Positions 1-59,422 of a stretch of 59,422 nt of DNA are shown one piece after another. The DNA is from Anaerolinea sp. GTDB taxonomy: Bacteria; Chloroflexota; Anaerolineae; Aggregatilineales; UBA2796. The position numbers and the translations under genes are program-made. The stretch lies in assembly GCA_014879835.1 (NCBI GenBank), contig JACSRJ010000153.1:1-59422 (forward strand), written 5' to 3'. Within the stretch, counting starts at the first letter, position 1; the number at the start of each line of letters is the position of its first letter. The notes beneath the pieces are model-generated. The model saw only the letters and a list, made by a program, of their open reading frames with translations. It had not been told where the DNA came from and did no database searches.

Positions 1-9261: not shown

Positions 9262-9744
9262 ATGAGCATCATAAGGAACTTTCCCATGCGACGGCTGTTA
9301 ATCCCCATTGTGGTTGTTTTGGTACTGAGTCTTTCACTTACACCGGCATTTGCGGCTGCTGAAAAGTCAGTGACCATTACGGAAGCACAAGCAAACGAAC
9401 TGTATCGGGTGAAGAACCCCATCCGCCCCGCCGTGAGTAATGTGAGTGTGGACTTTCAGCCCGGTGTGGTGATCATCACCAGCACCGTTACGCGGCGTAA
9501 CGCCGCGGCAGTGATTGCGATCACAACCTACGCCCCTTACCTCAAAAATGGACGTCTGTACTGGACGGTGACCGCACGAACGAAGGACGGTACTGCCGTC
9601 CCTGCCGATGTGCTGGCACAGATCAATGCTTCCATTTCCACCTCTTGGTTCAATTTCATTCGAGGCAAACTGCCCGCAGGGAAGATCACTGGGATCGTGA
9701 TCACGGGCACAGACCTGAGCATCAGCTATACCACCCCGCGGTAG
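9262..9744 (+). CDS. secreted hypothetical protein
   Basis: Signal peptide (LLIPIVVVLVLSLSLTPAFAAA). No known motif. Confidence 0.5.
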   Translation: MSIIRNFPMRRLLIPIVVVLVLSLSLTPAFAAAEKSVTITEAQANELYRVKNPIRPAVSNVSVDFQPGVVIITSTVTRRNAAAVIAITTYAPYLKNGRLYWTVTARTKDGTAVPADVLAQINASISTSWFNFIRGKLPAGKITGIVITGTDLSISYTTPR

Positions 9745-9783
9745 TGGTTGGGCGAACCACCACCGCCTGTGTATCCCCCTTGC

Positions 9784-9818
9784 CACCCTTCCAGTTCAGG
9801 AAGGGTGGCGTTTTTTTG
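9784..9818. terminator. Rho-independent terminator (bidirectional position)
   Basis: CCACCCTTCC-agttca-GGAAGGGTGG followed by CGTTTTTTT. Lies between convergent genes. Confidence 0.6.
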
Positions 9819-9828
9819 AGGGTGATCC

Positions 9829-11238
9829 CTAACCTTCAGAAGTCGTCTGAGGTTGGGGGTGCGGGCAGCCCTCAGCTTTACTTTCGGCTGTCTTGAGGGA
9901 CTCGATAGCGGTTTTGCGGTGATAACGCACTCGCACCGCTGACGGATGGTTCGCCCCAGCCCCAGCGACTACCCGAATATCGCTGCTCACCAGTTCCGCT
10001 TCAAACTGCTGGAAGAACAGGGCACTGATTACGGCCATCTCGTTTTTGGCAAAGTTCATGCCTGTACACTTGTGGATACCGCCCCCAAAGCCGATGATCG
10101 CAAAGGGGTTTTTGCCTTCACTACGTTCGGGCGAATAACGCAGGGGATCAAAGCGCTCCGGATTGGTGAACACATCAGGCATAAAGTGAGAGGTGGCACC
10201 GCTGACCATCACCCGCCATCCGGCCGGAATCTGATAGGGACCAACCGTGATGGGCGCTTCAACGGTACGAATCTGAGTATCGGCCGAAGGACGGAAGCGG
10301 GTGGTCTCGTCTACCGCCCAGTAGATGTGCTCAAGCCGGCTTAAGACACTGGCGTCAATGGGTTTGTTGGGTTCAACTTCACGACTGATCTCGGCTTTAA
10401 CCAGCTTCAAATAGTCTGGGTGCTGAAGGAGCAGGGCGATAAGCCATGCCGCTTGTCCAGCGGTGGTCTCGTGTCCAGCGAAGATCAAGCCCATGAACAT
10501 GATCACAATACTGGCGTCAGGCAAGATCGAACCATCTTTGAGGGGAGTGGTGAGCAGAGTGCTGATCAAGTCATTATAGCGGCCCGGGTTCTCACGGCGC
10601 TTCTGGATGACCTTGTTGAGGACTTCTGCGATTTTCTTTTTGGACTGATCCCGCCGCCAGAATTTGGGCAGCGGCAGGGTTGGCGGCAGCACTGGGTCAA
10701 GGCTAGCACTAATCGCCTGATACCACTCCCAGAAGTTGGGACCCAACTCCTGCTCATAATCCTTGCCGATAAAAGAGCGTCCCGCAACCTGCTGGGTAAG
10801 CCGGAGCATCTCTTGGGTAACGTCAATCTCCCCATACTGCCCTAAGGAGTCCAGCCAGCGCTGCACTTCAAGGTTCATGGCCTCAATATAACCGACCATG
10901 CGCTCACGCTTAAAGACCTCTTGTAGGACGGGACGCTGGTTATAGTAATCTTCCTTGCTGGCAGTGAACAGCACCTCGCCAATAGCTTCCTTCAGAAAGG
11001 CATAACCTTCCTGCATGTTGAGGGCTTTGTCAGTCTCTGTGTAGAAGATACGGTTATATTCGGCTCCGGTAACGACCAGCGTATTGAGGGGCCCTAATTT
11101 GATGGCGAACAGATCGCCATGAGCGGCGTGTCCCCGCTTAAACAGACCGTCGCGGTCGCGGAGCATCTCAAGGGCATGGCCCAGCACGGGCAACCCTCCG
11201 GAGAGCATAGGGGGGGTAGGGACAGTGGTTGAAGACAT
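9829..11238 (-). CDS. cytochrome P450
   Basis: Heme-binding loop FGGGIHKCTGMNFA and AGHETT I-helix motif. 469 aa. Confidence 0.85.
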   Translation of the reverse strand: MSSTTVPTPPMLSGGLPVLGHALEMLRDRDGLFKRGHAAHGDLFAIKLGPLNTLVVTGAEYNRIFYTETDKALNMQEGYAFLKEAIGEVLFTASKEDYYNQRPVLQEVFKRERMVGYIEAMNLEVQRWLDSLGQYGEIDVTQEMLRLTQQVAGRSFIGKDYEQELGPNFWEWYQAISASLDPVLPPTLPLPKFWRRDQSKKKIAEVLNKVIQKRRENPGRYNDLISTLLTTPLKDGSILPDASIVIMFMGLIFAGHETTAGQAAWLIALLLQHPDYLKLVKAEISREVEPNKPIDASVLSRLEHIYWAVDETTRFRPSADTQIRTVEAPITVGPYQIPAGWRVMVSGATSHFMPDVFTNPERFDPLRYSPERSEGKNPFAIIGFGGGIHKCTGMNFAKNEMAVISALFFQQFEAELVSSDIRVVAGAGANHPSAVRVRYHRKTAIESLKTAESKAEGCPHPQPQTTSEG

Positions 11239-11285
11239 GGCGACTCTACTTCTCCGACTCTATTTCATTGGGTTGGGGTTTGTAG

Positions 11286-11309
11286 ATTCTGAAACGAACG
11301 TTTCAGAAT
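11286..11309. promoter_or_regulatory. 24-bp perfect palindrome (candidate operator) in the divergent P450 / ferredoxin-PAS-phosphatase intergenic region
   Basis: ATTCTGAAACGAACGTTTCAGAAT is exactly self-complementary. It lies 48 nt upstream of the P450 start. Confidence 0.35.
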
Positions 11310-11476
11310 TATCGTCAATTGTAGCACAGATGACCTCATCTGGGTTCTCTGGGGCGGTTTCGGAGCAAAAAGAATCAAAGCGCTGTGCCACTTGTCGCCC
11401 GATCTGATGACAAAACGCACCTGTAGGATACGAAGCCCTCGCCTACAATCAGACAAGTTCAAGCCAAAGGGGAGAC

Positions 11477-11755
11477 ATGAGTACAAAAATCGACGAGACC
11501 CTTTATGTGTGCATGGGATCGGCCTGCCATCAAAGCGGCGTTTATCAAGTGCTTCCGGTGCTTCAAAGGCTGCTTGAGGAACACGGTTTTGAGGGTCACA
11601 TTGCCCTTAAAGGGGCGTTTTGTTTGGGCCCGTGCATGGATGGGATCGTGATCAAACTGGGTGAACGCCTGATCCTACAGGTGAACCTCCATACCATTGA
11701 ACGTAAATTTCAGGAGGAGATTCTGCCCCTGCTTCAACAAGGAACGCAGCCATGA
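11477..11755 (+). CDS. [2Fe-2S] thioredoxin-like ferredoxin (NuoE-like fold)
   Basis: CMGSAC ... CLGPC cysteine pattern. 92 aa. Confidence 0.65.
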   Translation: MSTKIDETLYVCMGSACHQSGVYQVLPVLQRLLEEHGFEGHIALKGAFCLGPCMDGIVIKLGERLILQVNLHTIERKFQEEILPLLQQGTQP

Positions 11756-12264
11756 GCGCCGAGACGATCCGCAAAAGTTTGTGGGAACTGCTCTGGGACT
11801 ATGATCCCAACGGGTTGATCGCGGTGGATGAAAAGATGCACATTAAGGTTGTGAATCCCGCCTTCTGCCGCATGTTTCAGGTGAGCGCGGAGAAGGTCAT
11901 AGGGACTCATCTCGGCACCATCCTCGAAGATGTAAGCGACTTTCAGAAAGCATGGGAGCAAAATGCGCCCATCCCGGCTACCGAACATGTTTACAGCCGT
12001 TATGGGCTGCATGTGCGCAGGGTGATGTTTTCGATTCGGGATGAAAGGATCATTGCCTGCATCATGGTTGATCTGACCCATGAATGGCAGCAGCGTGAGG
12101 AGATGATTCGGATCAAGCGTGAGACCATCACCAAGATCAACGAAGTGGTGGATAACCAGATGAAAGTCGCCCAAGAGATTGCAGGTTTGCTGGGAGAAAC
12201 CACGGCCGAAACCAAAGTGAATCTGCTGCGTCTGATCCAAATGGTAGAGCAGGGGATGGTCTGA
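11752..12264 (+). CDS. PAS-domain sensor protein
   Basis: PAS-like N-terminal region (IAVDEKMHIKVVNPAFCRMF). 4-nt overlap with the upstream gene. Confidence 0.6.
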   Translation: MSAETIRKSLWELLWDYDPNGLIAVDEKMHIKVVNPAFCRMFQVSAEKVIGTHLGTILEDVSDFQKAWEQNAPIPATEHVYSRYGLHVRRVMFSIRDERIIACIMVDLTHEWQQREEMIRIKRETITKINEVVDNQMKVAQEIAGLLGETTAETKVNLLRLIQMVEQGMV

Positions 12265-12265
12265 G

Positions 12266-13426
12266 GTGGATTCCTTCCTTGATATTTACAGCGCTAGCCT
12301 GAATAAAACTGGCGAAGAACTATGTGGCGACAAGGTCAAGGTGATCAAAACCCCACACAAGATCATCGCGGTGCTGTCTGATGGCTTGGGCAGTGGGGTC
12401 AAGGCCAACATCCTCGCCACCCTGACCACCGAGATCATTGTGACCATGCTTCGGGCCGATGTGCCTCTTGATGAAGTCATGCGCACCGTGATCGGCACCT
12501 TGCCCATCTGTAAAGTGCGTAAGGTGGCTTATGCGACCTTTACGGCCATTGAGGTGAATCAACACACCAACGCTTTTAAGGTCGTGAACTTTGATAACCC
12601 ACCTCCGATCTATCTTAAAAGCGGGCGACGGGTTTCGCTGGAGTCAGCGGAAACCCGAGTCATGGATCGACTCATTCGGATCAGCGAAGGGCAGCTCACT
12701 CACGGTGATTTTTTGGGGATCATCAGTGATGGGGTGCTGCACGCGGGTTTAGGCACCGTCTGGAACTTCGGCTGGGGTTGGGAGAATGTGGCCAAACACC
12801 TTGAGGGCGCGTTTCGGCGCTGTGGGCACGGCGCAAAGCCGCTGGTGCAGGAGGTGATCCACAAGACTCGTGCGCTGTATGCGGATGCCATTGGTGACGA
12901 TGCCACCCTTATTGGGTTGTATGCCCGCCGCAGCCAGCGCTTGATGATCCTTACCGGCCCGCCACTGGACAGCGCCGATGACATGATTCAGGTGAAGCGT
13001 CTCTTTGATTTTGAGGGGCGACGAGTGGTCTGCGGGGGCACAACGGGCAATATTGTTGCCGAATATTTGGGCGAGCGCATCGATACCGATCTGGTCACCT
13101 TACGTCCGGATGTTCCGCCCATCGGTAAGCTCAAAGGGATCGATCTCCTTACGGAGGGGATCATCACCCTGTCCAAAACCCTTGATCATCTGCGCGGCTG
13201 CCGGGGAGAAGATCAGCTTCTGCCCTCAGATCGTAATGGCGCAACCCTGCTGGCCCGTGAGCTGCTGCGCGCCGATTCGATCTTTTTTTTGGTGGGGCAG
13301 AAGATCAATGAGTTTTATCAAAGCCCGCTGCTGCCGGGTAATCTCTCCTTACGCAAAAAGCTGATCGAGGAGATCGCCCAAGTCCTGATCGAGTACCACA
13401 AGGATATTCAGATCGAGTACTGCTGA
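12266..13426 (+). CDS. SpoIIE/PP2C-type serine phosphatase with an uncharacterised C-terminal domain
   Basis: LCGDKV...AVLSDGLGSG metal-binding motifs typical of SpoIIE/RsbU phosphatases. Start 2 nt after the PAS gene stop. Confidence 0.7.
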   Translation: MDSFLDIYSASLNKTGEELCGDKVKVIKTPHKIIAVLSDGLGSGVKANILATLTTEIIVTMLRADVPLDEVMRTVIGTLPICKVRKVAYATFTAIEVNQHTNAFKVVNFDNPPPIYLKSGRRVSLESAETRVMDRLIRISEGQLTHGDFLGIISDGVLHAGLGTVWNFGWGWENVAKHLEGAFRRCGHGAKPLVQEVIHKTRALYADAIGDDATLIGLYARRSQRLMILTGPPLDSADDMIQVKRLFDFEGRRVVCGGTTGNIVAEYLGERIDTDLVTLRPDVPPIGKLKGIDLLTEGIITLSKTLDHLRGCRGEDQLLPSDRNGATLLARELLRADSIFFLVGQKINEFYQSPLLPGNLSLRKKLIEEIAQVLIEYHKDIQIEYC

Positions 13427-13447
13427 GGGTCTCTCCGATTGCTGAGC

Positions 13448-14179
13448 CTATACCTCAACCCCGGAGGGTTTAAGCTGATACTGCTCAAAGGCTTCTGCGG
13501 CGATGGGCACTGTGGGCTTTACAAATTCCCGATAGATGGTGTGGGCATAAACCCTGATCTCATACTGGGCATCCGGGGCAAGGCGCAATCGCAGAAAGTT
13601 GAATAGATTGTGCAGATCGGTTTTAACGATCCATGTGTAGTACACCCCAAAACCCGGCAAAAACAAACGCGCCATCTCCCTTGAGGAACCCTGCCGCAGG
13701 GCCTTCTGATAGAGTGCAAAACCCTGTGCGTAAAAATCGATCAGGTCTTGGGTCAGTTCGGTGTTGGCTTCAGGTTCAAGTTCACCTAGACTGGCCTGCT
13801 TATTGTCGGGTGATTGTTTGCGCCATACAGCCGGGACATAAAACTCGTCCTCCGCAAACTCGGTGTAACGCCCTGACTGCGCATTATAGCTGGCGGTGCG
13901 GTGCCTTGCCCACTGCCACCATGTGACCACCGGCGCTTTGACCCGGAACTTAAACTCCACCATCTCAAAAGGGGAGGTGTGTTTGTGGCGCATCAGGTAG
14001 TGGATCAGGCGGGCGTCCTTTTCCCCGCCTTTGCTCTCCCCCAAAAAGGAGACCCGGGCCGCTGAAGCAATGGCGGTATCAGGGCTAACCCCGGTGAGGG
14101 GGTGGGGCATAATATCCTGAAGTTCTACATAACCTTTATCCAGAACGGATACACGCTTACCGATCAGTTCGCTGCTCAT
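13448..14179 (-). CDS. thyX: FAD-dependent thymidylate synthase
   Basis: ThyX signature RHRTASYNAQSGRY. Confidence 0.9.
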   Translation of the reverse strand: MSSELIGKRVSVLDKGYVELQDIMPHPLTGVSPDTAIASAARVSFLGESKGGEKDARLIHYLMRHKHTSPFEMVEFKFRVKAPVVTWWQWARHRTASYNAQSGRYTEFAEDEFYVPAVWRKQSPDNKQASLGELEPEANTELTQDLIDFYAQGFALYQKALRQGSSREMARLFLPGFGVYYTWIVKTDLHNLFNFLRLRLAPDAQYEIRVYAHTIYREFVKPTVPIAAEAFEQYQLKPSGVEV

Positions 14180-15726
14180 GGTTTCTCCACTCTGAGGGGA
14201 TCATAGTCGCGCAAATAGTTCAGCCGAATTTCACTCGTTTTGAGGTACAGTTCCGGGGGGAGCGCACCCCAAAAGTCGGCGGGGGTGGCGATCCGATCTT
14301 GACTGGCTTTGAGGTAATCCTGCCACCACTTAAAAAAGGCCTCATCACCGATCAGATCGCGGATCTCCTGAAACATACTTGCACCCCGCAAATAGACCGC
14401 ATTGATATAGGGGCGTGCGGCTTGATACTCATACACAGCGGAATCAACATACCCTTTGGGTTGAAGCTGCTTCACCCGGAACAACCACCACCACTGGACA
14501 TCCACCGGGGTCTTGGTCTCCATATAGAGCAGTTCACAGTAAATGGCGATGGCCTCATCGAGGTAGGGGTATGCGCCCTGATCGTTGGTCACCAGTGAGT
14601 AGTACCATTGATGCGCCACTTCGTGCGCGGTGATCAGGGTTAACCACGAAGTCAGACGCCCTTGATAACCACTGAACCAGCCTGTGCCCACATAAACGAT
14701 CCCGCTGAATTCCATCCCATCAAAAAAATCTGCTTCCACCACCACAATTCGGGAGTAGGGCAGTTTCCCAAAAAGCCGGGTATACAACTCCGCCGCCTCA
14801 ACCGCCACTTGAAGGGCATGTTTGGGAGCGGATGTGCTGATCCCTTCGCCAATGAAATGATACAGATCAATCAGCAGCCCGTCTTTGGTGCGGGCATTGA
14901 GCAGACTCATCTTGTTGGAGAGGCTTAGGGTGAAGGAACGCCCCTGCCGAAAGAGGATCGACCACTCACCATCACCCACCTGCCGCACTTCACCCGGCGC
15001 AATCAGGATCAGGCTGGTATCGCCTCTCACCTTCACCCGCACTTGAAAATCTCCCAGTTCGGAGTAGGTGTACTCACCCACACTGCCGGCCTGAGGGGTG
15101 CGCCAGACACCCTCGATATAAGGCGCAGCTTCGGGCAGCCAGTACCCTAGGTTCAATTGGCGGGGGGTGTGGCTAAAATAGCGCGCACGGGCGCTGGTCA
15201 GTTCTGGGATTTGCAGACTGAAGCTCAGATCAAAGGCCGCCGCGCAGCCTGTCCGAAGGGGTGTCACCAGATTAATTTCGAGGCGTGCATCCTCAAGGGT
15301 ATAACCGGCAAGGGCGGCCCCTGCCGCGGCCGTGAGGTTATCCAGCAAAAAGACCCCCGGCGCACGGTTGGTATCGATGTTTAGAACGATCTGGGAAAGG
15401 CTCTTACCCGTGCGGTTATGGTAGGTGAGGCGCATCGCTACCTTCACCTGATAAGTTTCGGTATCGATCTGGGCCTCAACTTCGTAACGCGCCAGCGGCG
15501 TCTCCTTATTTGAGGATTCGCACAGCAGTTCTGGCTCCACCGTTAAGGTATCTGGTGGGGTTGCGGTGGTATAAACGGGTGCACTGGTCATGGTCACAAC
15601 CGGAGCCAAAGTGGAATCGCCCACCGCCCCTGCCAGAGGATGGGTGGGGGTAGGGGCACTGTCGCTCAGCCCACAAGCCAAGGTACTGAGCGCCAACCAT
15701 AAAAAAAACACGACCCGACTGCGCAT
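14176..15726 (-). CDS. M1-family zinc metallopeptidase-like lipoprotein
   Basis: HEVAH plus Glu 19 residues after the second His. N-terminal lipoprotein-like signal (LALSTLACG). Confidence 0.7.
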   Translation of the reverse strand: MRSRVVFFLWLALSTLACGLSDSAPTPTHPLAGAVGDSTLAPVVTMTSAPVYTTATPPDTLTVEPELLCESSNKETPLARYEVEAQIDTETYQVKVAMRLTYHNRTGKSLSQIVLNIDTNRAPGVFLLDNLTAAAGAALAGYTLEDARLEINLVTPLRTGCAAAFDLSFSLQIPELTSARARYFSHTPRQLNLGYWLPEAAPYIEGVWRTPQAGSVGEYTYSELGDFQVRVKVRGDTSLILIAPGEVRQVGDGEWSILFRQGRSFTLSLSNKMSLLNARTKDGLLIDLYHFIGEGISTSAPKHALQVAVEAAELYTRLFGKLPYSRIVVVEADFFDGMEFSGIVYVGTGWFSGYQGRLTSWLTLITAHEVAHQWYYSLVTNDQGAYPYLDEAIAIYCELLYMETKTPVDVQWWWLFRVKQLQPKGYVDSAVYEYQAARPYINAVYLRGASMFQEIRDLIGDEAFFKWWQDYLKASQDRIATPADFWGALPPELYLKTSEIRLNYLRDYDPLRVEKP

Positions 15727-15951
15727 GGTGTAACCTGAAAATTCCTCATGCCCAAAGGTGAATTGCCCAGATCGGCATGATTGTTCACCACAAAGGGGTG
15801 GACGTCAACTCTCTTGTATGACGTTTTGGGGACGACTGCCCCCTGATTGGTGGGCGTTCGGGTGCGCCTCACAAACTCATCAAACCTTCATCCCCAGACC
15901 GGGCAGCCACACGGGGCTGCCCCTACGAGGTATCTGGTTGGGGAGAGGGTG

Positions 15952-17292
15952 TCAAATGGCTTTGGAAAGGGCCGCCAGCACCACTGGCAGAAGCTGCTTC
16001 TTGCGTGAGACCACCCCAGAAGCGTCGAGGGTGCCATCATCCAAACGAGCGTAAGGCATGGCGCTGATCAAACGCTGCCCACCGACCACGATCAAACGGC
16101 TGTTGCCCCGCACCACATCGGTCACCATGAGCATACTCAGGGCAAGCTGGCGATCCTCGCTCAGCTTTTGCAGTGCCGCATTCAATTCATCAAGGCGCTC
16201 CGCAATTTCCCGGAAGTTGGCAGTTTCGATCTGCGCGATCCCCACCTTGGCCCCGTTGGCCTCATAAAACTTGAGATCGGCATTCAGGATTTCCTCCGCC
16301 CCGCGTCCACGCATCCCCGCGCCAGCGGCCAGCATCGCATCCCCTAATTCTTTGACGGCTGCTTCGCGGCTGCCCTCACTTTCGGGCAGTCCGGCCATCT
16401 CCGCCAGACGCATGGCCGCGCTGCGATCACGGGCCGTGGTGGTGGGTGAGCGGAAAATCAAGGTATCGGAAAGGATGGCGCACAAAAGCATCCCAGCAAT
16501 TGAGGCGGGGATGGTCAGACCGCGCTCAAAAGCTTGTTCGGCCACCAGTGTAGAGCAGCACCCGACTGGTTCGATCACAAAGCGAATGGGCACAGAGGTG
16601 GGTAGGGTATCGAGTCGATGGTGATCAAGGACTTCGATCACTTCGGCATCTTCCAAACCGGGCACGGCCTGACGCAGTTCATTGTGATCTACCATCACCA
16701 CTTGACGGCGGGGTGGGGCCAAAAGGGCGGACTTACGGCATAAGCCCACATAACGCCCTTCTTCATCGATCACGATAAATTCATCCTGATCGGAACGCAT
16801 GGCCTGAGCGATCACATCCCGGATGCGCTCATTGTCCTTGAGCATCAGCCCATGTGGATCAACCGCATTTTCAGTCGGGCTGTTTAAGGTACTGGCGAGG
16901 GCCAGTACTGAGGTCGAACTGAGCGCTTCGGCCAGTACCCCAAACATGCCAGCACCAGAGACGATCCCTATCGGTTTATGGTCTAGGTCTTGGATCGGGA
17001 CGGATCGGCGGGTCTTGGCAATGGTCTGGATCGCTTTGAGCATGTTTTCACTCTTCTCAAGGGGGATCACATGTTCGGTGACTTCCCCCACACGCCCCCA
17101 CACATCCGCCACCAGCGGCGGAGGCGTCACCTGAAAGCGTTCCATCACAAAAGTCGTTTGGGGGTTCATCTCCCCGGTGCGTCCGGCGGTGTAATGCCCC
17201 GGTTCACTCTGATTTAGAACCCACGCATAACCCACCGCTGAAGCAATAGCATCCGTATCTGGGTTGCGATGCCCAATGACAAGTACAGTCAT
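15952..17292 (-). CDS. DHH-family phosphoesterase with CBS domains (CBS-pyrophosphatase-like)
   Basis: MTVLVIGHRNPDTDAIASAVGYA DHH N-terminal motif. DHH...GGH region. Confidence 0.7.
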   Translation of the reverse strand: MTVLVIGHRNPDTDAIASAVGYAWVLNQSEPGHYTAGRTGEMNPQTTFVMERFQVTPPPLVADVWGRVGEVTEHVIPLEKSENMLKAIQTIAKTRRSVPIQDLDHKPIGIVSGAGMFGVLAEALSSTSVLALASTLNSPTENAVDPHGLMLKDNERIRDVIAQAMRSDQDEFIVIDEEGRYVGLCRKSALLAPPRRQVVMVDHNELRQAVPGLEDAEVIEVLDHHRLDTLPTSVPIRFVIEPVGCCSTLVAEQAFERGLTIPASIAGMLLCAILSDTLIFRSPTTTARDRSAAMRLAEMAGLPESEGSREAAVKELGDAMLAAGAGMRGRGAEEILNADLKFYEANGAKVGIAQIETANFREIAERLDELNAALQKLSEDRQLALSMLMVTDVVRGNSRLIVVGGQRLISAMPYARLDDGTLDASGVVSRKKQLLPVVLAALSKAI

Positions 17293-17313
17293 CAATGATC
17301 CTCTCAAGTCCTC

Positions 17314-18864
17314 TCAGGTTAATGGTTCAGGGATATAACGGCTCAAAGACGCGGGCAAACTGACGCCCTGCGCGTTGAGGGTCCCGATTCGGTGTAGATA
17401 GGCCGCACCCCGCATCAGGTGGAAGGCCACCTCCGCAGCACGGCGGTTTTCAGGGGCTTCGAGATAGGTTCCCCGCGCCCAGTCATTAAATGCGCCCATT
17501 GAGGGCCCGCACCAGATTTGATAATCCATCTCGCGCCCGGCTTCGCCGCTGCTTGACCAGCGTGAGGACAGGCCCAGATACCACCGGAACACAAGGGCCA
17601 TCTCCCGTTTGGGGTTGCCCTGCGCACGGTGCAGCACTTCGGGATCACGCTCATTAAAATAGCTCACAGTGCCCTGCCAGATGTCGGCGTAGGTGCGCTT
17701 AAAGACCTGTTTTTCGAGCTTCTCGCGCTCCGCTGCCGGGATGGACTCCCATGAGTCAAACTCTCGGTAGAGATCATAGAGTTTTTGGGCGCGCATGGGG
17801 AAGAGTGTGCCCCGTTTGAGGAGCTGCACCTTCACCCCCATCTCAAACATGTCCGCAGAGGGGGCCATGACCACATCCGCCATATCAGCCTGAGCGAGGA
17901 GTTTGCGGGTATGGGCTGAGGTGCCCGCTTCTACCACGGCTTGATTGACCGAGCCAGTGACCACATAACCCGCACCCATCATCAAGGCCGCCAGCACCGC
18001 GCTTGGGGTTCCAATGCCGCCGCCCGCTCCAACTCGGATTGGGGTGGGGAAGTTCCACTTTGCCTGAAGCTCGTCACGCAGGGCCAAGATCGAGGGCAGG
18101 AGTGTTACCAATGGGCGGTTATCGGTGTGCCCGCCCGAATCCGCTTCGGCGGTGACATCATCGGCAACGGGTACCCGTGCTGCCAGTGCGGCCTGTGTCT
18201 CGCTGATCAGACCTGCGGTGATCATCTCCCGCAGCATCCGCTCCGGGGGTGGCTGCATAAACTTGGCCGCCACTTCACGCCGGGAGAGTTTGGCGATCAC
18301 CCGATTGCCAATGTTCACCGCGCCAGCACCATCAACACTTAAACCCTGAGCGCGATACCGCACCACATGGGGGGTGAGGTCAAGAAATGCCGACGCTTCG
18401 ACCACCTTGATCCCATACTGCAAGTAGAGATCAACGGCGCGGCGCTCAAGGGCTTCCTCATTGGGGCTGTGAATCAGGTTAAAGGCATAACTGCTCTGGG
18501 GAAGCCCGGCCTGAATGCTGTGGATGGCAGCCTCGATCCGCGAAGGAACCAGCCCGGCAGCCCCAAACGACCCCAATAAACCCGCTTTGCCTAGGGCGAT
18601 CACCAGTGCCTCGGAGGCGATTCCACCGGCCATCGCGCCGGCCATGTAACAAAAGCGCAGCCCGTAGGCGTGGCGGAAGCCAGAATCTCCTAAATTTTCA
18701 GGGGCAATGGGCGTGGCATACGCCACCAGATTTTCACTAAGGGGTGCATGGCTGATCCCAATTTGCCCGCCCTGACGGATTACATAACAAGGCTGCTCAA
18801 ACCGGAGGAGGGCAGCGCGCAGTGAGGCTTCGTCAAACGCAACTGCGGGAGAAGGAGCATTCAT
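17314..18864 (-). CDS. PfaD-family trans-acting enoyl reductase (PUFA/polyketide synthase-associated, nitronate monooxygenase fold)
   Basis: FCYMAGAMAGGIASEALVIALGKAG and GAGGGIGTP FMN-binding motifs typical of PfaD/PksE. Confidence 0.7.
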   Translation of the reverse strand: MNAPSPAVAFDEASLRAALLRFEQPCYVIRQGGQIGISHAPLSENLVAYATPIAPENLGDSGFRHAYGLRFCYMAGAMAGGIASEALVIALGKAGLLGSFGAAGLVPSRIEAAIHSIQAGLPQSSYAFNLIHSPNEEALERRAVDLYLQYGIKVVEASAFLDLTPHVVRYRAQGLSVDGAGAVNIGNRVIAKLSRREVAAKFMQPPPERMLREMITAGLISETQAALAARVPVADDVTAEADSGGHTDNRPLVTLLPSILALRDELQAKWNFPTPIRVGAGGGIGTPSAVLAALMMGAGYVVTGSVNQAVVEAGTSAHTRKLLAQADMADVVMAPSADMFEMGVKVQLLKRGTLFPMRAQKLYDLYREFDSWESIPAAEREKLEKQVFKRTYADIWQGTVSYFNERDPEVLHRAQGNPKREMALVFRWYLGLSSRWSSSGEAGREMDYQIWCGPSMGAFNDWARGTYLEAPENRRAAEVAFHLMRGAAYLHRIGTLNAQGVSLPASLSRYIPEPLT

Positions 18865-18874
18865 CAGATTCGAC

Positions 18875-19699
18875 TCACTTTCCAGATGCTAAAAATGGCA
18901 TGATCTCTGCCATCATGCGCTCTGATTGATCATAGGGAATGTAGTGGTCACACGCTGGAAACTGCTTCACCAGTGCGTGTGGAATCAACCGATTCAGCCG
19001 ACGACGGGTAGCGCCGGGGTGGAAAAAAAAGTCTGTCGTCCCGATCAAGGCTAAAGTTGGCGCACTCACCCGGCGCATTTCTGACGCGGGCAGCACCGTC
19101 GGGATGATTGAGGTCATCAGGGTACGCTGGCGATAACAATCCAACATCAGCCCGATCACCTCCTGATCTAGGTCCCGGTGGGCCATTTTGCGGATCATGT
19201 GCAGGTAGCCCGGTTCCCCTCGCCACAGTACCGGGAGCATATAACGCACAAAGTTCCGTTTTTGCACCCGTACCACACCCGCAGGTGCAAGCAGCACCAA
19301 CTTTTTCACCCGTTCTGGGTGATAACTGGCAAACTTGAGGGCCACCCACCCTCCCAACGAAATCCCGATGAGGTGGATGGGCTGAGCGCTTAAGGCATGA
19401 ACCACATCACACAGCCAATCCCCGATGGCACCTTTACGGATGGACGGGCGCACCCGTTCACTTTTGCCCGGTTGGCCGGGAATTTCCACTGCAAAGACCC
19501 GGTAATGTTGGCTGAACGCCTCCACCTGAAGCCCCCAACTAAGGGCATTGGTGCCTGAACCATGAATTAAAAACAGCGGAGGCGCGTCCACCGGGCCGCT
19601 GATCAGCACATGGGTTGACCCGGCCCGTGTGGGCACAAAACATGACTCGAAGGGAGTCGGATAACGCGCTAAGAGGGCATCGTAATAAGGTGAGTCCAT
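18875..19699 (-). CDS. alpha/beta hydrolase
   Basis: GISLGG nucleophile elbow and HG oxyanion motif. Lies 10 nt downstream of the PfaD-like gene. Confidence 0.75.
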   Translation of the reverse strand: MDSPYYDALLARYPTPFESCFVPTRAGSTHVLISGPVDAPPLFLIHGSGTNALSWGLQVEAFSQHYRVFAVEIPGQPGKSERVRPSIRKGAIGDWLCDVVHALSAQPIHLIGISLGGWVALKFASYHPERVKKLVLLAPAGVVRVQKRNFVRYMLPVLWRGEPGYLHMIRKMAHRDLDQEVIGLMLDCYRQRTLMTSIIPTVLPASEMRRVSAPTLALIGTTDFFFHPGATRRRLNRLIPHALVKQFPACDHYIPYDQSERMMAEIMPFLASGK

Positions 19700-19759
19700 G
19701 CCTGCTTTCCTGAACGGGAGGATTATACCAGATCAGGCGCATGGCTCCATCCCTCTGCC

Positions 19760-21964
19760 TTAATCCAAGATCAGGGGCTGATCCAGTTGTACCGTGTCAC
19801 CGCCGCCCTCTACAGGCAGACGCGAAAAATCGTGCAGGCGGTATAGTCCAAGCCTCAAACGGTAGGTGCCGGAAGGCAGTCCCCGCAGATCAAGGCGGTA
19901 GGTATCCTCAAAGGGCACCCCAACGGCCCATGCGGAGGTAGGGTAAATGCCGCCCAACGGCGCGGAGTCACCTTGCCGCGCTGGTTTTTCATCCCCCTCC
20001 GGGATCAGATGCACCAGCACATTAAAATCTTCGTACACCGACGTAAGCGCCTCCCACTGCACTTTTAGTTCAAGGCGCGAGTCCTCACGGTGCAAACTGT
20101 AGCCGTTCATTCGCAGTGCCCCGCTGAACAGGGCGCTTTGAGGATTCGAGGGTGCTGGTGGGGCGGGATTCACGATGGTGCCCCCATGCACGATCAGCGT
20201 GGTAAGGGGTCGTCCTTCAACGTCCACAGGGACGATCCGCTTTTCAGGGCTGCCCTGCCAAAAACCCACCTCGATCCGACCCTGCATCGGGGTGGATACA
20301 GGTGCAGTGATCGGGATCAGATAGTGGTCAGCATAGATCAGCCCCGGTTCAAAGGCGGAAGTGGGCAGATCGCCCCCGCCGGGGTAGGTGTCGAGGGTTC
20401 CCGCTGCCTTACCAACCGGATCAAGGACGGTCAGGAACAGGCTCAGATCAGGGCTGTTTTGGGTGCCATCCCCTGTACTGCGCAGAAACACGGTTACTGA
20501 TAAGGACTCGCCGAGGCGAATAGGCGCAGAGTCAATGAGGTAACCCACAACCTCTATCGACCCGAAATGAACCTGTGTCCGAACCGCCTCTAGGGGCAGA
20601 TCTGCCACGGTGGGGGGAGGAGCATAAGCCGGCGCAATCACCCCCAACGGGGTAGTGAGGGTCACCCAAAATAAGGGCAGAACTGGGACAGCACCGATCA
20701 AAGGCCGCCAGCCTGTCCAGCGCGCCCCTCGCGGGATGAGCGCCCACCATCCAGATACTATCAGGGCTGCGACAGCGCCCATAGCCGGGAACAAAAGCCG
20801 TCCCTGCGTGCCGGGTGTTTGCCGGGTCCAGTTGATCAAGGCCCCAAAGGTGATGACCAGATGCAGCGCTAGAATCCCAATGGGTTGCAGCCCCTCAAAT
20901 TTCTTTTCCCGCCACAAACGGATCAGTCCTCCCACGCCACCGATCAAGGAAAGCATGGTCAAGGCATCCATGAGCGGGTAGAGCCATTGGGGGGCGATCA
21001 CGTTAAACCAGCCAAACAGCCCCCAGAAGCTGATTCGCAGCCCTTCCATTTCATTCAGCATTACGCTCAAGGTGTAAGGGTGGAGGCGCGGCTGAATAAT
21101 GGCAATCATCAGGTTGGTGCCTGTCCAGTCTCCGTAAAGCAGACGGTTACGCACAAACCACCAGCCCGCAATCAAAGCCCAAGCGCCGATCCATATGACT
21201 CCTAAACGGATGCCCGCTGTAAGGGGGATGCGCCGCTTCCAGAGCAGGATCACAAGGGCCACAAAAGCAGTGGGGTACAAGATCAACCCGCTGAGTTTGC
21301 TGAGCGCAGCCAAAGCCATCACCAGCGCGAGGATCAACCCCTCACGCCGTGTTGGGGTTCGCATCCAGCGCAGAATCAGCCACAGACCAAGGGTTGAAAG
21401 GGCCGTCACCAGATTGTCATTGTTGACACTTGCGGTCATGAACACAAACTGCGGGTTAAAGGCCACAAAGGCCACCATCAGCAGCCCAATTGAGGGCGTC
21501 TGGGGGAAGGACTCCCGTGCTGTACCGATAATCCCTATCAAGGTGATCAGCCCCAACACGATGCTTAGGGCACGAGTCAGATAAAAGGCGCGGCTGAGCG
21601 GTGTAGGGATTTGGGTGCCTGCTCCCCGGTGCAGGTAAGCGTTCTGGTTGTGCTGCGCCAGCCCGATCCCAATGGCCGCGTGAGGGTTTGAGGGCAGTTC
21701 GAGGATCGGCTGCGCCCCCCCACTCAGCCGGACGATCAAGGACGCAAGGTAATAATACAGGGGTGGCTGGCTGCCTTCCTGAAACCACGGGGTGATCTGG
21801 CTTGTATCCTGAACAGGCAGCCGAAAATCTTGGGCCAAACGCTGCACCATCGCAAAGTGATAACTCTCGTCCGGGGCTTCAAAGATGGGGGTAAGAGCGG
21901 CATAGGCACCTGCCAGCAGGGTATACCCCACAAGGATGAGTGAGATTAGGGTACGCGGCTTCAT
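19760..21964 (-). CDS. GT-C fold membrane glycosyltransferase (family 39 / ArnT-PMT-like) with a C-terminal extracytoplasmic domain
   Basis: Many TM helices. First-loop DE motif (EAPDESYHF). Start chosen at Met11. Confidence 0.6.
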   Translation of the reverse strand: MKPRTLISLILVGYTLLAGAYAALTPIFEAPDESYHFAMVQRLAQDFRLPVQDTSQITPWFQEGSQPPLYYYLASLIVRLSGGAQPILELPSNPHAAIGIGLAQHNQNAYLHRGAGTQIPTPLSRAFYLTRALSIVLGLITLIGIIGTARESFPQTPSIGLLMVAFVAFNPQFVFMTASVNNDNLVTALSTLGLWLILRWMRTPTRREGLILALVMALAALSKLSGLILYPTAFVALVILLWKRRIPLTAGIRLGVIWIGAWALIAGWWFVRNRLLYGDWTGTNLMIAIIQPRLHPYTLSVMLNEMEGLRISFWGLFGWFNVIAPQWLYPLMDALTMLSLIGGVGGLIRLWREKKFEGLQPIGILALHLVITFGALINWTRQTPGTQGRLLFPAMGAVAALIVSGWWALIPRGARWTGWRPLIGAVPVLPLFWVTLTTPLGVIAPAYAPPPTVADLPLEAVRTQVHFGSIEVVGYLIDSAPIRLGESLSVTVFLRSTGDGTQNSPDLSLFLTVLDPVGKAAGTLDTYPGGGDLPTSAFEPGLIYADHYLIPITAPVSTPMQGRIEVGFWQGSPEKRIVPVDVEGRPLTTLIVHGGTIVNPAPPAPSNPQSALFSGALRMNGYSLHREDSRLELKVQWEALTSVYEDFNVLVHLIPEGDEKPARQGDSAPLGGIYPTSAWAVGVPFEDTYRLDLRGLPSGTYRLRLGLYRLHDFSRLPVEGGGDTVQLDQPLILD

Positions 21965-22071
21965 GGGCAGCAGTGTACCCCAGAAAGCGGACAAAAGACC
22001 AGAGGGGGACAGGTACGGTCAAGATTGCCTATTCACAGCCCCTATGTGCTCTGCTATACTTCTTTTTTGTT

Positions 22072-22527
22072 ATGGATGATGCTGAATGGATGCGCCTCGC
22101 GCTCAAAGAAGCAGCCCTCGCGCCCCTTCATGAGGATGTGCCCATTGGGGCTGTGGCGGTGCTGAGAGGCGAGGTAATCGGGCGGGGTCATAACCGCCGT
22201 GAGATCGACCGCGATCCCTGCGCTCATGCAGAGATCATCGCGCTCCGGCAGGCGGCCCGCACGATCCATCATTGGCGGCTTGACGAGGTCACCCTCTACT
22301 GCACTTTAGAACCGTGCGCCATGTGCGCCGGGGCAATGGTTTTAGCCAGACTGCCTCGGTTGGTCTATGGGGCGGACGATCCTAAAGCGGGTGCCGGGGG
22401 CAGCGTCTTAGATCTGCTGAACCATCCCCGGTTGAATCATCGGGTGAAGGTTGAGAAAGGGTTGATGGCCACTGATGCGGCCGCCCTGCTGGTTGGCTTT
22501 TTTGCCAAACTGCGCCAGCGTGATTGA
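22072..22527 (+). CDS. tadA: tRNA adenosine(34) deaminase
   Basis: HAE and PCAMCAGA zinc-binding motifs. Collinear with E. coli TadA. Start at the internal ATG of the longer ORF. Confidence 0.85.
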   Translation: MDDAEWMRLALKEAALAPLHEDVPIGAVAVLRGEVIGRGHNRREIDRDPCAHAEIIALRQAARTIHHWRLDEVTLYCTLEPCAMCAGAMVLARLPRLVYGADDPKAGAGGSVLDLLNHPRLNHRVKVEKGLMATDAAALLVGFFAKLRQRD

Positions 22528-22565
22528 GTTCATCAGCAGCATTGGGTAACCATGTGGATCGTATT

Positions 22566-22651
22566 GGAGGGGTGCCGGAGAGGCTGATCGGGGCGCTCTC
22601 GAAAAGCGTTGTGCAGCAATGCACCGTGGGTTCGAATCCCACCCCCTCCGC
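22566..22651 (+). tRNA. tRNA-Ser (anticodon CGA)
   Basis: Cloverleaf with GGAGGGG acceptor stem, anticodon loop CTCGAAA, long variable arm and GGTTCGAATCC T-loop. Confidence 0.8.
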
Positions 22652-22708
22652 TGAACCAGTCCATAGACCGTTTAACTATCCTGTACAGCAACTGTCGGAG
22701 ATCAAACT

Positions 22709-22975
22709 TTGGCGAATCACAAGTCAGCAATTAAACGTATTTGGGTCAATGAGCGCCGCCGCAAGCGGAACCGGGTGATCATCAGCCAAACTCGGACTGA
22801 AGTCCGCAAGGCCCGTGAGTTGATCGCGCAGAAGGATCAATCGGCAAAGGAAGCGACTCTGGAAGCGATTCGACTTCTGGATAAGGCCGCGAGCAAGGGC
22901 GTCATCCACAAGAACAACGCTGCCCGCCGCAAGAGCCGCTTGGTGAAGCGTCTGCAGGAACTCAGCGCCCAGTAA
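22709..22975 (+). CDS. rpsT: 30S ribosomal protein S20 (TTG start)
   Basis: MANHKSAIKRI N-terminus characteristic of S20. Confidence 0.9.
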   Translation: MANHKSAIKRIWVNERRRKRNRVIISQTRTEVRKARELIAQKDQSAKEATLEAIRLLDKAASKGVIHKNNAARRKSRLVKRLQELSAQ

Positions 22976-23008
22976 GGGCGATCCGAGTCCCCTATGAAAA
23001 GCCTTTGA

Positions 23009-23039
23009 GCAGCCCACAGTGATTGAGGGCTGCTTTTTT
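23009..23039. terminator. Rho-independent terminator between convergent genes
   Basis: GCAGCCC-acagtgattga-GGGCTGC followed by TTTTTT. Confidence 0.55.
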
Positions 23040-23042
23040 GGT

Positions 23043-24056
23043 TTATGAATGTACCCGCACCACCCGGTGCAGATACCCCTCCGTATCCACGATCACCAGA
23101 GTCGATTTGGCCCAAACGATGAAGAATGGACGCACCTTTGGTAAGGTGAGATCGTGCAGTTCTTCCCCTGTGATGGTAAAGGTGTCAATGGTGGTTTGAT
23201 CGGTCTCCATATCTACCAGATGGGTGATTGCCGTGAGCAGCGGCTCATCCTCATCCTCGTACCATGTGAACATCGAGGCTGTTGGCAGGTGCATCTGGGT
23301 GGTGATCTGTCCCGTTGCCACTTCCCATATCAGGCTGTAACCGCGCACATCCCCCTGATCAAGGTTAACGCTCAGATAGGCATCATCCCCACTCCACGCC
23401 AGCAGCACCACCGGATAGGGCAGGTTGGGGGCTGCTGATAAGGTCTGAACGATCTGCCCCTCGAGGGTCATGATGGAGATCAGCCCTGACGAATCTTTTT
23501 GACCGAAGGCGATCTGCCCCTGCGAAGAAACCGCCAGTGCTGAAATGGGGTTCTCCGCTTTGAGCAAAAGCTGAGGTGCAGTTTCCGCCAGATCAACGAT
23601 CCACAACGTCCCATCCCAAAGCCCAACAATGAGTATTTCGCCTTCGGGATACCACGCCATGTTAGAAAGCTGATCATCCAGTTCGACGGTGCGCAGATGC
23701 TCACCGGTTTCGGGATTCCACAGTGCCACCGATTGGCGATCCCCCACGGCCAGTAGGGCAAGGCTCGGATGCCAGTCGATCAGCCCATTACCCCACGCCT
23801 GTGCCCGCACTGGTGTAGCCAACTCACGGAGAAGCGCGCCAGTCTCCAGCGTTCTGATCTCAATCTTGTCCGCGTACCCCAGTGCGATCTGGTCACTGTC
23901 GGGGTTGATGTCGATACCCCTGACCATACCCACAAAAAAGCCCGCTTCTGGGTCTTGTGCCCGCACTTGGGATACTGGGAGCGCTCCCGATAGGATCAGC
24001 ACCAACCCCATTATCCCAAGAACAACCCGCTGAAATTTACCTACTAGACGTATCAT
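23043..24056 (-). CDS. secreted beta-propeller (WD40-like) protein
   Basis: Signal peptide. Repeated W/G-rich blade-like segments. Lies 17 nt downstream of the WXG100-toxin gene. Confidence 0.55.
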   Translation of the reverse strand: MIRLVGKFQRVVLGIMGLVLILSGALPVSQVRAQDPEAGFFVGMVRGIDINPDSDQIALGYADKIEIRTLETGALLRELATPVRAQAWGNGLIDWHPSLALLAVGDRQSVALWNPETGEHLRTVELDDQLSNMAWYPEGEILIVGLWDGTLWIVDLAETAPQLLLKAENPISALAVSSQGQIAFGQKDSSGLISIMTLEGQIVQTLSAAPNLPYPVVLLAWSGDDAYLSVNLDQGDVRGYSLIWEVATGQITTQMHLPTASMFTWYEDEDEPLLTAITHLVDMETDQTTIDTFTITGEELHDLTLPKVRPFFIVWAKSTLVIVDTEGYLHRVVRVHS

Positions 24057-24073
24057 GGTTGATCGCTGCCTTT

Positions 24074-25588
24074 TTATCGTCCGGGGTTAGGCTGAAAGCC
24101 GAGGGCTTCGCGCACGGCCGCATCGTAGGAATCCGTCACCCGGAAATTCTCTGCGCCATCGGGATAGTTGTCCTCAAAGACGGTGCCAATAATGTCATCA
24201 AACTGCCCAGCGCGCACCCGTCCCGCCGCGCTGTCCGGGAAGCCCCCAAGCAGCCCATTGGTGATCAAATCGGTGACCGGCTCATCACCGTTGTTACTGC
24301 TGCGAGGGTTATAGCTGTAACCAGTGGTATCAGTCGTGGTCAGGTCGATACCCCCCTCACCCGCGCCCGATGCATTGGTGAAATCCGTGGCCAAACCCGG
24401 GGTACGGCCCACAATCAGGTGGGAAATTTCATGCGCTAGAAGCGAATCAGAGGTGAAAGTACCCCCGACGCTGCGGTTATTCTGAGTGTTTTCAAAAAAC
24501 GCCCGATCCCCAAAAGTGAGGTTTCCATTGGGATAATCGGCCCGCCCATACCAGTAGGATTCGCGCCACTCGGTAGCCCCTTCGGGCAAGGGTTGGCGTA
24601 TGTCGTAGGTGTGTCGGTCGCCATTCGCGTCCGCGTAGCTGTACCAGACCACAGGCTCACCACCCACATCACGGCCCGCCGGGTCAATGGTGCCCTCCGG
24701 ATAGTACTGTACGTCGTTCCCGTTCATGATGTAATTGGTGTTGTCGTTACCATCACGGCGTAAGTTCACATCTCGATCTTCGAGGGCCAAGAGCAGAGGC
24801 GCATAACCTGCCTTATCCGCCGGCAGTTGATAGTAGGCCGCAAGGCGAATCAGATCGTCTTCGGTGTAGCGCTCCAGAAATTCGCTGCGGGCATTCTCGG
24901 CCATCTGGTCAACCACACCATCAATCTGACGCAGTTCTTCCAGTGACCATCCGCCCTCAACGAAGGTGCTTTGTTCAATGTTGAAGTTCAACAGATCAAG
25001 CTTGCGTAAGGTGGTAATGGCTTCCCGAAGATCAGCCGCAGTCCAAGGATTGTCCCGCAGAAGCCCATCATCCTCGCCGATATAGTTGATCAACCATGCG
25101 GCCTCCGTGGAGGTGATGCTCTCGCCAGCCGCCAGTTCGACACCCAGTTCGCGCAGGCGGTTGATCTGCTCCTCAGTGGCGGGCGGTGGAGGCTCGGCTG
25201 TGCCCTCATCTTCTGGGGCCTCTTTGGCATGTTCCTTGCCGTTACCGCCGCCACCATCAAGGGAATCGAGAAATCGTTGGAAGGCCTTAAAAAGCGCAGC
25301 GGCTTCCTCCTCCGCCGTCTGGAAAATCTGCGCGATCTGCTTAACACCATCCGCGCTAAATTGAAATGCGGCTTCGAGTTTTTCCAGTGCGGGAAAGACG
25401 CTCTCCCTCATCTCCGCGAAGAAGGTCTGCGCACCCAAACCCGTCCATGCGCCGGCTTCCAGCTCCTGAGTGCATTGGTAGACCCGGTAAGTGGCTGCGG
25501 CAGTGTGATCTGCGGCTTGTTCAAAGGCTTTGCAGATTAGCTTTAAGGCGTCGTAGTTGGCTTGTATCCTTTGCCCCATAGGATTCAT
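24074..25588 (-). CDS. WXG100-like N-terminal domain fused to a zincin-like metallopeptidase toxin domain (polymorphic toxin / putative T7SS-type effector)
   Basis: N-terminal ~100 aa helical hairpin with W-x-G (AWTGLG) resembling ESAT-6/WXG100. C-terminal HEISH (HExxH) motif. Confidence 0.65.
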   Translation of the reverse strand: MNPMGQRIQANYDALKLICKAFEQAADHTAAATYRVYQCTQELEAGAWTGLGAQTFFAEMRESVFPALEKLEAAFQFSADGVKQIAQIFQTAEEEAAALFKAFQRFLDSLDGGGGNGKEHAKEAPEDEGTAEPPPPATEEQINRLRELGVELAAGESITSTEAAWLINYIGEDDGLLRDNPWTAADLREAITTLRKLDLLNFNIEQSTFVEGGWSLEELRQIDGVVDQMAENARSEFLERYTEDDLIRLAAYYQLPADKAGYAPLLLALEDRDVNLRRDGNDNTNYIMNGNDVQYYPEGTIDPAGRDVGGEPVVWYSYADANGDRHTYDIRQPLPEGATEWRESYWYGRADYPNGNLTFGDRAFFENTQNNRSVGGTFTSDSLLAHEISHLIVGRTPGLATDFTNASGAGEGGIDLTTTDTTGYSYNPRSSNNGDEPVTDLITNGLLGGFPDSAAGRVRAGQFDDIIGTVFEDNYPDGAENFRVTDSYDAAVREALGFQPNPGR

Positions 25589-25948
25589 TCCCCTTAGTGC
25601 AGGCTTGTGAAGAACGGATTCAGCGTCTCATCTTTACCCATCGGGGGAGGGAAAAATCGAGACAAGCGTAAAATTTACCTTCTTCATATCAGATTGGCAA
25701 TGATCTCGTTTATGAACTTGAGTTCTGTCATGCATATCCCCGCCACGGGCAAGGAAGATGAGGACATAGGTTAAGGCAAATGTGATGTGTTCACTCTGCC
25801 CCGTTCAAACGCTCTCTTGTATCTCTACAAGCTATCTGCATAAAATACAGACGGTTGATATATGTGAAGCGATTTGACAAGAAACTCCACAAACTAGTTT
25901 CAGACATTATTCCTGTGCTGGGATGATGCAATTTTCATCGGAGGTCAT

Positions 25949-27436
25949 ATGATCAAGCGCACCCTCTCACATTTCAGGCTGTTCCTAGATACTCCTCGGG
26001 CTGTTGCATGGTCTTTCATTGTGGTTTTCATCGTCGTTCTGGGTGTACTTTCAACTCAGCGACACACCCTTTACAATTCAAGTGCATTTGATCTCGCATT
26101 TCACGATCATGCCTTGTGGCGCATGGCACGGGGTGATCTGCTTGCTTTTCTCAAGCCTCCTTTCACTGGTGCCGCCCATGTTGAACCGATCATGATCTTG
26201 CTTGTTCCTTTCCGGTGGCTGTTTGCCGATGTGCGCTGGTTGTTGCTTCTGCAAACTATAGCATTGGGTTTGGGAGGATGGGGAATTTACCGGATAACCT
26301 CACGAGTCTGGCCGCAAGCTCAGGCTGGAGCTCTCTTCACTGCGGTATATTTGCTGTATTTGCCCGTCGGATACATGGCGATATTCGATTTCCATCCTGT
26401 GGCATTGGCAACCCCTCTGCTCATTTTTGCGTTTGATGCCGCAGATACCCAACATTTCCGCCGTGCAACCATCTTATTGTTATTGGCTCTGATGTGCAAA
26501 GAGGAAATAGGGTTCGTTGCTGCATCCCTTGGCATATATTGGTTCTTGGTCAAGCGCTGGAAATGGGGTCTTCTCTGGGCAGTCTTTGGCTTCCTGTGGG
26601 CCGCCTTATCCTATTTCGTGATATTGCCCGGAGGGCTTAACTTAGATGCGGTTGGCACTCACAGTTACTATAGCTGGCTATTTCAGGGGGATATCCAGTC
26701 CCGAATCGATTTCTTCATTAGAATGAATCAGTTTTACTGGGACTATAAAGTACAGTGGATGACTGCAATGTTTGCTCCTCTACTTCTGCTTCCCTTTTTG
26801 AAGCCCGCTATTTTTCTGATTGCTGTCCCCACGATACTTCTTCACGCACTTTCCGCCTATCCTCTACAACTAGTGGTAGAACATCAATATATGGCCGCAG
26901 TAGTTCCCTTTACACTGATTGCCGCTGTGCATGGTGGATATCGGGCTTGGACATGGTTAAAGAAACATGTATCTAAGAATCGGCAAGTGCGTTTCCTGCG
27001 TATTGGTGCGTTTGCCATGCTTGCGATCTCGGTGAGTGTATATGTCACCAAGGGACCTCACATCTCCCAGCCTTTACAGAGCGGTGCTAACCTAAATGGG
27101 TTGGCAGCAGCCATGTCCCGAATTGATCCCGCTGGCTGTCTGATCACTGCTACAAACATCGCCCCTCATTACACGAAGATCGAGAAACTCTATCTCTTTA
27201 ATCAGGCAGGGGTTCAATGCGATATTGCCTTAGCTGACATGGGTGATGATCGCTACCCGCAGTTTGAAACCACCGGGCCTCAAGCAGCATGTCAACTTTT
27301 CGAGCAACAAAACTACCACCCAATATTCCTCCAAGATCAGGTTGTGATCTTACAACATGCTGGTGTTTTGCATGAAGGCCTGATCTCAGAAATGACTATG
27401 CTGTGCAAGCCTTATTCAGCAAAAGATAAGCGCTGA
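25949..27436 (+). CDS. DUF2079-like polytopic membrane protein (GT-C-like), low-GC gene
   Basis: About 12 TM helices. GC and codon usage are visibly lower than the surrounding genes. Confidence 0.6.
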   Translation: MIKRTLSHFRLFLDTPRAVAWSFIVVFIVVLGVLSTQRHTLYNSSAFDLAFHDHALWRMARGDLLAFLKPPFTGAAHVEPIMILLVPFRWLFADVRWLLLLQTIALGLGGWGIYRITSRVWPQAQAGALFTAVYLLYLPVGYMAIFDFHPVALATPLLIFAFDAADTQHFRRATILLLLALMCKEEIGFVAASLGIYWFLVKRWKWGLLWAVFGFLWAALSYFVILPGGLNLDAVGTHSYYSWLFQGDIQSRIDFFIRMNQFYWDYKVQWMTAMFAPLLLLPFLKPAIFLIAVPTILLHALSAYPLQLVVEHQYMAAVVPFTLIAAVHGGYRAWTWLKKHVSKNRQVRFLRIGAFAMLAISVSVYVTKGPHISQPLQSGANLNGLAAAMSRIDPAGCLITATNIAPHYTKIEKLYLFNQAGVQCDIALADMGDDRYPQFETTGPQAACQLFEQQNYHPIFLQDQVVILQHAGVLHEGLISEMTMLCKPYSAKDKR

Positions 27437-27644
27437 TGTGCGTTAGACTGGCTACTTATCGCCGTCTCCCGTTGTCAATTAGAAAGAGGAGCCAGATAAT
27501 GAGTTTATCTGCTCTATATATCAGACTCTCCCCGCCTTCGATCTTCTAGCAATTGGCATGGGGAGCGGCTATAATCAAAGAGTTCGTGATGTAAGATACA
27601 ATCACGCTCCACACTTAACCCAACACACCAGAGGGATAGTTCAC

Positions 27645-28055
27645 GTGAAACGCATTGTACCCTTATTAATCATTGCCGTGATCGGGGTGATCGTCCTAGT
27701 GACGCTCTCTACGGGGCAGGTTCCGGGCACCCGCCCCCAGACCAATAACCCCGAGGCTTCGACCCTGTATGCGACATCACAACAGGGGCTGCTTTTTTTT
27801 GTAATTGCGGGGGGACTCATCAGCGCTGTGATCGGCAATGCGGTTTTGGCTGCGCTGATCATGTGGGTACTTAACTGGCGGATCAAGCGGGCCAAAGAAC
27901 GCACAAGTTCGCCCTTCTCATTTTCCCTGAATCCCGCTAAACCCAATAGTCTGGGCGCGGTGATGGCCACACATCCCATGATCACAGTAGGGTTTGTGGT
28001 GGTACTCATCGCAGGTTTGGCACTGGTGTTGGTCGTCACTGGCGCTATCCGTTAG
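27645..28055 (+). CDS. small membrane protein (GTG start)
   Basis: Three hydrophobic helices. GAGGGA RBS 8 nt before the GTG. Confidence 0.4.
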   Translation: MKRIVPLLIIAVIGVIVLVTLSTGQVPGTRPQTNNPEASTLYATSQQGLLFFVIAGGLISAVIGNAVLAALIMWVLNWRIKRAKERTSSPFSFSLNPAKPNSLGAVMATHPMITVGFVVVLIAGLALVLVVTGAIR

Positions 28056-28103
28056 GGTCTGGTCTTTTTGAAAAAGCAGCAGCCATAAAAAGGTTAAACG
28101 GAA

Positions 28104-29156
28104 ATGTCCGTGCAAGCAGTTGAATCCAAACCATCCGGGGTTTCTATTTTCAGGGGAGACCGTGGATTCGTGCGGTTGGCGTTGGGGGCATCGGTGGTCA
28201 CTTTTTTGATGATCACCATCGGTGCGATCACCCGTGTGACCGAATCTGGATATGGATGCGGGCCGTACTGGCCTTCGTGCAATGGTCACCTCATTCCTGA
28301 ATTTCACGATATGACCGTGGTGTGGGAATTTGGGCACCGGGTTTTTGCCCTGATCGTTGGGGCGTTTTCGCTTTGGGTGACCGTCCGCGCTTGGCGTGAT
28401 TACCGCCGGGTTCCGCGCCTTTTTGTGCCCGCCATGATTGGGTTTTTGCTCTTTTTTGTGCAAAGTGGCTTAGGCGCGGTGACGGTTGCCCTCTACCGTG
28501 ACGCACCTGATCTCCAGTGGTTGAGTGTCCTCCTCCATCTGGGCAATTCGATGTTTTTGCTGGCCTGCTATCTGGTGGTGTGGGTGAATGCACGCAGCCT
28601 GACTGCGGGCGACTCCGTCTATGGATTATCACGGGGCAGTTCCGCCATGGTGATTCCCCCTCTGGAACTGCACTTGGGGACGATCCTCAGTTTTATGGTG
28701 GCGATGGTTGGTGCAGCCGTTGCGGGCACTAACGCAGCCAAGGCGTGTGTGGGGTATCCCCTGTGTGGGGGTGAGGTGTGGCCCACTGCACAAGGACCTT
28801 TGCAGTTATTGAATATGCTCCACCGCCTGATCGCGGGTAGTTTGGGGCTGATGCTGGTATTGATGACCTATCAAGTGATCACGTCTCGGACGGGACTTCA
28901 CCGCGTCATTCGTACCGCCTTGTTTACGGCAGGCGCGCTATATTTGGCTCAGGCATTTTTAGGCGCGCTTGTCGTTCTAGTCAATGATCGTGATTGGCTG
29001 GTTGTGTCCCGTTCGCTGCATGTGACTTTTGCAGCGGCGACATGGGCAGCAATGGTGACTGCGAGTACAGTTGGATGGCTACAAGTATCGCCGAACGTCG
29101 TCTCAAAGAAACAAACTCCCCTAACCGAAGCGCGCTCCGCGACTACCTCCAGTTAG
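28104..29156 (+). CDS. ctaA: heme A synthase
   Basis: GYGCGPYWPSCNG motif and polytopic His-containing helices. Confidence 0.85.
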   Translation: MSVQAVESKPSGVSIFRGDRGFVRLALGASVVTFLMITIGAITRVTESGYGCGPYWPSCNGHLIPEFHDMTVVWEFGHRVFALIVGAFSLWVTVRAWRDYRRVPRLFVPAMIGFLLFFVQSGLGAVTVALYRDAPDLQWLSVLLHLGNSMFLLACYLVVWVNARSLTAGDSVYGLSRGSSAMVIPPLELHLGTILSFMVAMVGAAVAGTNAAKACVGYPLCGGEVWPTAQGPLQLLNMLHRLIAGSLGLMLVLMTYQVITSRTGLHRVIRTALFTAGALYLAQAFLGALVVLVNDRDWLVVSRSLHVTFAAATWAAMVTASTVGWLQVSPNVVSKKQTPLTEARSATTSS

Positions 29157-29989
29157 CCAAGCCCCGTATCGTCATTCTGCTGGTGTTCACCACTGTCACT
29201 GCGATGGTGGTAGCGGCCCGCGGAACCACGATCCCGGCGCTTTCGGTGCTGGCAACGGTGGTAGGAGGTGCGCTTGCCTCTGGTGGCTCCAGCGCCGTAA
29301 ACCAGTATTTGGATCGGGACATGGATCAGCAAATGTCACGGACGCGCACCCGTCCCATTCCTTCGGGGCGGATCGCGCCGCTGAATGCGCTGATCTTTGG
29401 GATCGCCCTGATCGCTTCGTCAGTGGTGGTGCTGGGCCTTCTGGTGAACTGGCTTTCCGCCCTACTGGCCCTGACCGGTGCCCTGTATTATGTGATCGTT
29501 TATACGATCTTGCTCAAACGGAACACGGTGCTGAACATCCTAATTGGCGGTGGTGCAGGGGCGATCCCGGTGTTGGTAGGATGGGCCGCCGTCACAGGCA
29601 CCCTTGAAGCGGGCAGCCTAATTCTCTTTGCCATTGTGTTTTACTGGACTCCGCCTCACAGTTGGGCGCTGGCCCTGCTGGTGAACACGGACTATGCCCG
29701 CGCCAATGTCCCCATGATGCCTGTGGCACGGGGTGAAGAAGCGGCCCGGGTTCAGATTCTGTTGTACGCCGTGCAGCTCGTTGCCCTTACCCTACTGCCT
29801 TTGCCCTTTCGTATTCTGGGTGGGTTTTACCTGCTCAGCGCAGCGCTCTTGGGGGCCGGTATGCTCTGGGAATCGTGGCGTTTGCTGCGCGAAAAAACCG
29901 GGGCCGCCGCCCGTCGTACCTACAAATACTCAACCTTCTATCTAGCCCTGTTGTTCTTGGCAATGATCATTGATGTGGTCATCTTTTAG
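29075..29989 (+). CDS. ctaB: protoheme IX farnesyltransferase (heme O synthase)
   Basis: YLQLAKPRIVILLV UbiA-family N-terminus and polytopic helices. Start at the internal Met, overlapping ctaA by 82 nt in another frame. Confidence 0.8.
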   Translation: MATSIAERRLKETNSPNRSALRDYLQLAKPRIVILLVFTTVTAMVVAARGTTIPALSVLATVVGGALASGGSSAVNQYLDRDMDQQMSRTRTRPIPSGRIAPLNALIFGIALIASSVVVLGLLVNWLSALLALTGALYYVIVYTILLKRNTVLNILIGGGAGAIPVLVGWAAVTGTLEAGSLILFAIVFYWTPPHSWALALLVNTDYARANVPMMPVARGEEAARVQILLYAVQLVALTLLPLPFRILGGFYLLSAALLGAGMLWESWRLLREKTGAAARRTYKYSTFYLALLFLAMIIDVVIF

Positions 29990-30018
29990 CCCTTTACCCT
30001 TAAGGTGAACTGAGACTC

Positions 30019-30498
30019 ATGGCTCAATCAGGTAATCCCACCACTGCCCGTTTGTCTGGCTTGGTGATCGGCGTTGGGGCAGTGCTGATCATCGGCTTTT
30101 TTGTGCTTGCCCTTTCCACCTTCGCGGGGCTGCCTCCACTGAAATCCTTACTCACCCCGCACGCGGTTTTGAGTGCGCCTGAATTTGCCGCCGCCGTAGA
30201 AGTGGCCGTCCAGTCGGCGGATCCGGCACGGGGCGAACGGCTCTATTCCCAGTATGCCTGTTCCGCCTGCCACTTGCCCGAAAGTATGGGCACTGCGCCG
30301 ATGATCAAAGGCATGGGTGAACGAGCCGCTGGACGACGCCCCAACTACAGCGCCGCCGCTTATTTGTATGAATCGATTGTTGATCCCAATGCCTTTGTGG
30401 TTCCTGATTACCCCGCAGGGGTGATGATCCAGAACTTTAAAGAGACCATGCCCGAACGTGATGCCTACGATCTGGTGGCATGGATGCTCAAACAATAA
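30019..30498 (+). CDS. membrane-anchored class I cytochrome c
   Basis: N-terminal TM helix. CSACH heme-binding motif. Confidence 0.75.
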   Translation: MAQSGNPTTARLSGLVIGVGAVLIIGFFVLALSTFAGLPPLKSLLTPHAVLSAPEFAAAVEVAVQSADPARGERLYSQYACSACHLPESMGTAPMIKGMGERAAGRRPNYSAAAYLYESIVDPNAFVVPDYPAGVMIQNFKETMPERDAYDLVAWMLKQ

Positions 30499-30559
30499 AC
30501 AGGCTGTGGGACTCTCCTGTGGAGAGTCCTGTTTGACAGCCCCAATAAGGATTTACGCA

Positions 30560-31576
30560 ATGAAAGTGCTTATTATTGGCGGGACTGGCTTAATTAGCAC
30601 GGCGATCTCACGTCAGCTCTTGGCAAAAGATGTGTCACTAACCCTTTTTAATCGAGGGCAGAGCGCCATTCGTTTTCCAGAAGGGGCAGTGAAGATCATC
30701 AACGGGGATCGTAATCAGCACAGTGCTTTTGAGGCGCAGATGCAGCAGGGGGAATCCTTTGACTGCGTGATCGATATGATCTGTTATACCCCGGAACAAG
30801 CTCACAGCGCCGTGCGTGCCTTTCAGGGGCGCACTCAGCAGTTCATCTTTTGCAGCACTGTGGATGTTTACAGCAAGCCCGCTCATCGTTACCCCATCCG
30901 TGAGGATGAACCTCGTATGAGCGCCAGCAGTTATGGGCAGAACAAAATCCAATGCGAGGATGTGTTCATGGAAGCCCATATGCGGGAGGACTTTGCGGTG
31001 ACCCTCATCCGCCCCGCCATGACTTACGGCGAAGGCGGTGGGATCGTGGATACATGGGGCTGGAGTACCCGCATCTTCGACCGCCTCCTTAAGGGCAAGC
31101 CGATTCTAGTGCATGGCGATGGTACAGCATTGTGGTGCGCCTGCCATGTGGACGATGTGGCCCCGGCCTTCGTGAATGCCATCAGTGCCAACGCCTACGG
31201 CAAAGCCTATCATGTGACTGGTGAGGAGTGGATGCCTTGGAATCACTACTATCAGGCCGCTGCTGCCGCAGTGGATGCGCCTTCACCCACCTTTGTCCAT
31301 GTGCCCAGCCATGTGATCGCCCATCTGGCTCCAGAGCGGTCGATTCCCCTTGTGACCAATTTTCAGGGGGTGAGTATTTACGATAACAGCGCAGCCCGAA
31401 CTGATCTGGGGTTTAGCTATACAATCTCATGGATCGATGGGGTGCGCCGCACTTATCAATGGCTGCTTGATCATCACCGGATTGAAAACAGCGATGAGGA
31501 TCCGCTGGACGATCAGATTATCCAAGCGTGGGAAGCGGCAGAAGCCGATCTGGTGCGCGCCTTCCAATCACGGTGA
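30560..31576 (+). CDS. NAD-dependent epimerase/dehydratase
   Basis: MKVLIIGGTGLIS Rossmann motif at the internal start. Confidence 0.8.
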   Translation: MKVLIIGGTGLISTAISRQLLAKDVSLTLFNRGQSAIRFPEGAVKIINGDRNQHSAFEAQMQQGESFDCVIDMICYTPEQAHSAVRAFQGRTQQFIFCSTVDVYSKPAHRYPIREDEPRMSASSYGQNKIQCEDVFMEAHMREDFAVTLIRPAMTYGEGGGIVDTWGWSTRIFDRLLKGKPILVHGDGTALWCACHVDDVAPAFVNAISANAYGKAYHVTGEEWMPWNHYYQAAAAAVDAPSPTFVHVPSHVIAHLAPERSIPLVTNFQGVSIYDNSAARTDLGFSYTISWIDGVRRTYQWLLDHHRIENSDEDPLDDQIIQAWEAAEADLVRAFQSR

Positions 31577-31624
31577 GTGATCTCGCTACGAGGTTGTTGC
31601 CCTTCTCCGGAAATTGGGTTGTGG

Positions 31625-31992
31625 GGGCGACAGTAGGTTTGCCCTCATCCCCCCTTCTCCAAGCTGGAGAAGTGGGGAATCAGATTCTTGAGGGGTAAAC
31701 CCCTCAGACTCCCCAAGTTGTGGGGGACGCCCCCACAAAATAAATCCCCCTTCTGTCCCACATCGTGAGAGAGCAGGAACCGCGCAGCGGTCGAGGGGGA
31801 TGAGATGGCTATCATCCCCCCATAACTTACAGCGTTATCCTAAAAGATTGACCTGCTATTTTCAATCTTACCCTCATCCCCCTGTGCCCACGACCGCTGC
31901 GCGGTGCCCGCCCGCACGCGGGAGAAGGGGGAAGGCTTCTTTTGAGGGGCTTCCCCTCAATCTCCCCGCTAATAGCTCAAACTTCAAGGAAA
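31625..31992. repeat. Nested-palindrome intergenic repeat, copy B (with an internal inverted duplication)
   Basis: Near-identical to copy A over the three-hairpin block. Contains AACCGCGCAGCGGTCG and its reverse complement CGACCGCTGCGCGGT. Confidence 0.6.
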
Positions 31993-32057
31993 CCGCAATA
32001 ACTGTTGTCCCTTCAGTCCCGAAAATGAGGGCAGGGGTTAGGGATCAAACAGCCCTT

Positions 32058-32834
32058 TCAGCCGGCCCCAAAACCATAACTGAAAGCCGCCGCCAGTACA
32101 AAAAACACCCCAAACGCTGCTCGCGTCAGGATTGCGGCGCGGGCAGATTGATAGTATGCCCGGAAGGAAAGCATCACCACCCCCATCAACAACGGCTGTA
32201 TAACCGCGTACCACTGCCCTTGTGTGGGTGCAAGAAGCAGGTTAACCACCATATAGATGATCGCCCCAACAAGGATCGCAGCCCGGTTGTCTTTTAAGCG
32301 ATGGCTCAAAGCAGGATAAAGCAGGCCACCAAAGACCAATCCTTCGGCAAGGGGGAGCAGGATCACCCCATAGACCGCGGCCAACAGCCACGCCAACACA
32401 GTTCCCTCGCGCAGTCCTTCTAGCGCTGGCGGGACGATTTGTCCTCCCTTTAGGCGCAGTACTGCACCCAAGAGATCAATACTCCACGCAAAGCCCAGAC
32501 TGAACAAAACAATGCCCAATAGCGTATTGCGCCCTGCGGGTTGATCAAGGCGGAGCGCCTCCATCCAACCTTGAGGATGGCGCGCACGGCTGAAGCGGAT
32601 AACCCCGATGGTGATCACCGCAGCGCTGATCAATCCACTAAGGGTAAGGGTGCGGACTGAGAGCGCCGCTTGGTTGATCTCCCCGCTGATCACACTGGTC
32701 ACGGAGATCGCCGCAATCCACAGCACGATATATGCACCCACCGCAATGAGTGCATGAAGCAGAGTCCAAAAAGGGGGCGGTTCACTGGCCTGAAGGTGCC
32801 CCATCAGTGATGGTCGTCGTTTTGATTGAGTCAT
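32058..32834 (-). CDS. CPBP-family intramembrane metalloprotease (CAAX protease-like)
   Basis: PLAEGLVFGG (EExxxR-like) motif and polytopic helices. Start chosen at Met23. Confidence 0.6.
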   Translation of the reverse strand: MTQSKRRPSLMGHLQASEPPPFWTLLHALIAVGAYIVLWIAAISVTSVISGEINQAALSVRTLTLSGLISAAVITIGVIRFSRARHPQGWMEALRLDQPAGRNTLLGIVLFSLGFAWSIDLLGAVLRLKGGQIVPPALEGLREGTVLAWLLAAVYGVILLPLAEGLVFGGLLYPALSHRLKDNRAAILVGAIIYMVVNLLLAPTQGQWYAVIQPLLMGVVMLSFRAYYQSARAAILTRAAFGVFFVLAAAFSYGFGAG

Positions 32835-32996
32835 GCTGCAGAATGTACTTCGTTCCCGCTGGGACTGCAAGCATCGTACACGCCATGACGCGCAAAACAT
32901 AGAGAAGTATTAGATTCCTTTGCGCTTGGCGTGGTTTTTCCTATGATTATCAGGTGCAGAATGGTACAGGGATACGGAATCGAGGACACGTTTCAC

Positions 32997-33476
32997 ATGG
33001 AAACCAGCAGCGATATTGCCCGTCGGATGTGGGAAGAAGGTTATCAACTTCAGGTTTCGGGTGAGATTGAAGACGCGATTCAGCTTTATCAGGCGTCGAT
33101 CAGTTTCTTCCCCACCGCGGAAGCGCACACTTATCTTGGGTGGGCGTACAGCCTCAAAGGGCGTTTTGAAGAGGCGATCACCGAATGCAAAAATGCGATT
33201 CAGCTTGACCCGCAGTTTGGGACCCCTTATAACCATATTGGGGCCTACCTAATCGCCATGAATCGCCCCGACGAAGCGGTTGAGTGGTTAAAGCGTGCAT
33301 CACAGGCACAGCGCCAAGACAACGAGGCCACACCTTACATGAATTTGGCGCGGGCTTACCTCAAGTTGGGCAAAACCTTCCCCGCGCTTCATGCACTGCG
33401 TAAGGCCTTTCGACTCAACCCCGGTTATCTCCCCGCGATCAATGCCTACTATGAACTTTTGGGCAGACTGAACTGA
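32997..33476 (+). CDS. TPR-repeat protein
   Basis: Repeated AxxYxxLGxAY-type TPR motifs. Confidence 0.6.
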   Translation: METSSDIARRMWEEGYQLQVSGEIEDAIQLYQASISFFPTAEAHTYLGWAYSLKGRFEEAITECKNAIQLDPQFGTPYNHIGAYLIAMNRPDEAVEWLKRASQAQRQDNEATPYMNLARAYLKLGKTFPALHALRKAFRLNPGYLPAINAYYELLGRLN

Positions 33477-33487
33477 GTTCATCTTGC

Positions 33488-33600
33488 GCGCCCCTTCTGC
33501 CCACATTGTGGGAGAGAAGGGACGTGCTTTACAACCCCCAGATCGAGGCATTTGAGGGGTTTACCCCTCGGAATCTCTATCCCCTCTTCGCCCGCGTGCG
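33488..33600. repeat. Partial copy C of the repeat family
   Basis: CCCCTTCTGCCCACATTGTGGGAGAGAAGGG resembles the internal segment of copy B. GAGGGGTTTACCCCTC hairpin. Confidence 0.45.
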
Positions 33601-33619
33601 GGTGCAGGAGGATGAAGGT

Positions 33620-34051
33620 TCAAGGTGCACTGGCTGCCCTGACCAGTGCTGGACGAATCCGGGGTAGGGCGTGGATCGCAAAGAAGAATACCCCTAACGT
33701 TTGAAGGAGCAGTCCGGGTGCAAAAAGGCTTTGTACTTCGGGAACCCACAGGCTGAGGATTGTGCCCAAGGTCAGAAGCAGACCCAACTGAAAAGCGACG
33801 AATCCCCCCCATGCCCACCCCTGACGTCCTCGATCCGAGAGGTGAATACGGGGCAGAATCCAGTATGCAACTCCCATGCTTAACTGGATCAGCCAACCAT
33901 TCAGCAGGAATACAATATGGGTGGGAAGCCAAAGCCAAAAACGAGCATCCGCGCCGCCGCCTTTGGCCGCAAGGATAAAGCCCCCCAAGGTGAACCCGAT
34001 CCCCAGATAAATCAGCGCCGAACGGACAAAATAACGGCTGAGAGTAGGCAT
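33620..34051 (-). CDS. 4-TM membrane protein, tandem paralog 2
   Basis: Begins MPTLSRYFVRSALIYLGIGF, paralogous to the upstream gene. Confidence 0.5.
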   Translation of the reverse strand: MPTLSRYFVRSALIYLGIGFTLGGFILAAKGGGADARFWLWLPTHIVFLLNGWLIQLSMGVAYWILPRIHLSDRGRQGWAWGGFVAFQLGLLLTLGTILSLWVPEVQSLFAPGLLLQTLGVFFFAIHALPRIRPALVRAASAP

Positions 34052-34052
34052 C

Positions 34053-34490
34053 TTATGCGCCTCCTGTGCCCGCCCGCGCCCGAACGCGGGGCCAACACAC
34101 AAGGATCAACAAATAACCTGCGACAACCTGTAAGAGTGCCGACAGCACCAGCCCCATCCCGTTCAGATCATTAGGGGTTACAGATCGCCACGGTTCACAG
34201 CCAATGCGCAGCAGCAGCCCGGCATTCAGCAGCCCAAAGACTGCCCACGCTAAACGAGGGTCACCACGCATGTTATCCTTGCGGATGATCGGAAACATCC
34301 AGTAGATGACCCCAAAAATCAATTGAGTCAGCCAGCCGACGACCAAAATATGGATGTATGTGGGGTTAAGACTGCTCAGGATAGGGGAGAGCGACCACTG
34401 CGCATTGGCCCAGTAAAGTGCCCCCGCGGCCAGCCCTACCAAAAGGTAGATCATTGCGGCCCGAATCGTCCATCGGGTCAAAGTTGGCAT
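34053..34490 (-). CDS. 4-TM membrane protein, tandem paralog 1
   Basis: Begins MPTLTRWTIRAAMIYLLVGL. The two genes abut with a 1-nt gap. Confidence 0.5.
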   Translation of the reverse strand: MPTLTRWTIRAAMIYLLVGLAAGALYWANAQWSLSPILSSLNPTYIHILVVGWLTQLIFGVIYWMFPIIRKDNMRGDPRLAWAVFGLLNAGLLLRIGCEPWRSVTPNDLNGMGLVLSALLQVVAGYLLILVCWPRVRARAGTGGA

Positions 34491-34564
34491 GATAAAACCT
34501 CATCCAATGTTTACCGCAAGTGTATCACTGCAACGAGCTTTTAACTGCCCACCAACATGGACGA

Positions 34565-35074
34565 TCAGCGCTGCTGCCAGCGTTCCACCAGAATCTGTGT
34601 ACTGCGAAACGCCAGCGGAGGCAGTTCCGCGGCTGTGAACCAGCAGGCATCTTCAGCATCATCACGAGCGCACAATGCCCCGCCCTGCACTGCTGCTCCA
34701 TAGAGGATCACAATATTGCCGGAGTCGAACAATACATCGATCAAATGGGAGATCGTGACGATCAGACCCGTTTCCTCTTCGGTCTCGCGGATGGCAGCGG
34801 TGGCAGGCGCTTCCCCCCGATCCACATAACCGGCAGGCAGGGCCCATTTACCCTTTTCAGGGTCATTGGCCCGCTTTACCAAGAGGATTTTGCCTTGATC
34901 TTCCACAAACACAGCGACCGCTACTTTGGGGTCTTCAAAGTGAATATAGTGGCACTGATCACAGTAGGGGCGCATCTTCCCAAACTTTAGGGCCTGATCA
35001 ATGGGCGCACCACACAGCGGGCAAAAGCGGATCGAACCGGGATTCAGATTCATCAAGTGCGCGACCTTAACCAC
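34565..35074 (-). CDS. NUDIX hydrolase with an N-terminal zinc ribbon
   Basis: CPLCG...CDQCH zinc ribbon. NUDIX box GYVDRGEAPATAAIRETEEETG. Confidence 0.75.
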   Translation of the reverse strand: MVKVAHLMNLNPGSIRFCPLCGAPIDQALKFGKMRPYCDQCHYIHFEDPKVAVAVFVEDQGKILLVKRANDPEKGKWALPAGYVDRGEAPATAAIRETEEETGLIVTISHLIDVLFDSGNIVILYGAAVQGGALCARDDAEDACWFTAAELPPLAFRSTQILVERWQQR

Positions 35075-36102
35075 ATAATCAGCAAGGTCACGAGGGAGAT
35101 CAGGCCTAAAGCAAGCCCCGCCACCACCAGCAGTCTTGCCGTCGGGTTAATGTCCTCCCCAAGGGCCCGCCTGAGCATCAGATCAGATTCCTCGGAAGGT
35201 GTAGCGGTGGGTATCGAGGGCGGAGTCACCGAAGCAATTAGCGCTTCCGTGGTGGCCGCGGGTCGCTCTGAAGGTGACACCGCAGGCGGTTGGGCGGGTG
35301 CAGCAGTGCGCGCTGGCGCCTGAGTCGGTAAAGGCTGAGGCGAAGGGCTGGGTTGGGACTTCTCCGCTCGGGGTGATGCAGTCACCAATAGTGCGTCCGC
35401 AGCCCCTGCACCGGGCGCTTCCTCGGAGGCTGCGGCTGATTCCAGAATCGGCGCGGGCGCGCTGATCGTGGCGGCGCTGCCCCCTTCATCGCCCCCAGCG
35501 AAGGCCCTGACGCTGGTTGAGACCGGTGAAGGGGTGCTGGTGGGCGTTGGGAAGGCTGCGATCATCCCTGCGGCTGGTGCCGTCATCGTGAGTTTCAACT
35601 CGTTTTCGCTTGCACCAGTGGCTGTGGGCAGGGCAGTTGGCGTGTTCCCTTCGCCAGTACCTTTGTCGCTTCGGGTGAGGGCGGGAATCGGAGTCGCTTG
35701 TACGGCCGCCGAAGTGTACTGAGGCGAGGCACTGCTGATCATCTGTGGTGCGAATCCAGTTCGACTCATCAGAAGCCCAAAAAGGATCATAAAGGTCGCG
35801 GCGGCGCTGCCCACCATGGCCACAGCACGCATGGTGCCATAACGGGCCCAATAGGGAATACTCCGCCTGTATTTGGCCGGGTCAAGACGGAATGAGCGAG
35901 GGATTGCCACTTCTGGTACAGCCCGGAGTACCGCAACCGTTCGGCGCAACTGTTCAAGCGCATCCTGAAGGGCGGGTTCTGCGTTTAGGCGAGCCTCCAG
36001 CGCAGCCCGATCCCCAGCGGGGAGCTGATCATCTAGATATGCCGAGAGCAGATCAGCGTCTGGTGGTGGTATAGAGTGCAGGGAGGGGCGTGGGGTAGTC
36101 AT
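35053..36102 (-). CDS. anti-sigma factor (membrane-spanning, Pro/Ala-rich C-terminus)
   Basis: ATGA start/stop overlap with the sigma gene. N-terminal anti-sigma-like region and one TM helix. Confidence 0.6.
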   Translation of the reverse strand: MTTPRPSLHSIPPPDADLLSAYLDDQLPAGDRAALEARLNAEPALQDALEQLRRTVAVLRAVPEVAIPRSFRLDPAKYRRSIPYWARYGTMRAVAMVGSAAATFMILFGLLMSRTGFAPQMISSASPQYTSAAVQATPIPALTRSDKGTGEGNTPTALPTATGASENELKLTMTAPAAGMIAAFPTPTSTPSPVSTSVRAFAGGDEGGSAATISAPAPILESAAASEEAPGAGAADALLVTASPRAEKSQPSPSPQPLPTQAPARTAAPAQPPAVSPSERPAATTEALIASVTPPSIPTATPSEESDLMLRRALGEDINPTARLLVVAGLALGLISLVTLLIMWLRSRT

Positions 36103-36728
36103 TCCTCGTCGTCTTTCGTCGTGCCTTGATCTTTGAGACGATAAATATCTGGTAAAAGTTCCCCAAAACCCTGTAAGCAATCCCTCAGTTTTTGTCTGGC
36201 TCGGCTTAACCGTGACTTCACGGTGCCTAAGGAAGTGTGCACGATCTCAGCCGCCTCACGGTAATCATAACCCTGTACATCGGTCAAGACAGCCACTGTG
36301 CGGTATTCAAGACTGAGCTTATCAAGACAATGCTGAACCGCATCACTCAGCGCATGACGTAAGGCGATTTGTTCAGGATCATCCTCTGGGTTGGTTGCAA
36401 AGTCGATCTCCCCGTCGCGTTCTTCCGCCAGTTCATCAGCGGAAACGGTGGGACGGCGTTTCTGCTTCCGCATCTCATCATAGGTGGCGTTGGCCACAAT
36501 CTGCATCAGCCATGCTCGAAAGTTCCCGCCGCGAAAGCTGTGTAGATGGTTAAAAGCGGAGATAAAGGCTTCCTGAGTCGCATCTGCCGCAGCATGTTTA
36601 TCACCGATGAGGCGGTAGGCGAGGTTATAGGCGCGGCTCTGATGCATCTCCACCAGATCGTTAAAGGCTTCCACGCTACCCCGGCGGGCAGCTTCGATCA
36701 GCGCCAATTCTTCGCTTTCGCCGTTCAC
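36099..36728 (-). CDS. ECF-subfamily RNA polymerase sigma-70 factor
   Basis: Sigma-70 region 2 and region 4 motifs. Confidence 0.85.
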   Translation of the reverse strand: MNGESEELALIEAARRGSVEAFNDLVEMHQSRAYNLAYRLIGDKHAAADATQEAFISAFNHLHSFRGGNFRAWLMQIVANATYDEMRKQKRRPTVSADELAEERDGEIDFATNPEDDPEQIALRHALSDAVQHCLDKLSLEYRTVAVLTDVQGYDYREAAEIVHTSLGTVKSRLSRARQKLRDCLQGFGELLPDIYRLKDQGTTKDDEE

Positions 36729-36783
36729 TCACTCCGCCCTTCTTGCCGTCCTTAGGCGTGGGAATTGTAACACTGCTTCGCGC

Positions 36784-37110
36784 TTAGCGCCCTTGTGCCC
36801 CCGGTTGTTCAACTCCGATCTGGGCACTTTGGGCAATCTCGGCAGGATCAAAGGGACGGCTTAGAGCAGCAGTGAGAATCTTCACTTCAACCCCCTCAGC
36901 GATCTTGATGTGGGCGATACCTTGCCCTGCTTCCATCCGGGTGATCGTGCCAATCATTCCCCCGGCGGTGATCACCTCGTCGCCTACCTTCATGGTCTGT
37001 ACATATTTGTTATGCTGGCGAAACAGGCGCTGCCGAGGCAGGATGACAAAGGAATAATATGCGGTCATCAGGACAAGCAGCACAAACGAAAAACCGATGA
37101 ACTCACCCAT
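36784..37110 (-). CDS. yajC: preprotein translocase subunit YajC
   Basis: 108 aa with N-terminal TM helix and conserved VGDEVITAGGMIGTI core. Confidence 0.85.
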   Translation of the reverse strand: MGEFIGFSFVLLVLMTAYYSFVILPRQRLFRQHNKYVQTMKVGDEVITAGGMIGTITRMEAGQGIAHIKIAEGVEVKILTAALSRPFDPAEIAQSAQIGVEQPGAQGR

Positions 37111-37293
37111 TTTTGAGCGTTTATCTCCTGACCCTTTAAAGGGTAATCAGCAATCTTTGGGAATGCTACTTTCGCAAATACCCATTATAAAGTTTTGAGG
37201 CGCTGAATCCCATGCTCAATTGAACAGGTCAAAAGGGAGCAAATTGGGTTATACTTGGTTTGATCGAACGCTCGTTCTTGATTCCTAAGACAG

Positions 37294-38304
37294 ATGATTG
37301 AAGCCATGACCGAACTGATCCCCTATCAAGCGCCATCCGCCGGGCTGCCTGAGCTCGAAACGGTGAATGTATATGTCGCCATGGCCGGGCTTTCGGCCCA
37401 TACGCAGCGCGCCTATCGACGCTGGATCAAGACCTACCTCAGCACGGTGAATCAGATCGATCCTCAGAGCATCAACCTGAAAGCGCTCAATGTTGAGGCT
37501 GCCAGCGCCTCGCTTGCGCCGGCCCCGCTCAAAGCATGGTTAGGACAGTTAAAAGCAAGAAGCTTGGGCAAACAGTCGATCATGCAGGCCAAAGCTTCAG
37601 TGGTCTGGTTAGCCCAGTTCATGGCTGATCTGGGTCGGGTGGAGTACTCGGTTGCCAGTGGGCTAAGTCGGGTCAAAGCCCCCCGTGCGGAATCGGGACA
37701 GCGCACGGGCACATGGCTTACCCAAGATGAAATTCGTGCCCTGATCAGTGCCGTAAGAAGCATTGATACGGGCAGTGAAGCCCTTCGCACACGCAATGTG
37801 GCCATTATTGTGCTGATGGTCACCTGTGGGCTGCGCCGTGACGAGATTGCAGCGGCCCAGTGGTGTGATCTGAGCAAACAGGGCCGTAATCAGGTGCTGC
37901 GGGTGCATGGAAAAGGCGAAAAACTGCGGGTGGTGAAGCTCCCTGAGATGACACTGCTCATGATCAATGCATGGCGCAAGTTCCACCCTCTGCCCGAAGG
38001 TGAACGTGCATTGTTCTCACGGGTGCGGCGAAATGGGGATGTGATCACCGATGGAATTACGGACCGCTCCATTTGGATCGTGGTGCAGCGGGCCGCAAAA
38101 GCCGCCGGTTTTGATCGCATTTCTCCCCATGACTTACGGCGCTCTTTCGCCAGAGGGGCCTATGAGGCAGGGGTCTCTTTTGAGTTGATTCGACAGGCGC
38201 TGGGGCACTCCAATATTGCCACGACTGAACGTTATGTGAACTCAGTGTTGGAACTAGACAAAGCGGCCACGGATATTTGGGCTGGCATCCTCGACAAGGA
38301 CTAG
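37294..38304 (+). CDS. tyrosine-type site-specific recombinase/integrase
   Basis: Catalytic R...HDLRRSFA...LGHSNIATTERY motifs (R-H-R-Y). Confidence 0.8.
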   Translation: MIEAMTELIPYQAPSAGLPELETVNVYVAMAGLSAHTQRAYRRWIKTYLSTVNQIDPQSINLKALNVEAASASLAPAPLKAWLGQLKARSLGKQSIMQAKASVVWLAQFMADLGRVEYSVASGLSRVKAPRAESGQRTGTWLTQDEIRALISAVRSIDTGSEALRTRNVAIIVLMVTCGLRRDEIAAAQWCDLSKQGRNQVLRVHGKGEKLRVVKLPEMTLLMINAWRKFHPLPEGERALFSRVRRNGDVITDGITDRSIWIVVQRAAKAAGFDRISPHDLRRSFARGAYEAGVSFELIRQALGHSNIATTERYVNSVLELDKAATDIWAGILDKD

Positions 38305-38969
38305 AAGCATCTTTGAAGATCAATACGAACGCTTGGAATCGGATCCGTTATACCCTGTATGTGCCCATTTATAACCTCACAGTGCGCGCCCTTCGGGCAG
38401 ATCGACAGCGTGCCATCAGCGCGCTGAATTTGCAACCGGGCGAACGGGTGCTGCTCATTGGGGCCGGAACTGGTGAGGATCTGCCTTTGCTGCCCACCGG
38501 AGTGGAGATCACTGCCGGGGACATTACTCCGGCCATGATCGACCGCTTGCGCCAGCGTGCCCAATCTCTGAATGTGTCCGTTGAAGCGCGAGTCATGGAT
38601 GGTCAGGCGCTTGATCTGCCCTCCAATGCCTACGATGTGGTCATCCTGCATCTGATTCTGGCGGTGATCCCTGATCCCAACGCCTGTTTTGAGGAGGCCC
38701 TGCGGGTGCTGCGGGTGGGAGGGCGGATCAGCATCTATGATAAGTTTCTGCCTGATGATGCCCGGCCCTCACTGCTGCGACGGGTGCTGAACGGGATCAC
38801 TGGGGCGGTGTTCACCGAGATCAACCGTCAGTTAGGACCCATTCTGAAGGGCAAAAATGTCACCATTGAACGGCGCGAACGGGCAAAAACCATGGGGCGT
38901 CTGGGGTACAGTATTGTCCTGCTGCGCAAAGCTGAACCAGCGCCTCATGGAGCAGTTCCAGAGGGCTGA
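38277..38969 (+). CDS. class I SAM-dependent methyltransferase
   Basis: LLIGAGTGED motif I. Start uncertain (overlaps the recombinase 3' end). Confidence 0.6.
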   Translation: MGWHPRQGLEASLKINTNAWNRIRYTLYVPIYNLTVRALRADRQRAISALNLQPGERVLLIGAGTGEDLPLLPTGVEITAGDITPAMIDRLRQRAQSLNVSVEARVMDGQALDLPSNAYDVVILHLILAVIPDPNACFEEALRVLRVGGRISIYDKFLPDDARPSLLRRVLNGITGAVFTEINRQLGPILKGKNVTIERRERAKTMGRLGYSIVLLRKAEPAPHGAVPEG

Positions 38970-39053
38970 TCAAATTATTGGGCGTCAATCCCTGTTAGGC
39001 AAGGCATATCCCACGTTCCGGTCACTTTTTTCCGGGCGAGCGTCAATTTGGTC

Positions 39054-40046
39054 TCACACTGGTGGTTTATAAGAGGTGATGGTGCGGATGTATTCAGCCC
39101 GTTCGGTCTTGCTGGGGTTTTTGCCCCCAAATTGAGAAAGCAGCCCCTGAACTTCGGCCACTGAGCTGTATTCATTGCGCGCCAGCCATGTTCGAAGTCC
39201 TTCATCCAGTACCCGAAGGTGATCGATACCTTCACGCAGCAGTACCGAGGCCAGCATGGTCACTTTTGCCCCCACCATCAGGGATTTGACCACATCCTCA
39301 ACGGTATGAATGCCGCCAGTTGCAGCTAAATCCGCCCGAATGCGCCGGTACAGGATCGCAATCCAGTGCAAAGGCAGCCGCAGATCGGCCGAGGTGCTGA
39401 GGTTCAGGTTGGGCTGAACACGCAGCGTTTGGGGATCAAAGTCCGGCTGGTAAAATCGGTTAAAAAGCACAAGGCCATCAACCCCGGACTGATCAAGCTG
39501 ACGGGCCAGATTAGAGAGCGCCGTAAAAAAGGGCACCAACTTGAGCGAAATGGGAATTTTGACCATGCCCCGGACGGCTTTTAGGATGCGCACAAACACA
39601 TCCTCGGTCTGCTCAGAAGTCACATCGGGATCGGTGGGCAGGTAGTAGACGTTTAGTTCGATGGCGTCCGCCCCCGCATCTTCAATCGACTGAGCAAACT
39701 CGATCCAGCTTCCCAAAGAAGTGCAGTTGAGGCTGCCGATGATGGGGATAGCCAAGGCTTGTTTGGCGCTGCGGATATGCTCTAGATACGCCTCTAAATT
39801 AGTCCGAAATTGGTACGAATTGGCCGGGTTGAGGTCTTCTGGCGGTGCGGCATGGGGGTACTCACGCCGAAACTTGGCCAGCGCTTGATCGGCGCGCACC
39901 TGCTCTTCAAAAAGTGAGTACAAAACAACCGCACCCGCGCCTGCATCTTCCATACGCTTTAATTGATCAAGACTGGTGGAGAGCGGACACGATGCGACCA
40001 CCAATGGGGAACGTAAATTTAACCGTAAATACGAGGTGTTTAACAT
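39054..40046 (-). CDS. dihydroorotate dehydrogenase-like (PyrD/DHPD family) protein
   Basis: N-terminal LNLRSPLVVASCPLS and TIM-barrel FMN-binding segments. Start at the internal Met. Confidence 0.7.
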   Translation of the reverse strand: MLNTSYLRLNLRSPLVVASCPLSTSLDQLKRMEDAGAGAVVLYSLFEEQVRADQALAKFRREYPHAAPPEDLNPANSYQFRTNLEAYLEHIRSAKQALAIPIIGSLNCTSLGSWIEFAQSIEDAGADAIELNVYYLPTDPDVTSEQTEDVFVRILKAVRGMVKIPISLKLVPFFTALSNLARQLDQSGVDGLVLFNRFYQPDFDPQTLRVQPNLNLSTSADLRLPLHWIAILYRRIRADLAATGGIHTVEDVVKSLMVGAKVTMLASVLLREGIDHLRVLDEGLRTWLARNEYSSVAEVQGLLSQFGGKNPSKTERAEYIRTITSYKPPV

Positions 40047-40074
40047 AAGGTTTAGTTTATCAGGATGCCGACAA

Positions 40075-40818
40075 TTAGAATCTGACCCGGATGCGTAAGT
40101 GACCCAGACGCAGCTCATCACCGCTGCGCAGCAGGCGCTCACCTTCAGGGATCAATTTGCGCCCATTAAGGAGCGTGCCATTGGTACTGCGCAAGTCCGC
40201 CACATATAGGAGCGCCCCGTTGCGCCGAATGCGCACATGACGACGGGAGACGCCCAGTTCACCAGCGTGAAATGCAGATAAATCAACATCAGGTGAATCA
40301 GTCGCGGGATCGCTGATGCGCCCCACCACGATCCGATCTTTCACCGACAGATTCAACTCTCGGTTGTCGATCTCAAAGGTGATCGGGGTTTGATCCGGCG
40401 CAAGCGCTTCACCAGTGGGATGGGCCTTTTTGTCGAAATTGATGTTCTCTTCTTCCACTTTGGTGGTCTTGCCTGCGGCCACAAATACATGCCCACAGCG
40501 GGCACAGACCAACTCTCCGGTTCGATAAGGTTTGCCGCAGTTGGTGCAGGTCAGGGTTTCAGGCGCTGGGCTGGGTTCCGGAATCTTGACTTCCGGCTTG
40601 CTTTCGACCTTTATCTCAGATTTGATCTCAGGTTTGTCCTCAGGCACGGGAGGCGGCTCAATCCCATCAGATTTGATGGGGGCAGTCTGAGGCGTATTTG
40701 CCTGTACTGATGCCGCCAACATCCGGCGATCAGACATCTGAATGCGAATAGTCGGTTTGTCATCCGGTAAGGATGGCAGCGGCTTACTCTTTTCTGGCTC
40801 TTCGTGATTATCCGACAT
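40075..40818 (-). CDS. FHA-domain protein with a zinc ribbon
   Basis: CTNCG...CARCG zinc ribbon. C-terminal FHA motifs (GR...S...RRH...TNGT). Confidence 0.7.
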   Translation of the reverse strand: MSDNHEEPEKSKPLPSLPDDKPTIRIQMSDRRMLAASVQANTPQTAPIKSDGIEPPPVPEDKPEIKSEIKVESKPEVKIPEPSPAPETLTCTNCGKPYRTGELVCARCGHVFVAAGKTTKVEEENINFDKKAHPTGEALAPDQTPITFEIDNRELNLSVKDRIVVGRISDPATDSPDVDLSAFHAGELGVSRRHVRIRRNGALLYVADLRSTNGTLLNGRKLIPEGERLLRSGDELRLGHLRIRVRF

Positions 40819-40966
40819 TGCGCATCGCCTCGCTGGAGCTGAGTGTGGGTATAATATTGAAATTCGCTAAAGAATCCGACCTCTCAGGACTTCATCACAA
40901 GTATATAACATTGAGATCGAAGGCGCAACCACCCCATGTGCGCTATACTAAGTTTACGATTTTCGG

Positions 40967-42718
40967 TTGATAAGAGATCAAGACACCTTGGCACAAACCC
41001 TGAACAATCGCCAGATCGCGGATGTATTCGACACGATTGCCGATATGCTTCAACTGAAGGGTGAAATCATCCACCGCATTCTGGCTTACCGTCGGGTGGC
41101 AGAAACCATCCGCGAACTCCCTCGTGATCTGCGGGCACTGGCCGCAGAGGACAAACTTAACGAGATCGATGGTGTGGGCAAAGTCCTCGCGGAGAAGATC
41201 AGCGAGCTTCTAGAGACTGGCGAACTGCGCTTCTATCATGAATTGGCGCAGGAAATCCCGCCGGGGTTGGTCGAAGTGCTGAGGGTGAACGGGGTAGGCC
41301 CCAAAAAAGCGATGCTGTTTTACAAAGAATTGGGTATCGCTTCTATTCCGGCACTAGAAGCAGCGGCTCAGGCGGGCAAACTGCGCAATTTGAGCGGTAT
41401 GGGTTCCAAAAGTGAGGCTAAAATCCTCGAATCGATCACAGCCCTTGCCCGCCGCACCAACCGGGTTCGCCTTGACACAGCATGGGCTGCCGCTGAGAAG
41501 CTTCTTCGCCCCCTGCTCCAACTCCCCGGTGTGATTCAGGGGGATATTGCCGGGAGCGTGCGGCGGGGTAAATCTACCATAGGGGATATTGATCTCTTAA
41601 TCGCATCCTATCAGCCACTGCCCATTATGGAAGCCTTTGTCCATCACCCCGATGTAACCCGCATTTTGGGGCAGGGAGAGACCAAAAGCAGTGTTGAACT
41701 TGAGAACGGTCTCCAGTGTGATCTACGGGTGGTACCCCCAGAACGTTATGGGACTGCCCTGAGTTACTTCACGGGCAGTAAAGATCACAATACCCGCCTT
41801 CGGGAACGGGCTAGAGATCGCGGTTTAAGTCTCAACGAATGGGCGTTCACCCCGCTTGAAGGGGGGGCAGAAGTTCTGTGTGCCTCTGAACCTGAGGTGT
41901 ATGCCCAACTTGGTCTGCCTTGGATTCCCCCCGAACTGCGCGAGGATCGAGGAGAGATTGACCTCGCAGCGCAGGGTATTCTGCCTCGTTTGATCGAGAT
42001 CAAGGATATTCGCGCCGATCTCCATATGCACACCACATGGAGTGACGGCAAACTCAGCGTGCGGGATATGGCGTGGATTGCCCGTGAGCGCGGTTTGTCC
42101 TACATTGTGATCAGCGATCATTCCCAAAGTTTAGGGGTCGCCAATGGGCTGAGCGTGGAACGACTGCGGGCCCAACGTGAGGAGATTCGGGCCGTGGATG
42201 CGGAGTTTGCCCCGTCGCTGCGAGTCTTTCAGGGGGTAGAGATGGAGATTCGGGCGGATGGTTCACTGGATTATGGCGACGACGTGTTAGAATGGCTCGA
42301 CGTGGTGATCGCTTCACTCCACAGCGGTTTGAGGCAGCCTCGTGAGCAGGTGACGGCGCGTTTATTGAACGCCATCCGTAACCCTCATGTGGATATCATC
42401 GGGCATCCACGCGGGCAGATGATCCCAGATCGAGAGCCAGCCGATCTGGATATGGATGCAGTCTTTGGGGCAGCCCGTGAGCACGACACTGCACTAGAGA
42501 TCAATGCCAGCCCTTACCGACTTGACCTTGATGATGCGCACGCCCGACGTGCGGCAGAGATGGGGATCAAGATCGCGGTGAATACCGATTCCCACAATGG
42601 CGATGGGTTCACAGCGCTGCGTTACGGGATCATGACCGCACGCCGCGCAGGGCTGCGCCCGGAAGAGGTGATCAACACATGGTCGGTTGAATCCTTCTTA
42701 GCATGGCTGAGGCAGTAA
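40967..42718 (+). CDS. DNA polymerase X family with PHP domain (TTG start)
   Basis: Pol-beta-like GSVRRGKSTIGDIDLLI nucleotidyltransferase motif. C-terminal PHP His motifs. Confidence 0.85.
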   Translation: MIRDQDTLAQTLNNRQIADVFDTIADMLQLKGEIIHRILAYRRVAETIRELPRDLRALAAEDKLNEIDGVGKVLAEKISELLETGELRFYHELAQEIPPGLVEVLRVNGVGPKKAMLFYKELGIASIPALEAAAQAGKLRNLSGMGSKSEAKILESITALARRTNRVRLDTAWAAAEKLLRPLLQLPGVIQGDIAGSVRRGKSTIGDIDLLIASYQPLPIMEAFVHHPDVTRILGQGETKSSVELENGLQCDLRVVPPERYGTALSYFTGSKDHNTRLRERARDRGLSLNEWAFTPLEGGAEVLCASEPEVYAQLGLPWIPPELREDRGEIDLAAQGILPRLIEIKDIRADLHMHTTWSDGKLSVRDMAWIARERGLSYIVISDHSQSLGVANGLSVERLRAQREEIRAVDAEFAPSLRVFQGVEMEIRADGSLDYGDDVLEWLDVVIASLHSGLRQPREQVTARLLNAIRNPHVDIIGHPRGQMIPDREPADLDMDAVFGAAREHDTALEINASPYRLDLDDAHARRAAEMGIKIAVNTDSHNGDGFTALRYGIMTARRAGLRPEEVINTWSVESFLAWLRQ

Positions 42719-42720
42719 CC

Positions 42721-43515
42721 ATGAGTGATGTTCGTGACGATCTGTTTGGGGATGATGATCCTCAAGAAATCCCACCCGCACCTCAACAGCGCTCACCCCG
42801 CCGGAGTGAACCTGAGGTAAAAGCGTCTTCGGAGGCCTATGCGCGACCAGCGCTCCCGCGGCAGTCCCGGAGCGAGCGCGAATCGCGCCAATCCCGCCCC
42901 ATGCCACCTTCCAATGTCCGTCAGGGGGGATATGTGCCCCCGCCGCCAGATGCGCCCGCCTCATCAGGGCGGAGACGGCGTCCAGCGCCAACGGCTGCCC
43001 CGCGCACCAAACGAGACAGTGGTTTTTATTTGCCGTGGTGGTCGTTGATCATCATGCTGGTGTTTGTAGGTGCAGCCGCGGTAGGCGCATGGGCTGTAGT
43101 GGATTCGATTGGGGGCAGCGCCCCCCCCGGTGGCAAGACGCCGATGGTGGTGATCGTCACTGCCACCTTTACGGTGGGCCCGCCGCCAAGCCCTACGGCG
43201 CTGCCTTTGCCACCCACCTCACCACCGCCGATCATCTTGGCCACCCCTGAGCCGACGCTCACCCTGCCGCCGGGCAACTTTGTGCCCGGAACCCTCGTTG
43301 AGGTCATTGGAGTGGGCATTGCAGGCCTGAATATTCGCTCTGGGCCGGGAATCGACTCCGTGATTCGGTTTCAGGCGCCCGAAGGCTCACGGTGGCTGAT
43401 CAAAAGTGGGCCCCAAAATGCCAGCGGTGAGGAATGGTGGGAAGTGGTTGATCCCAACAATCAAGAGCGGGGTGGTTGGGGCGCGCGGCGCTTTTTCCAG
43501 TCGGTGGTGCAGTAG
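42721..43515 (+). CDS. Pro-rich membrane protein with C-terminal SH3-like domain
   Basis: Single TM helix. SH3b-like C-terminus. Start ambiguous (42703 or 42721). Confidence 0.5.
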   Translation: MSDVRDDLFGDDDPQEIPPAPQQRSPRRSEPEVKASSEAYARPALPRQSRSERESRQSRPMPPSNVRQGGYVPPPPDAPASSGRRRRPAPTAAPRTKRDSGFYLPWWSLIIMLVFVGAAAVGAWAVVDSIGGSAPPGGKTPMVVIVTATFTVGPPPSPTALPLPPTSPPPIILATPEPTLTLPPGNFVPGTLVEVIGVGIAGLNIRSGPGIDSVIRFQAPEGSRWLIKSGPQNASGEEWWEVVDPNNQERGGWGARRFFQSVVQ

Positions 43516-43523
43516 AAAATCTA

Positions 43524-44447
43524 ATGCCACGCCCAGATTATGCCACATTGTTTGCCCCATTGGGGCTTGAGGTGCGCCTCAACGAACCCCTTCAACGTTA
43601 TACCGCGGCCCGTTTGGGTGGGGCCGCGGATGCGCTTGTGGTGGTCACCTCCGCTTTGGACCTTGATGCTGCGGCCCGGGTGTGTTGGTCAGAAGGGCTG
43701 CCCATGCGCATTTTGGGCGGCGGCGCGAATGTCCTGATCAGCGATCAGGGGTATCGTGGGGCGATCCTCATCAATGACGCCAAAACAGTCACTTTGGAGG
43801 ATGAAGGAAGGGTGATCGCAGAAAGCGGCGCAGGGTTGATCAGCCTCACCCGCCGCTGCATCGAACGAGGATTGGGCGGGCTGGAATGGGCGATCAATGT
43901 CCCCGGCACAGTAGGCGGCGCAGTGGTCAACAATGCAGGCGCACATGGCGGGGATACGGCCGGGCTGCTCTGGTGGGCAGAGATTAGTGAGCCGAATCAG
44001 CCGCCCCAACACTGGACAGCCGATCAGATGGGCTATCGTTACCGCGAGTCAGCCCTGAAACACCGCTCCACGCCCTTTGCAGTGCTGCGTGCTGCATTCC
44101 ACCTGAACCCCGGCTGTGATCCCAACACCCTGAACGCCCACGCGGAGGAATTCAGCGCGCACCGAAAACGCACTCAACCCCCCGGTGCAAGTTTGGGAAG
44201 TATGTTTAAGAATCCGCCCGGAGACTATGCAGGCAGGTTGATCGAGGCGGCGGGATTAAAGGGAACCCGAATCGGTGGGGTGGTGATCTCCCCCCTGCAC
44301 GCAAATTTTTTCGTGAATACGGGCGGAGGGACGGCCAGCGACTATTATCAATTGATCCGGCTCGCCCAGCGCACCGTTGAGGCGCAGTTCGGGATCAGGC
44401 TGGAACTGGAAGTTGAATTGATCGGGGCGTGGGATGAAACGCCCTGA
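43524..44447 (+). CDS. murB: UDP-N-acetylenolpyruvoylglucosamine reductase
   Basis: FAD-binding GGGANVLIS and MurB C-terminal motifs. Start at the internal Met. Confidence 0.85.
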
Positions 44448-44477
44448 GTAGCCATTTGAAAACACGCCCGCTAGATC

Positions 44478-44605
44478 GACCTCATCCCCTCTTTGCGACC
44501 ACTTCGCGGTGCCCTTCTCCAGTTTGGAGAAGGGGGATCAAGGCTTCGAGGGGTGAGGGCACCCATCCTACCCTGAAATATAGCGTCGCCCTCTCAGCTT
44601 GTCAG
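44478..44605. repeat. Diverged copy D of the repeat family
   Basis: CCCTTCTCCAGTTTGGAGAAGGGGG hairpin and a tail matching copy A (ACCCTACCC..AT..AG.GTCGCCC.CTCAGC). Confidence 0.45.
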
Positions 44606-44625
44606 CGATTCAAACTGCGGAAATC

Positions 44626-47600
44626 TCACTCAAGTTTGTCAAAAACCTTGTGCAGTTCCCGCGGGCGCACCTGTGAAAGCTGCGCGATCCGGTCGCTGGA
44701 TTCACGCAGGCGGCGGCTGAGGACATTGATCAGCTTCAGGGAGAGATCAGGGTATTGGCGAATCAGGGCCAGCAGGGGTTCGCGCCGCAGTTGTAGGGTC
44801 AGGGTATCCTGAATCGCAATCGCCTTCTCCGTGCGCGGGCTGTCGTCAAACATGGTCATTTCGCCGAAGTATGAGAGCGCCTCAACCGTGCCAATGCGGG
44901 CTGTGGAGCCTTTGCGTTGACCAGCGCGTTCCAGTGCTACCCGCCCCCGCACCACCACGTACATCACCCCGCCGGGATCACCTTCGTTAAAGATGACCGC
45001 ATCATTGGCAAACAGTTCTTCCTCACACACGCTGGCGAGGACTTTGAGTTGATCCACGGTCATGCCTTCAAAAAAGTGAACTTCCCGCAGGAAAATGATC
45101 TTTTCAATGGTGGATAACATGCTTCCATCCTCACTTTCAGTGACCCGAACTGCACCTGCCATCATACGGCGGGCTGCTTTGGCTGCAAGGCGTACCTCCG
45201 CGGCGCGGTCTTTGAGCGCAGGGCCGATCATGGCTTCAAGCTGCCCTTTGGTGAACAACGTCAGGCAGGGTGAATCTTTGGCAGGGGTGAAGGGCTGTAC
45301 CGCTGGTGCGGGTGATACCGCCAAAACGGGTTCTTTGTCCTCCGCTGGTTTTTCGAGGGATTTTTCGGCTGGTTTCTGGCTTGGTTTCTCACTTGGTTTC
45401 TCAGTGGACGGCTTGTCCAGCGCTCCCAAGAGATCACTGGGAGCACGGCGGGCCCGCCGTGTTTTGGGATCGGGCGGCGGTTCGGGTTTGGTGGCCTCGG
45501 TTGAGGCGGAGGACTGTAACGGGGTAGGTGACGTTTCTTCAGGTACATCTACCGCGGGTGGGTAAGCGGCCGCTCCGATCTCACCGAGGGCATAAGCGAC
45601 CACAGCACGGGCCCACGAGTCCTCGTTATCGCTGCCAAGGGTGCGCAGTACCGCCCCCGCATCCTGAGCCGTGACCCCTGAAAGCTCCTCACTGATTTCG
45701 AGGAACTGGGCCGGACTCGCTGCACGGTTAAATAGGGGCTGGAACATCCGCGCCAACTGGGGATTGAGAAAAGTTTCAAGGGCTTCTTGGGCATTGGCCC
45801 GCACCCGTTGAGAGTCACTGTTAAGCGACTCCGCGATTAAGCGCACTTCCGAAGGCGGATGAAGGGCGGAGAGTAGATAAAAAATCTCCTCCAGCAGGGA
45901 CTCGTTGCGTTCCCGCAGCACATCACGCAGCACCGCCACCCCTCGGAAGCCCACACAGGGGGTGAGGGCCTCTAAACGCACGATGTTGCCATAAATCTGT
46001 ACCAGATTGGCCCGCACATATCCCCGGATCAACTCCGCCGACTTCTCCTTGTCGATCTTGGTCAAAACCACCGTGAGCATCTTACGAAGCTGGGGATCGG
46101 TTGCCTCCGCACGGGAAAGGGCGATCAGGGTAGCCATATCGCCTGAACGCCCCAACGCCTGTACCGCCGTCTCACGGATTTCGGGGCTGGGATCGGTCAA
46201 AAAGCTGATTAAAGTGGGCTGGACACCGGGTGTATGCAGATTGCCCATGATGTTCAGGGCAGCCCGGCGGATACGCTCAACCGGATCATGCAGCAGGGTA
46301 CTGGTAAGCTGGGTGAGCAGTTCCTGTACACTTTTGCTTAACGGTTTGCCGGAGAGACTCTCAATGGCCGTGGCCGCCTCAAGGCGCACCTCGTCGTCGT
46401 TATCTCCCACATAAGGAATCAGAGACTGAATGAACCGAGGATCATTAAACTGGGCCATCAGCCGAACCGCCGAAGCCCGACGGGTTGGTGAGGGATCGGT
46501 CAGAAGCGGGGTGAGCGCCTGCATCGCCGCTGCCATATAGTAAATATCCCCAGTGCGGATTAGGATGGGGATCACTTGCAGGCGAATATCAGGCTCCGGG
46601 TCGCGCAGCAGCTCCAGCGCGAGGTTGTAGGTGTTCTCCTGTTCTGACCAGCGAGGAAGTCCGCTCACAGCCGCAAGACGCACCGCTCCGTCCGGGTCGG
46701 AGAGCATCTCGGTAAATAACCCTCGCACTTCAGCGCTCCGGTAGTCGCCTGCCACAAGGATGTTGGCAATCGCAGCGCGGGTTTGGGCGCTGCCCGCTCG
46801 GGCCATTTGCACCAGAATAGGCACCGCAGCCCGCCCGCCCACATCACTCATCAATTTAGCGATAAACACTGTTGTCTCTGGGCTGGTGCTTTCCTCTGCC
46901 TGCTTCTTGAGTCGTTCCAAGGTCTCGCCGCTGACCACCGTCAGATCTTCGGCGGGCTGAAGCACAAACGAATAGTCTTCCTGTTCCAGCATCCGCACCA
47001 GCGCCTTGGAATATTGACGACGCACAAAGATCGAGGCGATGAAATAGGCCATCCCCAGCAGCACCAAAAGCCCCGGCAGAAGCCATGGCGCATTGGGCAC
47101 CACCGGAATGAGCAAGAGCAGCCCACCACCCAACAGCGAACCAACGGGCACCAACAACCCGGTGGTAAAGGCCCGCGCCCGCCCTTTCACTTTGAGGGGT
47201 ACCGCATTGTAGAGCAGATTATCAATGGTCATGCGGAAGGAGGTTCGGAAGGTGGTGCGGTAGAAGTACGCCAGCCCCGCACTGAATAAGGCGGTAGGCA
47301 CTCCCGCCAGTGATCCCACCGTGATCAAGGTGCCCGTAGGGTAAATCATGTTGGTATTGCCCAAGCCCAACCACGCGATGATCCGTCCCATCAGGAACAA
47401 CTGCACCGGGAACATGATCAAGTTGGTGATCCCGGTCAGATTGCCTACATAGGAGGAGATCGCGGCGGTGGATTGGAGCTGAGTCTTAAGAATTTGGCTG
47501 GTCTGATAGGTGATCAGCGGCAGCAGAGTCATCAGAATCAGGGACGAAATGGCCATCCAACGCAGATAAGGCGAGTGGATCACGTAAGACCAGCCCTCGC

Positions 47601-48306
47601 GGATGTTTTCGGTGTAACCGCGCCAGCCTCGGTTCACGGGGCGTTTCGCTTCTGTCCGGGGTTTCGGGAAAGCCCCCGTCTGTCCCGAAGTGCTCAGTTC
47701 ACGTTCATCTTTGACCAAGCGAGGCATCAAGACTGCCCCCGCAGCCACCATAAGCAGAGAAGCCGCCCACAACAGCACGATGTTTTCAGGGGGCATCCAG
47801 CGGTTAAGTAAGGTCATGCTGAACCCAGCGATGATCCCCGCCACCCGCGCCCCGGTCGCAATAAAGGGCACAACACGTTTGGCCGCTTGGGTATCATAAA
47901 AACTGTTGACGTAAGTCCACCAATGAAGCACAAAGGTGTCTTTGATCACATGGGAGGCGAGGTACAAAAAGGGATAAGTGAGAATACCCACAGGGCTGCC
48001 TACCATCCCCCGACCTACCACCACCAGCACTGCGCTGATGAGCATGATCCCGATGAGCAGTTGAGCATGGGAAATGCGATCCACAAATAGGGTGTAGGCC
48101 GCAACCGCGATGATGGCGATGACCGCGTCCGCAATGAAGGTATAGGGCAGCACCCCTACCCCCACCAGTTCCAAAAAGGCAGCCTCGGCGATGGTCTCCC
48201 CCCACGTGATCCCGGTGAGAAAGATCAGCCCCATGATATAGAGCACCAGAAGGCGGGGCCACTCGCCCCGACGGATGTCAAAGAGATAACTGAAAAGTTG
48301 AAGCAT
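44626..48306 (-). CDS. 1226-aa fusion of a TLC/MFS-like nucleotide-transporter domain, HEAT repeats and a C-terminal cyclic-nucleotide-binding domain
   Basis: About 12 TM helices with TLC-like N-terminus. Multiple PBS-lyase HEAT repeats. KP-rich linker (EKPSEKPSQKPAEK). cNMP-binding FGEMTMF...RTA-like C-terminus. Confidence 0.7.
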   Translation of the reverse strand: MLQLFSYLFDIRRGEWPRLLVLYIMGLIFLTGITWGETIAEAAFLELVGVGVLPYTFIADAVIAIIAVAAYTLFVDRISHAQLLIGIMLISAVLVVVGRGMVGSPVGILTYPFLYLASHVIKDTFVLHWWTYVNSFYDTQAAKRVVPFIATGARVAGIIAGFSMTLLNRWMPPENIVLLWAASLLMVAAGAVLMPRLVKDERELSTSGQTGAFPKPRTEAKRPVNRGWRGYTENIREGWSYVIHSPYLRWMAISSLILMTLLPLITYQTSQILKTQLQSTAAISSYVGNLTGITNLIMFPVQLFLMGRIIAWLGLGNTNMIYPTGTLITVGSLAGVPTALFSAGLAYFYRTTFRTSFRMTIDNLLYNAVPLKVKGRARAFTTGLLVPVGSLLGGGLLLLIPVVPNAPWLLPGLLVLLGMAYFIASIFVRRQYSKALVRMLEQEDYSFVLQPAEDLTVVSGETLERLKKQAEESTSPETTVFIAKLMSDVGGRAAVPILVQMARAGSAQTRAAIANILVAGDYRSAEVRGLFTEMLSDPDGAVRLAAVSGLPRWSEQENTYNLALELLRDPEPDIRLQVIPILIRTGDIYYMAAAMQALTPLLTDPSPTRRASAVRLMAQFNDPRFIQSLIPYVGDNDDEVRLEAATAIESLSGKPLSKSVQELLTQLTSTLLHDPVERIRRAALNIMGNLHTPGVQPTLISFLTDPSPEIRETAVQALGRSGDMATLIALSRAEATDPQLRKMLTVVLTKIDKEKSAELIRGYVRANLVQIYGNIVRLEALTPCVGFRGVAVLRDVLRERNESLLEEIFYLLSALHPPSEVRLIAESLNSDSQRVRANAQEALETFLNPQLARMFQPLFNRAASPAQFLEISEELSGVTAQDAGAVLRTLGSDNEDSWARAVVAYALGEIGAAAYPPAVDVPEETSPTPLQSSASTEATKPEPPPDPKTRRARRAPSDLLGALDKPSTEKPSEKPSQKPAEKSLEKPAEDKEPVLAVSPAPAVQPFTPAKDSPCLTLFTKGQLEAMIGPALKDRAAEVRLAAKAARRMMAGAVRVTESEDGSMLSTIEKIIFLREVHFFEGMTVDQLKVLASVCEEELFANDAVIFNEGDPGGVMYVVVRGRVALERAGQRKGSTARIGTVEALSYFGEMTMFDDSPRTEKAIAIQDTLTLQLRREPLLALIRQYPDLSLKLINVLSRRLRESSDRIAQLSQVRPRELHKVFDKLE

Positions 48307-48342
48307 CGGGTCCCCTTTGGCAGTCCTTGTTTAAGCGCCTTA

Positions 48343-59422: not shown

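Follow-up and report, generated by a model that had tools for sequence, protein, structure and literature searches.

In an uncultured bacterium of the Anaerolineae (Chloroflexota), the genes geneA and geneB, adjacent on the minus strand, encode a protein in which a WXG100 (ESAT-6-like) hairpin is joined to a predicted zinc peptidase module and, directly downstream, an exported-looking WD40-type beta-propeller. Sequence comparison places the C-terminal module of geneA in a previously undescribed peptidase family for which neither Pfam nor NCBIfam has a model. The design is of a known kind; the novelty lies in the protease family and in its partner. The explanation that we favour, with moderate confidence, is that geneA is a WXG100-exported zinc peptidase effector with an extracytoplasmic target and that geneB is its cognate exported binder, a protective inhibitor (immunity protein). 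The view of geneA as a T7SS-type effector, put forward in a first-pass annotation of this DNA, is partly supported.

The gene pair

The two open reading frames were confirmed from the sequence, 17 nt apart on the minus strand of the window (the whole 59,422-nt stretch of DNA that was analysed). In the ORF listing geneA occupied 24074..25588, 504 aa from the ATG at 25588, and residue numbers throughout refer to this frame. Translation probably begins at the second ATG (25579; MGQRIQ...), giving a gene of 501 aa at 24074..25579, because the sequence AAGGGG lies 10 nt upstream of this ATG and merely 1 nt from the first, and because every orthologue begins at the second. The product, MBE2194027.1, is named by NCBI 'WXG100 family type VII secretion target'. 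The source MAG (locus-tag prefix IAE83_) also contains the protein MBE2194026.1, and a sister MAG has MCC6973746.1 on a 225-kb contig. A 17-nt spacer (24057..24073, minus strand), in which a terminator-like site on the minus strand was looked for and not found, separates geneA from geneB (23043..24056, minus strand; 337 aa), and nothing lies between geneB and rpsT. Since the gap is kept at the same length in the sister lineages, the two genes are probably co-transcribed. A candidate sigma-70-like promoter upstream of geneA (25672..25700, minus strand; TTGCCA-17-TAAATT) is a single match, not above chance expectation. It falls inside a block that is identical between the sequences L001 and L091 and stops at the insertion point of a DUF2079 gene; a search for flanking repeats at the boundaries of that insertion found none.

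Domains of geneA

The N-terminus had been described as WXG100/ESAT-6-like with a central W-x-G, and profile searches bore this out. The helical hairpin (25295..25570, minus strand; aa 7-98) matched the NCBIfam profile TIGR03930 (WXG100_ESAT6) over its full length (1-90 of 90; E 7.8e-12), a marginal pass at 45.2 bits for a cut-off of 44.85. The Pfam profile PF06013 gave 19.7 bits (E 0.0011), below its GA of 27.3, and was passed by relatives, namely P0002 (31.1 bits) and a 409-aa protein of L004 (39.2 bits), the best value in the family being 2.6e-13. TIGR03930 matched 8 of the 26 family members (best E 4.3e-18), as did the Pfam WXG100 profile. When a family N-terminal profile was compared with solved chains, it matched end-to-end EsxA (3zbh, 2.2e-6), ESAT-6 (1wa8/3fav, 1e-4), EsxB and SAG1039. 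The turn motif W48-T49-G50 (25439..25447, minus strand) lies within AWTGLG (aa 47-52), and its tryptophan is invariant in the corresponding alignment. The segment F89-QTA-E93-EE-A96-AAL-F100 (25289..25324, minus strand) fits, as a regular expression, the pattern HxxxD/ExxhxxxH, which has been proposed as a T7SS export motif (PMC3935865). It is the sole match in aa 1-130 of geneA, and of 9 related WXG100 heads 7 have the pattern too. The hairpin is followed by a low-complexity linker rich in Gly, Pro and Glu (25178..25276, minus strand; aa 105-137), the fastest-evolving segment of geneA (omega 0.11-0.18). The protein is not of the LXG type, which had also been considered: the LXG profile (PF04740) did not match geneA at E<=1 and there was no small helical-hairpin ORF near geneA; nor was there a second WXG100 ORF in the window or an adjacent Lap-like gene.

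No hydrophobic segment was present in geneA (Kyte-Doolittle 19-residue maximum 0.68). Because the protein lacks a Sec signal, the WXG100 domain is the likely delivery tag; it would route geneA to type VII-like export driven by an FtsK/SpoIIIE ATPase encoded elsewhere in the genome. As had been noted before, no such ATPase (EccC/EssC-type) occurs in the 59-kb window, where 13 ORFs of at least 450 aa were inspected. Systems combining WXG100 proteins with FtsK/SpoIIIE have been reported for Chloroflexi, as bioinformatic hints only; in a survey of T7SS variants published recently (PMC11217815), the string 'Chloroflex' does not occur. If the hairpin merely dimerised an unsecreted zinc peptidase, geneA would be a cytoplasmic enzyme, as the window without secretion machinery, the borderline WXG100 score and the SH3b-type relatives that carry no signal peptides might suggest. 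We regard this as very improbable: the profile match to the secreted EsxA and ESAT-6 is full-length and accompanied by a conserved export motif, the reported Chloroflexi systems provide a precedent for export, and an enzyme confined to the cytoplasm would have no use for the exported partners encoded directly downstream.

The C-terminal HExxH domain, predicted to be of the zincin type, was present as previously annotated, and its predicted third ligand is conserved. A helical accessory subdomain (24779..25177, minus strand; aa 138-270), found by alignment in every family member, precedes a predicted gluzincin catalytic core (24077..24778, minus strand; aa 271-504) composed of a beta-sheet, the HExxH helix and the ExxxD helix. 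The accessory helices were modelled by AF2 at residues 9-138 of a geneA fragment with a pLDDT >90. The predicted zinc-binding and catalytic motif is H386-E387-I-S-H390 (24419..24433, minus strand), and E436-PVT-D440 (24269..24283, minus strand; on model helix 306-317) is predicted to supply the third zinc ligand (E436) and, in D440, the Asp that caps the helix in the gluzincin ExxxD motif. In an alignment of 23 sequences with 22-46% identity, H386, H390, E436 and D440 were invariant and E387, R429 and S430 were conserved in at least 90%; a near-invariant P-R429-S430-S motif precedes the E436 helix. The zinc would be bound by H386, H390 and E436; E387 would serve as catalytic base, D440 would buttress the site, and the flexible Gly/Pro linker would join the hairpin to the 370-aa module. 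The predicted fold of this module is confident, and the catalytic residues are directly mutable. The Gly/Asn/Asp-rich stretch (aa ~278-330), formerly read as typical of zincin-like toxin domains, is no hallmark of zincin toxins; it proved to be an insert within the beta-sheet subdomain that varies between lineages and is rich in indels across the family.

Peptidase Pfam profiles (Tox-MPTase, Tox-HopH1, ATLF and others) matched neither geneA at E<=1 nor the 26 family members at E<=0.01, so that the module did not join the Tox-MPTase families with which it had been associated. The sole profile signals, to NF038122 metallo_LGF (E 0.02-0.03) and a YpfJ-like profile (0.033), were far under the cut-offs and were rejected. 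A phmmer search of geneA against the PDB gave no match, and the sole sequence-profile match there was to the clostridial collagenases ColH/ColG (E 0.007), over the edge strand and the HExxH helix (FT..eLiaHE..H). Among known structures, the modelled module was nearest to anthrax lethal factor and the Pro-Pro endopeptidases, including PPEP-2/3, at a non-significant Foldseek E of 0.95 and ~7-9% identity.

Conservation, distribution and partner genes

The arrangement of geneA, a 17-nt gap and geneB, in the same order, recurred in three sister lineages with identical housekeeping synteny. The orthologues of geneA are 91-94% identical (omega 0.06-0.09) and those of geneB 74-79% identical (omega 0.18-0.23), and geneA is more conserved than neighbouring genes without assigned function. 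Purifying selection on both (omega 0.06-0.23) indicates that they are real genes. The same C-terminus was found in four lineages (91-97% identity, core omega 0.05-0.08), across which neither strain-level C-terminal hypervariability nor orphan toxin/immunity cassettes were seen; in the sequences compared, the locus is conserved, not polymorphic. At 80 other Anaerolineae ctaB (ctaAB) loci, geneA, geneB and the rpsT/tadA adjacency were all absent, and because that adjacency is missing too, these loci are uninformative on the insertion history.

A word-indexed database search returned only a 97% twin and one WXG100-calpain protein, and an index-limited profile query returned only the twin. The family alignment found no match in the GTDB species genomes scanned, and a scan of JGI metagenomes yielded two fragments. 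By these searches, members of the family are very rare and their distribution is patchy. The alternative of a housekeeping peptidase with conserved orthologues, raised in the first-pass annotation, therefore holds in so far as orthologues are kept in a narrow clade and fails on the extreme rarity of the family. The same C-terminal module occurs behind WXG100 heads (8 members), SH3b heads, or a GH-like domain with SH3b, and similar WXG100 heads occur on other C-termini, namely a calpain (P0002) and the unassigned C-terminus of the 409-aa protein (L004). The suggested polymorphic-toxin architecture was accordingly recognisable at the level of the family, in interchangeable heads and C-termini, and was not reflected in strain-level polymorphism at the locus. 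SH3b domains are typically cell-wall binders; the SH3b-type relatives are stand-alone chromosomal genes that are not in lysis cassettes. A phage or defence origin of the pair was rejected, as PHROGs gave no match, PADLOC only a spurious repeat match for geneB and a BFVD Foldseek search nothing significant.

The protein encoded by geneB, earlier described as a secreted beta-propeller, has both the hydrophobic N-terminus and the WD40-type matches expected from that description: ANAPC4_WD40 (PF12894, 37.2 bits, GA 22.9), Beta-prop_WDR19_1st (PF23389, 29.3 bits, GA 27) and others. Its AF2 model is all-beta with ~23 strands, at low confidence (pLDDT 49.7). The signal-peptide-like segment (23958..24056, minus strand; aa 1-33), which could be a signal peptide or an N-terminal anchor, consists of MIRLVGKFQR, 18 hydrophobic residues and VRA, followed by QDP. 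The Kyte-Doolittle 19-residue mean is 2.32 at aa 11-29, AF2 predicted a helix at 3-22, and V31, A33, Q34, D35 and P36 are invariant among the orthologues.

The propeller is not conserved across the peptidase family, and propellers near the members P0010 and P0011 were ruled out as relatives of geneB (hhalign probabilities 15% and 5%). In three WXG100-peptidases of a sister clade, the next downstream gene lies 7, 24 and 61 nt away; its products are mutually homologous, have signal- or lipoprotein-like N-termini and are unrelated to the geneB propeller. The partner of the family member P0007 is a lipoprotein of 212 aa. In four clades, then, a gene for an exported protein is found within 7-61 nt downstream of the peptidase. 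These observations bear on the possibility that geneA and geneB are mere neighbours, a partnerless peptidase effector and an unrelated exported WD40 protein in one transcription unit. It would agree with the lack of a specific propeller association in other family members, with the abundance of WD40 proteins in the phylum (the search returned generic WD40 matches) and with the evolution of geneB, which is 3-4 times faster than that of geneA. We consider it improbable, since none of the three sister lineages departs from this spacing and order, although dS reaches 0.75-0.84, and since the sister-clade peptidases also have their exported neighbour.

A stronger competitor, which we still think rather unlikely, is that geneA is a physiological exoprotease, exported by its WXG100 domain, that processes the cell's own surface or sheath proteins or wall, or frees nutrients, with geneB as a substrate, anchor or cofactor. 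Pro-Pro endopeptidases trim surface adhesins, and PPEP-2/3 are among the nearest folds; geneA is more conserved than its unassigned neighbours, in stable housekeeping synteny in three lineages and without polymorphism, and the partner families differ by clade. Metallopeptidase toxin families, moreover, are mostly catalogued without a listed immunity protein (PMC3482391). However, a tightly coupled exported partner directly downstream in two clades is the classic toxin-immunity layout, conflict systems typically exchange heads and C-termini in this modular way, and so rare and patchy a family is unlike one with a housekeeping role.

In the effector-inhibitor explanation that we favour, action beyond the cytoplasmic membrane is suggested by the signal-like N-terminus of geneB, the exported partners in the sister clade and the SH3b heads of relatives. 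The propeller, exported by the Sec route, would meet the peptidase there, bind and inhibit it and so protect the producer, and the peptidase would cut an extracytoplasmic target, either a cell-wall peptide or a surface protein. A broader proposal, which we offer only tentatively, is that the module defines a new gluzincin family at the MEROPS level and that its WXG100 members are the first envelope-targeting T7-like protease effectors in Chloroflexota, each with a Sec-exported inhibitor (a propeller here, exported proteins of an unrelated family in the sister clade). If this were true, experiments could directly address whether Anaerolineae possess a working T7SS and what purpose it serves. 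To our knowledge, studies of type VII secretion have been confined to Actinomycetota and Bacillota. As a conserved and clearly functional WXG100-peptidase with an exported partner, geneA offers a concrete candidate substrate with which T7-like export could be tested in the abundant, poorly cultured Chloroflexota. Should the partners prove to be inhibitors, the propeller and a second new family would join the few known extracytoplasmic immunity proteins against T7SS toxins; if not, the pair would be a lineage-specific secreted protease operon.

Comparison with known systems

WXG-headed metallopeptidase toxins were catalogued by Zhang et al. 2012 (PMC3482391), who list T7SS-type export for Firmicutes, Actinobacteria and Chloroflexi. 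Those with zincin domains (Tox-HopH1, Tox-MPTase1, Tox-MPTase4) have, like geneA, a WXG100 head, a linker and a C-terminal HExxH peptidase. The C-terminus of geneA, however, belongs to none of those Pfam families, its module is much larger (370 aa, including the accessory helices), RHS repeats are absent and the locus is conserved. In the same catalogue the export routes given for the lethal-factor-like MPTase are PVC and T2SS alone, without T7SS. Lethal factor and PPEP-1/2/3 (MEROPS M34, ATLF-like), the nearest structural neighbours of the module, show no profile match to geneA. Where they have a Sec signal or a PA-binding domain, geneA has a WXG100 head, and it differs further in the near-invariant PRSS before the Glu helix. 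The collagenases ColH/ColG (MEROPS M9) are gluzincins, as geneA is predicted to be, and share with geneA the profile of the edge strand and HExxH helix.

A parallel within the phylum is provided by the WXG100-calpain fusions of Chloroflexi, described in Herpetosiphon aurantiacus (Rawlings 2015, PMC4631099) and represented here by P0002. The head closely resembles that of geneA (34% identity, with the same AExxAAALF end) and is likewise fused to a protease, but the latter is a cysteine protease (Peptidase_C2), whereas geneA has a predicted zinc peptidase. For the proposed role of geneB, the logic may parallel that of TelC-TipC from the T7SSb of Streptococcus intermedius, where a toxin that acts at the membrane's outer face or the cell wall is countered by an outward-facing immunity protein (PMC10765036). 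TelC is a lipid II phosphatase with an LXG domain and depends on Lap partner genes; geneA, in contrast, has a WXG100 head, a predicted peptidase and no adjacent Lap-like or WXG100 genes, and its partner is a propeller.

Gene pair and WXG100 head

The two genes are co-directional on the minus strand and span 23043..25588. GeneA, the WXG100-headed zinc peptidase gene (24074..25588, minus strand), encodes 504 aa as listed from the first ATG and ends 17 nt before the start of geneB, the adjoining beta-propeller gene (23043..24056, minus strand; 337 aa). The corresponding NCBI records are MBE2194027.1 (geneA, 'WXG100 family type VII secretion target [Anaerolinea sp.]') and MBE2194026.1 (geneB, 'hypothetical protein'). 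A Shine-Dalgarno-like run, AAGGGG, was located 10 nt before a second geneA ATG at 25579 and 1 nt before the first; because of this spacing, and because all geneA orthologues start with MGQRIQ, 25579 is the likelier start. Residue numbering was kept in the 504-aa frame, and the two motifs reported in the first-pass annotation, AWTGLG (W48-T-G50) and HEISH (residues 386-390), were correctly placed.

The earlier likening of the N-terminus to WXG100 domains held up in profile searches. TIGR03930 (WXG100_ESAT6, NCBIfam) matched residues 7-98 over all 90 profile positions (E 7.8e-12), with a score of 45.2 bits that narrowly exceeded the curated cut-off of 44.85. The Pfam profile PF06013 gave only 19.7 bits, below its gathering score of 27.3, so that the assignment is marginal from the geneA sequence by itself. 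It is secured by comparison with the relatives of geneA: 8/26 family members matched TIGR03930 (best 4.3e-18), 8/26 matched PF06013 (best 2.6e-13), and a profile of nine WXG100 N-termini (A8), searched against solved structures, matched EsxA (3zbh, 2.2e-6), ESAT-6 (1wa8/3fav, 1e-4), EsxB, SAG1039 and S. aureus EsxA, all end to end. The suggested LXG-type head was not borne out, as geneA had no LXG profile match.

Poulsen et al. put forward HxxxD/ExxhxxxH as a common T7SS recognition pattern (PMC3935865). Its sole match within geneA residues 1-130 is F89-QTA-E-EE-A-AAL-F100, and the motif is present in 7/9 related WXG100 heads. A scan of geneA for hydrophobic segments found none, and the protein therefore has no apparent Sec signal. 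An FtsK/SpoIIIE-type ATPase, noted earlier as missing from the window, was indeed absent among its ORFs of at least 450 aa, and a family-specific WXG100 HMM found no second WXG100 ORF there. Weighed against the WXG100 head and its motif, a geneA protein that remains cytoplasmic is a less likely reading.

The peptidase module and its relatives

Residues 131-504 of geneA matched no Pfam family at E<=1 and no PDB sequence. An exhaustive phmmer search over 1.84 billion representatives returned just 28 proteins at E<=1e-3, and the peptidase family is therefore rare. Four columns, H386, H390, E436 and D440, are invariant among the 23 alignable sequences (22-46% identity to the query), while E387, R429 and S430 are conserved in at least 90%. 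Read from the alignment, these residues are a gluzincin signature, HExxH plus ExxxD, the thermolysin counterpart of the latter being NExxSD. The HExxH metallopeptidase domain recognized at first pass is thus retained as a predicted zincin, on both sequence and model. AlphaFold2 with the family alignment gave a confident model (pLDDT 89.9, pTM 0.90). Besides a helical accessory subdomain it shows a mixed beta-sheet, the helix of the HExxH motif and, farther along the chain, a helix that bears E436 and D440. The Gly/Asn/Asp-rich stretch, formerly taken as typical of zincin-like toxin domains, proved to be a variable insert within the beta-sheet. Foldseek found no significant match to the model, lethal factor topping the list at E 0.95, and a PDB-sequence profile search gave a marginal match to the active-site strand and helix of ColH collagenase (E 0.007). 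The module was concluded to be a new, divergent family of predicted gluzincins, nearest to M34 and outside all described families.

Within the family, the peptidase is preceded by a WXG100 head in P0006-P0012, by an SH3b head in P0013, P0019, P0021, P0022, P0024 and P0025, and by a glycoside-hydrolase-like region plus SH3b in P0028. Closely similar WXG100 heads are joined to a calpain-type cysteine protease in P0002 and to an unknown C-terminus in a 409-aa protein of contig L004, whose gene lies directly upstream of P0006. These tandem WXG100-fusion genes (L004 72-1301 and 1339-2838, the second being P0006) are 37 nt apart and are the sole sign of a multi-effector array in the peptidase family. 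Rawlings noted WXG100-calpain fusions in Herpetosiphon (Chloroflexi), which one of the paper's reviewers took as T7SS toxins (PMC4631099).

Conservation and surroundings of the locus

The pair lies in a housekeeping neighbourhood, between ctaA and ctaB at one end and rpsT, tRNA-Ser, tadA and a DUF2142/PMT_2 glycosyltransferase gene at the other. The best identity of CtaB to GTDB species representatives is at most 78%, and the top matches are all Anaerolineae MAGs (Aggregatilineales or Phototrophicaceae). Strain contigs L001-L003 are nearly identical (97-98% at the nucleotide level) and share with the sister lineages L091 and L093/L094 the order ctaB, ctaA, p136 (a gene for a 136-aa hydrophobic protein), geneA, 17-nt gap, geneB, rpsT, tadA, DUF2142. 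In these two more distant lineages the identity of geneA is 94% and 91% (omega 0.085 and 0.062; dS 0.36 and 0.75), and purifying selection was found in 4/4 geneA segments, the WXG100 domain included. GeneB is 79% and 74% identical (omega 0.23 and 0.18), and the omega of neighbouring genes is 0.00-0.17. The pair is narrowly distributed: it occurs in 0/80 other Anaerolineae ctaB loci, and no relative came up when the most conserved peptide of the family was used to query GTDB species genomes.

The polymorphic-toxin architecture proposed earlier stands in part. Heads and C-termini are interchangeable across the family, but C-terminal replacement and orphan modules were not found among the compared geneA loci, and the locus behaves unlike a classical polymorphic toxin cassette. 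Its strong conservation and lack of polymorphism favor the main rival reading, a PPEP-like, non-antagonistic secreted protease whose substrate or anchor would be the propeller; this reading was nevertheless judged rather unlikely.

Several other features of the contig were recorded. The tRNA-Ser(CGA) (22566..22651, plus strand) lies between tadA and rpsT, ~390 nt from the geneB end, and the tadA-tRNA-rpsT block adjoins ctaAB in geneA's clade only, not in 80 other Anaerolineae genomes. A DUF2079 membrane-protein gene (25949..27436, plus strand; Pfam 1.2e-42) occupies a ~1.8-kb segment (25717..27542) with a G+C of ~0.49 versus ~0.56 around it. The segment is a lineage-specific insertion, missing from 3/3 sister lineages, where geneA and p136 are 118-360 nt apart. 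Located upstream of geneA, 138 nt from its start, the insertion lies just past a conserved promoter-like block, and no flanking repeats were found. The p136 gene (27645..28055, plus strand), directly upstream of ctaA, has no Pfam match, is 96-99% identical in sister lineages and is detectable upstream of ctaA in ~15 other Anaerolineae loci; its product may be an uncharacterised partner in making haem A or assembling cytochrome oxidase. Farther away, this Chloroflexota genome has a vault-protein-like gene, a 598-aa ORF (49300..51096, plus strand) that carries Major Vault Protein domains (MVP_shoulder 2.7e-25, Vault_3 5e-14, Vault repeat 1e-7). A 1226-aa protein with many HEAT repeats and a C-terminal cyclic-nucleotide-binding domain (44626..48306, minus strand) is preceded directly upstream by a ParA/MinD-like ATPase gene (48343..49104, minus strand), with a response-regulator-GAF-adenylate/guanylate cyclase gene nearby (53739..55376, plus strand). 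A gene for a tyrosine recombinase (37294..38304, plus strand; Phage_integrase family, 2.4e-25) and the beginning of a methyltransferase gene overlap.

Exported partners, proposed function and known systems

The signal-peptide beta-propeller described at first pass was recovered from the geneB sequence: three basic residues, a hydrophobic core of 18 residues and VRA|QDP, conserved among orthologues, are followed by WD40-type repeats. The AlphaFold2 model of geneB is all-beta but unreliable, since only four sequences could be aligned. In the sister clade of more distant WXG100-peptidases, a gene lies directly downstream of P0007 (at 7 nt; L005 2845-3483), P0009 (24 nt; L101 8961-9701) and P0010 (61 nt; L099 2006-3589). 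The encoded proteins (212, 246 and 527 aa) are mutually homologous (pairwise BLASTP 2e-7 to 3e-9), with an N-terminus resembling that of a signal-bearing protein or a lipoprotein. They match no Pfam family and are not similar to geneB. This unannotated family has one to several repeats and the motif F-x-F-[ST]-A-x-x-x-[DN]-G-E-x-V-x-A-R-G-A. P0006 and P0008, on short contigs, have no such partner gene. Signal-bearing propellers near P0010 and P0011 were considered as geneB kin and showed no specific relation to it. An exported-looking protein is thus encoded downstream of WXG100-peptidases in four clades, drawn from two unrelated families, and geneA and geneB as neighbours without a functional tie is a less likely explanation.

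A Sec-exported geneB product would be unable to protect the cytoplasm, so that a functional pairing would require contact with the peptidase outside the membrane. The SH3b heads on paralogues would likewise indicate extracytoplasmic action, and the T7SS pair TelC-TipC sets a precedent, its toxin acting outward and its immunity protein facing the outside (PMC10765036). On these three grounds, the favored reading, given about even confidence, is that geneA may encode a secreted zinc peptidase, WXG100-routed and acting on surface proteins or the cell wall. GeneB would be the cognate binder of this peptidase and would most likely serve as a protective inhibitor.

The design of geneA is already known, since the WXG-headed metallopeptidase toxins Tox-HopH1, Tox-MPTase1 and Tox-MPTase4 have been catalogued, with T7SS listed for Chloroflexi (PMC3482391), and the PGAP label of geneA was already WXG100 family protein. 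What is new is the peptidase family itself, the exported-looking partners of WXG100-peptidases, the core-gene-like conservation at the geneA locus and the predicted lethal factor/PPEP-like fold on a WXG100 head, the last because the same catalogue gives lethal-factor-like MPTases only PVC and T2SS export (PMC3482391).
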